A stretch of 64,000 nucleotides of DNA. Origin: a virus. Position 1 is the first letter of the stretch; each line of letters starts with the position of its first letter. The translations under genes and the position numbers were made by a program. The stretch lies in IMG/VR virus record IMGVR_UViG_3300020045_004291, positions 1-64,000 of that record; one strand, 5' to 3'. The notes under the pieces were generated by a model. It was not told where the DNA came from and searched no databases. It worked only from the letters and a program-made list of their open reading frames with translations. Positions 1 to 64,000 of this stretch are shown piece by piece.

Positions 1-201
1 AGCAATTCCTTGAATAGGGTTTGCAGGAAGTGGCGCGTTCATGCGCTTATTCAGGTTTTCGCCATATTGCTTTATGGCACCGCCAATGGTTCCACCAATG
101 TCAGTTATATACGACTTTTCATCCGCAGCCTTTACAGGTTTAGCGGATGATGGGTTAAACCCATTCTTCAAAGGCTTTGCACTGGACGGGTCAAACGCCA
201 T
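1..201 (-). CDS. N-terminal part of large internal virion/ejection protein (runs off the window start)
   Basis: Matches the 5' end of 36888-39464 (MAFDPSSAKP...). Confidence 0.8.
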   Translation of the reverse strand, partial: MAFDPSSAKPLKNGFNPSSAKPVKAADEKSYITDIGGTIGGAIKQYGENLNKRMNAPLPANPIQGIA

Positions 202-923
202 TATTCACGCCACTTTCCATCACCAAGATATGTCGCCTGGTTTCCGTTCGCATCAGTGTAGGTCTGGCCTTTGACAAACTTGTCACCAGACGCCTTGCGC
301 GGTGGAGACTTGCCACCAGTTGAGGTGTAATTGCGTTGACGCGCCGGAACATAACCCGCCGCCTTTTCCTTTGCGCGCTTTGGCATCCAATAGGAATCAA
401 AAGCCGTTTCAGCACCGATCAGAGAACCCTTTTCAGCGGCGTATTGATCAAGGAAGGCCTTTCGGGCTTGGGCTTCACGGGCTTTTTCCTGAATATTCCG
501 AGACGCAGCCGCGTTTGCATTGCCGTACTTTTCAATAGACGGAAGCGCAAGCTTCATGCCCTTGTATTCAATATCAGACGTAGCGCCAGACCCTGGGGCG
601 CGTTGTTGTGGAGCCAATTCGTTATTGATGGCTTCCATCTGCTGTAAGTTTTCGCCCTTAAAAAGGTTTACGGGGTTAAAGCCCCATAGACCGTTACCAT
701 AAACCGGCCCCGTTGGCGCTTTTGCGTTAAGCTTTTCAAACTCTTTCAGGCGCGTTGCTGTATATGGCAGTGTGTTAGACGCCGCCCCAGCCTCAGCAAG
801 CGTTGCCTGATCAGCAGTCGTCAGCTTTGGCGCACCAGTTGTTTTTGTCGCTGGAACCCATTGGCCACCCTTGACGACATACTTACCGCTTGGAGATACC
901 GCGCCCTCTTCATATTTTGCCAT
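201..923 (-). CDS. Putative internal virion (ejection) protein
   Basis: 240 aa, Ala/Gly/Lys-rich, translationally coupled within the virion operon downstream of the tail genes. Confidence 0.6.
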   Translation of the reverse strand: MAKYEEGAVSPSGKYVVKGGQWVPATKTTGAPKLTTADQATLAEAGAASNTLPYTATRLKEFEKLNAKAPTGPVYGNGLWGFNPVNLFKGENLQQMEAINNELAPQQRAPGSGATSDIEYKGMKLALPSIEKYGNANAAASRNIQEKAREAQARKAFLDQYAAEKGSLIGAETAFDSYWMPKRAKEKAAGYVPARQRNYTSTGGKSPPRKASGDKFVKGQTYTDANGNQATYLGDGKWRE

Positions 924-929
924 TGTGCG

Positions 930-1523
930 TTACTCCGGTGGTTCTGCGTTGGTGCCGCCGCCAGAAGATCCACCACGCTTAGGTGGGTTCATTCCCTTGG
1001 TGACAATAGCGGGCGGTGTCCAGTTTTTCAGTTCAACAACCTTGCCATCTTCACCAACCTGATAAAGGCCATAAGGCCCTTGAAAGATGCGTGGCGTAGC
1101 GGCTTGTTGTGGAGCGGTATAAGCGGGGGACACTTCACCACCTTGAATCTTAAGCAGGGTATCGCCCACCTTTTCAAACTGTGGACGCTCAGGAGCAGGG
1201 TTTTGCGCTTGGTGTAGTTTCAGATATGGGCTGATGTCAACACCAGCCTGTGCAGCCCTTGCCAGCGCGCCGTAAATATCAGGCTGCGCATCCAAGCTAT
1301 TGCTTGTTGGTGTCCGAGGCGTAAACCCCATTTCCTGATTTATGCCGCCTATAGCCGCTTGTTGCGCCTCATCCTGCGCACGTTGCTTAAAACCAGCCTC
1401 AACACCAGCCAGACGATTAGACGATTGCCCCTGCAAGGCAGAACCAGCATCATAAAGCCCGCCACCAATAAGCGACAGACGATCTCCCCAATTCTTAGGC
1501 GCATTGGCTCCAAACAGCGGCAT
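930..1523 (-). CDS. Putative internal virion (ejection) protein
   Basis: Likely start MPLFG at 1523 overlapping the upstream stop. Gly/Ala/Gln-rich; conserved in copy B. Confidence 0.55.
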   Translation of the reverse strand: MPLFGANAPKNWGDRLSLIGGGLYDAGSALQGQSSNRLAGVEAGFKQRAQDEAQQAAIGGINQEMGFTPRTPTSNSLDAQPDIYGALARAAQAGVDISPYLKLHQAQNPAPERPQFEKVGDTLLKIQGGEVSPAYTAPQQAATPRIFQGPYGLYQVGEDGKVVELKNWTPPAIVTKGMNPPKRGGSSGGGTNAEPPE

Positions 1524-2224
1524 TATACAATCCCCCGATAATCGACGGTGTAGAACCCACACGGCTGCATAGTGGCAATGTCAAGATTTTCCTGCGCCAT
1601 AACGCCCTCACGCACGATATCATCCCACAGGTATTTAAATTCGTACCACTTGCGGCCCTTGCGCTCACCCAGAGGCTTAATGTCGCGTTTCAGGCGTTCA
1701 TCCGAGAACATGGCAGCAAGAGAGGCACCGGTCTGCAACAACTGTCCGCCCGTCTGCATTTCGCTAGGCGTAGACGAACCCTTGCTTGTGGTAGATGTGC
1801 CTTGTGCCAACTGGCCAAGCAATTGCTGGATTGCCAGCGGGTATTGATTAGACGCCGTGTTCTCAGCCTGGGCAGTTTGCAAGGCTTGTGCGTAATTGGA
1901 TGAATTAAGGCCCGCAAGCGTGGTGGCGGCGTTCTGATCGTACTGGCCTTGCGTCAATGCGCGCTCAACACTTGCACCCGTCCCACCGAATGCACCGGCC
2001 TTGATAGCCTGATCATTATTTTGATTGAGCGCCATTTGACGCGACGTATCGAGATTTTTCAGCGTAGCGTCTGTCACCGCAGACTGATACGGATTCATGT
2101 AGTTATTGATCTGCGATCCAGACAAGGCGCTGTAAGCGGTCGGCAAAGACGATTTGGCGTCATTATATTGATTGAGCGCCGTCTGATTTGTGGTGGTAGA
2201 TGCGGTCTTTGATTTGCTCGACAT
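1523..2224 (-). CDS. Virion/ejection protein with C-terminal peptidase S74 (intramolecular chaperone)-like domain
   Basis: SDERLKRDIKPLG...WYEFKY...GVMAQE...YTVDY motif. Gln/Ala/Ser-rich N-terminus (AGAFGG). Confidence 0.7.
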   Translation of the reverse strand: MSSKSKTASTTTNQTALNQYNDAKSSLPTAYSALSGSQINNYMNPYQSAVTDATLKNLDTSRQMALNQNNDQAIKAGAFGGTGASVERALTQGQYDQNAATTLAGLNSSNYAQALQTAQAENTASNQYPLAIQQLLGQLAQGTSTTSKGSSTPSEMQTGGQLLQTGASLAAMFSDERLKRDIKPLGERKGRKWYEFKYLWDDIVREGVMAQENLDIATMQPCGFYTVDYRGIV

Positions 2225-2577
2225 TAAACAGCCCTAAACATGCGATCCCCATCAGGGATGAAACCGAATTTCGACATAACGCGCCACCAGCCCCTACGGC
2301 CCGATAACTCGATTCCGACACATCCGGCGACCTTCGCAAAGATCAGCGCACTATCCAGAAGGTCAATCAGGTCAGCCAATGACCCGGACGCTTGCAGGAT
2401 ATGGAGCGTGTTTTCTGTGGTCACCTCAGTGACCGCACAAGACATCCCTTTGTGCCATAATTGAGCCTGTTCCGCAAGCAATGCCTTGCGTATCTCTTCT
2501 TTTTGTGCCTCAGACGCGAATATCATGTGGCGTTCAGCAAATTGCCAATACGTCAGACGCTCAGGCTGGGTAGACAT
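2224..2577 (-). CDS. Hypothetical virion-operon protein, possible GNAT-like fold
   Basis: GC..IELSGRRGWWR..KFGF motif typical of small podophage tail-region proteins. Confidence 0.5.
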   Translation of the reverse strand: MSTQPERLTYWQFAERHMIFASEAQKEEIRKALLAEQAQLWHKGMSCAVTEVTTENTLHILQASGSLADLIDLLDSALIFAKVAGCVGIELSGRRGWWRVMSKFGFIPDGDRMFRAV

Positions 2578-2786
2578 TACGGATAAGCCGTGGCCGATAC
2601 CACACCGGCATTACTCACGGCCAAGGCCCATTCCGTGCCATCTGGTGATAGCAAAACAATGCGTTCACGAACTAACAGGATATCCTTACCCTGTTTGAAG
2701 TTCTTGTTATCCTCTTGCGCCAGCACTCGGCGCGCCTGTTGCTCGTTAGCCTGATCATACGTAGCCGTGGCATTGGGGAGATTCAT
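2577..2786 (-). CDS. Small hypothetical tail-region protein
   Basis: 69 aa, coupled to both neighbours; conserved in copy B. Confidence 0.6.
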   Translation of the reverse strand: MNLPNATATYDQANEQQARRVLAQEDNKNFKQGKDILLVRERIVLLSPDGTEWALAVSNAGVVSATAYP

Positions 2787-4261
2787 CGTTTGCCCCTCTG
2801 AGTGATTCCAAAACGAAACGACCCAACGCGGAAGTCAACATTATCAGCCGCTGTAAGCCTTGCGGAGACCTGCCTTGCGCTTAGGCGGCAATCGGTGTTC
2901 TGTGTCAACGGATAAGGCCCCACGGTCGTTTCAGCCCCCATAGGATAGATGCGCGTGAAGAACGTCACCTCAACATCACCCAGGGCCTTTTCGTCCGGCA
3001 CGATCTTTGAAACCATCAGTGTTTGATCCCCCGTGCCAATCTCAGACGGGCCGGATTCAGCATATGGCAGCAGACCGCCGTGATCCATGCCGCGCTCATG
3101 ATCCCACACAAGCCCGCTTGCATCAATCATCATAGGGAAGTCAAAAGCCCCCTGATCGCAACCGCATAGGCGCGACATTTGACCGATTGCCCAATGGCCC
3201 TCTTTGTAATTATAAACCACGTAACGATCATTTTCATTAGACGACGCAGACGGATAATCCCACCTGATTTCGTTGAACAATGAATTGTGCGTTGCTGTGA
3301 TCTTGGACGATTGATTTATATTAAGGTCTGAAAAGATATAATCATGCACGTCACACGATACCGGCTGCACAAGGCCGTTGAACTGGAAAAACCCATTTTG
3401 CCCCATCCAGATTGCCTGTGAATCCACCGTGGCAATAGCACCCTGCGCGATCACGCCGCAGTCAGAGCCTACCTTTTCATACGTGTAAACATATGGCTGC
3501 CCGTAGAATGTAGCAAGCCAAGCGTCAACATCCGTCATTAGCAGAGTCCCACCATTGACGCGGCGTCCGCACATCAGTTGCCCTACGGTCTGCAATGGGA
3601 ATTGGCGCGCATAGTTTGTGGTGGTTTCTGTCCAGTCTGTATTGTCCTGCAATCCCGAATTACGCACAAGACGCGGGTCACCATCAGCACCCAGAGCCAT
3701 CATAATGCGTTCAGCCGTCACAACGACAGCCCGTGCCGTTGGTGCGCCCGTAATGGCCGAAGCATCTAACGCGACATTGGGCACCCACTCATAAATATTT
3801 CCATCCTCTATGGTGCAGCCCACAAGGTTCTCACCCCATATATCAAGGCTCCACACCGTAGCGGGGCTATAAACAGCCTCATCAGGCACACCAAAGCCAT
3901 AAAAGCCCGAACCATACACACCAGAGCCATAAGCGCCCGATGCCGTGGCAGACGGACGCCCCACCGTATATCCGGACGGTGTAATGTCGTAGATATAGCC
4001 GCCGCTTGTCATGGCGTAAAGGTGCGAGTGCGTACCGATGCCAGCCCATGACTTATTGTCATTGTCACGCCACGTAACCAGAGCGCGGGTTGCCCCCTCC
4101 ACCAGCGTCGTTCCGCGTGAGCGCTGCACCCATCCACCGACAGGGCGTTGCTCACCGGAAAACCAGCGCCACAATTGCGAATCATAGAACCGCCCCCGGC
4201 TCTTGTACTCTGTGCCAGAGCGATAAACTCCCGGTGGAATGTCAAGTGTTATGTACTGCAT
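2783..4261 (-). CDS. Tail nozzle / packaged-DNA stabilization protein (P22 gp10 / tail tubular B-like)
   Basis: 492 aa, beta-rich, at the position expected after the adaptor in podovirus gene order. Confidence 0.65.
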   Translation of the reverse strand: MQYITLDIPPGVYRSGTEYKSRGRFYDSQLWRWFSGEQRPVGGWVQRSRGTTLVEGATRALVTWRDNDNKSWAGIGTHSHLYAMTSGGYIYDITPSGYTVGRPSATASGAYGSGVYGSGFYGFGVPDEAVYSPATVWSLDIWGENLVGCTIEDGNIYEWVPNVALDASAITGAPTARAVVVTAERIMMALGADGDPRLVRNSGLQDNTDWTETTTNYARQFPLQTVGQLMCGRRVNGGTLLMTDVDAWLATFYGQPYVYTYEKVGSDCGVIAQGAIATVDSQAIWMGQNGFFQFNGLVQPVSCDVHDYIFSDLNINQSSKITATHNSLFNEIRWDYPSASSNENDRYVVYNYKEGHWAIGQMSRLCGCDQGAFDFPMMIDASGLVWDHERGMDHGGLLPYAESGPSEIGTGDQTLMVSKIVPDEKALGDVEVTFFTRIYPMGAETTVGPYPLTQNTDCRLSARQVSARLTAADNVDFRVGSFRFGITQRGKR

Positions 4262-4956
4262 TACAGTTTGATGATGCCCATGACGGAGAAGTTGCGCGGA
4301 CGGTTTTCTGAACTGTTTTCAGTCCCACCCGCCGAAGACGTGGCCTTTGTTGAACCATTAACACCACCGGCATTTGTCATGAAACCAGCCGTTGAGCCGC
4401 CGAATGTACCCCCAGTTGCCCCACCCTCTTGATTGTGCGTGTGCGCCGGGTATTGATCGGTTTGATGGGTGCCCACGGTTCGAGATACCCCGCCCGGAGC
4501 ATCCACCATGCGGCCCAAATCGGCAAAGCGCGGGAACTCTGCCCGCAACTCAGGCACCGTAAGCGCCTTATTGGCAGCGTAATCAGCCGCAGCACTCGCG
4601 CCACGCGTTGATGCTATCCCGCCGGAGGTGTAAATCGGCAGTGCCACGTTGGGGTAATTGTCCCACAAGAACGTAAACAAAGCCGCCGTGTCAGCATTGG
4701 CGCGGTTTGTGCCATTCGACGACGCATTACCGATGGTAAGGCCGTTGGCCAGAATATACCCAGATGGAACACTAACCGCCAATGGATTAAGGCACATTTG
4801 CACAAAGCCGGTTTGTGAGGCCGCATTAGCCACCACAGACACCGCCTTAAGGTCAGTGTCCATCTGGTTAAACATCACCGTGTTGATAGCGCCCCACACG
4901 TCCTGATCAGCGCCGTCGTCTGGGTATTCCCAATTATAATTTGCAGTCGTACCCAT
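4261..4956 (-). CDS. Tail fibre/collar-domain protein
   Basis: PSGYILANG...LF...VPELRAEFPR...HTH...ENRPRNF tail-collar signature. Confidence 0.75.
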   Translation of the reverse strand: MGTTANYNWEYPDDGADQDVWGAINTVMFNQMDTDLKAVSVVANAASQTGFVQMCLNPLAVSVPSGYILANGLTIGNASSNGTNRANADTAALFTFLWDNYPNVALPIYTSGGIASTRGASAAADYAANKALTVPELRAEFPRFADLGRMVDAPGGVSRTVGTHQTDQYPAHTHNQEGGATGGTFGGSTAGFMTNAGGVNGSTKATSSAGGTENSSENRPRNFSVMGIIKL

Positions 4957-5570
4957 TATTCACCACCACATGACTTGATTTGCAAAGGCCCGCCAAACGA
5001 GTTAGCCAGCCCCTCTTTATTGATTTCCGCTATTGTCTCATCAAAGCGAGACTTCCACATAGCGCCACGGTCGTCTTCAACCATGAACGCCGATGCCTCA
5101 ACCAGCGCGCCAAACAGGTAAGCGTCCGGGTGATTCTCTAATAGCCAGTTAGGCCCCAGATTGAGCGCGTCGATCTTTTGGCGATACCGCAACCGCAATT
5201 GCAGCCCCTCAGCCGATGGTCCGGGATAGATATAAATCTGCCCATCCGACACCGTGAAATAACTAGGCGTCCCACCGTAGCCGCCCGCTTGCATGTCGAA
5301 GAAGTCACGGTTCGGCATGAAGCGCAGCGCGCCACCTTGCGGGGTATCATACACCAGCGACACAACGCCCATGAAATCGTCAGGCAGTGTGCGATTGGCA
5401 TCAGTGAACGTGATATTTGCGCTGGCCACCAGATTAGCATTGTCAGCCAGCAGGCGGTTCATGCGCGCTTCTGCCAGCGTGATAAAGTCAGGGATATTTG
5501 CCGTGAGGTCAGCACGGTTCATCCATGACGCTACAGCCGCTTGAATACCTGAATAGCTGCTAAGGCTCAT
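4956..5570 (-). CDS. Head-to-tail adaptor protein
   Basis: Start MSLSSYSGIQAAVASWMNRADL...IPDFITLAE; NWLL..HPDAYLFGAL motif of podophage adaptors. Confidence 0.7.
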   Translation of the reverse strand: MSLSSYSGIQAAVASWMNRADLTANIPDFITLAEARMNRLLADNANLVASANITFTDANRTLPDDFMGVVSLVYDTPQGGALRFMPNRDFFDMQAGGYGGTPSYFTVSDGQIYIYPGPSAEGLQLRLRYRQKIDALNLGPNWLLENHPDAYLFGALVEASAFMVEDDRGAMWKSRFDETIAEINKEGLANSFGGPLQIKSCGGE

Positions 5571-5944
5571 CGAATGTTCCCGTCCTGTGTAAAGCCAAGA
5601 TTGCCGCCGCCTGTACGCAGGAAGGCCCAATCAGGGTCATTCAATTTCTTGCGCAGCCGGTCTGCATGTTCTGGATTTTGGATGTCAAGCCCATCCTCAG
5701 CCAGCCATTTCATCTGAACCGCCGCAGGAATAGACGCAACCCGCACCATGGTTCCGTCAGCGTTGCGCCCTGTGGTGTGATTACGGGCTTGCGCGTTGTG
5801 GTCAAGAATAGCGCTCACATTATCCATGGGCGTTGATTTCTTGCACACCCATTGCTTTAGGTCTTCGTCAAACTTGACCCAGCGCCGCGTACCGTCTGGC
5901 AGCGGAGGAAATTCAACCCACCCGTAATCTTCTGGCCGGTTCAT
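5567..5944 (-). CDS. Hypothetical virion-operon protein
   Basis: 125 aa, VASIP...KKLNDPDWAFLRT motif common after phage capsid genes; identical in copy B. Confidence 0.65.
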   Translation of the reverse strand: MNRPEDYGWVEFPPLPDGTRRWVKFDEDLKQWVCKKSTPMDNVSAILDHNAQARNHTTGRNADGTMVRVASIPAAVQMKWLAEDGLDIQNPEHADRLRKKLNDPDWAFLRTGGGNLGFTQDGNIR

Positions 5945-6174
5945 TACAGGGTCGCCTTGACCTTTTGGATATCGACGTAATAGCGCTTTTTCAGTTCAAG
6001 CGCGATAGGCTCATCGATTGTAAATTCTTCACCCTCAGCAAAGTATTGCTCACCAGACTTTGGGTCATGAAGCCCCGTGCTGATCTTGCCGTGCCCCTCT
6101 TCGCGGACAGTCACCTTGACTTGTTTTACAGGCTCAGTAACACCGGCTTCGAGTTCGTGTTTAAAAACTGGCAT
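5944..6174 (-). CDS. Small hypothetical protein after the major capsid gene
   Basis: 76 aa with RBS (AAGGGA); conserved in copy B. Confidence 0.65.
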   Translation of the reverse strand: MPVFKHELEAGVTEPVKQVKVTVREEGHGKISTGLHDPKSGEQYFAEGEEFTIDEPIALELKKRYYVDIQKVKATL

Positions 6175-6188
6175 AAGTTATCCCTTGG

Positions 6189-6216
6189 AAAAAGGGGGCC
6201 AGCCGCAGCCAGCCCC
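6189..6216 (-). terminator. Intrinsic terminator after the major capsid gene
   Basis: GGGGCTGGC-TGCG-GCTGGCCCC followed by a T tract on the minus strand. Confidence 0.7.
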
Positions 6217-6224
6217 GCAGGTTA

Positions 6225-7178
6225 TTAAGAAAGGTCGTTGATCGACGCAGACCCTTTTTCGTTGCGGGCAATCAGCGTTGCTTCGCAAAGCAGTTGCTTC
6301 TTGTCAGCGTCGCCGGTCTTGGCCAGAATCTCAGTCTTGAGCGGACGGAGGTAAGCCAGTTCCCAATATGCCGGATCAATGATCAGCACATCGCGGGTCA
6401 GACCAAACTGAACAGGAACGGTCGTGATTTGGCCAAAGTCGCCGATGTAAACATCAGCAGCACCGACGATCACGGCTTGATTCATGCCCGACACATCACG
6501 GCGAATATCGGCGATGCCGGTAAACGACGAGAAGGTTTGCTTGTGCGTGGCCGACATCAGAGCCAGTTTCGGGCCGGAAGCGCCAGCGGTAAACGCAGAG
6601 GCCAGAACGGTCTTCAACAGGTCTTCAGTGAACGGGCGTTGCGTCCCGTTAGTAGCCGCACCTTGGCCACCGGAGTAAGTGCCAGACGAACCACCGACGC
6701 CGCGAGAGACGTTAGAGGTCATCCAGGCCAGTGCACCGGCCATCTGGGCAGCCGTGGCAGCGTCGCCAGTGATTGCGGCATAGTTGCCGAGCAGCGACAT
6801 TTCCATATCGTTCAGCAGTTCTTCACCCTTGAGCAAGACCTGATACGACATTTCATTCGGACGACCAGCCGAATCAACAGCTTGCTGTGTGCCCGCTACG
6901 GTTGCCGATTCCTTGAAGATCTGGGTGCGGTTACCCAGACGAGTCGTCAGCTTCGGCGCAGTGGCAGCAGTGTCATCACCCTGCACGTTCTTGTTCGTAC
7001 CGACTGGGGTACGGAGCGCTTGGGTTTGCCACTCGGAGAAGGTGGCCTTCGCGGTGCCCTTTTTGATATTTTGCTGGAAAGGACGCAGCGTCTGGGCGAT
7101 CTTGTAGATCACGTCAGAGAGGTCTTCGCGGTTGCCTACGGCTTCGTAGGTATCCATAGTGTTTGCAGGTACAGCCAT
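6225..7178 (-). CDS. Major capsid protein (DUF5309/SU10-like HK97 fold)
   Basis: GNREDLSDVIY...EWQT...N.TQIF...LAKTGDA motif; follows the scaffold gene. Confidence 0.85.
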   Translation of the reverse strand: MAVPANTMDTYEAVGNREDLSDVIYKIAQTLRPFQQNIKKGTAKATFSEWQTQALRTPVGTNKNVQGDDTAATAPKLTTRLGNRTQIFKESATVAGTQQAVDSAGRPNEMSYQVLLKGEELLNDMEMSLLGNYAAITGDAATAAQMAGALAWMTSNVSRGVGGSSGTYSGGQGAATNGTQRPFTEDLLKTVLASAFTAGASGPKLALMSATHKQTFSSFTGIADIRRDVSGMNQAVIVGAADVYIGDFGQITTVPVQFGLTRDVLIIDPAYWELAYLRPLKTEILAKTGDADKKQLLCEATLIARNEKGSASINDLS

Positions 7179-7179
7179 T

Positions 7180-8133
7180 TTAGAACCCTAATTTGGTAAT
7201 CAACTTGGCGGCGTCGTCAATGGATCGCGTTTGTGCAAGTCGATTGCGTTGTTGTGAAATGTCCCGTTGTGAGGACGTGCCACGATTGCCAGTTGCGCCT
7301 TGTGGGGCTACCTTGGCGGGTTTCGTGACGGTTGGTGTCTTGGGTGGAACCGTTTTAGACGTGGCCTCAGCCATCATCTTGTCATACATCATCGCCTTGT
7401 GGGCAATCGTGAGTTCCAGAGCGGAAACTGTGAGCAGAGCATCGGGAGAAATACCGCTTTTAACAATGTAATCGCCAATCCCCCGCAAGGTCTCGGCATT
7501 GTTAGCGATATCAGGCGCAATCTCTGTAAGTTTGGCGGATTCTTCACGCATGAAGTTCTCACGCCATAATTTGTCAGCCGCAGCACGGTCATTTTCAGCT
7601 TTGTTGAACTTCTCAAGGCCTGTTTGGTATCGCATCCAATCCGCTTGGGCTGCGTCCCTGTCTTGCAACAGATATGCATTCCAATCGATATCGGTGAAAT
7701 ACTCATCAAACGCCTTGCGCTCATCAGTAATGGCCGCAGCCATACGATCAGCAAGCTCTTTAGCCTTATTGGCCTCAGTTGTAGCTAACGTGCGAGCCTC
7801 AGAGGACTCAGCTTTAACCTTGGCGACCACAGCCTCGCGCTTTTCCTCTTGTGCCCTGACAATAGCCTGAGCCTTCGGGGTTAATGCGGCAAACTCTGCC
7901 TTCGCTTCGGCGTCCCACCATTGCGGGGCTTCGACGGATTCAACGGCCTCAGCCTGATCATCGTCGCTTTCGTCGCCATCAACCTCATCAGCCTCAGCGT
8001 CAGCGGTTTCAGGTTCGACAATCTCAGTATCGCTTATTTCTGGTTTATCGTCAACTACGGGAGCCGCCACAGGCTCAGGGGCCGCGTCCATGTCAGTTAC
8101 AGCCTGGATTGCAGCTTCTAAATCACCACTCAT
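7180..8133 (-). CDS. Capsid scaffolding protein
   Basis: Acidic N-terminus, coiled-coil character, directly upstream of the major capsid gene. Confidence 0.7.
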   Translation of the reverse strand: MSGDLEAAIQAVTDMDAAPEPVAAPVVDDKPEISDTEIVEPETADAEADEVDGDESDDDQAEAVESVEAPQWWDAEAKAEFAALTPKAQAIVRAQEEKREAVVAKVKAESSEARTLATTEANKAKELADRMAAAITDERKAFDEYFTDIDWNAYLLQDRDAAQADWMRYQTGLEKFNKAENDRAAADKLWRENFMREESAKLTEIAPDIANNAETLRGIGDYIVKSGISPDALLTVSALELTIAHKAMMYDKMMAEATSKTVPPKTPTVTKPAKVAPQGATGNRGTSSQRDISQQRNRLAQTRSIDDAAKLITKLGF

Positions 8134-8432
8134 TGATTAACCTTTTTTCGATATGCCTCAATGGCCTCAGCCATGTTTTGACGGTTTGCGTAGACCTCAG
8201 TCATCGCGATTACAGCATCCAGCCCCTTGACGGCATGATAATAATATTCTCTGATTTCATAGTCATTCGGGCCGGATTTGATAATGTTGTCCATCAGGGC
8301 TTCGCGCACTTCGGCAGCGACTTCCATCATGACAGGCAACGCATTTTTTGCACGGTCGGACACCTCACGTTGCTCTTGTGAGATGTCACGATCGATTGAG
8401 GGCTTTGGCTTCCACCATTTCCAATTGGTCAC
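8130..8432 (-). CDS. Hypothetical protein between portal and scaffold
   Basis: 100 aa, helical, coupled; conserved in copy B. Confidence 0.65.
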   Translation of the reverse strand: MTNWKWWKPKPSIDRDISQEQREVSDRAKNALPVMMEVAAEVREALMDNIIKSGPNDYEIREYYYHAVKGLDAVIAMTEVYANRQNMAEAIEAYRKKVNQ

Positions 8433-10549
8433 AGCGTGTCCCCTCCAAGTTCAACATCATTCGATACGCTCTTAATCTGCGCATCACGCTCTGAGGTTAG
8501 CGAATCAATCGCTACCTGCTCGCGCTTGAACGTCAGTTCAGCCTCAAACTGGCTGGAGTTCAGTTCGACCTCGGTTGCAAGCTTATCACGCTCGAATCTG
8601 TCCTTTGTCTCGATCTCAGCCATGCGGAGGGTGTATTCTTGCTGCAACTTGGCCTGGTCGTACTGAGATTGCGCCAAAGCCTTCGCGGCATCCTGTTGCA
8701 AGCGTTGTTGTTCAAGCTGTAATTTGGCCTGACCTTCCAGCACCTTCGGATCAGGCGGGGGTGGTGCAGGAGGTTGAAACTCTTTAGGGTCAGCGACATA
8801 AAGTTCAGGCGATTTCACACCCAGCGACTTAATGGCAAACATCGCCGCGTTATAGACCTTTTCTTTATTCAGCAATGGCCCATCTGGGGATTGATCCGCC
8901 ATGATAAGCTTTTCCTGGATCATGCCCAATTGCTGGCCAACGATCATATCATGCTCACGCCCACCAGCACCGACGCCCACAGCAATCGTCATGTCGTCGC
9001 GTTGCCGCCAAGTGGACGGATCAACCGAAACGAATTGCTTGCCACGAAGGCGCACGGTCTCAGACACAGACGCACCGACCTCACGCAATGAGGCGTGCAG
9101 GCCTAGCAGGAAATCCTTGTAACCCGTCTCGGCAAAGGTGCGGGCAATCATCCGTAAGCGCTTCTGAGCGGCGTTAGCGAGGATTTGCAAGCCACCTTTG
9201 GTATCGTGAAGCGTGTCAGGATTCAGGCCCTGTGCGTTGCGCACAATGCCCGTGCGTTGCTCTGCGACCGTGGAGAAGTATTCAAGGTGCGAAAGCGGGT
9301 CATAGTTCAGGCCACCGGCGCTGATAGCATTGATTGTGCCCGCAGATCGCACACGAACCGGCATCCCCGGCTCATTGTTCAGCAGATCGTCGAGCGTGTT
9401 TTCATTCATGCCATTTTCAGCGACTTCAAAGCGCTGATTAAGGGCAAAGTAACCATTGTCAAGCGTCATGCGCATCAGGCTTGACTTGATCTTTTGGATT
9501 TCCATCAGTTTATCCGCGATGGAATCACCATAGAAGCGGTGCGGATTGATAAATGGCGTAATGGCCGCAAGCTGGATGCGTGACACCTCTTCGATGTCAA
9601 TCAGCGTATTGGTATAACCACGCCCGCCAGTCGTCACCTGATACAGGCACCACTCTTTTTCATCGGCATGGTATTTGCGGATGTAATGGCGGTATATCTC
9701 GACCTGCCTCATATCGCTTGTCGTGCCACCGACCATCTGCGATTCAGCTACCGTGTCACGGGCTTGAGCCTCGGCAGCCGTGCCATTCTCTGTCCATGCC
9801 GGTAATGCGTCGATTACATCAGGATCAAAGCCCAAGGCCAGCAATTCTTGCGCCCGTGGATGCGAGCGCACACAGCAATATGTAGCCGTGGCAAGTGACT
9901 TAGTGTCAGGAGCAACCGCCAAATCCTCAGAAGCGATGGCCTCAATGATCATGCGGCCTTTAGCGTTCTTAGGCGTAAATTCATAGTTGAATGTCGGCTG
10001 GCCCATGTCGTCAGGATCGCCAGTCGTAACATCAGAGACAACACCCTCCATGCCCGCCTTGAGCATTTCCATAGCGCTCTTGCCGGTCTGCATCTCTGCG
10101 GGCGGCTCAAACTCACCGTCCCAGCGCCATGAAAACACGCCAGTCTTACACGTCAACGCATCCTTGAACGCGGTATATAGCACCATCCATCCGCTGTTAC
10201 GCTGGAACAGCACATAATTGAGGTAATCGGTCTCTTGCTGTGCCGCCTCTATGTCATCCTCGGCCATAGGCTCAAAGACCACCACATCGTCCGACCCTGT
10301 GAAGATGTCAATCAGGTCAGGCATGGCGGTTTCAATAGCATCAGCTACATCAGTTGATACGACCTTAGAGCGGCCCTTAAGCTGCATCACAAGATCGGGC
10401 ATCTCACCTTTAACGTAGTTCAGCGCACGTTCGCGTTGCTCTGTCAGTTCGCCAGAGTTTGATGTGTCAAAGCCAATGGAGCGCGAGCATTCTGCGAGCA
10501 CATCCCCTAGCAGATCAGACTTTTCTTCGTCAGACAATTCTTCGCGCAT
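8429..10549 (-). CDS. Portal protein
   Basis: 706 aa, GRSKVVSTDVADAIE..MPDL motif, C-terminal coiled-coil barrel, downstream of terminase. Confidence 0.85.
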   Translation of the reverse strand: MREELSDEEKSDLLGDVLAECSRSIGFDTSNSGELTEQRERALNYVKGEMPDLVMQLKGRSKVVSTDVADAIETAMPDLIDIFTGSDDVVVFEPMAEDDIEAAQQETDYLNYVLFQRNSGWMVLYTAFKDALTCKTGVFSWRWDGEFEPPAEMQTGKSAMEMLKAGMEGVVSDVTTGDPDDMGQPTFNYEFTPKNAKGRMIIEAIASEDLAVAPDTKSLATATYCCVRSHPRAQELLALGFDPDVIDALPAWTENGTAAEAQARDTVAESQMVGGTTSDMRQVEIYRHYIRKYHADEKEWCLYQVTTGGRGYTNTLIDIEEVSRIQLAAITPFINPHRFYGDSIADKLMEIQKIKSSLMRMTLDNGYFALNQRFEVAENGMNENTLDDLLNNEPGMPVRVRSAGTINAISAGGLNYDPLSHLEYFSTVAEQRTGIVRNAQGLNPDTLHDTKGGLQILANAAQKRLRMIARTFAETGYKDFLLGLHASLREVGASVSETVRLRGKQFVSVDPSTWRQRDDMTIAVGVGAGGREHDMIVGQQLGMIQEKLIMADQSPDGPLLNKEKVYNAAMFAIKSLGVKSPELYVADPKEFQPPAPPPPDPKVLEGQAKLQLEQQRLQQDAAKALAQSQYDQAKLQQEYTLRMAEIETKDRFERDKLATEVELNSSQFEAELTFKREQVAIDSLTSERDAQIKSVSNDVELGGDTL

Positions 10550-10641
10550 GATCCGCCCTTGCAGTTTGGAATTATTTACCCCGATTGGCCCGCTTTGGCA
10601 AATGTTTTTGCGATCATGGGAGTGTAAAGCAAGCTTTAACC

Positions 10642-11937
10642 CTAAACGCTACCATATGAAGGCATAGAAAGCTTTTGACTTGAACGCGGCGGTTCATGGC
10701 AAACACACAACAGCCCAAACGCATCGCTTGCGTGACTCGCCCAATTGTGATCAGGCCCAAGCCCCACGTTGCGCTTAACGTCGCGCTTCTCAGCATACGC
10801 AGCCAGTGCAGCAAGGCCAGCCTTACAGGTTTCCTCATTAAACCATATTGACGGCATAAGACGCCTTACCGCCTCAATACGCACCGACACCGCCCCAGCA
10901 TTGCCAGATCCTTCATTGCGTAGCGTTGTAACGCTCCACCCCGCCTCACGGAAAGCGCTTTCCCAACTGCCAGCGACGGGGCCATTTTGTGTCAGGCCGT
11001 CATGAGGCAGGAATATTTCAGCCTTGCCGGGGCCAAGACCCTTGGAGCGCAACCACGCAAAATGTTCAGCGGCTGGCTGGCCTTGCGATTCGTAATAGTT
11101 CAAAACCCTGACTTCACGTGCCACAAACTGCGCATCCCACATAGAGAACGCATCAGCCTTAGCCCCTGGCCCGCCAATATCGCAATATATACGCCTTGCC
11201 ATTAGAGGATCAGCCGACACCCGACCGATGCGGCCTTCTTGTCGCGCTATGTCAATCAGATCAGCAAAGTAAGCGCCCTCAATCGCTGCATCAAAATCTG
11301 TTTCCATCTCTCGCCTGTATTCATTTGCGGACATTTCAGCCTTGAGGTCTAGCAATTCAGCCTCCGGTATGATGCCAGTCTCAGAGGCTCTTAAGCGCAA
11401 CGAGAACCAATCGTCATTTGCCGCTGCCTTTTCATAAAGATCAGCAAAGGCATTGCGCCCCTTAGGCGTACCGATAAACACAGCCCACCCTTGCCGGTCA
11501 GCCAATGCGGGGCGGATCACCTCAGACCATGCAGCGGGAGGCATATCTGCGTATTCATCCAAGACAACGCCATCAAGGTAAATCCCGCGCATCCGGTCAT
11601 AGTTGTCAGCACCATAAAGCCTGACGCGTGCACCGTTAGGCAGATCAATACGCAATTCGCTTTCGTTGATTTGTGCCCCTGGTATAGGTGACACGGCCCG
11701 CTTAAGATACGTCCACACAACGTCTTTAGCCTGTGCGTAGTACGGCGCTATGTACGCAAAACGGCCCTCTTGCTTTTTACAGCGCAGGGCAGAATCAACC
11801 AGATCGTAAATAGAGGCAACAGTCTTGCCAGCGCGTCTGTGCGCTACCACAACGGCAAATCGTTGCTTGCGGCAATGGAAACCAACGAACTGTTTGCGAG
11901 ACGTGTAGTCCAGCCTAATCCTCTGCCCTTGGGACAC
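10642..11937 (-). CDS. terL: Terminase large subunit (type A, AHRRAGKT Walker A)
   Basis: VVAHRRAGKT Walker A, VVLDE Walker B, FIGTPKG, and C-terminal nuclease DIGG...HDG...SHASDA. Start uncertain; GTG at 11937 is likely and the ORF extends to 12003. Confidence 0.9.
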   Translation of the reverse strand: MSQGQRIRLDYTSRKQFVGFHCRKQRFAVVVAHRRAGKTVASIYDLVDSALRCKKQEGRFAYIAPYYAQAKDVVWTYLKRAVSPIPGAQINESELRIDLPNGARVRLYGADNYDRMRGIYLDGVVLDEYADMPPAAWSEVIRPALADRQGWAVFIGTPKGRNAFADLYEKAAANDDWFSLRLRASETGIIPEAELLDLKAEMSANEYRREMETDFDAAIEGAYFADLIDIARQEGRIGRVSADPLMARRIYCDIGGPGAKADAFSMWDAQFVAREVRVLNYYESQGQPAAEHFAWLRSKGLGPGKAEIFLPHDGLTQNGPVAGSWESAFREAGWSVTTLRNEGSGNAGAVSVRIEAVRRLMPSIWFNEETCKAGLAALAAYAEKRDVKRNVGLGPDHNWASHASDAFGLLCVCHEPPRSSQKLSMPSYGSV

Positions 11938-12319
11938 CAGTTTCCACCGTAAATGAAATAGACCCGCCGACCTTGGCATCGGTCTTATCAACCACCAGGC
12001 CATTAAGCTTGGCGTAGTCCATCAGGGCGGCCCTTGCTACCGATCCAGACGGCGCGTCCTCATTAACCGCAAAGCGATCATGCAAGGATGCGAGGCGATT
12101 AAGTATATCTACCTTACCCCAAACAGCCGATGCCTCAACTTTTCGGTTCAACTCTGCTACTCGCTCGTTAATGCTTGCATTGGCTTGCAGCAACTTTGTG
12201 CTAGCCCCCCGTGCACCGTTTGGCGAATAACCGGCGTCAATATACGCTTTTTCTTGAGACTTTCCCTCAAAAATCCCTCTAGCAAATGCTTCATGTCGCG
12301 GATTGTCAAGCAATGCCAC
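11915..12319 (-). CDS. terS: Terminase small subunit
   Basis: RHEAFARG...AYIDAGYS...A.KLL HTH signature; GGAGGT RBS before GTG at 12319. Confidence 0.8.
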   Translation of the reverse strand: MALLDNPRHEAFARGIFEGKSQEKAYIDAGYSPNGARGASTKLLQANASINERVAELNRKVEASAVWGKVDILNRLASLHDRFAVNEDAPSGSVARAALMDYAKLNGLVVDKTDAKVGGSISFTVETGVPRAED

Positions 12320-12348
12320 GCCCACCTCCAAAAATACGCCAATTTGCC

Positions 12349-13086
12349 TCAGCACTCATGGTCATTCCCCGCTTGCAATACAGCAGCTATCAGGCCGTTA
12401 CCCTCAATGTTCAGCTTAAGCCCTGAAAACTGTTTAACATAAAACGATGCGTTTTGCGCCTCCAGGGCCCATGAGTGTGTCGTGTGATACTCACGCTCCC
12501 CGACCTCGACAATCACATCATGCGCCCGACTGTGGCCCTGTGCGGCTGCGTGACTGTTGCCCTGCGCATCATAGCAACCATCCCATGCGTAGACGGTGAT
12601 CTCACGATACCCCATTGCATAAGCAAGCCCAATTGCACACAGCGTGATTGAAACACCAGTAGGTACGGTTTCCAGCCCCATATCGTCGGTTGATTCGTCG
12701 CCCACATGCCACAAGGTGACGTCAGCATCCCGCAGGACTTTAAACACGTACCTATGACACTTGGACGCCACCAGAAATTCTGTTAGCTGCGTCATCTCAG
12801 GCGGGATGAAATCAGCCACCAGTCGTTGTGGATCACACGCTGCCCAATAGTTCGGGACAAGCCCCTTTGCGGAAAACGTGCGTAAAGCCCCATTCAGAGC
12901 CATGCACGGATAATGGATAGGCGCATCTTTGAGGCTGGGGCCATTTGCGTAAATGTGCATGTGACCCAGATCGCCAACGACAGGCGCGACCCCATCAAGC
13001 CCAAGGCTCAGCGCATAACGGACATTAGAACGCAATGTCTCTGTGTCCACCGGCAACTGAGTTTGAAACCTGATAAGGTCGTCCAT
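12349..13086 (-). CDS. MptE-like / Maf (DUF115) domain protein
   Basis: IYANGPSL...ALNGA...PNYW..CDP motif. Confidence 0.6.
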   Translation of the reverse strand: MDDLIRFQTQLPVDTETLRSNVRYALSLGLDGVAPVVGDLGHMHIYANGPSLKDAPIHYPCMALNGALRTFSAKGLVPNYWAACDPQRLVADFIPPEMTQLTEFLVASKCHRYVFKVLRDADVTLWHVGDESTDDMGLETVPTGVSITLCAIGLAYAMGYREITVYAWDGCYDAQGNSHAAAQGHSRAHDVIVEVGEREYHTTHSWALEAQNASFYVKQFSGLKLNIEGNGLIAAVLQAGNDHEC

Positions 13087-13109
13087 ATTACGCGTTACCC
13101 ATGTTTGTT

Positions 13110-13451
13110 TTACGCAGCCCCAACAATTACACGCCAGCGGCCAGCAGACACCTGGCGATACTCGCAACCCGTGTTTGCGGCCTGAGCCTTAACGGCATTG
13201 GTAGCCAATGAATTAATCCAACCCCCAACCCCTGGGTACACATTTACCGCCGTTCCAGTACCGTTGAAAATCTGGATACCTGCACCCACTGGCAGGTCAG
13301 CAGGTAGGCGAACGCCACGGGCAGTGGATGACACGGTAGTCACAACAACGACCGGCACCTTAGGCACCAGGGTTGAGTTAGCCTGACTGTTTGAGCCAGC
13401 CGCCGCAACAGTTGTTACGTTAAGCTGTAAATGAGATCTAGTTGACGCCAT
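13110..13451 (-). CDS. Hypothetical beta-rich protein, first gene of the late operon
   Basis: 113 aa, GVRLP...VNVYP.VGG.IN motif; conserved in copy B. Confidence 0.65.
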   Translation of the reverse strand: MASTRSHLQLNVTTVAAAGSNSQANSTLVPKVPVVVVTTVSSTARGVRLPADLPVGAGIQIFNGTGTAVNVYPGVGGWINSLATNAVKAQAANTGCEYRQVSAGRWRVIVGAA

Positions 13452-13498
13452 GTGTAGGGCCTTTATGAGAGGACGGGCGCAATATGCGCGGAAGCCTT

Positions 13499-13527
13499 AA
13501 GTTACAACACCTCAGGGCTTGCGTCAA
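13499..13527 (-). promoter_or_regulatory. Putative sigma70-type promoter for the late operon
   Basis: TTGACG-N17-TAACTT on the minus strand; copy B has TTGGCG-N17-TAACTT at 53332-53360. Confidence 0.45.
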
Positions 13528-13529
13528 TG

Positions 13530-13697
13530 TCACTTGACCTCTTTTGCCAGCACAGAATAAACCGCCAACGCAGCTAAAAACCACCACCCGGAGCGGCCCT
13601 CAACAAAAACCGCATAGGCAGCACCACCAAAAAGGACTACAGCTATCACCGCATTAAAAGCCACAACCGCGCATATGATTATTGTTCTTTCTGTCAT
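13530..13697 (-). CDS. Small membrane protein (55 aa), copy A only
   Basis: Translated by hand: MTERTIIICAVVAFNAVIAVVLFGGAAYAVFVEGRSGWWFLAALAVYSVLAKEVK; start overlaps the upstream stop. Confidence 0.55.
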   Translation of the reverse strand: MTERTIIICAVVAFNAVIAVVLFGGAAYAVFVEGRSGWWFLAALAVYSVLAKEVK

Positions 13698-14038
13698 CAC
13701 AGCCCCTCCCCAACGGTTACAGTCCGCTTGATGTTGATACAGGCGATGCGTTTAAGGTAATCAGACACACCATCATCAGCATCGCTCTTTGTGTCGTAGG
13801 GCTGGCTTACAATGTTCTTATCATAAACATTAACCCAAACATCGATCTCAATAATTTCTGGCGCTTCTATGAGGTCTAATTGATTTTCCCCTAGGCGCAT
13901 AAAGTTGCCCGTCCCCCACCAAGAGTGAATATCAACTCCTATAATCCCCACAATAGGAAGCTTTCCCGGCCCATCAACGCACAACAGCCGCACCTCCCGA
14001 CCGCCCCGCGTCGTATATTTCTTATCCATGCTGATCAT
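13697..14038 (-). CDS. Hypothetical phage protein
   Basis: MISMDKKYTTRGGREVRLLCVD family-like; homolog at 53813-54157. Confidence 0.7.
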   Translation of the reverse strand: MISMDKKYTTRGGREVRLLCVDGPGKLPIVGIIGVDIHSWWGTGNFMRLGENQLDLIEAPEIIEIDVWVNVYDKNIVSQPYDTKSDADDGVSDYLKRIACINIKRTVTVGEGL

Positions 14039-14183
14039 TTTGGTCTTCTCCATTAACTTCCAAAAGCTTTGTTTCAACAACCGTAAACTCAACGTCAATG
14101 ACCGAATCATCAGGCTTGTGCATGTCATCAGGCCCGCGCGAGCTTTTAAACCACGGTGTAAATTCGTTCGCTACAATCATTTT

Positions 14184-14366
14184 TCAATCCTCTTCATGCC
14201 AATCGTAATAATTTTCAGTACCACCGAGATTTAGCGTGTGACGCGGCTTAACCTTTTTTATGACGTCGTAGGGCAGGTCGACGGCACATATGGTTCCGTC
14301 CTCTCGCTCTATGACTATCAAGAGATTAAAATCGTAATTCTGTAAATTTGCGCTAACGATTTTCAT
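14184..14366 (-). CDS. Small hypothetical protein, copy A only
   Basis: 60 aa ORF with GAGGAG RBS. Confidence 0.55.
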   Translation of the reverse strand: MKIVSANLQNYDFNLLIVIEREDGTICAVDLPYDVIKKVKPRHTLNLGGTENYYDWHEED

Positions 14367-14539
14367 GTCCGCTCCTCAATCCTCTTCATAGCTAATCGGC
14401 GCGCGACAGGCGTATCAAGCGCCCATCCCTTGCCGGGGTTTTGCGGAAATACGTCAATCCTGCCAATGGGGAATAAGTCTGACCCGCCCGCAATGCGTAT
14501 GTAGTTTTGCAGCTTAATCGTCGGGTGTTGGATCATTTT

Positions 14540-15232
14540 TCAACTCCCTTCTAAAGCCCACTGTTGCGCCATTGCGGCTGAAATTCCTGGGTAGGTCTCA
14601 GCCCGTTTAATCCATCTGTCACCGGATGGTGATTCTTTGTTCTGCCCGCTGTCAGTCTGATTTGACCACCGCTCAACACCGTTAACAAATCGTCCAACAA
14701 ACCGCTTTGTTCCGCGCAGCTCTGGCAAGTTGTGCAGCCAAAGGCACGTTCTTTTGCTTGCATCCTCTCCGAATTCATACGGCTGTATCGTCTGATCAGG
14801 CTTGCGCCATAATGTCGATAACATCCCAACTGGGTTTTCTATTGCCCACCTTTTGCACTTGCGTGTCGCCAGATCGATAAAATCCAGAAGCCACGCAAAC
14901 TGTTTTTCCTGTTCGTCGCGCCGAGCCTGACCGGTCAGCGTTCCTGGCTTCACCTTCTGATGATACCCAACTTCTGGATACTTCACAAAATCAGGGTCTT
15001 TAAACGCCCATGCCGCCGCACCTGTGTAAATCGTGCAGTCGGGATGAAATATCCCCAGATCGTAATAACCGTCAGGAACCTCCATCAAATGCGCCATTAT
15101 GTCGCCGGTTATGTGATACGGAGACCCAGAAACATCGGGAAGCAAATCACACGACCAAGCCGCAACACCAACGGCGCGCAATGCGTCCCGCGTATTTCCC
15201 CTACACTCCATACCTACAATGGCCCGCATCAC
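14540..15232 (-). CDS. Putative DNA cytosine methyltransferase-like protein, copy A only
   Basis: MECRG..RDAL...AWSCDLLP, D.GIFHPDCT, AIENPVG and K.TCLW motifs. Confidence 0.65.
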   Translation of the reverse strand: MMRAIVGMECRGNTRDALRAVGVAAWSCDLLPDVSGSPYHITGDIMAHLMEVPDGYYDLGIFHPDCTIYTGAAAWAFKDPDFVKYPEVGYHQKVKPGTLTGQARRDEQEKQFAWLLDFIDLATRKCKRWAIENPVGMLSTLWRKPDQTIQPYEFGEDASKRTCLWLHNLPELRGTKRFVGRFVNGVERWSNQTDSGQNKESPSGDRWIKRAETYPGISAAMAQQWALEGS

Positions 15233-15408
15233 GCGGCCTCATAATGCGATTTTGCGAAACACTCCTGCGACCCAAAACCTTGCGCACCGACAAGACCCAC
15301 CAAAAGGCGATCGCCGCGATCTTCGATAACCACAAAAGTCATGCACTCTTCGCCAGCCTCTGGCTTTGAATACTTAACCAATTGGCCCCTTTCGTAAGTC
15401 ATCTTCAT
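15229..15408 (-). CDS. Small early protein (59 aa), copy A only
   Basis: Translated by hand (MKMTYERGQLVKY...); GGAGGG RBS; first gene after the early promoter. Confidence 0.55.
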   Translation of the reverse strand: MKMTYERGQLVKYSKPEAGEECMTFVVIEDRGDRLLVGLVGAQGFGSQECFAKSHYEAA

Positions 15409-15447
15409 TCCCTCCGTTTGTGCGCCTCAGCGCCGTTTCGATAACCC

Positions 15448-15476
15448 ACACTAACCGAAACGATATTCGGTGTCAA
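15448..15476 (-). promoter_or_regulatory. Early promoter with palindromic operator
   Basis: TTGACA-N17-TAGTGT; the spacer carries an ACCGAA-N6-TTCGGT palindrome; retained in copy B. Confidence 0.65.
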
Positions 15477-15533
15477 CATAAATAATACGCATGACATGAT
15501 TATTTTGCCGCACGCAATTAACGGGGCCACATC

Positions 15534-15910
15534 AAGATCAGTAAAGGCCAGTAAAAGGATATTCTTGCCTTACTATCGCTAGTTCTGGTTTTGTTCCCCT
15601 AATAAAATCAATGATATCAATATCTTATATATATAATAGATTAAGATTAGTAAGATCAGTTCAATTTTTCTCTCTCTCTTTTTTATCTCTCATTTTTTAA
15701 AAAAATAAATATGTATAGGGGGGGGGGTCTTTCCTACTGATCTTGACCCCAAAAAATGACTCAAAAAAAATCACCAGAGCCGCCCGAAAAATTGGACAAA
15801 AAAAGACCCCTCCGCAAAAAACTGCGAGGGGCCTATATTCTTACTATCGTGTATCCTTCAATGATTTCAAAGGTTTAGCTTACTATCCTTTGACTACCCT
15901 TGTTACTATC
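15534..15910. other. Putative replication origin (AT-rich core with iteron-like repeats)
   Basis: AAGAT(C/T)AGT at 15534, 15643 and 15652, inverted at 15735. TTACTATC at 15570, 15841, 15880 and 15903. Lies at the 3' end of the primase gene. Confidence 0.65.
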
Positions 15911-18224
15911 CTTGCGATAAAACGAACCTTTCCGCCAGTCCGCCAGCAACTTTCGCTTTAAATTCCTCACGAAACGCTAGACCCTCAGAAACCATTGCGT
16001 CAAGCTCTTTTTTTATGTCTTCGCGTTTGTATTTACGCAGCCGGTTAGCGATCACGCCGAGGGTTTCTCCGTCCCCGTCGATCACATTTGCGATCTTTGA
16101 ACGCAGCGCAAGCTTTGGTGCATCCTTAACGCGGTCATTGGAGGTCACAAGGCGGGCCTTGTCGTCAATGTCGCGTCTGACCAAGGCAAAGGCCCAGCGG
16201 ACGTGTTCAACCGTCCTACGGCCTTCAGGGACGGCAAGAATTAGGCTTACCTTGCTCACTAGCTCATAAGCCCCAAGATACAGCGCCTCAAGCCCTGTAC
16301 GCGCCTTGTGGTCAACCGCCTGATCCTCAAACCAGTCTAATACGCCGTCCATCATGTCAGCCGCCCTGGTGTCTGTTGGAATGACGTTAAGGTCGCCATA
16401 GTGTTCAACGCGACCTGAACCCTCCATATCGTAATCGCCGCCCGTGTATAACTGGCAGAAGGTTGCAGCCATAGCCGATGACATAGGAACCCGCATAAAC
16501 CCCCTTTTAGAGCGTGGCGCGGTTTCACGCTCCTGAAAGATCAATGCGCGCCCTATGAAGCCGTTAGCAGCAGACTGATAATCAACAAGATCGTCAAATG
16601 TGACCGGCGTTGTAAATCCCATGAGGGACAGAAAAGGACGCTCTAAGCCACGATCTAAGCCCGCAAGTGTTTTTTGCACCTGCGTGATTCTTTGTTTTCC
16701 CCAGCTTGGGAGATCGCCGGAATCATCTTGCTTATTCAGTGCCGACAATTCCTTGATTTGTTGTGCCCTGATATCCTCCTTCATGTCGCCGGTAAGCAAC
16801 ATAAACCCGGACGCCTTGGAGTATGCCGACATCAACATACCAATGACACCATCAAGATAGGCGGCGCCGCCCTTTTGTTGAGCGTTTTTAACTTTGTTTA
16901 GAAATATACCGACCTCATCTATGAGGTAAAACGCGGCCTGATTGCGAACAAGGTTTTTAACTATCTCCTGTTCAGATTTAATAGCGCCGTGTGTGGCAGG
17001 TGCGCAGCCAGCCGCCCTGTGTATCTCAGATACAGCTTGCTGTATGGCCTCTTTGCCGGTGCGGGAGCCAGCAACGCAGAAGCTGAAAAGGTTGGTTGTC
17101 ACGCCGTCCCTGTCGTCTGTGTAGCGCAGGCCGGAAATGTTACCCACGGCCATTAGAGCCGCCGCCGCAGAAAGCTTACGCCGTGGTCTGCGAGACTGGT
17201 TTTCGATCCACTCTGCAACCTTGCCGACAAAGCCCGGAGGGCAAGACAGATCAACACCGGAAAGGTCAAATGGTAAGCCGTCTTTGCGGGCCTCAACTGG
17301 TTCGCTAAAATCAAACTCAGCGCCGCCCGTGAATGTAACCGGCATTACCCAGCCGCCCGCCTCAGCATAGTGCACCAATGTGCCAAGCGTTACAGGATTG
17401 GCAGACCGCCCGAAGCTATGCCAATGCGTGCCCATTTTGTCAGAGTCGTAACTGTCGCCGGATGAAGACCAATGATCCCACAATTCAAACCCGGTTCCGC
17501 CCGTTGCGTGGTGTATGGCCATAGCAACCCTAAGCCATTCTGGATAATGAATGTTAGGGTCAATATGCGCTAACATATCTGCAATGTCCTGATGCGACAC
17601 ATCAACCGACTGCCCGTCATAGTCTGCCCTGTGGCGGTCTGGGCGACGAAGCAGGTCTATAAGCCCCTGTGGTGCATCCTCGACATCGTCAGGGCCACCA
17701 ACACCTATTTCATAATAATTTCCGCTTACATGTTTAGAGCCTGGGCCGATAACAAAGCCGTTTGCCTTGAAATCAATCCCCGGCAATTCTGGCATATGCT
17801 GCACAAGTGACACGCCGTCAGGAGCGCGGAAATACAAGTGGCGCGAACCACCCCCAGAGCCGGTCTTAACGATCATGCCAGCCCCTGATATCTGGGGAAC
17901 CATGTCACAAAGCTTGGCAAACGATTCAACGCCACCGTTGCGGGCGTCAACGTCAACAACTAACAACCCGTTGCAGAGTACACCGAAGCCGTTTTCAAAT
18001 TGGTCATACTCAACCATGTTATCTATTTGCTCATCGTCCCAAAGCGGCGTGTGTTGCCAGTTAGACGCCACAGGGTGTTTAAAGTACGCCGTGCACGATG
18101 GATTTCCACATTCGCACATTATCCCTGATTTAGTTTTGCGCGCGCCCTGAATCGGGAAAACCCTATAACCGGCCTGCCAAAACTCATAAGCATACCGTGC
18201 CGCTAAACCCTTATCTTTAGTCAT
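15906..18224 (-). CDS. Bifunctional primase-polymerase with PriCT-2 and C-terminal NTPase/helicase domain
   Basis: CECG...C...KHP, VVDVDARNGG, KTGSGGGSRHLYF, WDHWS (PriCT-2), AGSRTGKE and LIDE motifs. Confidence 0.85.
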   Translation of the reverse strand: MTKDKGLAARYAYEFWQAGYRVFPIQGARKTKSGIMCECGNPSCTAYFKHPVASNWQHTPLWDDEQIDNMVEYDQFENGFGVLCNGLLVVDVDARNGGVESFAKLCDMVPQISGAGMIVKTGSGGGSRHLYFRAPDGVSLVQHMPELPGIDFKANGFVIGPGSKHVSGNYYEIGVGGPDDVEDAPQGLIDLLRRPDRHRADYDGQSVDVSHQDIADMLAHIDPNIHYPEWLRVAMAIHHATGGTGFELWDHWSSSGDSYDSDKMGTHWHSFGRSANPVTLGTLVHYAEAGGWVMPVTFTGGAEFDFSEPVEARKDGLPFDLSGVDLSCPPGFVGKVAEWIENQSRRPRRKLSAAAALMAVGNISGLRYTDDRDGVTTNLFSFCVAGSRTGKEAIQQAVSEIHRAAGCAPATHGAIKSEQEIVKNLVRNQAAFYLIDEVGIFLNKVKNAQQKGGAAYLDGVIGMLMSAYSKASGFMLLTGDMKEDIRAQQIKELSALNKQDDSGDLPSWGKQRITQVQKTLAGLDRGLERPFLSLMGFTTPVTFDDLVDYQSAANGFIGRALIFQERETAPRSKRGFMRVPMSSAMAATFCQLYTGGDYDMEGSGRVEHYGDLNVIPTDTRAADMMDGVLDWFEDQAVDHKARTGLEALYLGAYELVSKVSLILAVPEGRRTVEHVRWAFALVRRDIDDKARLVTSNDRVKDAPKLALRSKIANVIDGDGETLGVIANRLRKYKREDIKKELDAMVSEGLAFREEFKAKVAGGLAERFVLSQG

Positions 18225-18235
18225 TGTTTAAGCCT

Positions 18236-18403
18236 TTATTGCGCTTCTAAATAATCTGACAGGGCCTTAACCGTTTCGTACTCAGGGTTAGAACCGTCCT
18301 TCAAGGCGTTGTAAATCGTTTGATGGTTCATGCCCGTTTCTTTCGCCACGACGCGAACACGCCTGTCTTTCATTTTCTCTTTTATCTGATCAAGGGTTAA
18401 CAT
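18236..18403 (-). CDS. Cro-like helix-turn-helix regulator (allele A)
   Basis: VAKETGMNHQTIYNAL...NPEYETVKALSDYL; start MLTL at 18403. Confidence 0.75.
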   Translation of the reverse strand: MLTLDQIKEKMKDRRVRVVAKETGMNHQTIYNALKDGSNPEYETVKALSDYLEAQ

Positions 18404-18422
18404 TTTTTTGTCCTCCATAAAA

Positions 18423-18462
18423 AATGTGTCTATTGACAGCGTACACATTGGCAAGCTAGATT
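18423..18462 (+). promoter_or_regulatory. Divergent promoter/operator (allele A)
   Basis: TTGACA-N18-TAGATT with an AATGTGT...ACACATT inverted repeat around the -35 box. Confidence 0.5.
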
Positions 18463-18498
18463 GCAAGTGTAGAGCAGTCGAAAAGGAGATTTTCTCTC

Positions 18499-19329
18499 AT
18501 GAGTATTTTAACCGCAGCCAAGCCCCCGGTTCGGGAGCCGCTGATAATGACAATATGCGGAACGCCGGGGACGGGTAAAACCAGCCTTGCCGCAACCCTG
18601 CCGGGGCCTGTGTTCCTGATCCAGACGCAGGGCGAAAAGGTACCCCGCGACATCCCGCGCGATCAGGTGCCGGTGTCGTTGGGTGAGACAAATTCACCTG
18701 AAAAGCTTTGGGAGCAATTACTTGCCTTGGGGCAAGATGATCACGGCTACAAGACGGTCATCATCGATAGCGTGACCGGCCTTGAGACAATGTTCATTGA
18801 GGACATCCTGAAAAGCGACCCTAAGGCCAAGGCGATCAATACAGCGCTTGGCGGGTATGGTGCAGGGCGTGCAGCGGTGGCGACACAGCACAACCGCGTG
18901 CGCAACATCGTTGAGAAAATTCGCAGACGCGGAATCAACGTGGTGTTTATTGCGCATTCTGACGTTGTGCGGATTGAACCGCCTGACTCGGATTCGTTTA
19001 CGCAATACAGCTTGCGACTACATGAAAAATCCATGGCTCCTTATGTGGACTCTGTGGATGTTGTGGGATTCATTAAGCAATCAACCGTGCTTGTGGGTAA
19101 GGACGACGAGCGCAAGCGGGCTGTGACTTCTGACGACCGCGTATTGCTGGTGCACCTTACGCCTGTGGCGGTCAGCAAGAACCGCCTTGGCATTACAGAG
19201 CCGCTAGACCTTGAGCGGGGTAAGAACCCGTTTGAGCAGTGGACGACGCCAAAAACGCGCGCTAAGGCGCAACCGGTTGCCGTTGAAGCGCCAGCCGAAC
19301 CCGAAACCGTAAACGAGGACGCAAACTAA
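18499..19329 (+). CDS. Sak4-like AAA_24 ATPase (ssDNA annealing/recombinase)
   Basis: GTPGTGKTS Walker A, VIIDS, FIAH and KNR motifs; followed by SSB. Confidence 0.8.
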   Translation: MSILTAAKPPVREPLIMTICGTPGTGKTSLAATLPGPVFLIQTQGEKVPRDIPRDQVPVSLGETNSPEKLWEQLLALGQDDHGYKTVIIDSVTGLETMFIEDILKSDPKAKAINTALGGYGAGRAAVATQHNRVRNIVEKIRRRGINVVFIAHSDVVRIEPPDSDSFTQYSLRLHEKSMAPYVDSVDVVGFIKQSTVLVGKDDERKRAVTSDDRVLLVHLTPVAVSKNRLGITEPLDLERGKNPFEQWTTPKTRAKAQPVAVEAPAEPETVNEDAN

Positions 19330-19904
19330 TGTCATTTTGGCAATTATCAGATGGTGGGTCAGCCACCGAAACCGGCGCAGCCTATGAAATTGAGGGGGGC
19401 AGCATCCCGCCCATCCCTGACGATACATCGCTTTTGGCCATGATCGACGAAGCAAACTGGAAAACAACTCAGGGCGGGGATGAATATATCAATCTGCGCT
19501 GGACGGTTGTTACACCGGATGAATACAAAAACCGCAAAATCTTTCAAAAGCTTTGGGTGACCGATGACGACCCAAACGCAAAGGATGCGGGTAAAAAGCG
19601 CGACAAAGCCCGCCGTATGCTGGCTGCGATCGACGCGAACGCAGGCGGTAAACTCTCGCAGAAAGCGGGCAAACCAAGTGACGACGATCTAGCGCGGGCA
19701 TTGACGCAAAAGCTTATGACCATCAAGGTTAAGTCGTGGTCAATGGATGACAACCAAAACCCCGGCGCAAAGATCGAAGGCAATTGGATTTGTGCCGTCA
19801 GCGCTAAAAGCAAGGTGGCGTCACCAGCAAGGGCCGAAACACCTAAGCCCGCACCTGTTCAAGACTTTGACGACGGCCTTGAGGGTGATGATATCCCGTT
19901 TTGA
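19329..19904 (+). CDS. Single-stranded DNA-binding protein (DUF669-like)
   Basis: Acidic DDIPF C-terminus; YKNRKIF motif. Confidence 0.75.
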   Translation: MSFWQLSDGGSATETGAAYEIEGGSIPPIPDDTSLLAMIDEANWKTTQGGDEYINLRWTVVTPDEYKNRKIFQKLWVTDDDPNAKDAGKKRDKARRMLAAIDANAGGKLSQKAGKPSDDDLARALTQKLMTIKVKSWSMDDNQNPGAKIEGNWICAVSAKSKVASPARAETPKPAPVQDFDDGLEGDDIPF

Positions 19905-19921
19905 TTAACTGTTAATCCGCT

Positions 19922-19950
19922 GACAGACCGGAAAAAGTCTGTCGTTTTTT
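19922..19950 (+). terminator. Hairpin/terminator after SSB (allele A)
   Basis: GACAGAC-N8-GTCTGTC followed by a T tract. Confidence 0.5.
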
Positions 19951-19962
19951 GAAGGGAACCAA

Positions 19963-20838
19963 ATGGAACAGCGTACAGAAGCTTGGCACTCAGCAAGACG
20001 AGGCCGCATAACCGCAAGCGCGGTAGGTGGGATACTTAATCACGCGCCATATGCCACAAGGGCCGATATTATGCGCCGTATGGTGCGCGACTATCACGGG
20101 GCAGAATCAGATTTTACCGGCAATGTAGCCACAGAGTACGGCACATACAACGAGGCCGGAGCCTTGATTGATTATCGTATGGAAACCGGAAACGCGGTTG
20201 AGGCCGTGGGATTTATCACAAAGGACGACTGGGCGGGATGCTCACCAGATGGGTTGATAGGTCTCACGGGTGGACTTGAAATTAAGTGCCCCTATAGCTT
20301 GCGGAAAATGACGCCTGAGGATTCGTTTAAGACCATTGAGGATCAGCCGCATTACTACGATCAAGTGCAATTTAGCCTTTGGGTCTGTGAGCGCGCATGG
20401 TGGGATTTTTTTCAATGGGCACCTGGTGGTTACGCAAAAACAGACCGCATATTGCCGGACAGTAAATGGCGCGCAAAAAACCTTCCAAAGCTTAAGGCTT
20501 TTTACGACGAATATTTGATCGAGCGCGAACAGCCGAACGCGCAAAAACACCTTGACGGAAAACGCGTTGAAATCGACACGCCGTCTGTTCAAATGATGTT
20601 GTCGGAATATGACGACCTTAGCGAGGCCATAGAGCAGGCGCAGGAGCGGAAAAAAGAAATCCTTGCCGAACTGGTAAAACAAGCGGGCGATAAGAACGCC
20701 ACGGTTTGCGGGAGAAACCTTACAAAGGTTGAGAAGGAAGGCGCTGTGTCATACGCCAAGGCAATTAAGGCGTTATTGCCAAACGCTGACCTTGAGCCGT
20801 ATAGGGGCGCGCCGTCCTCACACTGGTTGTTAAAATGA
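19963..20838 (+). CDS. YqaJ/lambda-exonuclease family protein
   Basis: QRTEAWH..RRGRITAS, CSPDG, LEIKCP and Y..QVQ motifs. Confidence 0.85.
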   Translation: MEQRTEAWHSARRGRITASAVGGILNHAPYATRADIMRRMVRDYHGAESDFTGNVATEYGTYNEAGALIDYRMETGNAVEAVGFITKDDWAGCSPDGLIGLTGGLEIKCPYSLRKMTPEDSFKTIEDQPHYYDQVQFSLWVCERAWWDFFQWAPGGYAKTDRILPDSKWRAKNLPKLKAFYDEYLIEREQPNAQKHLDGKRVEIDTPSVQMMLSEYDDLSEAIEQAQERKKEILAELVKQAGDKNATVCGRNLTKVEKEGAVSYAKAIKALLPNADLEPYRGAPSSHWLLK

Positions 20839-22700
20839 TACTGAGACCATATCAGGAAGCCGCGACGAGGGCAGCAAAACTGTGGCTTAAGTCCAGCACT
20901 GACCCGTGTTTGATTGACGCGGCACCCGCCGCAGGCAAAAGTTTTATGGTTGCCGACCTTGCCCGCTGGCTGCGAAAAGTAAGCGGTGGAAGGCGGGTTT
21001 TGTGTTTGCAGCCAAACGCAAAGCTTGTTGTTCAAAATCTCGAAAAGTTTTTGATGACGGGTGAATCTGCGTCTGTGTTTTCTGCGAGCGCTGGCACCAA
21101 GTCGACAAAAAACGGGGTTGTTTTTGCTACCCCTGGCACGGTAAAAAACAGCATAAGCCGATTTTGCAGGTCGGGGCAGGATGGTTATTGTGGCGTCATC
21201 ATTGACGAAGCGCACGAACTAACGCCAACCATATTAAGCATCATTGACGCTATGAGGGCCGCTAACCCTAATTTGCGAGTAATCGGGCTGACTGGCACGC
21301 CACACCGGATGGGAACCGGCTATATTTTCCGCATGTGGCCAGACGGTAGGTCAAACACAGATCAGCAGACGCGTGACCCATATTTTATGAAATGCGTTTA
21401 TCGTGTTTCGGCGCGCGAAATGCTGGATCAGGAGTTTATCACACCAATGGAGGTTTGCGGAATCAACGCCGCAGCCTACGACGCGGACGGGATCAGGTTG
21501 TTGCCCAATGGCACAGCAAATCACAGCGACGTTGAACGCGCATTTGTGGGTCATGGCCGCAAAACGTCTGCAATCGTTGGCGATGTAATTCGCCAGTCTA
21601 ACGAGCGCGGCGTTAAAGGTGGAATTATGTATTTTGCTGCAACCGTGCAGCACGCCCATGAAATACTAGCCAGCCTGCCACCAGAGAATAGCGCTCTGTC
21701 AGCAGGCGACGAAGGAATCTTGAGGGACAGACCAGCCACTGACAAAGAGATTGTCAAAGCGTACCGTGACGGAAAGATTAAACACTTGGTCTCTGTGGGT
21801 AAATACACCACAGGTTTTGACGTAAGCCATACAGAGGTTATAGCGCTTTTGCGGTTTACTGAAAGTGCCTCGCTATTGATACAGATACTTGGCAGGGCGT
21901 GGCGCTTACACCATGAAAAGCCTGTGTCGTTTCTTTTGGATTATGCCGGAAACGTAAACCGACACTTTCCAGACGGTGATATATATAATCCTGAAATACG
22001 CGCTAAAAGCGCCAAAAGCGGAGGTGCGCCAATCAAAGCGCACTGCCCGTCCTGTAACGCTGAAAACGAGTTTGGAATCAGGCCAGAGGTTGCGGAAGCG
22101 GGCTATCAGATAGACCAAAATGGATATTGCTTAGACCTTGAGGGCGAGCGTGTAGAAACCGACTTCGGCCCAATGCCTGCACATTTTGGACGGCGCTGTT
22201 TTGGTATGATTCAAACGAAAAACGCCGGAAAATATGACAGGTGTAATTATAGATGGACAAGTAAACCATGTCCCGCCTGCGACGAACCAAACGACATCGC
22301 GGCGAGATATTGCATAAGCTGCAAATCCGAAATTGTAGACCCAAACGAAAAACTTGCATCGGACTTTAAGGCCCATAAAAAAGACCCGACAAGATTACAG
22401 ACTGACGAAGTGGTAAGCATGGTTTGCCGTGAAGGCGTGAGCCAGAGGGGCAACAAAACCCTAAGGGCCGACTTTGTGACCCCGTACAGATCTTTTAGTG
22501 TTTGGTTTCAACCTGAGGCAACGAGCACTAAAGGATGGTATCAATGGGACTTGTTTGTGCGCAACTGTGGCGCAACTGGTGAAACGGTTCCGCAAAGCAT
22601 CACATACAGAAAAGACGCCGCATCAGGTTTTTACCAGATCGAGGCGTACAACAGGCAAATCGATATGTTGCCAGAGAAGGTTTTAAATGCGGCTGAATGA
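20835..22700 (+). CDS. SF2 DEAH helicase with C-terminal Zn fingers (RadD/YejH-like)
   Basis: LRPYQ, AAGKS, DEAH, TGT, TGFD and QILGR motifs; CxxC pairs. Confidence 0.85.
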   Translation: MILRPYQEAATRAAKLWLKSSTDPCLIDAAPAAGKSFMVADLARWLRKVSGGRRVLCLQPNAKLVVQNLEKFLMTGESASVFSASAGTKSTKNGVVFATPGTVKNSISRFCRSGQDGYCGVIIDEAHELTPTILSIIDAMRAANPNLRVIGLTGTPHRMGTGYIFRMWPDGRSNTDQQTRDPYFMKCVYRVSAREMLDQEFITPMEVCGINAAAYDADGIRLLPNGTANHSDVERAFVGHGRKTSAIVGDVIRQSNERGVKGGIMYFAATVQHAHEILASLPPENSALSAGDEGILRDRPATDKEIVKAYRDGKIKHLVSVGKYTTGFDVSHTEVIALLRFTESASLLIQILGRAWRLHHEKPVSFLLDYAGNVNRHFPDGDIYNPEIRAKSAKSGGAPIKAHCPSCNAENEFGIRPEVAEAGYQIDQNGYCLDLEGERVETDFGPMPAHFGRRCFGMIQTKNAGKYDRCNYRWTSKPCPACDEPNDIAARYCISCKSEIVDPNEKLASDFKAHKKDPTRLQTDEVVSMVCREGVSQRGNKTLRADFVTPYRSFSVWFQPEATSTKGWYQWDLFVRNCGATGETVPQSITYRKDAASGFYQIEAYNRQIDMLPEKVLNAAE

Positions 22701-23109
22701 CATTCCACAGGGGATAAAGATTTACGGCAACACCGCTTTCCGTGGTGAATGCCCAAAAGAAAGCCTTGAGCAGGTGACTTTTTTTAACAAGCTTCGCAAA
22801 GCGCACCCAACAACCTGGGGGATATTGGCCCTACACCCGCGCAACGAGCAACAGTTAAAAGGCGGGCAACACGGGGCATTTGTTAAGCAAAAGGCAGAAG
22901 GGTTAACGCCTGGGGCGTCCGATATAATAATCCCGGCCCGCGTTTCTTTTGTGTGCGAGTTAAAGCGAAAAGATCACACAAAAAGCAAATGGGAAGACGG
23001 GCAAATAGAATATCTTATAGCTGCGTCCACGGCTGGGGCTTTTGCTTGCGTAGCATTTGGCCATGAAGGCGCTTGGTCAGCTTTTGAGGATTGGTTAAAT
23101 GGACAATAA
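22687..23109 (+). CDS. VRR-NUC domain nuclease
   Basis: E..EQ...EG..PGASD...ELKR motif. Confidence 0.75.
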   Translation: MRLNDIPQGIKIYGNTAFRGECPKESLEQVTFFNKLRKAHPTTWGILALHPRNEQQLKGGQHGAFVKQKAEGLTPGASDIIIPARVSFVCELKRKDHTKSKWEDGQIEYLIAASTAGAFACVAFGHEGAWSAFEDWLNGQ

Positions 23110-23413
23110 GGCCATAGCTGAAAAGATATTTTGCGCACCATCGGAAAAGGCGCAAAAACGACTGTTTGCGGACGTGCCGGAAGCGCAAAGGCCGTATGTG
23201 TTGTGCGAGCTTAGGGAGATATCAGGAAGCCCGCACGCCATACGGAAGGGGATGACACTACTGGCAACAGACGACACACCAGACGGGCTTAAAGACGCCA
23301 AAGCGTGGATAAAACAAAAAGGCCTGACGTCCGCAGACATCAGGCTTTTTAAAAGTGGCGACCTCCTTATGATTGAGGCTATCAGGGACGACGCTCTAAA
23401 CCCCCAGCGTTGA
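23099..23413 (+). CDS. Hypothetical protein
   Basis: 104 aa, coupled; conserved in copy B. Confidence 0.6.
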   Translation: MDNKAIAEKIFCAPSEKAQKRLFADVPEAQRPYVLCELREISGSPHAIRKGMTLLATDDTPDGLKDAKAWIKQKGLTSADIRLFKSGDLLMIEAIRDDALNPQR

Positions 23414-23556
23414 AAACATCGCAGCGCCCTTAATGGCGTGATTAAGCCCCTTAGCGCGCACGTTGCGGTGAAAGATGAAATATTGACAGCCTGACAAATA
23501 ATAAACGTCATACGCCGCCAGATGGCCGATCCAGTGTTGTTTGACCTTGACGGGTT

Positions 23557-23925
23557 TCATTCCTCCGCCTCCCTCATTATTCTCGTGGCGCGTGGCGTGT
23601 TTCTTTCCAGCTTGGCGACCATTGGCTTTTCTGTAAGGTAAATAATGTCGCGGCCCAATTTCACCCTGTCAAATTCCTCAATTCGGCGGCACCCGTAAAT
23701 TACCGCCGTGTGATCCCTGTTGCAGTACTCGCCTATTTTTTCGTAACTCCATCCCAATTCTCGCAAATCACGCATGACGCGGAATCTTGCAAAGGCTATT
23801 TTTGCGGTGCGCTCTTTACTTTCAAATTCCGCAGCGCTGATGCCGTATTTTTGGCAATGCTCAGCGACAATCTGATTGCGGCGGTGGAATCCAACCCTTT
23901 CCTTTTTGTGAAATGACTGCATCAC
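23557..23925 (-). CDS. DnaA C-terminal (domain IV)-like HTH protein
   Basis: AR...M...SYEKIG...NRDHTAVIYG motif. Confidence 0.75.
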   Translation of the reverse strand: MMQSFHKKERVGFHRRNQIVAEHCQKYGISAAEFESKERTAKIAFARFRVMRDLRELGWSYEKIGEYCNRDHTAVIYGCRRIEEFDRVKLGRDIIYLTEKPMVAKLERNTPRATRIMREAEE

Positions 23926-24689
23926 CGCCCCACATATCTGCGCAGATCATGCGCAAGGCGTTTAACATTGATAGTATCGCGCACATATAGCGCCCTATGG
24001 TGTAGGCAATATGAAGAGCCAGGATCAACCCTGTTCCCACAATAAACCGCCTCGTTGTGCTCGTTGCGACCCTCAACTGGTTTGCATTGAAAGCGACCAA
24101 GCTGCACAAGATTTTCACCTGTGGCAATAGGCAGATACGACAGGTCAGGAGTTTTAATTAAGGTGGACGCATCCCTGACACCGTGCAAAGACTTGGTTGC
24201 AGGATTAGGCTTTGGCTTATCCTTTTCTTTCACCTTTGCCTTACTAAGAATAGACGGCAATTGCTGCAATCTTTTTGAGCCAAAAGCTGGAAAAGAATGA
24301 CCCTGCTGTTTTAGGCGATCGACAACACCAGAAACAGTGGATCTTGTCAGGTTGGTCTCAAATTTTTCATAAAACAAAACCATGACTTCATTGTAGCTTT
24401 TACCGGCCTGAACCATTTCGCGTATGAAGTCTTTTTGCTCCTGTGGCCAAGCCCCAGAGCGGCAAGATTGCCTTGCTGGCGTTGCTCCGAATGTCTGATC
24501 GGTTACGCCGCGAAAGCGCATCTCGCCAAGCTTTGATTGACAATTCTTCATGGTGCGGACTATGCGCTTTCCATGAAATTCATCATTTAGCCGTAGCGCC
24601 GCATATTTTGACGTTGCGCCTGATTTCGCCAGTTCTAACAGGCGTTCTGCCTCTTGCGGCTTCCACTCTGTTTTACACATTACTGCCAT
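23922..24689 (-). CDS. gcrA: GcrA family cell-cycle regulator with tandem N-terminal HTH repeats
   Basis: W..E...TRSTVSG...RL and C-terminal QCK.V...YCG...GSSYC.HH motifs. Confidence 0.7.
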   Translation of the reverse strand: MAVMCKTEWKPQEAERLLELAKSGATSKYAALRLNDEFHGKRIVRTMKNCQSKLGEMRFRGVTDQTFGATPARQSCRSGAWPQEQKDFIREMVQAGKSYNEVMVLFYEKFETNLTRSTVSGVVDRLKQQGHSFPAFGSKRLQQLPSILSKAKVKEKDKPKPNPATKSLHGVRDASTLIKTPDLSYLPIATGENLVQLGRFQCKPVEGRNEHNEAVYCGNRVDPGSSYCLHHRALYVRDTINVKRLAHDLRRYVGR

Positions 24690-24745
24690 TTTAGTCCCTC
24701 AGATAAGTTTAAATATTAACGCCCAGATCATGCCAGCCAGCACAA

Positions 24746-25009
24746 TCATTCCTGTGTGTCCCGCGATTTTGTAGGCCATTGGTGCATTTCCCTTGTTCCT
24801 GTTGTGTCGTGCCCACATGCCCGCTCAACCTCTTCAAGGGTTGGTATTACCGGCATGGGGTTTTTAGTGCCTGGCACGCTAAATCTTATCAGATCGTGCG
24901 GGGTATATTCGTTCGGCAACGGCCCGCCATTAATAACCGTTGCCACCGTGCGGGCTTGAAACGCCGCCTTGGCCATCGCCAGGTCATTGATTATTGATTG
25001 GTTAGTCAT
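24746..25009 (-). CDS. Hypothetical protein
   Basis: 87 aa, coupled to the upstream HTH gene. Confidence 0.5.
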   Translation of the reverse strand: MTNQSIINDLAMAKAAFQARTVATVINGGPLPNEYTPHDLIRFSVPGTKNPMPVIPTLEEVERACGHDTTGTREMHQWPTKSRDTQE

Positions 25010-25209
25010 GCGTCACCCTTTAAAAACGTAACAGCATCAGCGATGCGATTGATCATCCTTACAGTGGGGTTTGCCTTGCGAGACAAAATCTCAGAAAGGT
25101 AACTGTCAGATATTTCAGCTTGAGCGGCAACGTCTTTTTGCGGCAACCCGCTTTTTTTAACGAGATCGCCAAGCTGGCCGATAGGGTCAATGTTGTGTGT
25201 CAAGTGCAT
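25006..25209 (-). CDS. XRE-family HTH regulator
   Basis: QKDVAAQAEISDSYLSEILSRKANPT motif; likely start at 25209. Confidence 0.8.
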   Translation of the reverse strand: MHLTHNIDPIGQLGDLVKKSGLPQKDVAAQAEISDSYLSEILSRKANPTVRMINRIADAVTFLKGDA

Positions 25210-25337
25210 CTCCTTATTGTGTGAGGCCCTGACATTGGCATAAAAATAATTATGCCGCAAGCGAAATTATTCGTTGACAGCCTAAAATACATATGCAATT
25301 GTTGGTCATCAACAACGCACCACTTGAGGGAATTAAG

Positions 25338-25514
25338 ATGATGCAAACCGACATTAACGAAACCAAACAGCGTCTATATGACGCCTTCGATCTGGCTTAC
25401 GCCATTGGATACCGCTATCCCGTCATCGATTCAGCATGGGACGATATGGACGAGGCTGAACAACTGGCAGAACGCCAGCGCCAGAACGCAGACGACGCGC
25501 GGAAGGAGTGCTAA
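25338..25514 (+). CDS. Small hypothetical protein, first of a rightward small-gene cluster
   Basis: GAGGGA RBS; divergent from the XRE gene; TTGACA upstream near 25274. Confidence 0.5.
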   Translation: MMQTDINETKQRLYDAFDLAYAIGYRYPVIDSAWDDMDEAEQLAERQRQNADDARKEC

Positions 25515-25516
25515 AA

Positions 25517-25702
25517 ATGACTCAGAACGAGTTTAAGCTTTTCACCCAGTCGAACAATCGCCCTCATAAGTCTGGGGAGGCTTTCAGCGTAGGCCAGAGC
25601 CGCCCATACGCGCTTATTGGTGCGGTCGTCAATCTCATGACCATTATCGGATTCCTGGGCGTCGTATTGTTTGCGCTTTCAGCCTTGGCGGTGTCGGTAT
25701 GA
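25517..25702 (+). CDS. Small membrane protein
   Basis: AAGGAG RBS; hydrophobic C-terminus. Confidence 0.5.
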   Translation: MTQNEFKLFTQSNNRPHKSGEAFSVGQSRPYALIGAVVNLMTIIGFLGVVLFALSALAVSV

Positions 25703-26084
25703 CACAGCAACAAATTGACCGCTTATGGCGTGAAAATCAGCGCTTGCAAGAGATTATCTCGGCGCAGGAAATCACCATTGCCAACTATGAAAAGTGGTTG
25801 CAGGAGATGAAGGAGCAAAACCAATGCACCCATTTGTCATAATTGGCGCAATCATTGCCGCCGTCTTTATTGTCGGCATATTCATCGCGTACGTAGTTTT
25901 AGAGGATCAAGATTATTATGACCCAAGATGAATACTTTGAACGCGAGGCCACTAAGGCCCCCAAACCGTCCACCAAGGTCTTGGTAGACCGTGAGGATTT
26001 GGCCTTGCTGATCGACGCTGCATCCGCAACCTGTGCCATAGAGTTCATTCAGGACATGCGCGCCAAGCTTAACGGGGGTGCGGA

Positions 26085-26606
26085 ATGACCAAGATCACAC
26101 AGGAACAGGCGCTAACCGATAACTTTGACGGTGACAACGCGCACCTGATTAGAAGCATTGAAGCGCTGATAGCGCTCAACGATAAGGGCGCACTAGCACC
26201 CCATGGCATCGGCGGTCATGCCCGCGCCTTGCTGTCCTCCGCTGCCGTTCGCCTCACCCAACAAGCCCCCGTGAGCGGTTTGGAGTGGGTTGGAACTGAT
26301 GGAAATAACCTTGCATTAAACGGACGCGTTATCGCCGGCATTGACTACAGCAAACACAACGGCGGATGGTACATCATGCTGTGGTGCGACGCTTTAGCCC
26401 AAGATGTAAAAGGCTTTGGCTACAATCCTGACCTTGCGTCGGCAAAGTCCACCCTCGAAACCGCCGCTCGCGAATGGCTCAAGATGCCAGCCCCCGCACC
26501 CATGCCGAGCCGTCACGACATCGAAATGGCAATCCTCGGTAGGACAGCACCTAAAGCCGCTGAAGCCGTGCTTGACCTCATTCGCAAGACACAGGAGCGG
26601 GGATGA
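26085..26606 (+). CDS. Hypothetical protein
   Basis: 173 aa in a chain of coupled ORFs. Confidence 0.6.
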   Translation: MTKITQEQALTDNFDGDNAHLIRSIEALIALNDKGALAPHGIGGHARALLSSAAVRLTQQAPVSGLEWVGTDGNNLALNGRVIAGIDYSKHNGGWYIMLWCDALAQDVKGFGYNPDLASAKSTLETAAREWLKMPAPAPMPSRHDIEMAILGRTAPKAAEAVLDLIRKTQERG

Positions 26607-26754
26607 TGGACATTGAAGAGGCGCGTTTGCACCAATCAATGAAGACTATTCGTAAGGTTTGGCCTTTAGCTGTAACTGAACTGGAAAAGACAGCACTTCA
26701 AACCATGTTTGAACGTCTTTTGAAAAAGCTTGAAAACTATAAAGGATCAACCCA

Positions 26755-27285
26755 ATGACCGATAAAACACCCGCCTTAGAGGCGCTTAAAGCATGTCCCT
26801 TTTGCGGCGGCGAGGCTAAAAAAGAGATGATGTTTCGGACGTTTGATCAGTCTGAGTTCTCGCATAGCGCAGAAAAAACGGCAACCGTCGTGGACGAAAT
26901 GTTTGGGTGTCGTGATTGTGGTGTGTTGCGCTGGTCTCCTGACAGTTGGAACACCCGCGCCGCCCTGCAACCCGTAAGCGCGGAGCCGGTGGCTTGGTTG
27001 TGGAAAGGTGGCACGGGACAAGTGCACACCACCACAGCAGCACGCTACGCCGACGACATTCGAGGTTATGGAGTCAGTGTCCAACCCCTCTACGCCTCAC
27101 CACCAGACCAGAGCGCCCGCATCAGGGAGTTGGAGGCGGCGCTCGTGGAGGCTGCGGTGCCTCTTGAGGCAATAAGGCTTGTCGGTCAAATCCCCATGGG
27201 TATGTCAAATGAAATGTGGGCTGGCGTTATGAACGCAACAAACGCCACGCGTAAATCCCTCAACAAAGAAAGTGACCCGTCATGA
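26755..27285 (+). CDS. Lar (restriction alleviation)-like Zn-finger protein
   Basis: LKACPFCGGEA...CRDCG...WNTRA motif. Confidence 0.65.
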   Translation: MTDKTPALEALKACPFCGGEAKKEMMFRTFDQSEFSHSAEKTATVVDEMFGCRDCGVLRWSPDSWNTRAALQPVSAEPVAWLWKGGTGQVHTTTAARYADDIRGYGVSVQPLYASPPDQSARIRELEAALVEAAVPLEAIRLVGQIPMGMSNEMWAGVMNATNATRKSLNKESDPS

Positions 27286-27593
27286 CCACTGCCCCGTTTA
27301 ACAAACTGACGCCAGCCGAGGCAGAACGCCTAGCCATGCTTATCGAAGAGTGTGGTGAGGTCATTCAGGCCGCAACTAAAATCCTCAGGCATGGATACGA
27401 TTCAAAGCATCCAGATAATGAGGGATGCGGGCCGGACAATCGCGATGACCTGTTTCGTGAAATTGTCGATTTAACAGCGGTCGAAGAACTCATGCACCTA
27501 GCCGGTGACATTCCACCAATGACTCGCAACAAAGCCGACGCCGCAATCAGGCGCAAACTTCAATATGCCCACCACCAGAGGCAAGACCAATGA
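27282..27593 (+). CDS. MazG-like nucleotide pyrophosphohydrolase
   Basis: LIEECGEVIQAATKILR...EIVD motif. Confidence 0.65.
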   Translation: MTTAPFNKLTPAEAERLAMLIEECGEVIQAATKILRHGYDSKHPDNEGCGPDNRDDLFREIVDLTAVEELMHLAGDIPPMTRNKADAAIRRKLQYAHHQRQDQ

Positions 27594-28015
27594 CCACAGT
27601 AACAGAGGCGCTGGAATCCGTCCTTTTATTGATAGAGGGAGACTTCCGTCACAAATTTGCACCAAGGCTTAAAAATGGGAAGTTGTGCACCATTGTCCTT
27701 GAAGACTACATCAACGAGACCGAGGCGAGAATTTCAGAGTTGGTGGAACAAAATGACAGCCTAAAGCGGAGGCTATCTATGGCGTGGGAAAGGGGTGAAT
27801 TTGCTTTATTGACTGAGCGCGACGCCCTCCGAGCGCTACTCAAAGAGGCGGGTGAGGCTTTGGCACCATTGGCGCAACAAATAACAAATCTTGGCGATTG
27901 TGTAGAGGGCTGCATGCGGGTTCAGGATGACGTTACTATAAAAATGCTAACGTCATCAACTTCAATTCGCAAAGCCGCCGCCATTGCAGACAAGATTAAG
28001 GAACAACTCAAATGA
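27590..28015 (+). CDS. Hypothetical coiled-coil protein
   Basis: 141 aa, coupled. Confidence 0.55.
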   Translation: MTTVTEALESVLLLIEGDFRHKFAPRLKNGKLCTIVLEDYINETEARISELVEQNDSLKRRLSMAWERGEFALLTERDALRALLKEAGEALAPLAQQITNLGDCVEGCMRVQDDVTIKMLTSSTSIRKAAAIADKIKEQLK

Positions 28016-28242
28016 TCAATTTCATTAAACGCCTGTTTGGCAAAAGGGTGCCGGTCGTGGCGGAAAAAACCGCCGAGCAGAAGCTTAAGGACTTTATAGC
28101 CTTATACAACGACCCCATAGCCGACACCCTCAAAGACAAGATCGCCCAGGCCAAGCGCAACAAAAAGCGCTATAGTCACCTTGAGGCACAACTGCGCGAC
28201 CACATGACAGCAAAACTCTTAAAAGCGGATGGATTCAAATGA
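28012..28242 (+). CDS. Hypothetical protein
   Basis: 76 aa, coupled. Confidence 0.55.
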   Translation: MINFIKRLFGKRVPVVAEKTAEQKLKDFIALYNDPIADTLKDKIAQAKRNKKRYSHLEAQLRDHMTAKLLKADGFK

Positions 28243-28361
28243 TTGATAATATAATACACATAAGCAGAGCTGTTATTGCAATGGGCTTCGCAGCGTTAAT
28301 TGTTGGCTTTGCCATTTTCATTTCGATTATTGCGTTTAGCTTTTTGCGTGAGTTTTTCCGC

Positions 28362-28390
28362 TTGTAGCGACATTAAATTCGATGTAGTCT
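28362..28390 (+). promoter_or_regulatory. Putative sigma70-type promoter
   Basis: TTGTAG-N17-TAGTCT upstream of the small ORF and the structured region. Confidence 0.4.
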
Positions 28391-28402
28391 TGTGTATTGT
28401 TT

Positions 28403-28543
28403 ATGTGTTTCGTTTATCTAGACCAACTTAATAGGTGGTTTATCAGATGGACGATTTGGATGAGGGCGGCGCTTGTCGTTCCAATGATCTTCGCCGCTCT
28501 CATTATCTTATTTGCGTTTCGGCTGGACTTTCACCCATGGTAG
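28403..28543 (+). CDS. Possible 46 aa membrane peptide
   Basis: MCFVYLDQLNRWFIRWTIWMRAALVVPMIFAALIILFAFRLDFHPW; no clear RBS. Confidence 0.3.
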   Translation: MCFVYLDQLNRWFIRWTIWMRAALVVPMIFAALIILFAFRLDFHPW

Positions 28544-28569
28544 CTTACATGGCACGTCATAATGATCGT

Positions 28570-28912
28570 ATCGCCCCGCCCCAGCCAATGGGTTCCTAAA
28601 GGCGGGAATTAGACAAAGCCGTCTGCCGGACGTAAAGCGGCTAAGTTTCGCGCTTCGGCGCACATAAGTTTAGCTAGCGACCACCCCAGTCCGAAAATGG
28701 GGCCGCCAACGTAATCAGGGATTATGGGGCGCTGGCTAATAAGTTTGATCTGCGGTGCAAAACTTCCCCTGCGCCTGTCTTTCGCCAGGATTAACACAGA
28801 GGATGAACCTAAGCGTAATGGCGAGGTTTCGCAGATCAAAACCAATCCCGCAAGGGTAGAGGGGCGACCTTCCGAAAGACCTCAGCCGTTTCCCTCCGGC
28901 TGGGGTTTTTTG
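28570..28912 (+). ncRNA. Candidate large structured non-coding RNA
   Basis: Long-range helices at 28670-79/28730-39 and 28744-54/28830-40, C(UUCG)G and GCAA tetraloop hairpins, ending in an intrinsic terminator. Confidence 0.55.
28880..28912 (+). terminator. Intrinsic terminator
   Basis: CCTCAGCCG-N8-CGGCTGGGG-TTTTTT. Confidence 0.75.
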
Positions 28913-28975
28913 TGTCTTAAACCATATATTTAGATTTCTGATCTATTGTGGTTCTCATAGAAGAGGGAAAATTCT

Positions 28976-29569
28976 ATGAGATATCCAAACGCCGTTGGTG
29001 CAATCAACATCATTAATGTCAGCCTGTTAATCGCCCTGGGGATCGCCGTCACGGCACCAACTGTGCAGCCTGACCAGTTTGTTACCTATGCCCCGCCGCC
29101 CGCCTTGGAGGTCGTATGGCCCACGCGTGAATTGATCGTGTATCCAGAGGTTGCCACCGTTTCAGGCGTTGACCTAATTAAACGCTTTGAAGGGCTGCGC
29201 TTGAAAGCGTATAAGTGCACGGCAAAACGCTGGACTATTGGTTATGGCCGCGCATATGGCGTCAAATCCGGTCAGGTGATCACACAGGCCGAAGCTGACC
29301 GCATGTTGTCGGTTGACTACGCCAAAACAAAAAGCGCCGTCCTGAGTGCTGTAAAGGCCGATATCAGCGATCAACAAATAGAGGTATTGGTGTCGTTCGC
29401 GTATAACGTGGGGATTACGCGGTTCAAAGAATCCACTATGTTAAAAATGATCAATGCCGGTGACATGCGCGGCGCTCGCGATCAGTTCAGGTTCTGGATT
29501 CACGTTGACGGCCAGCCTATCGACGGCCTGATTAACCGCCGTGCAGAAGAGGCGGCGTTGTTTATTTAG
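28976..29569 (+). CDS. GH24 lysozyme with N-terminal transmembrane/signal segment and Pro-rich linker
   Basis: LIKRFEGLRLKAYKC....WTIGYG, LVSFAYNVG and GLINRR motifs. Confidence 0.85.
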   Translation: MRYPNAVGAINIINVSLLIALGIAVTAPTVQPDQFVTYAPPPALEVVWPTRELIVYPEVATVSGVDLIKRFEGLRLKAYKCTAKRWTIGYGRAYGVKSGQVITQAEADRMLSVDYAKTKSAVLSAVKADISDQQIEVLVSFAYNVGITRFKESTMLKMINAGDMRGARDQFRFWIHVDGQPIDGLINRRAEEAALFI

Positions 29570-29756
29570 CCAGTCCGAAAAATGTCTTTATCTGGGCTGC
29601 AAATATGCCGAACAGAACGCCAATGGTAGCCGCTCCACCAAGCACGAATTTTTGCCACGATACCAGATCGTCAATCTTCTTCTGGTGTGTCGCTTGCCAC
29701 GCCTTTAAATCGTCGACATCTTTTTTTAACAGCGCAATCTGCGTTTCCGGCGTCAC
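29562..29756 (-). CDS. Small coiled-coil plus transmembrane protein (XhlA/holin-like)
   Basis: 64 aa, C-terminal TM helix, last gene of the lysis cluster. Confidence 0.55.
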   Translation of the reverse strand: MTPETQIALLKKDVDDLKAWQATHQKKIDDLVSWQKFVLGGAATIGVLFGIFAAQIKTFFGLAK

Positions 29757-30226
29757 TTCCGCCCCACTTTATGACGAGCCGCCACCCTATTATCAGGCAG
29801 GTTATGCAGATAAATATTACCAATATCTGCAATCACGATACCCAACCCCCAAACCATACTCGTTACAATTAGCGCCATAGTCAGGCCGTTGAGGCCCGCA
29901 TAATAGCCGTAATGGCTTTCAGGCCGCATAAGCGCCGTCACAAGGTGCAGGGACAACATTCCGATATAAGCGCCCATGATCGGCCACCTAAGGTTTTTCG
30001 TGCGCTGCCCACGCCTTGCCACCAGCACGCATAATATCATACCGATGACATCTGCAATAGCATAAGTTGCTAATTGGCGCGGCAAAGGTATAAATTGCGA
30101 TATGGCCTCACCAATTGCAAAGCCACCGACAAGCAACAATGAAAGCTTTTGTAGGGCGCGCGACGATCCCGCCCAAGCTATGAGCGCATTGGTGATTAGG
30201 GCGACGACCATGGCAACCGCTATCAA
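29753..30226 (-). CDS. Multi-pass membrane protein
   Basis: About 5 hydrophobic segments; coupled within the lysis cluster. Confidence 0.6.
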   Translation of the reverse strand: MIAVAMVVALITNALIAWAGSSRALQKLSLLLVGGFAIGEAISQFIPLPRQLATYAIADVIGMILCVLVARRGQRTKNLRWPIMGAYIGMLSLHLVTALMRPESHYGYYAGLNGLTMALIVTSMVWGLGIVIADIGNIYLHNLPDNRVAARHKVGRK

Positions 30227-30501
30227 GGCTGTGTTTCCTCTTCGTCGTCCTTATTGGTGGTGTTGTTTGAGAATGCGACAACGCCATCACCGGATTCGTC
30301 TGCATAATCGATACCAAGCTTTTTAGCCGCTACGTGCAAGGCTTTGTGATGCCGACGCATGGCACGAACGACATTCTTAGCCGCCGATGTGTCGTCGGAT
30401 TCCGCCAGAAGTTCGTCAAGATAGATTTCCAGCACTGAGAGCGTCTCAGCGACCGGCTGGGCCTCTTTGGCGATAAAGGTTGATAGTTTCATTACATCCA
30501 T
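30223..30501 (-). CDS. Hypothetical protein
   Basis: 92 aa within the lysis cluster. Confidence 0.55.
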   Translation of the reverse strand: MDVMKLSTFIAKEAQPVAETLSVLEIYLDELLAESDDTSAAKNVVRAMRRHHKALHVAAKKLGIDYADESGDGVVAFSNNTTNKDDEEETQP

Positions 30502-30517
30502 CCTTCAATATTACAGG

Positions 30518-30838
30518 TCAAGGCTTAGCTCCATTGGATAAATCGATTAAATCAACAAGGCCCTTGCGCTTCTCGTTGCATTCTATCAAAGCCGCCTCTT
30601 GATTGACAGAGGTTACAGCCATATTTTGCACCGCTGAAAACACTTCGTCCAATGAGGGATTTTCACTCAGGCGCGAAGGCAGATCAGGCCCAGTGCAAGC
30701 CGTCCTGAAATTGGCGGGAACGAATATCAGCGTCTTAGGGCTGGGTTGGGGTTTCCCCGCGCAACTCGTCAAGGCCAGCAAGCCAAGCGTTATAAGTGAC
30801 GCCAATATCTTCGCATTTAGACGGGACGGGGATTTCAT
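30518..30838 (-). CDS. Outer-membrane spanin (Rz1-like lipoprotein)
   Basis: Lipobox LALTSC, Pro-rich, overlaps the 3' end of the i-spanin gene. Confidence 0.7.
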   Translation of the reverse strand: MKSPSRLNAKILASLITLGLLALTSCAGKPQPSPKTLIFVPANFRTACTGPDLPSRLSENPSLDEVFSAVQNMAVTSVNQEAALIECNEKRKGLVDLIDLSNGAKP

Positions 30839-31085
30839 GAGTGATCACCTTGGCTTTTTCGCGGACGACTTTCACGCGGTCGATATATTTGGTGTCAATG
30901 ACGATTGAAGCTTGCGCATTTATCAGCGATGTCTTAGCGGACGCCAGTTCACCCCCAAGGCGGGCTATATCTGCCTTCTGAGCGGCAATAACCTTTTCCT
31001 TGGCGTCAAGCTTCATATTGACGATAATGACGGTGCCAGCCAGCGTAAAGGCCGCAAGGGCTATAGCGAATGTTTCCAGCTTCAT
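30735..31085 (-). CDS. Inner-membrane spanin (Rz-like)
   Basis: N-terminal TM helix plus coiled coil, directly after the endolysin. Confidence 0.7.
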   Translation of the reverse strand: MKLETFAIALAAFTLAGTVIIVNMKLDAKEKVIAAQKADIARLGGELASAKTSLINAQASIVIDTKYIDRVKVVREKAKVITHEIPVPSKCEDIGVTYNAWLAGLDELRGETPTQP

Positions 31086-31561
31086 GAGACACCTTTCAGG
31101 CAAAGGTTACGCTCTGCGTTACGTCTGTTTAACAGGCCTTGCACGGGCTTTCCACCGGCAAAGCGCCACGCTAAGAACGCATCGCACCCGCCCTTGATGT
31201 CGCCAGCGTCAAACCTACGATCGACAGTCGATTTGCAATAGGCTTGCGTGCCGATGTTATAGGCTAGAGAAGTGGCTGCGGCTAAAACTTCGGGCTTGGA
31301 TGCAATGGACGGCGTACACGCCATAACGGGTTTCATGTAGCGTTCACTGACGGCCTTTTTCAGCATGGCCTCGCACTCAGCGTCGGTATAATGGCGCATT
31401 TCGACTTGCGTTTCACCAAAGCACACAGTTTTTACATTGACGATATCAAAATATGGGTCGTTAATTTTCCCTTCCCACGGCATAATGACGCCAAGCGCAA
31501 GCGCCATTGCAGATCCGCCAATGAGTGCGGTTTGTGCCTTTGGTGGTATATTAAGCCGCAT
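31082..31561 (-). CDS. SAR-type GH24 endolysin
   Basis: Gly/Ala-rich N-terminal anchor; WEG....PYFDIV...TVCFGET; YNIG; GLLNRR motifs. Confidence 0.85.
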   Translation of the reverse strand: MRLNIPPKAQTALIGGSAMALALGVIMPWEGKINDPYFDIVNVKTVCFGETQVEMRHYTDAECEAMLKKAVSERYMKPVMACTPSIASKPEVLAAATSLAYNIGTQAYCKSTVDRRFDAGDIKGGCDAFLAWRFAGGKPVQGLLNRRNAERNLCLKGVS

Positions 31562-31841
31562 CCTTAACCCTCACCGTGCGAATGTTTTTCTGTGTCAGGT
31601 TTGCCGCCAGGGTAGACAGCACCATAAGCGCAATCGCAACGCAGATGACCGGCATAACCAGAGCCTCAGACATGCGGTTAAACGTGTAGAGGATACCCCA
31701 CACACCAGACCACAGCGTATTGGCGATGTTAATTAAAACTGACCAACGAGTGATTGTGAGCCGCCAACCTGTTACCAAGTCCACCCAAAACGGGGGCTTT
31801 GGCAACGCGGTCAAGGTCGGGCGTGTGTATGGGGCTTTCAT
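31551..31841 (-). CDS. Putative holin
   Basis: Two TM segments, directly upstream of the endolysin. Confidence 0.55.
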   Translation of the reverse strand: MKAPYTRPTLTALPKPPFWVDLVTGWRLTITRWSVLINIANTLWSGVWGILYTFNRMSEALVMPVICVAIALMVLSTLAANLTQKNIRTVRVKDAA

Positions 31842-31842
31842 G

Positions 31843-34401
31843 TTAAGGATAGGCCGCCGTTGGAAGTGCCCAAAGGTCAGCATATTCCATCATCACAGCG
31901 GGCAAGAGTCCAGTAGCCTGGTTGTGCTGCATGTACCAACGCACATTTCCTGTACTATAGAAGTGGTTGTGATCTAGGTTAAATTCGCTGATTTGACGCG
32001 GAAGGGGATGCTTGACTGGCGAACCCCATGCCGCACCGGTCAGACCATCTGCGCTGGTATAACTGACAAGATCGCCCGGTGTATTTACGTAGTTAACCGA
32101 GTTTGACGTGTAGCCAGTCCCGAAGATTATCTCCACGGCCCCCGAAGGAGTAGAATAGATAGTCGGACGCGAGTAGTCAGGGAACGCTGTGACTGGGGTG
32201 CGCGTCAGGTTTGACACCTGAGTTGTGGTGGTAACACCGGCGGACGTGACCGAGATGTGATGAAGCTGGGTATTTCCAGTTAAATCATCCTGCATGAACG
32301 CCACGTGAAGTGTTCCTGAACTATCCAAGAAAGATGAGTTCTGGTTCATATTCCGTGCGTTGGTAGTAAGCAGCAGGTCTTCATCCGCAAGGACGATAGG
32401 CAATGGATACACAGCCCCGCTACGCTTAACCCACTGGTTAGACGCTTTGAGGTACTTGGCATAATAAACGTTCGAGTTGGTGCTCCCCCCAGTCCGGTTT
32501 GTCCACGTCATGTAGATATTACCCGACGCATCGAATGACAGGGTGTTGATATACGGCCCGGATGCCCCGGAAATTGTTGTCGCAATACCGCCTAGACGCG
32601 ACCATGTAGACGTTGCCTCGTCATAGACATTCATATGCACGGTGCCATTGCCCGATACACCGTCTCTGTACACAAACAAAAGTTGGCCGGTATCAGGAAA
32701 ATTGTAGAACTGTGGATATGTGACCTGTGTCTCATTAACACCTGTCATGGTGTTAATGGGGGTCATCACGCTAGTATCATAGGCTAATGAACTCTTAGAG
32801 TAGACCATGGGCGCGCCGTGCATGTTGTTACACACATGGACAAAACCGTTACGATCTACGCCAAGTGATACCACGTTGTGCGCGTCATCGCCGGCTTGGG
32901 TGCGGGTAAGAAGCGTCTTGCGCCACGTTACGCCCCCATCCTGCGAACGAACAATCGCCTGCTTGCGGTCATGTTGCCACACACCGGCGTACATATTGCC
33001 GGAAGCTTCACGGAACGGTGTCGCGTATATGTTACTTTGCAGAGCGTTCCCGCCATGCTCGATAAGGGTAACGTTTGACGGATACTGCGACTGCATAGAG
33101 GAGGGTGGTGTGGTCTTGTATGGATGACCCGCCGCTAAAACGCTCTGGATATTGTATTTGAAGGCTATAATACCCTCTATGATCTGTCTAAGCGAGTCGC
33201 TTAGAGCAGAAGGGAATACAAGGATCATAGCGATCCCACCATTGATGTATTGGCCTGCACCACGGCCCGCCTCGCAGATGCGGAAAGGCAGGGCGGCCTT
33301 ATTAAGGGTGCCAGTGATCGTAGTGGGGGTACCGGCTACACCGTTTTTATATACAGTGATGGCTGACGCCGAGCATGTTGTAGATAGGATGGCAACCTCA
33401 CCGCTTATTAGATTGGATGCGGCTGAGGCCGCAAAGGCTGTACCAGCGTCGTTAAATGCGGCGGCCCCCGGTATTGCAGATGCGTTAATGTTTATCATCT
33501 GGTTACCACGGGATGCCAGACCTGTAGCGTCCTGAGAGACAAACACCCCCTGCACCGATCCGGTTGCGGGCACCCTATACACTGTGAAGGCTGTCCATTC
33601 TCCCGTACTGGCGCTGCATAGCTGTGCAGAAGCGGCTGTGGCCATAAAGGATGGCGATGCACTCCAAAGATATTTGTAACCGTTCAGTGTGTTTACGTTA
33701 ACAACTGGTCGGTTAGCATCTGTGGCTTGCGTAATGTCATAAGCACTATTTGACTTATCAATCGCAGCGCTGATTTTACCAGAAGTTTCGGTCACCCACT
33801 CAGTTGTACCGAAATCCAAATCAAGTGAGGGCAAGCCAACCCGCGAATAAATCGGTGCATAGGTTGTAATGGTTGTCAGTGCCGCAACAACCGCAGAAGT
33901 TGCCGCGCTAGACGCAGAGTTTGATCCGATTAAGTTAATTGCGGCAACGTTACACGTTAAGGTGTGTCCAATATCGCCAGTCACAGGCACATAAGTTGCT
34001 GATGTAGCGCCTGAAATTGGCGTTACGACATCAAACCAGAACCATTGGTAGGTGTATGATGTTGGAGAATTTGTCCACGTTCCATTTGTTGTTGTCAGGG
34101 TTGATCCAACCGTTGCGGAACCAGACACCACAGGAGCAACTGTGTTTACAGGAGCGCCCGCAATGCTTGATTGACCATAAAGCGCCAAGCTCTCAAACTC
34201 GACCACAGCCTCACAGGTGATGGCCGCACCGATATCACCAGAGACAAGCGTGTAGGTGACGCTCGTTTCACCGCTGATGTCCACGCCGTCCCGTTGCCAT
34301 TGATAGGTTGGCGTAGGAGCTCCCGGCCATGCAATGACCGTTGCCCGCAGAACGGAGCCGACCGTGTTATTACCTGTGACGACTACGCGAGTCCGTGCCA
34401 T
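31843..34401 (-). CDS. Receptor-binding/tail protein: two Ig-like domains, LamG/ConA-like domain and BNR_4-like beta-propeller
   Basis: Two TYQW...ISG.TS.TY....GDIG..TC repeats; SQDGGVTW Asp-box; DDAHN.VSLGVD..G.VH motif. Confidence 0.65.
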   Translation of the reverse strand: MARTRVVVTGNNTVGSVLRATVIAWPGAPTPTYQWQRDGVDISGETSVTYTLVSGDIGAAITCEAVVEFESLALYGQSSIAGAPVNTVAPVVSGSATVGSTLTTTNGTWTNSPTSYTYQWFWFDVVTPISGATSATYVPVTGDIGHTLTCNVAAINLIGSNSASSAATSAVVAALTTITTYAPIYSRVGLPSLDLDFGTTEWVTETSGKISAAIDKSNSAYDITQATDANRPVVNVNTLNGYKYLWSASPSFMATAASAQLCSASTGEWTAFTVYRVPATGSVQGVFVSQDATGLASRGNQMININASAIPGAAAFNDAGTAFAASAASNLISGEVAILSTTCSASAITVYKNGVAGTPTTITGTLNKAALPFRICEAGRGAGQYINGGIAMILVFPSALSDSLRQIIEGIIAFKYNIQSVLAAGHPYKTTPPSSMQSQYPSNVTLIEHGGNALQSNIYATPFREASGNMYAGVWQHDRKQAIVRSQDGGVTWRKTLLTRTQAGDDAHNVVSLGVDRNGFVHVCNNMHGAPMVYSKSSLAYDTSVMTPINTMTGVNETQVTYPQFYNFPDTGQLLFVYRDGVSGNGTVHMNVYDEATSTWSRLGGIATTISGASGPYINTLSFDASGNIYMTWTNRTGGSTNSNVYYAKYLKASNQWVKRSGAVYPLPIVLADEDLLLTTNARNMNQNSSFLDSSGTLHVAFMQDDLTGNTQLHHISVTSAGVTTTTQVSNLTRTPVTAFPDYSRPTIYSTPSGAVEIIFGTGYTSNSVNYVNTPGDLVSYTSADGLTGAAWGSPVKHPLPRQISEFNLDHNHFYSTGNVRWYMQHNQATGLLPAVMMEYADLWALPTAAYP

Positions 34402-34451
34402 GTTTTAAGCCCTATGTGTAATCGTTGTTTACTACGTTTTTTTAGTTGTGA

Positions 34452-34628
34452 CTAGGTTGCAATCTGGTTGATTTCAGCGACCCTTAGAATCGACTGCTTG
34501 TTAAAAGACCAAATCTCATTATCGGTCAAATCCCACTGAGCAGCGGTTTTAGCTTCGCCGTTTATCTCAATTTGATTTTCCGAAATCAGAATAATGGTTT
34601 GCCCATTATTTACATGTAAATTTATCAT
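34452..34628 (-). CDS. Small protein (58 aa) coupled to the tailspike, possible chaperone
   Basis: Translated by hand (MINLHVNNGQTIILISEN...); ATGA overlap with the tailspike stop. Confidence 0.5.
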   Translation of the reverse strand: MINLHVNNGQTIILISENQIEINGEAKTAAQWDLTDNEIWSFNKQSILRVAEINQIAT

Positions 34629-36808
34629 ATCCGAGCTTCCACATTGATTCTAAGGGTGCCGCTTGTAACGATCCCGCCATGGGAAAGTTGAACCGTAACG
34701 TTTGATGCATCGATAGCTACAACGTCACCAGAAACGGGGCCAATAAACAAGCCGCTTTCAGCCAAAACTTGCAATATAAGCCCCCTTTTGGTTGGCGTTC
34801 CTGCTAAGGTGTTCGGAACGTTCACATAAGAGCCGCTCGCCGGATCTGTGCCAGTAAGTACCGTCATTACATCCGCGACCCTAAGGCCTGTGTTTAGTTT
34901 CCCGAAAAAGAACTTGTTCGGATCGGTTTGCGTAATGTTTAACTGGGCGGTCGGGTCAAAGTCGTTAGATTCTATGATGTATGGGCCACCCGAAGCCCCG
35001 TCTGAGATAGTTAGGTTAGCGTCCAAATTGGTGAAATAGTTGCCATTGATATTCACGCGGGTGGCACCATTCATGTAAATGCCGGTTGTAGAGTCGGCGA
35101 ACTTGCACGCCAACACCTTCACATTGGAAGGCGCGCTTAAATCAAGAGACGTCGCGGAATGCATGAAATCGCAGGCAATGAATATGATGTCAGACATGTT
35201 TGCGCCGCCCGATGTGTCATGGTAGACGCCAGATGATGATGTGAGTGTGTTTGTTGCGATATAGCACCCCCTGAAACAGACGCTATCAATGCCGTCGTTC
35301 GAGGGCTTTAATATGACCTGCTTTCCGTTACCCTGATCGAAAGTGCAGCCATCGCAGTCAGTGTATAGACAACTTGTAATAGTTAAGTTGTGGCCGGTAC
35401 CGAACATTTTAAGCCCGATAAGATGTATCCCCTCCGGACGAGCGGAACCGTCAGAAGACCCGATCCAAATCCCATGACCGGGGCCACCCCACACACCTCC
35501 CTCGACCGTGTTTTCAATGCTGATGTGGCCAGATGTCCGGTCAAGTACGTACGCATACGCAGACGCGCCCGTTCTCAAATTTGTGAATGAAGTGTTTGTG
35601 CACTCTGTCAGAGAACCGGCTATATAAACAATCGAGTCCGGGTTGCCCGTGACCTCGCCGGTTATGTGGCAGTCCGTGATTCTGTGCCCATCATATTGCC
35701 CGCCATCAAAAACCCTGCCCGCAGATCCGAGGTGCTTTAGTGCAACCTTATCAAATCCGACAGTAGACCCGGACGCGGTGAACATGGTGATTGACTGGGT
35801 TGTTTGAAACGTGACTTGCTCAGAGCCACCGAAGGCTGTCACTCCGACGAGGCATGAACCCTGCGGAAGCGTTACAGGCGTTGAAATACTATAGGGAGAG
35901 CTTTTCGGCTTCGCCCTGATAGTTTTTACACCCGCCGCGATGGCGCGAGCAAACGTAAGGCCGTAATCACCGGCATCAGCCGTTAGATAATAGTCCTCAA
36001 GAAAGGCGTCGTCAGCGATACTGCGCTTTAAATCTAAAGCTTCCTTAATAGGCCCAGCCGTAACCTTTGTTGCATCAGAAGTGTTATCGACATTGCCCAA
36101 GCCCAAGGCAGTGCGCTGCAATGCAGCCGTCGCGGCCCCCACCACGGCACGGCCAGCAGCGGTAAAAGGTGCCATTGCCCATGTTTCAGCCGCTGTTGAG
36201 TACGGGATTTTGTCTATGCCAGAAGTCAGCGCCGCAATCGCCGCAAGATCGACGCTGTAAGCCTGAACGTCAACATTAATAACGGTTCCTGTGTTTTCAC
36301 GGGCTTGAGCCTTTTGAATATCGCTCAGGCTTTGCGTAACGTCAAAACGAACCGCACCAGTGGGAACGATGGTGTAAGACGTGCCACCTTCCAGGGTTAC
36401 CTCAAAGACCTGCCCATCAATCGATACGTCAATTTCATCCCCATTGGCGGTAATGGACGCACCAAAAGGTTTAACGATAAACGCCCCGCCATAAATCTTT
36501 GAGGTGAAATCAGCGGGCGATGTGACCATGAAGTCAAAGAACAGCACAGACGGATTCTGTTCATCGTCAGAATCAACCGGCAAAGCGTCAATGTCGTCTT
36601 TTTTCACAGAAACGGTGATGTTGTTGCCTGTGAATGACAGCTGGCTTCCGTTTGTGGACGGGTCAGTTGAAAAGGTTAAAAGTATTGTGCCGTTCAGGTC
36701 TGAGTAGACAGAGAATGCACCATCGTAGCCCAGAAAGGACACGTTCTCAGGAAACGCAAAATTAAGCGTTAAATCAGCACCACGGGGGGCATAAATCTTT
36801 GCAGTCAT
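34625..36808 (-). CDS. Tailspike/tail fibre with right-handed beta-helix (putative depolymerase)
   Basis: N-terminal adaptor, GAVRFD..QSLS..QKAQAR and LGLGNVDNTSD fibre motifs, followed by beta-helix-like repeats. Confidence 0.7.
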   Translation of the reverse strand: MTAKIYAPRGADLTLNFAFPENVSFLGYDGAFSVYSDLNGTILLTFSTDPSTNGSQLSFTGNNITVSVKKDDIDALPVDSDDEQNPSVLFFDFMVTSPADFTSKIYGGAFIVKPFGASITANGDEIDVSIDGQVFEVTLEGGTSYTIVPTGAVRFDVTQSLSDIQKAQARENTGTVINVDVQAYSVDLAAIAALTSGIDKIPYSTAAETWAMAPFTAAGRAVVGAATAALQRTALGLGNVDNTSDATKVTAGPIKEALDLKRSIADDAFLEDYYLTADAGDYGLTFARAIAAGVKTIRAKPKSSPYSISTPVTLPQGSCLVGVTAFGGSEQVTFQTTQSITMFTASGSTVGFDKVALKHLGSAGRVFDGGQYDGHRITDCHITGEVTGNPDSIVYIAGSLTECTNTSFTNLRTGASAYAYVLDRTSGHISIENTVEGGVWGGPGHGIWIGSSDGSARPEGIHLIGLKMFGTGHNLTITSCLYTDCDGCTFDQGNGKQVILKPSNDGIDSVCFRGCYIATNTLTSSSGVYHDTSGGANMSDIIFIACDFMHSATSLDLSAPSNVKVLACKFADSTTGIYMNGATRVNINGNYFTNLDANLTISDGASGGPYIIESNDFDPTAQLNITQTDPNKFFFGKLNTGLRVADVMTVLTGTDPASGSYVNVPNTLAGTPTKRGLILQVLAESGLFIGPVSGDVVAIDASNVTVQLSHGGIVTSGTLRINVEARI

Positions 36809-36887
36809 TGAGAAACCCCATATACAATAGTAATGCTGTTCATGTTTTTATTTCTGTTCTTTTCCGGCGATCCGTTGCAGTGGGCGC

Positions 36888-39464
36888 TCATTGCGGTTGT
36901 CCTTCTTCTGCAATTGCCCCTGTGGCGTATGCTGGAAGACTTAGGCTCTGTTGTGCCTGTGGAAGCGAGATCATTGGATAGGCCGCAGGTGTAACCCGTG
37001 GCACATAGGCCCCTAAACGGATTCCTTGCGCCAGTTGCTTAGAACGATCAAGGCGCAACTGAGCCGCAGCCAGTGAGGCGTTATAATCCCCCATGGCAAG
37101 ATCAGCATATGCCGATATAACGTCCTCGGCATCCGTTCCAAGAATTGCCTTGTTTGCCCTGCGCAGGGCCGCCTCTTCCCACCTGGCAACCCGTTGCGGG
37201 CCGATAATGGCCTTAAGTAGCCCAGCCTTATCAGTTGGCAATTCTGTGAGCGTTCCCAGATCGGCATTAATGCTGTTTGCACCCTCCAAAAGTCGAGAGG
37301 TCTTGGAATTGGTGTTGGGCATTAACGACATGGCCGACACACGAGCGCGTTCAACGTCTGCAATCTGCGTCAGAAAGGATTGCACCTGATCAGCGCGGCC
37401 AGCCCGTTGCCCAAGCATGAGCAAGCGTTGTTGTGCATTGCGCGTCAGGTATTTACCTAGATTGACATTGCCCTCAAGCGCGCCAGATATACGCCCGCCT
37501 GTTGCTGTGGCCAGATCGTCGCCAATCATTGCAAGAGCGCCGTTCAGTTCAGGAGCGCTCAGTGATTCAGCCCACTGGGCAAAGTCTGAATTGCTACCCT
37601 GACCAAAAACCTTTTGACGTGCAGCACGAGCCGCAGCCTCAAGGCGTGGGGCCTCCCCGCCGATTTCACGTGCACCGGCATAATTACGCATTTCACCCGT
37701 TACGGGATCGGTGACCTCAAGGCCCTTGTTGATTTCGTCCATTTGACGCACCAGTTCGCGGCGCGTCGTATCGACGGCAATCAGGTCGTTCTTGTTAGCA
37801 TTAGGGCTTTCAATAATGCGGCGCTCAATGTCATCAAGATTGCGCTTGGCGGCATCCAGTAATTGCAGCGTGGGTGCTTGAACCGTCTTTGTGCCGCCAA
37901 TAGTGCCAGGATATACCCCGCCCGTTTCAGCCAGTTGTGACAATGACGCTAGTTCAGCGTCATCAGCCGCGAGAGCCGCTGCAATCTGTTGAGGCGTGGC
38001 GCGGTCTGGAATGTTTAGAGTACCAAGACGTTGCTCCAATTGGCTCAGATACTCAGCACGGTCAGCGCCGCCACTTGCCGCAGCCATGGAGCGAATTGGT
38101 CGACCCGACAGGCCGGAATTGATAGCGTCAAGCAATTCGCGCTCTGTGGGAATATCGCGGAAGTAACCCGCCTCTTGCGCTTGGCGGGCGACATCATCAA
38201 GGCTTTGACCAGTGGCGCGTGTAAGCTTGCCCATGCCACGCCCCCGGTTCAACGTCACGTCACCGGCACCCATAGAGCGCAGGTCGCCGCCACGGTCTAT
38301 AATCCCGCCACGCGCCGCCACAAATTCATTCAGGGTAGGGCCATCGGACCGCGCAGCCTTTTTGACGCCACCACCAAGTAACTCACGCACATCAGCCAGA
38401 TATGCCCCTGCATCGCGTGGCGCACCAGCCGTGAGGCCTTCGGGAAGATCAGGAACGTCAACGCTTGCAAAAGGCTTAACGCCTTGCCCCTGCATTTGAC
38501 GCACACCCTCTTTTAAGGCATCGCGAGCAAATGGGTTTGCGGTTAGCAACTCATCTAAGACCGGCGAGGATTGCGGGCCAGCTTGTGCAAACAGATCATT
38601 GTAAACCGGATTGGCACGGGCGCGCATCTGCTCAGCAGTTTCACGCACACCGCCCGCCGCCATAGCCGGATCAATGCGCATTGTGTTCTGATATGCACCC
38701 ATTGCTGCCGTAGGAGATTGAGCAACCCGCGATTCCAGTTCGTTGCGCAGAATTTGCGCTACTTCTGGATTAAGGTTTGCCGCAGCCTCAAGGCGATTGC
38801 GCGCCCCTTGACCCATGACTTCAGCGGCCATTTGTGGCTGTGACGATTTGCGAGGCGGGCCGGACTTCTTGGCCGATTTCAGCGCCGCCGCGTTATCTTT
38901 CATGAACAGTTCAGCCGCTTTGCGCTCTGCAATCTGGGCCGGTGTAAGTTTGACAACAGCCGCCTTTGCGACCTTCGGGGGCGCAGACACGGGGAATTTA
39001 AGCCCCTTGGCTGGCATTGCGCCAGACAGAGCCATTCCTAAATCTTGCTCGATCATCTGGGCTTGCTCTTCGGGGGACGCATCGACGTATTGTGCGCCGT
39101 ATCCCATAAAGCCACCACCTACCTTTTTCTTTGGTGGCCCCATACCTGCGTTCGCGATACCCTCAGACACGGGACGCAATAGCGCATGCTGCACACCAGC
39201 GATAGGTGACAACAGGACGTTTAACGCATCACCGCCCTGTTGCAAGGAATCCGTAAAGCCCTCAGCAATTCCTTGAATAGGGTTTGCAGGAAGTGGCGCG
39301 TTCATGCGCTTATTCAGGTTTTCGCCATATTGCTTTATGGCACCGCCAATGGTTCCACCAATGTCAGTTATATACGACTTTTCAGCCGCAGCCTTTACAG
39401 GTTTAGCGGATGATGGGTTAAACCCATTCTTCAAAGGCTTTGCACTTGACGGGTCAAACGCCAT
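36888..39464 (-). CDS. Large internal virion/DNA ejection protein
   Basis: 858 aa, Ala/Gly-rich, last of the ejection-protein cluster; N-terminal FDPSSAKP repeat. Confidence 0.65.
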   Translation of the reverse strand: MAFDPSSAKPLKNGFNPSSAKPVKAAAEKSYITDIGGTIGGAIKQYGENLNKRMNAPLPANPIQGIAEGFTDSLQQGGDALNVLLSPIAGVQHALLRPVSEGIANAGMGPPKKKVGGGFMGYGAQYVDASPEEQAQMIEQDLGMALSGAMPAKGLKFPVSAPPKVAKAAVVKLTPAQIAERKAAELFMKDNAAALKSAKKSGPPRKSSQPQMAAEVMGQGARNRLEAAANLNPEVAQILRNELESRVAQSPTAAMGAYQNTMRIDPAMAAGGVRETAEQMRARANPVYNDLFAQAGPQSSPVLDELLTANPFARDALKEGVRQMQGQGVKPFASVDVPDLPEGLTAGAPRDAGAYLADVRELLGGGVKKAARSDGPTLNEFVAARGGIIDRGGDLRSMGAGDVTLNRGRGMGKLTRATGQSLDDVARQAQEAGYFRDIPTERELLDAINSGLSGRPIRSMAAASGGADRAEYLSQLEQRLGTLNIPDRATPQQIAAALAADDAELASLSQLAETGGVYPGTIGGTKTVQAPTLQLLDAAKRNLDDIERRIIESPNANKNDLIAVDTTRRELVRQMDEINKGLEVTDPVTGEMRNYAGAREIGGEAPRLEAAARAARQKVFGQGSNSDFAQWAESLSAPELNGALAMIGDDLATATGGRISGALEGNVNLGKYLTRNAQQRLLMLGQRAGRADQVQSFLTQIADVERARVSAMSLMPNTNSKTSRLLEGANSINADLGTLTELPTDKAGLLKAIIGPQRVARWEEAALRRANKAILGTDAEDVISAYADLAMGDYNASLAAAQLRLDRSKQLAQGIRLGAYVPRVTPAAYPMISLPQAQQSLSLPAYATGAIAEEGQPQ

Positions 39465-40186
39465 TATTCACGCCACTTTCCATCACCAAGATATGTTGCT
39501 TGGTTGCCGTTCGCATCAGTGTAGGTCTGGCCTTTGACAAACTTGTCACCAGACGCCTTGCGCGGTGGAGACTTGCCACCGGTTGAGGTGTAATTACGTT
39601 GACGCGCCGGGACATAACCCGCCGCCTTTTCCTTTGCGCGCTTTGGCATCCAATAAGAATCAAAAGCCGTTTCAGCACCGATCAGAGAACCCTTTTCAGC
39701 GGCGTATTGATCAAGGAAGGCCTTGCGGGCTTGCGCTTCACGGGCCTTTTCCTGAATATTCCGAGACGCAGCCGCGTTTGCGTTTCCGTACTTTTCAATA
39801 GACGGAAGCGCAAGCTTCATGCCCTTATATTCAATATCAGACGTAGCGCCCGAACCTGGGGCGCGTTGCTGTGGAGCCAATTCGTTATTAATGGCTTCCA
39901 TCTGCTGCAAATTTTCGCCCTTAAAAAGATTTACGGGGTTAAAGCCCCATAGACCGTTACCATAAACCGGCCCCGTTGGCGCTTTTGCGTTGAGCTTTTC
40001 AAACTCTTTCAGGCGCGTTGCTGTATATGGCAGTGTGTTAGATGCCACGCCCGCCTCAGCAAGTGTTGCCTGATCAGCCGCCGTCAGTTTTGGCGCACCG
40101 GTTGTTTTTGTCGCCGGAACCCACTGGCCACCCTTGACGACATACTTACCGCTTGGAGATACCGCCCCTTCTTCATATTTTGCCAT
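39464..40186 (-). CDS. Putative ejection protein (copy B)
   Basis: Near-identical to 201-923. Confidence 0.6.
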   Translation of the reverse strand: MAKYEEGAVSPSGKYVVKGGQWVPATKTTGAPKLTAADQATLAEAGVASNTLPYTATRLKEFEKLNAKAPTGPVYGNGLWGFNPVNLFKGENLQQMEAINNELAPQQRAPGSGATSDIEYKGMKLALPSIEKYGNANAAASRNIQEKAREAQARKAFLDQYAAEKGSLIGAETAFDSYWMPKRAKEKAAGYVPARQRNYTSTGGKSPPRKASGDKFVKGQTYTDANGNQATYLGDGKWRE

Positions 40187-40192
40187 TGTGCG

Positions 40193-40786
40193 TTACTCCG
40201 GTGGTTCTGCGTTGGTGCCGCCGCCAGAAGATCCACCACGCTTGGGTGGATTCATCCCCTTGGTGACAATAGCGGGCGGTGTCCAGTTTTTCAGCTCAAC
40301 AACCTTGCCGTCTTCGCCAACCTGATAAAGGCCATAAGGCCCTTGAAAGATGCGTGGTGTAGCAGCTTGTTGTGGAGCGGTATAAGCGGGGGACACTTCA
40401 CCGCCTTGAATCTTAAGCAGGGTATCGCCAACCTTTTCAAATTGTGGACGCTCAGGAGCAGGGTTTTGCGCTTGGTGTAGTTTCAGATATGGAGTGATGT
40501 CAACACCAGCCTGTGCAGCCCGCGCCAAAGCCCCGTAAATGTCTGGCTGCGCATCTAAGCTATTGCTTGTTGGTGTCCGAGGCGCAAACCCCATTTCCTG
40601 ATTTATGCCGCCGATAGCCGCTTGTTGCGCCTCATCCTGTGCACGTTGCTTAAAACCAGCCTCAACACCAGCCAGACGATTAGACGATTGCCCTTGCAGG
40701 GCAGAACCAGCATCATAAAGCCCGCCGCCAATAAGCGACAGGCGATCCCCCCAATTCTTAGGCGCATTATCTCCAAACAGCGGCAT
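40193..40786 (-). CDS. Putative ejection protein (copy B)
   Basis: Near-identical to 930-1523. Confidence 0.55.
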   Translation of the reverse strand: MPLFGDNAPKNWGDRLSLIGGGLYDAGSALQGQSSNRLAGVEAGFKQRAQDEAQQAAIGGINQEMGFAPRTPTSNSLDAQPDIYGALARAAQAGVDITPYLKLHQAQNPAPERPQFEKVGDTLLKIQGGEVSPAYTAPQQAATPRIFQGPYGLYQVGEDGKVVELKNWTPPAIVTKGMNPPKRGGSSGGGTNAEPPE

Positions 40787-41487
40787 TAGACAATCCCCCG
40801 ATAATCGACGGTGTAGAACCCGCACGGCTGCATAGTGGCAATATCAAGATTTTCCTGCGCCATAACGCCTTCACGCACGATATCATCCCAAAGATACTTG
40901 AACTCATACCACTTGCGGCCCTTGCGCTCACCCAATGGCTTAATGTCGCGTTTCAGGCGTTCATCCGAGAACATGGCAGCAATCTGGGCACCAGTCTGCA
41001 ATAGCTTTGCACCCGTTTCCATCTCGCTAGGCGTAGACGAACCCTTGGTTGTGGTAGACGTGCCTTGTGCCAGTTGGCCAAGCAATTGCTGGATTGCCAG
41101 CGGGTATTGATTAGACGCCGTATTCTCAGCCTGGGCAGTTTGCAGGGCTTGTGCGTAATTAGAGGAGTTCAGGCCCGCAAGCGTGGTGGCTGCGTTCTGA
41201 TCGTACTGGCCTTGCGTCAAAGCGCGCTCGACACTGGCACCCGTCCCCCCGAATGCACCGGCCTTGATAGCCTGATCATTGTTTTGATTTAGCGCCATTT
41301 GACGCGACGTATCGAGATTTTTCAGCGTAGCGTCTGTCACCGCAGACTGATACGGGTCCATGTAGTTGTTAATCTGCGATCCAGACAAAGCGCTGTAAGC
41401 GGTCGGCAAAGACGATTTGGCGTCATTATATTGATTGAGCGCCGTCTGATTTGTGGTGGTAGATGCGGTCTTTGATTTGCTCGACAT
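40786..41487 (-). CDS. Virion protein with S74-like domain (copy B)
   Basis: Homolog of 1523-2224. Confidence 0.7.
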   Translation of the reverse strand: MSSKSKTASTTTNQTALNQYNDAKSSLPTAYSALSGSQINNYMDPYQSAVTDATLKNLDTSRQMALNQNNDQAIKAGAFGGTGASVERALTQGQYDQNAATTLAGLNSSNYAQALQTAQAENTASNQYPLAIQQLLGQLAQGTSTTTKGSSTPSEMETGAKLLQTGAQIAAMFSDERLKRDIKPLGERKGRKWYEFKYLWDDIVREGVMAQENLDIATMQPCGFYTVDYRGIV

Positions 41488-41840
41488 TAAACAGCCCTAA
41501 ACATGCGATCCCCGTCAGGGATGAAACCGAATTTCGACATAACGCGCCACCAGCCCTTACGGCCTGACAACTCGATTCCGACACATCCGGCGACCTTCGC
41601 GAAGATCAGCGCGCTATCCAGAAGGTCAATCAGGTCAGCCAACGACCCGGACGCTTGCAGGATATGGAGCGTGTTTTCTGCGGTCACCTCAGTAACCGCA
41701 CAAGACATCCCTTTGTGCCATAATTGAGCCTGTTCCGCAAGCAATGCCTTGCGTATCTCTTCTTTTTGTGCCTCAGACGCGAATTTCATGTGGCGTTCAG
41801 CGAATTGCCAGTACGTCAGACGCTCAGGCTGGGCAGACAT
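41487..41840 (-). CDS. Hypothetical, possible GNAT-like protein (copy B)
   Basis: Homolog of 2224-2577. Confidence 0.5.
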   Translation of the reverse strand: MSAQPERLTYWQFAERHMKFASEAQKEEIRKALLAEQAQLWHKGMSCAVTEVTAENTLHILQASGSLADLIDLLDSALIFAKVAGCVGIELSGRKGWWRVMSKFGFIPDGDRMFRAV

Positions 41841-42049
41841 TACGGATAAGCCGTTGCCGATACCACACCGGCATTACTTACAGCCAAAGCCCATTCCGTG
41901 CCGTCTGGGGATAGCAAAACAATGCGTTCACGAACTAACAGGATATCTTTTCCCTGCTTGAAGTTCTTGTTATCCTCTTGCGTCAGGACGCGCCGCGCCT
42001 GTTGCTCGTTTGCCTGATCATACGTAGCCGTAGCATTGGGGAGATTCAT
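41840..42049 (-). CDS. Small tail-region protein (copy B)
   Basis: Homolog of 2577-2786. Confidence 0.6.
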   Translation of the reverse strand: MNLPNATATYDQANEQQARRVLTQEDNKNFKQGKDILLVRERIVLLSPDGTEWALAVSNAGVVSATAYP

Positions 42050-43524
42050 CTTTTTCCGCGCTCAACAATTGCAAAACGAAACGACCCCACGCGGAAGTCA
42101 ACATTATCCGCCGCTGTAAGCCTTGCAGAGACCTGCCTTGCACTTAGGCGGCAATCTGTGTTCTGCGTCAACGGATAAGGCCCCACGGTTGTCTCAGCCC
42201 CCATAGGATAGATGCGCGTGAAGAAGGTCACCTCAACGTCACCCAGGGCTTTTTCATCCGGCACGATCTTTGAGACCATAAGTGTCTGATCCCCCGTGCC
42301 TATCTCAGACGGGCCGGATTCAGCATATGGCAATAACCCGCCGTGATTCATGCCGCGTTCATGATCCCACACAAGCCCGCTTGCGTCGATCATCATAGGA
42401 AAATCAAACGCCCCCTGATCGCAACCACAGAGGCGGGACATTTGACCGATTGCCCAGTGGCCTTCTTTGTAATTATAAACCACGTAACGATCATTTTCAT
42501 TAGACGACGCCGATGGATAATCCCACCTGATTTCGTTAAACAATGAATTGTGCGTTGCTGTGATCTTGGACGATTGATTTATATTAAGGTCTGAAAAGAT
42601 ATAATCATGCACGTCACAGGATACCGGCTGCACAAGGCCGTTGAACTGGAAAAACCCATTTTGCCCCATCCAGATTGCCTGTGAATCCACCGTAGCAATA
42701 GCACCCTGTGCAATCACGCCGCAGTCAGAGCCGACTTTTTCATACGTGTAAACATATGGCTGGCCATAAAATGTAGCAAGCCAAGCATCCACATCCGTCA
42801 TTAACAGTGTCCCACCATTAACGCGGCGACCGCACATCAGCTGCCCTACGGTCTGCAATGGGAATTGGCGCGCATAGTTTGTGGTGGTCTCAGTCCAGTC
42901 TGTATTGTCCTGCAATCCAGAATTACGCACAAGACGCGGATCACCATCAGCCCCCAAAGCCATCATGATACGTTCAGCCGTCACAACGACAGCCCGTGCT
43001 GTTGGTGCGCCCGTAATCGCCGAAGCATCTAACGCGACATTGGGCACCCACTCATAGATGTTTCCATCCTCTATGGTGCAGCCCACAAGGTTCTCACCCC
43101 ATATATCAAGGCTCCACACCGTAGCGGGGCTATAGACAGCCTCATCAGGTACACCAAAGCCATAGAAGCCCGAACCATACACACCGGAGCCATAAGCGCC
43201 CGATGCCGTGGCAGACGGACGCCCGACCGTGTATCCGGATGGTGTAATATCGTAGATATAGCCGCCGCTTGTCATGGCGTACAAGTGCGAGTGCGTACCG
43301 ATGCCAGCCCAAGACTTGTTATCATTGTCACGCCATGTAACCAGAGCGCGGGTAGATCCCTCCACCAGCGTCGTTCCGCGTGAACGCTGCACCCATCCAC
43401 CGACAGGGCGTTGCTCACCAGAGAACCAGCGCCACAATTGCGAATCGTAGAACCGCCCCCGGCTCTTGTATTCAGTGCCGGTGCGAAAAACGCCTGGGGG
43501 AATGTCAAGTGTGATGTACTGCAT
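42046..43524 (-). CDS. Tail nozzle/stabilization protein (copy B)
   Basis: Homolog of 2783-4261. Confidence 0.65.
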   Translation of the reverse strand: MQYITLDIPPGVFRTGTEYKSRGRFYDSQLWRWFSGEQRPVGGWVQRSRGTTLVEGSTRALVTWRDNDNKSWAGIGTHSHLYAMTSGGYIYDITPSGYTVGRPSATASGAYGSGVYGSGFYGFGVPDEAVYSPATVWSLDIWGENLVGCTIEDGNIYEWVPNVALDASAITGAPTARAVVVTAERIMMALGADGDPRLVRNSGLQDNTDWTETTTNYARQFPLQTVGQLMCGRRVNGGTLLMTDVDAWLATFYGQPYVYTYEKVGSDCGVIAQGAIATVDSQAIWMGQNGFFQFNGLVQPVSCDVHDYIFSDLNINQSSKITATHNSLFNEIRWDYPSASSNENDRYVVYNYKEGHWAIGQMSRLCGCDQGAFDFPMMIDASGLVWDHERGMNHGGLLPYAESGPSEIGTGDQTLMVSKIVPDEKALGDVEVTFFTRIYPMGAETTVGPYPLTQNTDCRLSARQVSARLTAADNVDFRVGSFRFAIVERGKR

Positions 43525-44219
43525 TACAGTTTGATGATGCCCATAAGCGAGAAGTTACGCGGGCGGTTTTCTGAGCTATTTTCAGTGCCACCGGAGGAAG
43601 ATGTGGCCTTTGTTGAGCCATTGACGCCAGCGGCATTTGTCATGAAGCCAGCCGTTGAGCCGCCAAATGTGCCGCCCGTTGCCCCGCCCTCTTGATTGTG
43701 CGTATGTGCGGGGTATTGGTCGGCCTGATTTGTGCCCGTGGTGCGTGATATACCACCGGGAGCATCAACCATGCGGCCCAAGTCAGCAAAGCGGGGAAAC
43801 TCTGCCCGCAACTCAGGAACCGCAAGCGCCTTGTTAGCCGCATAGTCAGCCGCAGCATTTGCGCCCCGCGTTGAGGCAATCCCGCCAGATGTGTAAATAG
43901 GAAGGGACGTATTGGGGTAATTGTTCCACAGGTACGTAAACAGCGCCGCCGTGTCCGCATTAGCTCTGTTTGTGCCGTTAGATGACGCATTACCAATGGT
44001 CAGGCCGTTAGCCAAAATGTACCCCGTGGGGACACCAGCCGCCAATGGGTTAAGGCACATCTGCACAAAGCCGGTCTGTGAGGCCGCATTAGCCACCACA
44101 GACACCGCCTTAAGGTCAGTGTCCATCTGGTTAAACATCACCGTGTTGATAGCGCCCCACACGTCCTGATCAGCGCCATCGTCAGGGTATTCCCAATTAT
44201 AATTTGCAGTCGTACCCAT
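43524..44219 (-). CDS. Tail fibre/collar protein (copy B)
   Basis: Homolog of 4261-4956, more diverged than its neighbours. Confidence 0.75.
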   Translation of the reverse strand: MGTTANYNWEYPDDGADQDVWGAINTVMFNQMDTDLKAVSVVANAASQTGFVQMCLNPLAAGVPTGYILANGLTIGNASSNGTNRANADTAALFTYLWNNYPNTSLPIYTSGGIASTRGANAAADYAANKALAVPELRAEFPRFADLGRMVDAPGGISRTTGTNQADQYPAHTHNQEGGATGGTFGGSTAGFMTNAAGVNGSTKATSSSGGTENSSENRPRNFSLMGIIKL

Positions 44220-44833
44220 TATTCACCACCACATGACTTGATTTGCAAAGGCCCGCCAAACGAGTTAGCCAAGCCCTCTTTATTGATTTCCGCTATCGTC
44301 TCATCAAAGCGAGATTTCCACATAGCGCCGCGATCATCTTCCACCATGAAGGCCGAAGCCTCCACCAATGCGCCAAACAGATAGGCATCTGGGTGATTTT
44401 CTAACAGCCAGTTAGGCCCCAGATTGAGCGCGTCGATCTTTTGACGATACCGCAGCCGCAATTGCAGCCCCTCAGCAGAAGGGCCGGGATAGATATAAAT
44501 CTGGCCATCAGACACCGTGAAATAGCTAGGCGTCCCACCGTAGCCGCCCGCTTGCATGTCGAAGAAATCACGGTTAGGCATGAAGCGCAGCGCGCCACCT
44601 TGGGGGGTATCATACACGAGCGACACAACACCCATGAAGTCATCCGGCAATGTGCGGTTTGCATCCGTGAACGTGATATTTGTGCTGGCCACCAGATTAG
44701 CGTTGTCGGCTAACAGGCGATTCATGCGCGATTCTGCCAGCGTGATAAAGTCAGGGATATTTGCTGTGAGGTCAGCACGGTTCATCCATGACGCCACAGC
44801 CGCTTGAATACCTGAATAGCTGCTAAGGCTCAT
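44219..44833 (-). CDS. Head-to-tail adaptor (copy B)
   Basis: Homolog of 4956-5570. Confidence 0.7.
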   Translation of the reverse strand: MSLSSYSGIQAAVASWMNRADLTANIPDFITLAESRMNRLLADNANLVASTNITFTDANRTLPDDFMGVVSLVYDTPQGGALRFMPNRDFFDMQAGGYGGTPSYFTVSDGQIYIYPGPSAEGLQLRLRYRQKIDALNLGPNWLLENHPDAYLFGALVEASAFMVEDDRGAMWKSRFDETIAEINKEGLANSFGGPLQIKSCGGE

Positions 44834-45207
44834 CGAATGTTCCCGTCCTGTGTAAAGCCCAGATTGCCGCCACCTGTACGCAGGAAGGCCCAATCAGGAT
44901 CGTTCAATTTCTTGCGCAGCCTGTCCGCATGTTCTGGATTTTGGATGTCCAGACCATCCTCTGCCAGCCACTTCATCTGAACCGCCGCAGGGATAGACGC
45001 AACCCGCACCATGGTGCCGTCAGCGTTGCGCCCTGTGGTGTGATTACGGGCCTGCGCGTTGTGGTCAAGAATAGCGCTCACATTATCCATAGGCGTTGAT
45101 TTCTTGCACACCCATTGCTTTAGGTCTTCGTCAAACTTGACCCAGCGCCGCGTACCGTCTGGTAGCGGAGGAAATTCAACCCACCCGTAATCTTCTGGCC
45201 TATTCAT
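44830..45207 (-). CDS. Hypothetical virion-operon protein (copy B)
   Basis: Same protein as 5567-5944. Confidence 0.65.
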   Translation of the reverse strand: MNRPEDYGWVEFPPLPDGTRRWVKFDEDLKQWVCKKSTPMDNVSAILDHNAQARNHTTGRNADGTMVRVASIPAAVQMKWLAEDGLDIQNPEHADRLRKKLNDPDWAFLRTGGGNLGFTQDGNIR

Positions 45208-45437
45208 TACCGAGCGGCCTTGACCTTTTGGATATCGACGTAATAGCGCTTTTTCAGTTCAAGCGCGATAGGCTCATCGATTGTAAATTCTTCACCCTCG
45301 GCAAAGTATTGCTCGCCAGACTTGGGGTCATGAAGCCCCGTGCTGATCTTGCCGTGCCCCTCTTCGCGCACTGTGACCTTGACCTGTTTTACAGGCTCAG
45401 TAACACCGGCTTCGAGTTCGTGTTTAAAAACTGGCAT
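45207..45437 (-). CDS. Small hypothetical protein (copy B)
   Basis: Homolog of 5944-6174. Confidence 0.65.
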   Translation of the reverse strand: MPVFKHELEAGVTEPVKQVKVTVREEGHGKISTGLHDPKSGEQYFAEGEEFTIDEPIALELKKRYYVDIQKVKAAR

Positions 45438-45451
45438 AAGTTATCCCTTGG

Positions 45452-45479
45452 AAAAAGGGGGCCAGCCGAAGCCAGCCCC
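45452..45479 (-). terminator. Intrinsic terminator after the capsid gene (copy B)
   Basis: Same stem as copy A, with a C(UUCG)G loop and T tract. Confidence 0.7.
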
Positions 45480-45487
45480 GCAGGTTA

Positions 45488-46441
45488 TTAAGAAAGGTCG
45501 TTGATCGACGCAGACCCTTTTTCGTTGCGGGCAATCAGCGTTGCTTCGCAAAGCAGTTGCTTCTTGTCAGCGTCGCCGGTCTTGGCCAGAATCTCAGTCT
45601 TGAGCGGACGGAGATAAGCCAGTTCCCAATATGCCGGATCAATGATCAGCACATCGCGGGTCAGACCAAACTGAACAGGAACGGTCGTGATTTGGCCAAA
45701 GTCGCCGATGTAAACATCAGCAGCACCGACGATCACAGCTTGGTTCATGCCCGACACATCACGGCGAATATCGGCGATACCGGTAAACGACGAGAAAGTT
45801 TGCTTGTGCGTGGCCGACATCAAAGCCAGTTTTGGGCCGGAAGCGCCAGCGGTAAACGCAGAGGCCAGAACGGTCTTCAACAGGTCTTCAGTGAACGGGC
45901 GTTGCGCCCCGTTGGTCGCGGCACCTTGGCCACCGGAGTACGTACCAGACGAACCACCGACGCCGCGAGAGACGTTTGAGGTCATCCAGGCCAGTGCACC
46001 GGCCATCTGGGCAGCCGTTGCAGCGTCACCAGTGATTGCGGCGTAGTTGCCAAGCAATGACATTTCCATATCGTTCAGCAGTTCTTCGCCCTTGAGCAAG
46101 ACCTGATACGACATTTCATTCGGACGGCCAGCCGAATCAACAGCTTGCTGTGTGCCCGCGACAGTTGCCGATTCCTTGAAAATCTGGGTGCGGTTACCCA
46201 GACGGGTCGTCAGCTTTGGCGCGGTAGCGGCAGTGTCGTCACCCTGAACGTTCTTGTTCGTACCAACCGGGGTACGGAGCGCTTGGGTTTGCCATTCAGA
46301 GAATGTGGCCTTCGCGGTGCCCTTTTTGATATTTTGCTGGAAAGGACGCAGCGTCTGGGCAATCTTGTAGATCACGTCAGAGAGGTCTTCGCGGTTACCT
46401 ACGGCTTCGTGGGTGTCCATGGTATTTGCAGGTACAGCCAT
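45488..46441 (-). CDS. Major capsid protein (copy B)
   Basis: Homolog of 6225-7178. Confidence 0.85.
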   Translation of the reverse strand: MAVPANTMDTHEAVGNREDLSDVIYKIAQTLRPFQQNIKKGTAKATFSEWQTQALRTPVGTNKNVQGDDTAATAPKLTTRLGNRTQIFKESATVAGTQQAVDSAGRPNEMSYQVLLKGEELLNDMEMSLLGNYAAITGDAATAAQMAGALAWMTSNVSRGVGGSSGTYSGGQGAATNGAQRPFTEDLLKTVLASAFTAGASGPKLALMSATHKQTFSSFTGIADIRRDVSGMNQAVIVGAADVYIGDFGQITTVPVQFGLTRDVLIIDPAYWELAYLRPLKTEILAKTGDADKKQLLCEATLIARNEKGSASINDLS

Positions 46442-46442
46442 T

Positions 46443-47396
46443 TTAGAACCCTAATTTGGTAATCAACTTGGCGGCGTCATCAATGGATCGCGTTTGTGCA
46501 AGTCGATTGCGTTGTTGTGAAATGTCCCTTTGTGAGGACGTGCCACGATTGCCAGTTGCGCCTTGCGGGGCTACCTTGGCGGGTTTCGTGACGGTTGGGG
46601 TCTTGGGTGGAACCGTTTTAGACGTGGCCTCAGCCATCATCTTGTCATACATCATCGCCTTGTGAGCAATCGTGAGTTCCAGAGCGGAAACTGTGAGCAG
46701 AGCATCGGGAGAAATACCGCTTTTAACAATGTAATCGCCAATCCCCCGCAAGGTCTCGGCATTGTTAGCGATATCCGGCGCAATCTCTGTGAGTTTAGCG
46801 GATTCTTCACGCATGAAGTTTTCACGCCATAATTTGTCAGCCGCAGCACGGTCATTTTCAGCTTTGTTGAACTTCTCAAGGCCCGTTTGGTATCGCATCC
46901 AATCCGCTTGCGCCGCGTCCCTGTCTTGCAACAGATATGCGTTCCAATCGATATCAGAGAAATACTCATCAAACACCTTGCGCTCATCAGTAATGGCCGC
47001 AGCCATACGATCAGCAAGCTCTTTAGCCTTATTGGCCTCAGTTGTAGCCAACGTGTGAGCCTCGGAGGACTCAGCTTTAACCTTAGCAACCACAGCCTCG
47101 CGCTTTTCCTCTTGTGCCCTGACAATAGCCTGGGCCTTCGGGGTTAATGCGGCAAACTCTGCCTTCGCTTCGGCGTCCCACCATTGCGGGGCTTCGACGG
47201 ATTCAACGGCCGCAGCCTGATCTTCGTCGCTTTCGTCGCCCTCAACCTCATCAGCCTCAGCGTCAGTGGTTTCAGGTTCGACAATCTCAGTATCGCTTAT
47301 TTCGGTTTTATCGTCAACTACGGGAGCCGCCACAGGCTCAGGGGCCGCGTCCATGTCAGTTACAGCCTGGATTGCAGCTTCTAAATCACCACTCAT
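46443..47396 (-). CDS. Scaffolding protein (copy B)
   Basis: Homolog of 7180-8133. Confidence 0.7.
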   Translation of the reverse strand: MSGDLEAAIQAVTDMDAAPEPVAAPVVDDKTEISDTEIVEPETTDAEADEVEGDESDEDQAAAVESVEAPQWWDAEAKAEFAALTPKAQAIVRAQEEKREAVVAKVKAESSEAHTLATTEANKAKELADRMAAAITDERKVFDEYFSDIDWNAYLLQDRDAAQADWMRYQTGLEKFNKAENDRAAADKLWRENFMREESAKLTEIAPDIANNAETLRGIGDYIVKSGISPDALLTVSALELTIAHKAMMYDKMMAEATSKTVPPKTPTVTKPAKVAPQGATGNRGTSSQRDISQQRNRLAQTRSIDDAAKLITKLGF

Positions 47397-47695
47397 TGAT
47401 TAACCTTTTTGCGATATGTCTCAATGGCCTCAGCCATGTTTTGACGGTTTGCGTAGACCTCAGTCATCGCTATTACAGCATCCAGCCCCTTGACGGCATG
47501 ATAATAATATTCTCTGATTTCATAGTCATTCGGGCCGGATTTGATAATGTTGTCCATCAGGGCTTCGCGCACTTCGGCAGCGATTTCCATCATGACAGGC
47601 AACGCATTTTTTGCACGGTCGGACGCCTCACGCTGTTCTTGTGAGATGTCACGATCGATTGAGGGCTTTGGCTTCCACCATTTCCAATTGGTCAC
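47393..47695 (-). CDS. Hypothetical protein (copy B)
   Basis: Homolog of 8130-8432. Confidence 0.65.
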   Translation of the reverse strand: MTNWKWWKPKPSIDRDISQEQREASDRAKNALPVMMEIAAEVREALMDNIIKSGPNDYEIREYYYHAVKGLDAVIAMTEVYANRQNMAEAIETYRKKVNQ

Positions 47696-49812
47696 AGCGT
47701 GTCCCCTCCAAGTTCAACATCATTCGAGACGCTCTTAATCTGCGCATCACGCTCAGAGGTCAGTGAGTCAATCGCCACCTGTTCACGCTTGAATGCTAGT
47801 TCAGCCTCAAACTGACTTGAGTTCAGTTCGATCTCAGCCGCAAGCTTATCACGTTCAAAGCTATACTTGGCCTCAATGTCGGCCATGCGCAGATCGTACT
47901 CTTGCTGTAACTTGGCCTGATCGTATTGCGCTTGAGACGCGGCCTTAGCGGCATCCTGTTGCAAGCGTTGTTGCTCAAGCTGCAACTTGGCCTGACCTTC
48001 CAGCACCTTAGGATCAGGTGGTGGCGGTGAAGGAGGCTGGAACTCTTTCGGGTCAGCGACATAAAGTTCAGGCGATTTCACGCCCAACGACTTAATGGCA
48101 AAAATCGCCGCGTTGTAGACCTTCTCTTTGTTGAGCAATGGCCCATCTGGGGATTGATCCGCCATGATGAGCTTTTCCTGGATCATGCCCAATTGCTGGC
48201 CAACGATCATATCATGCTCACGCCCACCAGCACCGACGCCAACAGCAATCGTCATGTCGTCGCGTTGACGCCATGTAGACGGATCAACCGAAACGAATTG
48301 CTTGCCACGAAGGCGCACGGTCTGAGACACAGACGCGCCGACCTCACGCAATGAGGCATGAAGGCCCAATAGAAAATCCTTGTAGCCAGTCTCGGCAAAG
48401 GTGCGGGCGATCATCCGTAAGCGCTTCTGAGCGGCATTGGCGAGGATTTGCAAGCCACCCTTGGTATCATGAAGCGTGTCTGGGTTTAGGCCCTGTGCGT
48501 TGCGCACAATACCCGTGCGTTGCTCTGCGACCGTGGAGAAGTATTCAAGGTGCGAAAGAGGATCATAGTTCAGGCCACCGGCGCTAATAGCGTTGATCGT
48601 GCCCGCCGAACGCACACGAACCGGCATCCCCGGCTCATTGTTCAGCAGATCATCAAGGGTGTTCTCATTCATGCCATTTTCAGCGACTTCAAAGCGCTGG
48701 TTCAAGGCAAAATAACCATTATCCAAAGTCATGCGCATCAGGCTTGACTTGATCTTCTGGATTTCCATCAGTTTATCCGCGATGGAATCACCATAGAAAC
48801 GGTGCGGATTAATGAACGGCGTAATGGCCGCAAGCTGGATGCGTGACACCTCTTCGATGTCAATCAGCGTATTGGTGTAACCACGACCCCCAGTCGTCAC
48901 CTGATACAGGCACCACTCTTTTTCATCGGCATGGTATTTGCGGATGTAATGGCGGTATATCTCGACTTGCCGCATATCGCTTGTCGTACCGCCGACCATC
49001 TGCGATTCAGCTACCGTGTCACGGGCTTGAGCCTCGGCAGCCGTGCCATTCTCAGTCCACGCCGGTAGCGCGTCGATTACATCGGGATCAAAGCCCAACG
49101 CCAGCAACTCTTGTGCCCGTGGATGCGAGCGCACACAGCAATATGTGGCCGTGGCTAATGACTTAGTGTCAGGAGCAACCGCCAAATCCTCAGAAGCAAT
49201 AGCCTCAATGATCATGCGGCCTTTAGCGTTCTTAGGCGTAAACTCATAGTTGAATGTCGGCTGGCCCATGTCGTCAGGCTCGCCAGTCGTGACATCAGAT
49301 ACGACGCCCTCCATGCCCGCCTTGAGCATTTCCATCGCGCTTTTGCCGGTCTGCATCTCGGCGGGAGGCTCAAACTCACCATCCCAGCGCCATGAGAACA
49401 CGCCCGTCTTGCACGTCAACGCATCCTTGAACGCGGTATATAGCACCATCCATCCGCTATTGCGCTGGAACAGCACATAATTGAGGTAATCCGTCTCTTG
49501 CTGCGCGGCCTCGATATCGTCTTCGGCGACAGGCTCAAAGACCACCACATCGTCCGAGCCTGTGAATATATCAATCAAGTCAGGCATGGCGGTTTCAATA
49601 GCATCAGCCACGTCAGTTGATACAACCTTGGAGCGGCCCTTAAGCTGCATCACAAGATCGGGCATCTCACCCTTGACGTAGTTCAGCGCACGTTCGCGTT
49701 GCTCTGTCAGTTCGCCAGAGTTTGAGGTGTCAAAGCCAATGGAGCGCGCGCACTCTGCTAAGACATCCCCTAGCAGATCAGACTTTTCTTCGTCAGACAA
49801 TTCTTCGCGCAT
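47692..49812 (-). CDS. Portal protein (copy B)
   Basis: Homolog of 8429-10549. Confidence 0.85.
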   Translation of the reverse strand: MREELSDEEKSDLLGDVLAECARSIGFDTSNSGELTEQRERALNYVKGEMPDLVMQLKGRSKVVSTDVADAIETAMPDLIDIFTGSDDVVVFEPVAEDDIEAAQQETDYLNYVLFQRNSGWMVLYTAFKDALTCKTGVFSWRWDGEFEPPAEMQTGKSAMEMLKAGMEGVVSDVTTGEPDDMGQPTFNYEFTPKNAKGRMIIEAIASEDLAVAPDTKSLATATYCCVRSHPRAQELLALGFDPDVIDALPAWTENGTAAEAQARDTVAESQMVGGTTSDMRQVEIYRHYIRKYHADEKEWCLYQVTTGGRGYTNTLIDIEEVSRIQLAAITPFINPHRFYGDSIADKLMEIQKIKSSLMRMTLDNGYFALNQRFEVAENGMNENTLDDLLNNEPGMPVRVRSAGTINAISAGGLNYDPLSHLEYFSTVAEQRTGIVRNAQGLNPDTLHDTKGGLQILANAAQKRLRMIARTFAETGYKDFLLGLHASLREVGASVSQTVRLRGKQFVSVDPSTWRQRDDMTIAVGVGAGGREHDMIVGQQLGMIQEKLIMADQSPDGPLLNKEKVYNAAIFAIKSLGVKSPELYVADPKEFQPPSPPPPDPKVLEGQAKLQLEQQRLQQDAAKAASQAQYDQAKLQQEYDLRMADIEAKYSFERDKLAAEIELNSSQFEAELAFKREQVAIDSLTSERDAQIKSVSNDVELGGDTL

Positions 49813-49904
49813 GATCCGCCCTTGCAGTTTGGAATTATTTACCCCGATTGGCCCGCTTTGGCAAATGTTTTTGCAGTCACTGGCCAGCAGCGCAGGTTTT
49901 GACC

Positions 49905-51173
49905 CTAAACGCTACCATATGAGGGCATAACGATGCGGCGCGCAACGGTTGGCGGCTCATGAGCAACGGCGATCAATCCAAAACTGTCGGCATCATGACT
50001 TGACCAATCATGATCAGGCCCCATGCCAATTCCGCGCTCTTCGTCCCGCTTTTCGTGGTATGCCGCCAGTGCCTCAAGGCCACCTTTGCAAGGCTCCTCG
50101 TTGAACCACATTGAGCCAAACAGACGACGCGCCGCCTCAATGCGTTTGGTCGCCGCGCCCTTGCCCTGGTTAGGCACAACCTGCACACCAAAACCAGCGT
50201 CACGTAATGCGCTTTCATAGCTGACATCAAACACCTTATCATTCTGCGCACCATCATGAGGCAGTACACACAGGCATTTGTCATATCCAGACTGTCGCAA
50301 CCAATTAATATGCGCTGCCAGTGGCTGGCCTTGTGCAGTGTAGTGATTAACGATGCGGATTTCACGACCGATGAACTGGGCAATCCAGATAGAACACGCA
50401 TCAGCCTTTGCGCCCGTTCCCCCAATGTCCCAGAAGGCGCGGAACGTCATCAATGGATCAGCGGCCACACGACCTATGCGGCCCTCAGAGCGCGCAGCCT
50501 TGAGACAGTCCGTGTAATACGCACCTGCGAATATGGTTTTGTAGTCACCTTCCCAAATGTGATCATACTGTTCATGATTGGTGCGAAGGCAATCTTTGCG
50601 CTCATCCTCAAGCACGGACGGAAACCATGGATTGTCTGACCAGTTGGCACGAATGACAACGGCACCGCTTGGCGTCTTCTCAGACCTCATAAGCGTTTCA
50701 ATAGGGTCATTCTTGCGTGTCGGGTTCCATGAGAACCACAACTCCGACCCCTCCTTACGTATAGTGGGGCGCAGCAACTCCAAAGACTTTGAACTCATGG
50801 TCTGGGCTTCTTCTACCCATGCGCCGTCGAAACCCTCAAGCGATTTGATTGATTCCGCCGTGTGATCCTGCATCCCCTGAAAGATGATCTGGCCGCCATG
50901 AGGCGTCTTGATCAGGGCGTTCTGAACCTCGAAATACTTACCTACGCCAAGCGCCTGTATCTTGCCCTCAATCAGCTTTTTAGCCGAATCTTTGAGCGTC
51001 TTTTGCACCTCACGGATACATACCCACTCTGTACGCTCCATCAGGCAACGCTCAACTAGCAACTCAGCGAAGAAGTGCGATTTACCAGACCCCCGCCCGC
51101 CCCATGCGCCCTTATAGCGGGATGGATACAACAAAGGCTCAAACACCGGCGCTGTGTTGATTTCGATGTCCAA
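49905..51173 (-). CDS. terL: Terminase large subunit, PBSX family (type B)
   Basis: WGGRGSGKS Walker A, IREVQ, IKSLEG...WVEEA and SWNP motifs. Confidence 0.9.
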   Translation of the reverse strand: MDIEINTAPVFEPLLYPSRYKGAWGGRGSGKSHFFAELLVERCLMERTEWVCIREVQKTLKDSAKKLIEGKIQALGVGKYFEVQNALIKTPHGGQIIFQGMQDHTAESIKSLEGFDGAWVEEAQTMSSKSLELLRPTIRKEGSELWFSWNPTRKNDPIETLMRSEKTPSGAVVIRANWSDNPWFPSVLEDERKDCLRTNHEQYDHIWEGDYKTIFAGAYYTDCLKAARSEGRIGRVAADPLMTFRAFWDIGGTGAKADACSIWIAQFIGREIRIVNHYTAQGQPLAAHINWLRQSGYDKCLCVLPHDGAQNDKVFDVSYESALRDAGFGVQVVPNQGKGAATKRIEAARRLFGSMWFNEEPCKGGLEALAAYHEKRDEERGIGMGPDHDWSSHDADSFGLIAVAHEPPTVARRIVMPSYGSV

Positions 51174-51174
51174 G

Positions 51175-51573
51175 CTATTCCTTAACGATTTTGCGCGTTA
51201 TGGCGATTTCCATATTGATATCCCCGGACGTCTGCGCCTTATCGACCACCAAGCCATTAAGCTTGGCGTAGTCCATCAATGCGGCCCTTGCTACCGATCC
51301 AGACGGCGCGTCCTCATTAACCGCAAAGCGATCATGCAATGATGCGAGGCGATTAAGTATATCAACCTTGCCCCAAACAGCCGATGCCTCAACCTTTCGG
51401 TTCAACTCTGCTACTCGCTCGTTAATGCTTGCATTGGCTTGCAGCAATTTTGTACTAGCCCCCCGCGCACCGTTTGGCGAATAACCGGCGTCAATATACG
51501 CTTTTTCTTGAGACTTTCCCTCAAAAATCCCTCTAGCAAAAGCCTCGTGTCGCGGATTGTCAAGCAATGCCAC
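51175..51573 (-). CDS. terS: Terminase small subunit (copy B, different C-terminus)
   Basis: Same as copy A up to LNGLVVDK, then AQTSGDINMEIAITRKIVKE. Confidence 0.8.
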   Translation of the reverse strand: MALLDNPRHEAFARGIFEGKSQEKAYIDAGYSPNGARGASTKLLQANASINERVAELNRKVEASAVWGKVDILNRLASLHDRFAVNEDAPSGSVARAALMDYAKLNGLVVDKAQTSGDINMEIAITRKIVKE

Positions 51574-51602
51574 GCCCACCTCCAAAAATACGCCAATTTG
51601 CT

Positions 51603-52349
51603 TCAGCACTCATGGTCGTTCCCCGCTTGCAATACAGCCGCTATCAGGCCGTTACCCTCAATGTTGAGCTTAAGCCCTGAAAACTGTTTAACATAAAACG
51701 ATGCGTTCTGCGCCTCTAAGGCCCATGAGTGCGTTGTGTGATACTCACGCTCCCCGACCTCGACAACAACATCATGCGCCCGACTATGCCCCTGCACGGC
51801 TGCGTGACTGTTACCATGCGCATCATAGCACCCATCCCATGCGTAGACGGTGATCTCACGATACCCCATGGCATAAGCAAGCCCAATTGCACACAGCGTA
51901 ATTGAAACACCAGTCGGCACGGTTTCCAGCCCCATATCGTCGGTTGATTCATCGCCCACATGCCACAGGGTGACATCAGCATCCCGCAGGACTTTAAACA
52001 CGTCCTTATGACACTTGGACGCCACCAGAAATTCTGTCAGCTGCGTCATCTCAGTCGGAATAAAATCAGCTACCAAGCGTTGCGGGTCACACGCTGCCCA
52101 ATAGTTCGGGACAAGCCCCTTGGCGGAAAACGTGCGTAAAGCCCCATTCAGAGCCATGCACGGATAATGGATAGGCGCATCTTTGAGGCTGGGGCCATTT
52201 GCGTAAATGTGCATATGCCCCAAATCGCCAACAACAGGCGCGACCTCATCAAGCCCAAGGCTCAGCGCATAACGGACATTAGAACGCAATGTCTCTGTAT
52301 CCACCGGCAACTGAGTTTGAAACCTGATAAGGTCGTTATCACACATCAT
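51603..52349 (-). CDS. MptE-like / Maf domain protein (copy B)
   Basis: Homolog of 12349-13086. Confidence 0.6.
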   Translation of the reverse strand: MMCDNDLIRFQTQLPVDTETLRSNVRYALSLGLDEVAPVVGDLGHMHIYANGPSLKDAPIHYPCMALNGALRTFSAKGLVPNYWAACDPQRLVADFIPTEMTQLTEFLVASKCHKDVFKVLRDADVTLWHVGDESTDDMGLETVPTGVSITLCAIGLAYAMGYREITVYAWDGCYDAHGNSHAAVQGHSRAHDVVVEVGEREYHTTHSWALEAQNASFYVKQFSGLKLNIEGNGLIAAVLQAGNDHEC

Positions 52350-52860
52350 TTGTGTGCCTTTCACTATAACCATTAGCAAGATGCGCAGAACGAACAGCTT
52401 TTGCAGCATCTACGGCACTATCGTAAAAACCCAACCTAATAGCTCTTTTATTAACATTTATTTGGGCTTGCCACATTTTTCTATTTTTACTCCAGCAAAA
52501 CCCAACAAACCCACTGGTGTTGTTGCGACCCAACTTTCTATTAGACATGTTTTGTCCTTTTGTCGCCAGCCTTAGGTTTTCTATGCGATTATTTGCCCTA
52601 TCTCCATCGATGTGGTCAATGAAAAGGCCATCTTCAATTTTTCCATTGTGCCAAATCCAAACCAACCTATGCTCATAATGTTTTTTTGGACCAAAGCCTA
52701 ATTTAACATAACCGTCTTTGCACAAGCCGGTCGATCGATGCCATACAACACCACTTTTTGTGACCACCGGTTTATGAATGCCACCGGTTTCAGAATTATA
52801 TTTGTAAATTATCCTAAGGTCTTCTTGCGTTGGATCGGAAAATTTAGTATTTTTGTTCAC
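52339..52860 (-). CDS. HNH-AP2 homing endonuclease, copy B only
   Basis: HRLVW...IDHIDGDRANNRIENLR, followed by AP2-like NNTSGFVG...WQAQI...LGFYDS. Confidence 0.9.
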   Translation of the reverse strand: MNKNTKFSDPTQEDLRIIYKYNSETGGIHKPVVTKSGVVWHRSTGLCKDGYVKLGFGPKKHYEHRLVWIWHNGKIEDGLFIDHIDGDRANNRIENLRLATKGQNMSNRKLGRNNTSGFVGFCWSKNRKMWQAQINVNKRAIRLGFYDSAVDAAKAVRSAHLANGYSERHTNDV

Positions 52861-52945
52861 TGGTTTGGCCCTCCAATGGCCTGTAAAAAGGCGGAAAGGT
52901 CACTACACCTTCCGCCATTCCACAATAACAAAAATAACTTACAAA

Positions 52946-53284
52946 TCAAGCCCCAACCATCACTCTCCATCGGCCAGCAGAAACTTGCCTGTATTCGCAT
53001 CCCGTATTCGCCCCTTGCGCGCGAACAGCATTGGCGGCCAATGAATTAATCCAACCCCCAACCCCTGGGTACACATTTACCTCCGTTCCAGTACCGTTGA
53101 AAATCTGGATACCTGCACCCACTGGCAGATCAGCAGGTAGGCGAATTCCACGGGCAGTGGACGACACGGTAGTCACAACAACCACCGGCACCTTAGGCAC
53201 CAAGGTAGAGTTAGCCTGACTGTTTGAACCAGCTGCCGCAACAGTTGTTACGTTAAGCTGCATTCTTGAGCGGGAGTTCGCCAT
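52946..53284 (-). CDS. Hypothetical beta-rich protein (copy B)
   Basis: Homolog of 13110-13451. Confidence 0.65.
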   Translation of the reverse strand: MANSRSRMQLNVTTVAAAGSNSQANSTLVPKVPVVVVTTVSSTARGIRLPADLPVGAGIQIFNGTGTEVNVYPGVGGWINSLAANAVRAQGANTGCEYRQVSAGRWRVMVGA

Positions 53285-53378
53285 GTTTAGGGCCTTTATG
53301 AGAGGACGGGCGCAATATGCGCGGAAGCCTTAAGTTACAACACTTGAGGGCTTGCGCCAATGTCACTTTACTTCATTG

Positions 53379-53816
53379 TCAAGCCTCCACCGCCCGTCCA
53401 AAAGTGAACCAATGGTTGCGGGGTGCAGTCGGAACCAATGACAGATAAGCCAAAACCCAAAGCAAAGCGCCAACCTTTGAGACAAGCTCTTTGATCATTG
53501 GCTCTCCTAGCATAACTTCAATTGCCGCCACCATGACAATTACAGTCTGAACTGGCACAATCATTTTTGCCAGAAACGTTTCGCGCAAAACGAGGGTTTG
53601 CGTGTTGACCAAGCGCTCAGAATCTAACCGCTCTCGAAGATACGCGTTAATTGTCACAAACCCCATGGTTAAGCCGTTGATTGCGGTTCCAACACTCCAA
53701 CGTGAGTCAATCATCGCTGCGGCGAAAAACGCGACGATCAGCCACCAGCGGCGGACGCCAAGCCAAACCCACAGAAGCATAACAACCTGATCAGTTAACT
53801 TATAAAGGCTCATCAC
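53379..53816 (-). CDS. Multi-pass membrane protein, copy B only
   Basis: 145 aa, about 4 hydrophobic segments, coupled to the upstream gene. Confidence 0.6.
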   Translation of the reverse strand: MMSLYKLTDQVVMLLWVWLGVRRWWLIVAFFAAAMIDSRWSVGTAINGLTMGFVTINAYLRERLDSERLVNTQTLVLRETFLAKMIVPVQTVIVMVAAIEVMLGEPMIKELVSKVGALLWVLAYLSLVPTAPRNHWFTFGRAVEA

Positions 53817-54157
53817 AGCCCCTCCCCAACGGTTACAGTCCGCTTGATGTTGATACAGGCGATGCGTTTAAGGTAATCAGACACACCATCATCAGCGTAG
53901 CTCTTTGTGTCGTAGGGCTGGCTTACAATGTTCTTATCATAAACATTAACCCACACATCAACCTCAATCGTTTCGGGCGCTTCTATGAGGTCTCTTTCGT
54001 TGTACGCGCGAAGGTTAAAATAACCGTTGGCATACCATAGTTGGATACCACCATCAACAAAACCGACAACAGGATATTTTTCGTTCGGCCCATCCACACA
54101 CAGTATCCGCACCGGTCGCCCGTCTCTTGTCGTGTATTTCTTATCCATGCTGATCAT
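53813..54157 (-). CDS. Hypothetical phage protein (mosaic homolog of 13697-14038)
   Basis: C-terminal half near-identical to copy A, N-terminal half diverged. Confidence 0.7.
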   Translation of the reverse strand: MISMDKKYTTRDGRPVRILCVDGPNEKYPVVGFVDGGIQLWYANGYFNLRAYNERDLIEAPETIEVDVWVNVYDKNIVSQPYDTKSYADDGVSDYLKRIACINIKRTVTVGEGL

Positions 54158-54289
54158 TTTTGAGTTTCCCTTCTAAAAAACGACATACAATAGCCGGTAT
54201 GTCAGCGGCACGGGGTTTGCTGTTGTGATAGGGTGCGACCCTTTAATCTGCCCCGGTTTGTGTTGTTGGTTGGGGCCGAAGCCCCGTTG

Positions 54290-54448
54290 TTAAGCTGCCT
54301 TTACACGCAAGGCATCGTAAACATCACCAATAAACTGATCGTAATGACCTTCGCCCATAACCTGATCCCACATGGCGCGGCGTTGCTCAATCGATTCAGA
54401 TTTGATCACGGCATTTAAAAGGCGGTCACTTAATTGTTGAATTGTCAT
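54290..54448 (-). CDS. Small early protein (52 aa), copy B only
   Basis: Translated by hand (MTIQQLSDRLLNAVIKSE...); GAGGGA RBS; followed by a GGGGC-TTCG-GCCCC hairpin at 54272-54285. Confidence 0.55.
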   Translation of the reverse strand: MTIQQLSDRLLNAVIKSESIEQRRAMWDQVMGEGHYDQFIGDVYDALRVKAA

Positions 54449-54496
54449 TTCCGTATTCCCTCATGTTGTGCGCCTCAGCGCCGTTTCGATAAACCC

Positions 54497-54525
54497 ACAA
54501 TAACCGAAACGATATTCGGTGTCAA
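54497..54525 (-). promoter_or_regulatory. Early promoter with palindromic operator (copy B)
   Basis: TTGACA-N17-TATTGT with the same ACCGAA...TTCGGT palindrome as copy A. Confidence 0.65.
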
Positions 54526-54534
54526 CATAAATAA

Positions 54535-54720
54535 TCACACCCCTGCAAACTTTGCGCACTCGATAACATGAACGTCCCGCGCATGCTCCGCCATGGCCTT
54601 AGCTTGCTGTAGCAACAGCCGTCCGCCTTCGCATATGGTGAACTCCCCAGCACGGCCAGCACGCGCCATGCCGGAGAGAAACACCACAGACGATTCAATC
54701 TGCTCTTTCGTGTAGGTCAT
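54535..54720 (-). CDS. Small hypothetical protein, copy B only
   Basis: MTYTKEQIE..., coupled to the upstream gene. Confidence 0.5.
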   Translation of the reverse strand: MTYTKEQIESSVVFLSGMARAGRAGEFTICEGGRLLLQQAKAMAEHARDVHVIECAKFAGV

Positions 54721-54950
54721 GCAACCCGCCACACGCGAACATTTGGACGAAACTCCTGCGTTACCGCAAGACCACCGGCCCTTTTAGCAACCTTCCTGAA
54801 CGCTGATGCGTGAGAACTTTGCGAGCTTCCGGGCAGCAAAACACTATCACCGGGACTCATGCTTTCATAAAGGTCTTTCATCCTTCTTGTTATTCCGCTT
54901 GTTTCACCCCTGTTTCCATACGGAATACCGTGTTCAATTTTAAAGTCCAT
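54717..54950 (-). CDS. Small putative DNA-binding protein, copy B only
   Basis: FKIE.GIP...M.PGDS...VRVWRV motif common in phage small proteins. Confidence 0.55.
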   Translation of the reverse strand: MDFKIEHGIPYGNRGETSGITRRMKDLYESMSPGDSVLLPGSSQSSHASAFRKVAKRAGGLAVTQEFRPNVRVWRVA

Positions 54951-55038
54951 TTTTCACCTAATCCAAAAAACAAAATGTTCTGTGTGTCCATTATCCCATA
55001 ATCTCAAAATTCTTGCAAAGGAATATTTACCGCAAGGG

Positions 55039-55415
55039 AAGATCAGTAAAGGCCAGTAAAAGGATATTCTTGCCTTACTATCGCTAGTTCTGGTTTTGTT
55101 CCCCTAATAAAATCAATGATATCAATATCTTATATATATAATAGATTAAGATTAGTAAGATCAGTTCAATTTTTCTCTCTCTCTTTTTTATCTCTAATTT
55201 TTTAAAAAATAAATATGTATAGGGGGGGGGTATTTCCTACTGATCTTGAACCCAAAAAATGACTCAAAAAAAAATCACCAGAGCCGCCCGAAAAATTGGA
55301 CAAAAAAAGACCCCTCCGCAAAAAACTGCGAGGGGCCTATATTCTTACTATTGTGTATCCTTCAATGATTTCAAAGGTTTAGCTTACTACCCTTTTACTA
55401 CCCTTGTTACTATCC
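55039..55415. other. Putative replication origin (copy B)
   Basis: Near-identical to 15534-15910. Confidence 0.65.
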
Positions 55416-57731
55416 TTGCGATAAAACGAACCTTTCCGCCAGTCCGCCAGCAACTTTTGCTTTAAATTCCTCACGAAACGCTAGACCCTCCGAAACCATT
55501 GCGTCAAGCTCTTTTTTTATGTCTTCGCGTTTGTATTTACGCAGCCTGTTAGCGATCACGCCGAGGGTTTCTCCGTCCCCATCGATCACATTTGCGATCT
55601 TTGAACGAAGCGCGAGCTTTGGTGCGTCCTTAACGCGGTCATTAGAGGTCACAAGGCGGGCCTTGTCGTCAATGTCGCGTCTGACCAAGGCAAAGGCCCA
55701 ACGGACATGTTCAACCGTCCTACGGCCTTCAGGGACGGCAAGAATTAGGCTTACCTTACTCACTAGCTCATATGCCCCCAGATACAGCGCCTCAAGCCCC
55801 GTACGCGCCTTGTGGTCAACCGCCTGATCCTCAAACCAGTCTAAGGCGTCGTCCATCATGTCAGCCGCCCTGGTGTCCGTTGGAATGACGTTCAGGTCGC
55901 CATAGTGTTCAACGCGACCTGAACCCTCCATATCGTAATCTCCGCCCGTGTATAACTGGCAGAATGTTACAGCCATGGCCGACGACATAGGAACCCGCGT
56001 GAACCCCCTTTTAGACCGCGGAGCGGTTTCACGTTCCTGAAAGATCAGTGCGCGCCCTATGAAGCCATTGGCCGCAGACTGATAATCAACAAGATCGTCA
56101 AATGTAACTGGCGTTGTAAACCCCATGAGAGACAAAAAAGGACGTTCCAAGCCACGATCTAAGCCCGCAAGTGTTTTTTGCACCTGCGTGATTCTTTGTT
56201 TCCCCCAGCTTGGGAGGTCGCCGGAATCATCTTGTTTGTTCAGTGCCGACAATTCCTTGATTTGTTGCGCCCTGATATCCTCCTTCATGTCGCCGGTGAG
56301 CAACATAAACCCGGACGCTTTGGAGTATGCAGACATTAACATCCCGATGACGCCATCGAGATAAGCAGCGCCGCCCTTTTGTTGAGCATTCTTAACTTTG
56401 TTTAGGAATATACCCACCTCATCTATGAGGTAAAACGCGGCTTGGTTGCGGACAAGGTTTTTAACTATCTCCTGTTCTGACTTGATAGCGCCGTGTGTGG
56501 CGGGTGCACAGCCAGCCGCCCTGTGTATTTCAGATACCGCCTGTTGTATGGCCTCCTTGCCGGTGCGGGAGCCAGCAACGCAGAAGCTGAAAAGGTTGGT
56601 TGTCACGCCGTCCCTGTCATCCGTGTAGCGCAGGCCAGAGATGTTACCCACAGCCATAAGTGCAGCCGCCGCAGAAAGCTTGCGCCGTGGTCTGCGAGAC
56701 TGGTTTTCGATCCACTCTGCAACCTTGCCGACAAAGCCCGGAGGACAAGACAAATCAACGCCGGAAAGATCAAATGGTAAGCCGTCTTTGCGGGCCTCAA
56801 CCGGTTCGCTAAAATCAAACTCAGCGCCGCCCGTGAATGTAACCGGCATTACCCAGCCGCCTGCCTCAGCATAGTGCACCAATGTGCCAAGCGTTACGGG
56901 ATTAGCCGACCGACCGAAGCTGTGCCATTTATAAACCATTACGCCGTCGTCGTGCTTGCTGGACTGTGAAGACCAATGATCCCACAATTCAAAGCCGGTG
57001 CCGCCTGTGGCGTGGTGTATGGCCATGCCGATTCTAATCCACGTCTCATAGTCAAGGTCATCATTTTTAAAGTATGAGAGCATCTCAGCAAGGTCAGCGT
57101 GCGACACGTCAACCGCCTGCCCGTCATAGTCTGCCCTGTGGCGGTCTGGGCGACGAAGGAGGTCTATAAGCCCCTGTGGTGCATCCTCGACATCGTCAGG
57201 GCCACCAACACCTATTTCGTAGTAATTGCCGCTTACATGTTTAGAGCCTGGGCCGATAACAAAGCCGTTTGCCTTGAAATCAATCCCCGGCAATTCTGGC
57301 ATATGCTGCACAAGTGAAACGCCGTCAGGAGCGCGGAAATACAAGTGCCGCGAACCACCACCAGAGCCGGTCTTAACGATCATGCCAGCCCCTGATATCT
57401 GGGGAACCATGTCGCAAAGCTTGGCAAACGATTCAACGCCACCGTTGCGCGCGTCAACGTCAACGACCAGCAACCCGTTGCAGAGCACACCGAAGCCGTT
57501 TTCAAATTGGTCATACTCGACCATGTTATCTATTTGCTCATCATCCCAAAGCGGCGTGTGTTGCCAGTTGGACGCCACAGGGTGTTTAAAGTACGCCGTG
57601 CACGATGGATTTCCACATTCGCACATTATTCCCGATTTAGTTTTGCGCGCACCCTGAATCGGGAAAACCCTATAACCGGCCTGCCAAAACTCATAAGCAT
57701 ACCGTGCCGCTAAACCCTTATCTTTAGTCAT
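55410..57731 (-). CDS. Primase-polymerase/helicase (copy B)
   Basis: Homolog of 15906-18224 with a diverged PriCT-2 patch. Confidence 0.85.
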   Translation of the reverse strand: MTKDKGLAARYAYEFWQAGYRVFPIQGARKTKSGIMCECGNPSCTAYFKHPVASNWQHTPLWDDEQIDNMVEYDQFENGFGVLCNGLLVVDVDARNGGVESFAKLCDMVPQISGAGMIVKTGSGGGSRHLYFRAPDGVSLVQHMPELPGIDFKANGFVIGPGSKHVSGNYYEIGVGGPDDVEDAPQGLIDLLRRPDRHRADYDGQAVDVSHADLAEMLSYFKNDDLDYETWIRIGMAIHHATGGTGFELWDHWSSQSSKHDDGVMVYKWHSFGRSANPVTLGTLVHYAEAGGWVMPVTFTGGAEFDFSEPVEARKDGLPFDLSGVDLSCPPGFVGKVAEWIENQSRRPRRKLSAAAALMAVGNISGLRYTDDRDGVTTNLFSFCVAGSRTGKEAIQQAVSEIHRAAGCAPATHGAIKSEQEIVKNLVRNQAAFYLIDEVGIFLNKVKNAQQKGGAAYLDGVIGMLMSAYSKASGFMLLTGDMKEDIRAQQIKELSALNKQDDSGDLPSWGKQRITQVQKTLAGLDRGLERPFLSLMGFTTPVTFDDLVDYQSAANGFIGRALIFQERETAPRSKRGFTRVPMSSAMAVTFCQLYTGGDYDMEGSGRVEHYGDLNVIPTDTRAADMMDDALDWFEDQAVDHKARTGLEALYLGAYELVSKVSLILAVPEGRRTVEHVRWAFALVRRDIDDKARLVTSNDRVKDAPKLALRSKIANVIDGDGETLGVIANRLRKYKREDIKKELDAMVSEGLAFREEFKAKVAGGLAERFVLSQG

Positions 57732-57734
57732 TGT

Positions 57735-57905
57735 TTAAGCCTTAAAGTAATCTGACAACGCTTTCAAAACAGCATAGGAGGGATTGGCGCGCTCTCCGCT
57801 GTCCCTTATCGCCGTAATAGTGTTGCGGTGTATGCCGGTTGCTTCTGAAATCATGCTTATACGCCGATCCTTAAGCAAGGCTTGCAATTCATCAAGGGTT
57901 AACAT
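57735..57905 (-). CDS. Cro-like HTH regulator (allele B)
   Basis: ISEATGIHRNTITAIR...NPSYAVLKALSDYF. Confidence 0.75.
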   Translation of the reverse strand: MLTLDELQALLKDRRISMISEATGIHRNTITAIRDSGERANPSYAVLKALSDYFKA

Positions 57906-57909
57906 TTTG

Positions 57910-57964
57910 AACCTCACAATATCGAAAATAGTGTCTTGACAGTGCAATATCGTGAGGTTAATGT
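57910..57964 (+). promoter_or_regulatory. Divergent promoter/operator (allele B)
   Basis: TTGACA-N17-TAATGT; AACCTCACAATAT...ATATCGTGAGGTT inverted repeat (12/13 match). Confidence 0.55.
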
Positions 57965-58000
57965 CAAGTCGTAGAGCAGTCGAAAAGGAGATTTTCTCTC

Positions 58001-58831
58001 ATGAGTATTTTAACCGCAGCCAAGCCCCCGGTTCGGGAGCCGCTGATAATGACAATATGCGGAACGCCGGGGACTGGTAAAACCAGCCTTGCGGCAACCC
58101 TGCCAGGGCCTGTGTTCCTGATCCAGACGCAGGGCGAAAAGGTGCCTCGCGACATCCCGCGCGATCAGGTGCCGGTGTCGTTGGGTGAGACAAATTCACC
58201 TGAAAAGCTTTGGGAGCAATTACTTGCCTTGGGGCAAGATGATCACGGCTACAAGACGGTCATCATCGATAGCGTGACCGGTCTTGAGACCATGTTCATT
58301 GAGGATATCCTGAAAAGCGACCCGAAGGCCAAGGCGATCAATACAGCGCTTGGCGGGTATGGTGCAGGGCGTGCAGCGGTGGCGACACAGCACAACCGCG
58401 TGCGCAACATCGTTGAGAAAATTCGCAGACGCGGAATCAACGTGGTGTTTATTGCGCATTCTGACGTTGTGCGGATTGAACCGCCTGACTCGGATTCGTT
58501 TACGCAATACAGCTTGCGACTACATGAAAAATCCATGGCTCCTTATGTGGACTCTGTGGATGTTGTGGGATTCATTAAGCAATCAACCGTGCTTGTGGGT
58601 AAGGACGACGAGCGCAAGCGGGCTGTGACTTCTGACGACCGCGTATTGCTGGTGCACCTTACGCCTGTGGCGGTCAGCAAGAACCGCCTTGGCATTACAG
58701 AGCCGCTAGACCTTGAGCGGGGTAAGAACCCGTTTGAGCAGTGGACGACGCCAAAAACGCGCGCTAAGGCGCAACCGGTTGCCGTTGAAGCGCCAGCCGA
58801 ACCCGAAACCGTAAACGAGGACGCAAACTAA
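58001..58831 (+). CDS. Sak4-like ATPase (copy B)
   Basis: Same protein as 18499-19329. Confidence 0.8.
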   Translation: MSILTAAKPPVREPLIMTICGTPGTGKTSLAATLPGPVFLIQTQGEKVPRDIPRDQVPVSLGETNSPEKLWEQLLALGQDDHGYKTVIIDSVTGLETMFIEDILKSDPKAKAINTALGGYGAGRAAVATQHNRVRNIVEKIRRRGINVVFIAHSDVVRIEPPDSDSFTQYSLRLHEKSMAPYVDSVDVVGFIKQSTVLVGKDDERKRAVTSDDRVLLVHLTPVAVSKNRLGITEPLDLERGKNPFEQWTTPKTRAKAQPVAVEAPAEPETVNEDAN

Positions 58832-59406
58832 TGTCATTCTGGCAATTATCAGATGGTGGGTCAGCCACCGAAACCGGCGCAGCCTATGAAATTGAGGGTG
58901 GCAGCATTACGCCTATCCCTGACGATACATCGCTTTTGGCCATGATCGACGAAGCAAACTGGAAAACAACTCAGGGCGGGGATGAATATATCAATCTGCG
59001 CTGGACGGTTGTTACACCGGATGAATACAAAAACCGCAAAATCTTTCAAAAGCTTTGGGTGACCGATGACGACCCAAACGCAAAGGATGCGGGTAAAAAG
59101 CGCGACAAAGCCCGCCGTATGCTGGCGGCGATCGACGCGAACGCAGGCGGTAAACTCTCGCAGAAAGCGGGCAAACCAAGTGACGACGATCTAGCGCGGG
59201 CATTGACGCAAAAGCTTATGACCATCAAGGTTAAGTCGTGGTCAATGGATGACAACCAAAACCCCGGCGCAAAGATCGAGGGCAATTGGATTTGTGCCGT
59301 CAGCGCTAAAAGCAAGGTGGCGTCACCAGTAAAGGCCGAAACGCCCAAGCCTGCACCCGTTCAAGATTTTGATGACAGTCTTGAAGGTGACGATATCCCT
59401 TTTTAA
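58831..59406 (+). CDS. SSB (copy B)
   Basis: Homolog of 19329-19904. Confidence 0.75.
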   Translation: MSFWQLSDGGSATETGAAYEIEGGSITPIPDDTSLLAMIDEANWKTTQGGDEYINLRWTVVTPDEYKNRKIFQKLWVTDDDPNAKDAGKKRDKARRMLAAIDANAGGKLSQKAGKPSDDDLARALTQKLMTIKVKSWSMDDNQNPGAKIEGNWICAVSAKSKVASPVKAETPKPAPVQDFDDSLEGDDIPF

Positions 59407-59556
59407 GACTGAGTAAGGTTTGCTCTTGTGGTCGCGGATACCGTTCTAACTATGACGGTCTCTGCGGCCATTGCAGAACGCAAAAAGAGCATAAGACCCA
59501 CTTATTCAAGTTAAATAAGGGTCTTTATGAAATGAAAGAGATTGAGGGGTATTTTT

Positions 59557-60432
59557 ATGGAACAGCGTACAGAAGCTTGGCACTCAGCAAGGCGAGGCCG
59601 CATAACCGCAAGCGCGGTAGGTGGGATACTTAATCACGCGCCATATGCCACAAGGGCCGATATTATGCGCCGCATGGTGCGCGACTATCACGGGGCGGAA
59701 TCAGAGTTTACCGGCAATGTAGCCACAGAATATGGCACATACAACGAGGCTGGGGCCTTGATTGATTATCGCATGGAAACCGGGAACGCGGTTGAGGCCG
59801 TGGGATTTATCACAAAAGACGACTGGGCTGGGTGCTCACCAGATGGATTGATTGGTCTTACCGGCGGGCTTGAAATTAAGTGCCCCTATAGCTTGCGGAA
59901 AATGACGCCTGAGGATTCGTTTAAGACCATTGAGGATCAGCCGCATTACTACGATCAAGTGCAATTTAGCCTTTGGGTCTGTGAGCGCGCATGGTGGGAT
60001 TTTTTTCAATGGGCACCTATGGGTTACACAAAAACAGACCGCATATTGCCAGACAGCAAATGGCGCGCAAAGAACCTTCCAAAGCTTAAGGCTTTTTACG
60101 ACGAATATTTGATTGAGCGCGAAAAGCCGAACGCGCAAAAACACCTTGACGGAAAACGCGTTGAAATCGACACGCCGTCTGTTCAAATGATGTTGTCGGA
60201 ATATGACGACCTTGTCGAAGCTATAGAGCAGGCGCAGGAGCGTAAAAAGGAAATCCTTGCCGAACTGGTAAAGCAAGCAGGCGATAAGAACGCCATGGTT
60301 TGCGGGCGAAACCTTACAAAAGTTGAGAAGGAGGGCGCTGTATCATACGCCAAGGCAATTAAGGCGTTATTGCCAAACGCTGACCTTGAGCCGTACAGGG
60401 GCGCGCCGTCCTCCCACTGGTTGTTAAAATGA
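59557..60432 (+). CDS. YqaJ exonuclease (copy B)
   Basis: Homolog of 19963-20838. Confidence 0.85.
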   Translation: MEQRTEAWHSARRGRITASAVGGILNHAPYATRADIMRRMVRDYHGAESEFTGNVATEYGTYNEAGALIDYRMETGNAVEAVGFITKDDWAGCSPDGLIGLTGGLEIKCPYSLRKMTPEDSFKTIEDQPHYYDQVQFSLWVCERAWWDFFQWAPMGYTKTDRILPDSKWRAKNLPKLKAFYDEYLIEREKPNAQKHLDGKRVEIDTPSVQMMLSEYDDLVEAIEQAQERKKEILAELVKQAGDKNAMVCGRNLTKVEKEGAVSYAKAIKALLPNADLEPYRGAPSSHWLLK

Positions 60433-62294
60433 TACTGAGACCATATCAGGAAGCCGCGACGAAGGCCGCGAAACTGTGGCTTAAGTCCAGCACAGACCCG
60501 TGTCTGATCGACGCAGCCCCCGCCGCAGGCAAAAGTTTTATGGTTGCCGACCTTGCCCGCTGGCTGCGCAAGGTGAGCGGTGGAAGGCGGGTTTTGTGCT
60601 TGCAGCCAAACGCAAAGCTTGTTGTTCAAAATCTCGAAAAGTTTTTGATGACGGGCGAATCTTCGTCTGTGTTTTCTGCAAGCGCTGGCACTAAATCAAC
60701 AAAAAACGGGGTTGTTTTTGCGACCCCTGGCACGGTGAAAAATAGCATAAGCCGTTTTTGCAGGTCTGGGCAGGATGGTTATTGCGGCGTCATCATCGAC
60801 GAAGCGCACGAACTAACGCCAACCATATTAAGCATCATTGACGCTATGAGGGCCGCTAACCCTAATTTGCGAGTAATCGGGCTGACTGGCACACCGCACC
60901 GGATGGGAACCGGCTATATTTTCCGCATGTGGCCAGACGGTAGGTCAAACACAGATCAGCAAACGCGTGAACCATATTTCATGAAATGCGTTTATCGTGT
61001 TTCGGCGCGTGAGATGCTGGATCAGGAGTTTATCACACCAATGGAGGTTTGCGGAATCAACGCCGCAGCCTATGACGCGGACGGCATAAGATTACTGCCT
61101 AATGGCACGGCGAACCATAGCGACATTGAGCGCGCATTTGTGGCCCATGGCCGCAAAACGTCTGCAATCGTTGGCGATGTAATTCGCCAGTCTAACGAGC
61201 GCGGCGTTAAAGGCGGGATCATGTATTTTGCTGCAACCGTGCAGCACGCCCATGAAATACTTGCCAGCCTGCCACCAGAGAATAGCGCTCTGTCAGCAGG
61301 CGACGAAGGAATCTTGAGGGGCAGACCAGCCACTGACAAAGAGATTGTCAAATCTTACCGCGATGGAAAGATTAAGCATCTGGTCTCTGTGGGTAAATAC
61401 ACCACAGGGTTTGACGTAAGCCATACAGAGATTATAGCGCTTTTGCGGTTTACTGAAAGCGCCTCGCTATTGATACAGATACTTGGCAGGGCGTGGCGAT
61501 TACATCCTGAAAAGCCCGTGTCGTTTCTTTTGGATTACGCCGGAAACGTAAACCGACACTTTCCAGACGGTGATATATATAACCCTGAAATACGCGCTAA
61601 AAGCGCCAAAAGCGGAGGCGCGCCAATAAAAGCGCACTGCCCGTCCTGTAACGCTGAAAACGAGTTTGGAATCAGGCCAGAGGTTGCGGAAGCTGGCTAC
61701 CAGATAGACCAAAATGGATATTGTTTGGACCTTGAGGGCGAGCGTGTAGAAACCGACTTTGGCCCAATGCCTGCACATTTTGGACGCCGTTGCTTTGGAA
61801 TGATCCAAACGAAAAACGCCGGAAAATATGACAGGTGTAATTATAGATGGACAAGTAAACCATGTCCCGCCTGCGACGAACCAAACGACATCGCGGCGAG
61901 ATATTGCATAAGCTGCAAGTCCGAAATTGTAGACCCAAACGAAAAGCTTTCGTCGGACTTTAAGGCCCATAAAAAAGACCCGACAAGATTACAGACAGAC
62001 GAGGTGGTAAGCATGGTTTGCCGCGAAGGTGTGAGCCAAAGGGGTAACAAAACCCTAAGGGCCGACTTTGTGACGCCGTACAGGTCTTTTAGCGTTTGGC
62101 TTCAACCTGAGGCAACGAGCACTAAAGGATGGTATCAATGGGACTTGTTTGTGCGCAACTGTGGCGCAAATGGTGAAACGGTTCCGCAAAGCATCACATA
62201 CAGAAAAGACGCCGCATCAGGTTTTTACCAGATCGAGGCGTACAACAGGCAAATAGATATGTTGCCAGAGAGGGTTTTAAATGCGGCTGAGTGA
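60429..62294 (+). CDS. SF2 helicase (copy B)
   Basis: Homolog of 20835-22700. Confidence 0.85.
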   Translation: MILRPYQEAATKAAKLWLKSSTDPCLIDAAPAAGKSFMVADLARWLRKVSGGRRVLCLQPNAKLVVQNLEKFLMTGESSSVFSASAGTKSTKNGVVFATPGTVKNSISRFCRSGQDGYCGVIIDEAHELTPTILSIIDAMRAANPNLRVIGLTGTPHRMGTGYIFRMWPDGRSNTDQQTREPYFMKCVYRVSAREMLDQEFITPMEVCGINAAAYDADGIRLLPNGTANHSDIERAFVAHGRKTSAIVGDVIRQSNERGVKGGIMYFAATVQHAHEILASLPPENSALSAGDEGILRGRPATDKEIVKSYRDGKIKHLVSVGKYTTGFDVSHTEIIALLRFTESASLLIQILGRAWRLHPEKPVSFLLDYAGNVNRHFPDGDIYNPEIRAKSAKSGGAPIKAHCPSCNAENEFGIRPEVAEAGYQIDQNGYCLDLEGERVETDFGPMPAHFGRRCFGMIQTKNAGKYDRCNYRWTSKPCPACDEPNDIAARYCISCKSEIVDPNEKLSSDFKAHKKDPTRLQTDEVVSMVCREGVSQRGNKTLRADFVTPYRSFSVWLQPEATSTKGWYQWDLFVRNCGANGETVPQSITYRKDAASGFYQIEAYNRQIDMLPERVLNAAE

Positions 62295-62703
62295 CATTCC
62301 ACATGGCATAAAGATTTACGGCAACACCGCATTCCGTGGTGAATGCCCAAAAGAAAGCCTTGAGCAAGTGACTTTTTTTAACAAGCTTCGCAAAGCGCAC
62401 CCAACAACCTGGGGGCTATTGGCCCTACACCCGCGCAACGAGCAACAGCTAAAAGGCGGCCAACATGGGGCATTTGTTAAGCAAAAGGCAGAAGGGTTAA
62501 CGCCTGGGGCTTCCGATATAATAATCCCGGCCCGCGTTTCATTTGTGTGCGAGTTAAAGCGAAAAGATCACACCTTAAGCAAGTGGCAAGACGGACAAAA
62601 AGAATATCTTTTTGCCGCATCCAACGCTGGGGCTTTTGCTTGCGTAGCATTTGGCCATGAAGGCGCGTGGTCAGCTTTTGAGGATTGGTTAAGTGGACAA
62701 TAA
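62281..62703 (+). CDS. VRR-NUC nuclease (copy B)
   Basis: Homolog of 22687-23109. Confidence 0.75.
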   Translation: MRLSDIPHGIKIYGNTAFRGECPKESLEQVTFFNKLRKAHPTTWGLLALHPRNEQQLKGGQHGAFVKQKAEGLTPGASDIIIPARVSFVCELKRKDHTLSKWQDGQKEYLFAASNAGAFACVAFGHEGAWSAFEDWLSGQ

Positions 62704-63007
62704 GGCAATAGCTGAAAAGATATTTTGCGCACCATCGGAAAGGGCGCAAAAAAGACTGTTTGCGGACGTGCCGGAATCGCAAAGGCCGTATGTGTTGTGC
62801 GAGCTTAGGGAGCTATCAGGAAGCCCGCACGCCATACGTAATGGAATGACGCTACTGGCAACAGACGACACATCAGACGGGCTTAAAGACGCCAAAGCGT
62901 GGATAAAACAAAAAGGCCTGACATCCGCAGACATCAGGCTTTTTAAAAGTGGTGGCCTCCTTGTGATTGAGGCTGTCAGGGACGACGCTCTAAACCCCCA
63001 GCGTTGA
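62693..63007 (+). CDS. Hypothetical protein (copy B)
   Basis: Homolog of 23099-23413. Confidence 0.6.
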   Translation: MDNKAIAEKIFCAPSERAQKRLFADVPESQRPYVLCELRELSGSPHAIRNGMTLLATDDTSDGLKDAKAWIKQKGLTSADIRLFKSGGLLVIEAVRDDALNPQR

Positions 63008-63150
63008 AAACATCGCAGCGCCCTTAATCGCGTGGTTCAAGCCCTTAGCGCGCACATTGCGATGAAAGATGAAACACTGACAGCCTGACAGATAATAAAC
63101 GTCATACGCCGCCAGATGGCCGATCCAGTGTTGCTTGACCTTTACGGGCT

Positions 63151-63519
63151 TCATTCCGCCGCCTCCCTCATTATTCTTGTGGCGCGCGGCGTGTTTCTTT
63201 CCAGCTTGGCGACCATTGGCTTTTCTGTAAGATAAATAATATCGCGTCCCAGTTTCACCCTGTCAAACTCTTCAATTCGGCGGCACCCGTAAATTACCGC
63301 CGTGTGATCCCTGTTGCAGTACTCGCCTATTTTTTCGTAACTCCACCCCAATTCTCGCAAATCACGCATGACGCGGAATCTTGCAAAGGCAATTTTTGCG
63401 GTTCGCTCTTTATTTTCAAATTCTGCAACGCTGATACCGTATTTTTGGCAATACTCAGCGACAATCTGATTACGGCGGTGGAATCCCACCATTTCCTTTT
63501 TGTGAAATGACTGCATCAC
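63151..63519 (-). CDS. DnaA-C-like HTH protein (copy B)
   Basis: Homolog of 23557-23925. Confidence 0.75.
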   Translation of the reverse strand: MMQSFHKKEMVGFHRRNQIVAEYCQKYGISVAEFENKERTAKIAFARFRVMRDLRELGWSYEKIGEYCNRDHTAVIYGCRRIEEFDRVKLGRDIIYLTEKPMVAKLERNTPRATRIMREAAE

Positions 63520-64000
63520 CGCCCCGCATATCTGCGCAGATCGTGCGCAAGGCGTTTAACATTGATAGTATCGCGCACATATAACGCCCTATGGTGCGGG
63601 CAATATGAAGAGCCAGGATCAACCCTGTGACCGCAATAAACCGCCTCGTTATGCTCGTTGCGACCCTCAACTGATTTGCATTGAAAGCGCCCAATCTGCA
63701 CAAGGTTTTCACCCGTGGCAATGGGCAGATACGACAGGTCAGGCGTTTTAATTAGGGTGGACGCATCCCTGACACCGTGCAAAGACTTAGTTGTAGGACT
63801 AGGCTTTGGCTTATCCTTTTCTTTCACCTTTGCCTTACCCAAAATGGACGGCAATTGCTGCAATCTTTTTGACCCAAAAGCTGGAAACGAATGACCCTGT
63901 TGTTTTAGGCGATCAACCACACCGGCGACAGTGGATCGTGTCAGGTTGGTCTCAAATTTTTCATGGAACAAAACCATGACCTCATTGTAGCTTTTACCGG
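63516..64000 (-). CDS. gcrA: GcrA family regulator (copy B, 5' end beyond the window)
   Basis: Homolog of 23922-24689. Confidence 0.7.
   Translation of the reverse strand, partial: GKSYNEVMVLFHEKFETNLTRSTVAGVVDRLKQQGHSFPAFGSKRLQQLPSILGKAKVKEKDKPKPSPTTKSLHGVRDASTLIKTPDLSYLPIATGENLVQIGRFQCKSVEGRNEHNEAVYCGHRVDPGSSYCPHHRALYVRDTINVKRLAHDLRRYAGR

Follow-up and report, generated by a model that had tools for sequence, protein, structure and literature searches.

The window analysed here, a 64-kb stretch of DNA, is the first part of a 92,471-nt metagenomic record. Self-comparison showed that this record is a head-to-tail chain of related ~39-kb phage genomes and not one 92-kb genome. Three units were delimited (genomes A, B and C, Table 1), and their shared mosaic blocks are 87-98% identical. 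Judging from these sequences, the chained genomes are probably co-occurring strain variants that were joined by the assembler, and the CheckV call of "100% complete" masks a chain of several genomes. Because the record chains related genomes, the element described below is present twice, at 28516-28912 (copy A) and at G000:70513-70922 (copy B), with 89% identity overall between the copies. These two copies are the sole comparative material, and both are from a single metagenomic record, that of an uncultured aquatic phage; one aquatic DNA sequencing run gave only a 207-nt contig, covering 28881-29087. A strong promoter-like sequence, TTGACA-N17-TAGTGT, was seen in all three genome copies, at 15448-15476 (minus strand), G000:54497-54525 and G000:92083-92111. 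The genome B version has TATTGT, and the site contains a CCGAA/TTCGG palindrome.

On the plus strand of genome A, a group of small genes is followed by a gene-free stretch of ~400 nt and then by a lysozyme gene. The products of the upstream genes, a helical protein of 141 aa, a basic protein of 76 aa and a single-pass membrane peptide of 42 aa, fit no known family, and the genes are 89.6% identical between the copies. The 42-aa ORF is complete and ends at 28367. The lysozyme, an accessory enzyme of the GH24 type, has an N-terminal membrane segment and a Pro-rich linker; its gene is the last one on the plus strand and starts ~60 nt past the terminator that ends the gene-free stretch. A second lysozyme, an endolysin also of the GH24 type, is encoded on the minus strand at 31082-31561, and thus one ~39-kb phage carries two GH24 lysozymes. 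The best NCBIfam similarities of the plus-strand lysozyme were to the gene-transfer-agent endolysin BgtA and to SpmX, which hints at an alphaproteobacterial host. The initial annotation had placed the gene-free stretch in an otherwise tightly packed genome, a description that is correct only in part, as further ORF-free gaps occur. One such gap of ~570 nt, at 25515-26084 (and G000:65671-66159), lies upstream of a 173-aa ORF, and its copies are ~87% identical. A cluster of 4-5 stems of at least 10 bp, mainly on the minus strand, was also seen amid overlapping ORFs at 62400-63100 of genome B, and the genome A counterpart (~22900-23350) has several long stems too.

Table 1. Features of the record and of the element with its flanks; positions are those of the window and continue into the rest of the record.
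Feature	Position	Strand	Remarks
Genome A	1-39263		From self-comparison
Genome B	39264 to ~78441		From self-comparison
Genome C	from ~78442		From self-comparison; incomplete at record end
Putative weak promoter, TTGTAG-N17-TAGTCT	28362-28390	+	Overlaps stop codon of the 42-aa upstream ORF
120-nt insertion, copy A only	28396-28515	+	Right after the putative -10, before the core
5' domain	28516-28645	+	Hairpins 28535-52, 28554-69, 28575-28606, 28617-42
Predicted closing helix, UUUCGG/CCGAAA	28517-22/28872-77	+	Just before the terminator; MFE, two-copy consensus
CCCGCC/GGCGGG	28575-80/28601-06	+	Read directly
AGCCG/CGGCT	28617-21/28638-42	+	Read directly
GCGC-UUCG-GCGC hairpin	28650-61	+	Read directly
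Variable segment V1	28651-28683	+	Copy A: UUCG hairpin and 5' strand of the 10-bp helix
Domain 2	28670-28739	+	10-bp helix 28670-79/28730-39 with one G-U, encloses CCCCA/UGGGG and GUAAUC/GAUUAU
Domain 3	28744-28844	+	Perfect 11-bp helix 28744-54/28830-40 enclosing a three-way junction
Variable segment V2	28755-28765	+	Unpaired 11-nt linker (A), unrelated 12 nt (B)
GNRA hairpins	28847-28872	+	CCC-GCAA-GGG (28847-56), GAGGG-GCGA-CCUUC (28859-72); unchanged in both copies
Intrinsic terminator	28880-28912	+	Stem 28880-88/28897-28905, 8-nt loop, U6 28906-11
Perfect 10-bp start hairpin	28953-62/28972-81	+	GAGGG Shine-Dalgarno in loop, AUG 28976-78 in 3' strand
Accessory GH24 lysozyme	28976-29569	+	Pfam PF00959, E 3e-40; PHROG endolysin

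Direct reading of the sequence recovered every helix, tetraloop and terminator part that had been listed for the stretch initially, each at its given position. The extent proposed then, 28570-28912, was right at the 3' end (~28912) but not at the 5' end, as the conserved element begins at 28516; the start was set there because homology between the copies resumes at this position. The first 82 nt of the 5' domain are the same in copies A and B. The predicted closing helix, by which the 5' end would pair with the sequence ahead of the terminator, is invariant between the copies and hence offers no variation to judge the pairing by. The tetranucleotide ACCA (28841-44) stands directly 3' of the 11-bp helix in both copies, and the second of the GNRA hairpins behind it is an addition to the initial list. 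The 9 bp of the terminator stem are made up of 6 G-C, 1 A-U and 2 G-U pairs. The word TAAGTTT was noticed at 28642, 28665 and 28740, three times within 100 nt, and in each case a helix follows immediately; it has 11 occurrences on the plus strand of the whole record, and copy B has one, plus one CAAGTTT. The AAG-UUU within this word presumably agrees with the cleavage preference of RNase E.

The open reading frames that overlap the stretch had been dismissed as spurious, and the comparison of the copies bore this out: no ORF is common to both, three 1-nt indels separate them, and the frames had no PHROG match and no relatives among 5.8 billion proteins. A tblastx search of ~1 Mb of related phage DNA gave no match to the stretch, and the idea of a decayed protein gene was dropped because of this empty result. 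That the element encodes one or more small proteins is suggested most by copy A, in which the 120-nt insertion supplies an AGGTGG and an ATG at 28448 that open a frame of 50 codons ending at 28599. However, the ATG and the ribosome-binding site both sit in the insertion that is missing from copy B, which cannot start this frame, and with no conserved ORF, with the indels and with no family or protein matches we regard a protein product as hardly credible. The stretch is non-coding, with plus-strand features. The terminator, the tetraloops, the G-U pairs and a fold better than that of the minus strand all favour the plus strand, in agreement with the orientation assigned initially. The sole change in the terminator, UC to CU in copy B, keeps G-U/G-C pairs on the plus strand but would give A-C mismatches on the minus strand, and wherever paired positions change, G-U/G-C pairing is kept on the plus strand only. 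These strand-specific features also bear on the possibility of an element that acts as DNA, such as an origin, a packaging site or a protein-binding array, which would likewise be conserved without coding capacity and contain inverted repeats. The helices hold G-T pairs, which are not base pairs in DNA, and the UUCG and GNRA loops, the preservation of pairing on one strand, the canonical intrinsic terminator and the absence of iterons and of an AT-rich unwinding region all argue against it, so that a DNA-level element appears very improbable.

The two copies were then compared with their flanks. In the core outside V1 and V2, 9 of the 350 aligned positions differ, plus 2 single-base gaps. In the adjacent lysozyme gene, 32 of the 594 positions are changed, 27 of them among its 198 third codon positions. 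The core is far more conserved than this neutral proxy (Fisher p = 1e-6 against the third positions), which is the strongest argument for function, and the difference persists when only the nearest third of the lysozyme gene (66 codons, 7/66 third positions changed) is used (p = 0.0065). On this comparison the element is under purifying selection without coding capacity, although part of the low divergence could be due to a tract of recent recombination or to constraint acting on the DNA.

The variable segments depart from this pattern, with only 22 of their 48 aligned positions identical. In copy B, V1 is an unrelated sequence of 44 nt with GCCA-GAGA-UGGC and CCU-GUAA-GGG hairpins. Such an exchange of a UUCG hairpin for GNRA hairpins would be in keeping with the way peripheral elements of structured RNAs evolve. 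The replacement of V1 also leaves the 10-bp helix of domain 2 with only 5 bp in copy B, and this helix is therefore not strictly required; a C-to-U change beside UGGGG in copy B gains one A-U pair. Two candidate roles of V1 and V2 were tried and rejected. As antisense seeds they had complements of 10-11 nt, which is the chance level, with duplex energies equal to those of shuffles, and the sites either did not differ between the two genomes or were unrelated. The possibility that they form a co-varying kissing pair failed the shuffle controls too.

The same comparison has to be weighed against another explanation, that there is no RNA function at all and the stretch is the untranslated 3' end or spacer of a plus-strand early operon, its low divergence being due to a recombination tract or to hitch-hiking. 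Its position directly after the last small ORF would agree with this, as would its absence from all related phages searched, the lack of covariation and the modest fold z-scores given below, and a lysozyme divergence that is somewhat lower near the RNA (7/66 third positions) than farther on (20/132). Yet the core diverges ~4x less than even the nearest third codon positions, and a single recent recombination tract fails to explain two fully replaced inner segments. The substitution of one stable hairpin by another and the wobble-preserving changes point to selection on RNA structure, and a functionless operon tail is, in our view, rather unlikely.

Covariation, by which the proposed structure was to be checked, gave no support: among 109 predicted pairs there were 0 compensatory and 2 consistent one-sided changes, in a comparison of only two near-identical copies that has almost no power. 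The substituted positions tended to be unpaired, with a pairing probability of 0.45 versus 0.61 (p = 0.08). Signs that the region is more structured than chance would predict are uneven. The plus strand of the 92 kb has just 48 perfect stems of 10 bp or longer (with no more than 1 G-U and a span of up to 130); as three of these begin inside 28670-28953, the long-stem density here ranks among the top 0.2% of all 400-nt windows. The comparison of folding energies with shuffled sequences upheld the initial view as long as the terminator was included (z -3.6 on the plus versus -1.4 on the minus strand), but without the terminator the values were only -1.66 versus -1.14. Taken singly, the terminator had z -3.65 and a pair probability of ~1, domain 2 (28664-28742) z -2.4 (-2.44) and domain 3 (28743-28842) z -3.0 (-2.96), and the 5' domain (28516-28645), at z +0.45, folded no better than shuffles. 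In sliding 200-nt windows the fold was unremarkable save at the terminator and at the insertion specific to copy A. There is a mild excess of hairpins with tetraloop caps: 3 were counted in copy A and 4 in copy B, versus 1.05 expected per 400 nt (P ~0.09 and ~0.03, respectively). An origin of domains 2 and 3 by tandem duplication was considered and dropped, the two being not significantly alike.

The failure of the first analysis to recognise the element as a known RNA was confirmed with models. The whole window had 0 matches at the gathering thresholds of Rfam 15, and at E <=10 the regions 28300-29000 and 28735-28850 gave noise, with 9-16 bits versus gathering scores of 39-90. ARAGORN found 0 tRNA or tmRNA genes in the window and in copy B, permuted forms included. 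An intron is contradicted by the lack of an Intron_gpI or Intron_gpII match and by the complete flanking ORFs, the lysozyme having its own RBS and its start at 28976. On the minus strand, a UGGGU-GAAA-GUCCA hairpin at 28524-28537 was the source of a 19-nt match to the group II domain-1 consensus (E 0.53). A Burkholderiaceae MAG contains one instance of a 20-mer of this hairpin (L091:4261-4280), with a tRNA gene ~300 nt away; no likeness extends beyond the 20-mer, about one such match is expected by chance, and this lead was discarded. The minus-strand group II word and the 11-bp helix followed by ACCA are the weak leads to a divergent member of a known family (a group I or II intron, a tmRNA-like RNA, an RNase P-processed immunity RNA or an ornate large RNA) that the models could have missed. 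Against them stand the empty Rfam and ARAGORN results, for which domain 3 was also searched alone, and the lack of any interrupted gene. Of 100 long stems in the genome, 6 have NCCA behind them; the ACCA is hence not distinctive, and its reading as a significant tRNA-like tail was dropped on this count. A missed member of a known family is accordingly very unlikely.

Attempts to find homologues were also not successful. No homologue was obtained by blastn against 50,697 phage records, and when IMG/VR was scanned for exact occurrences of six words (17-27 nt), all that came back was chance matches or unrelated coding sequence. Two 20-mers searched against metagenome contigs gave no homologue, and against genome contigs they gave the single match in the Burkholderiaceae MAG. 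The lysozyme had no close relative among 5.8 billion proteins, and the route via the 141-aa upstream protein led to nothing. The helicase gene of the phage led to 77 related phage loci with 48-64% protein identity, in which the RNA was not found by nhmmer, blastn, tblastx or a covariance model (R1) of 28664-28845. Neither BLAST nor R1 gave a match in 50 whole related phage records, 24 of them at least 90% complete. In 401 Pseudomonadota genomes the helicase had only cellular homologues of ~37% identity. The idea that known RNAs occupy the equivalent position in related phages was examined and dropped. As the exact-word scans of the large collections detect near-identical sequence only, the term orphan means here that the element was not found with these queries and not that it is proven unique.

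The roles proposed initially, of a ribozyme, scaffold, decoy or antitoxin mimic, gained nothing in their favour. Tandem direct repeats of the ToxI type (~36 nt) are absent, only TAAGTTT recurring (3x in copy A, 1x in copy B), no toxin-like neighbour gene was found, and there was no antisense target above chance. No conserved aptamer was detected, there being no match to an Rfam aptamer and no homologue in the other genomes searched. Counted by eye, there are ~6 GGA in 400 nt, a chance number and with few of them in loops, which differs from a sponge of the CsrB/RsmZ type.

The sigma70-like promoter which the initial annotation placed at 28362-28390 proved weaker than that name implies, since it matches 6 of 12 consensus positions and was missed by a promoter scan. 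Both hexamers are the same in A and B and the 17-nt spacer has 3 substitutions, and in copy B the conserved RNA begins ~11 nt after the -10 hexamer. The retention of the hexamers with a changed spacer and this distance to the RNA start favour the putative promoter. Its -10, TAGTCT, has the TAnnnT form, like the strong TTGACA-N17-TAGTGT promoter of the phage; a recurring phage promoter motif was tested as a candidate and dropped. In copy A the promoter is separated from the core by the insertion, which folds (z -4.88, with 0/200 shuffles as stable) into two long hairpins, the second of them (28459-28502) terminator-like.

The position of the element in front of the lysozyme gene also allows a reading as a cis-acting leader of the attenuator or riboswitch type, in which the core would sense a signal and decide whether the terminator forms. 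In this model the left arm of the terminator would pair with a 5'-terminal CGGCUGG that is identical to the right arm, giving three mutually exclusive helices. Indeed, when the right arm was blocked, the left arm paired with 28520-26 (7 bp) in both copies; moreover, the predicted closing helix brings the 5' end to the bases that immediately precede the terminator, a single homology block spans both the RNA and the lysozyme gene, and the promoter scan gave no sigma70-like site for the interval from the terminator to the lysozyme start. However, the terminator, with its pair probability near unity, is favoured by 13-17 kcal/mol. Its left arm is no more complementary to the core than to a shuffled one (p = 0.19), and a better pairing partner exists at another site; the view that the 5' CGGCUGG was designed as an antiterminator was dropped for this reason. 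The core has no aptamer family match, and with ~350 nt it would be unusually large for sensing.

A further objection to a leader comes from the start of the lysozyme gene itself. The start hairpin has a predicted energy of -14.4 kcal/mol, and a C-to-U change in copy B leaves a G-U pair. Because the AUG lies in an RNA helix, messages read in from upstream should be translationally silent, and since it would remain locked in the 10-bp hairpin on a read-through mRNA, read-through is not a favoured route of lysozyme expression. An anti-sequestering partner for the start hairpin inside the conserved RNA was sought, and the idea was dropped. The arrangement is like that of the T4 gene e leader, where the lysozyme AUG is buried in a helix behind early transcription (PMC3014915, citing McPheeters et al. 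1986); as summarised in that source, the start hairpin of gene e silences early read-through transcripts and late transcripts start inside the hairpin (PMC3014915). A -10-like TATTGT at 28944-49 has the form of the -10 of the strong phage promoter in genome B. By analogy, it could be a candidate for the role of the T4 late promoter and could start the lysozyme mRNA inside the hairpin. The parallel differs in reach, as it covers the hairpin at 28953-81 only and not the 400-nt RNA, and the late promoter is only a candidate. Considering both sides, we hold the leader to be the chief rival reading, yet an unlikely one.

The reading we prefer is that 28516-28912 is a stand-alone, terminator-ended, structured RNA gene on the plus strand, which so far forms a new family of a single phage; we put its probability at roughly 0.45, somewhat below even odds. 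The element itself is real, constrained, non-coding and of the plus strand, and its multi-domain structure is credible but unproven. The stand-alone RNA is favoured by the constraint, the pattern of change and the long-stem density given above, and by its boundaries, as the conserved block starts ~11 nt past the -10 in copy B and ends at a terminator of pair probability ~1. The points against it are the terminator-like hairpin between promoter and core in copy A and the weakness of the promoter, together with the 0/109 compensatory changes, the z of -1.66 without the terminator and the shortening of a helix from 10 to 5 bp in copy B. Under this reading, transcription would start from the weak promoter, possibly with read-in from the upstream small-ORF operon, and would yield a transcript of ~400 nt, or ~520 nt in copy A if the 120-nt insertion is transcribed. 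A helix between the 5' end and the bases immediately before the terminator would close the RNA body, which would consist of the 5' domain, a swappable hairpin module, the two three-way-junction domains with their 10- and 11-bp helices, and the two GNRA hairpins. Released at the strong intrinsic terminator, it may act as a stable trans-acting RNA on a partner of the host or of the phage, and the terminator and the start-codon hairpin together would keep early transcription from expressing the accessory lysozyme. A bolder version is that the element is the founding member of a class of mid-sized (~400 nt) phage RNAs with a conserved core, strain-swapped hairpins and a tRNA-framed domain that is cut by host tRNA-processing enzymes, acting on host machinery or defence; this we consider distinctly doubtful.

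Several known systems come near to this stand-alone RNA. With the ornate GOLLD and ROOL RNAs of phages and prophages, which have Rfam models and a cryo-EM preprint (10.1101/2024.12.08.627333), it shares a phage location, a length of several hundred nt, several domains, tetraloop hairpins, the absence of coding and the absence of a known function. It differs in that it matches neither model, is shorter (~400 nt) and has no adjoining tRNA genes, and in that GOLLD and ROOL have covariation support, while the present element is known from a single record and is without it. Phages also encode immunity RNAs processed by RNase P, namely the C4 RNA of P1 and P7 (Rfam RF01695) and the CI RNA of P4, and T4 has the tRNA-framed species 1 and 2. 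The 11-bp helix with ACCA, a shape acceptable to RNase P and a lead to processing of that type, and the strain-specific variable segments are reminiscent of these RNAs, but there is no C4 match, the variable segments have no target above chance, and the ACCA is not distinctive. Riboswitch, T-box and attenuator leaders have in common with the element a structured 5' region whose closing helix borders on a terminator that precedes a gene; they differ in that here no aptamer or T-box match, no antiterminator above chance and a separately locked start codon were found. In phage lambda, the pR'-tR' region gives the 6S leader RNA, a promoter and a short terminated transcript standing before the late operon of lambdoid phages. 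A putative promoter with a short, terminated transcript in front of a gene of the lysis type is seen here as well, but this gene stands alone behind it, closing the plus-strand unit, the real lysis cassette lies on the opposite strand, and no Q-like protein turned up upstream.

With one metagenomic record and no cultured host, the reach of the finding is limited for now. The two strain variants, with the same core and swapped peripheral modules, nevertheless offer a natural contrast to guide mutagenesis. The accessory membrane-anchored lysozyme, placed behind what would be two locks at the RNA level, the terminator and the start-codon hairpin, makes a testable parallel to T4 gene e. If real, the element would be an uncatalogued addition to the small set of phage-encoded RNAs without known function.
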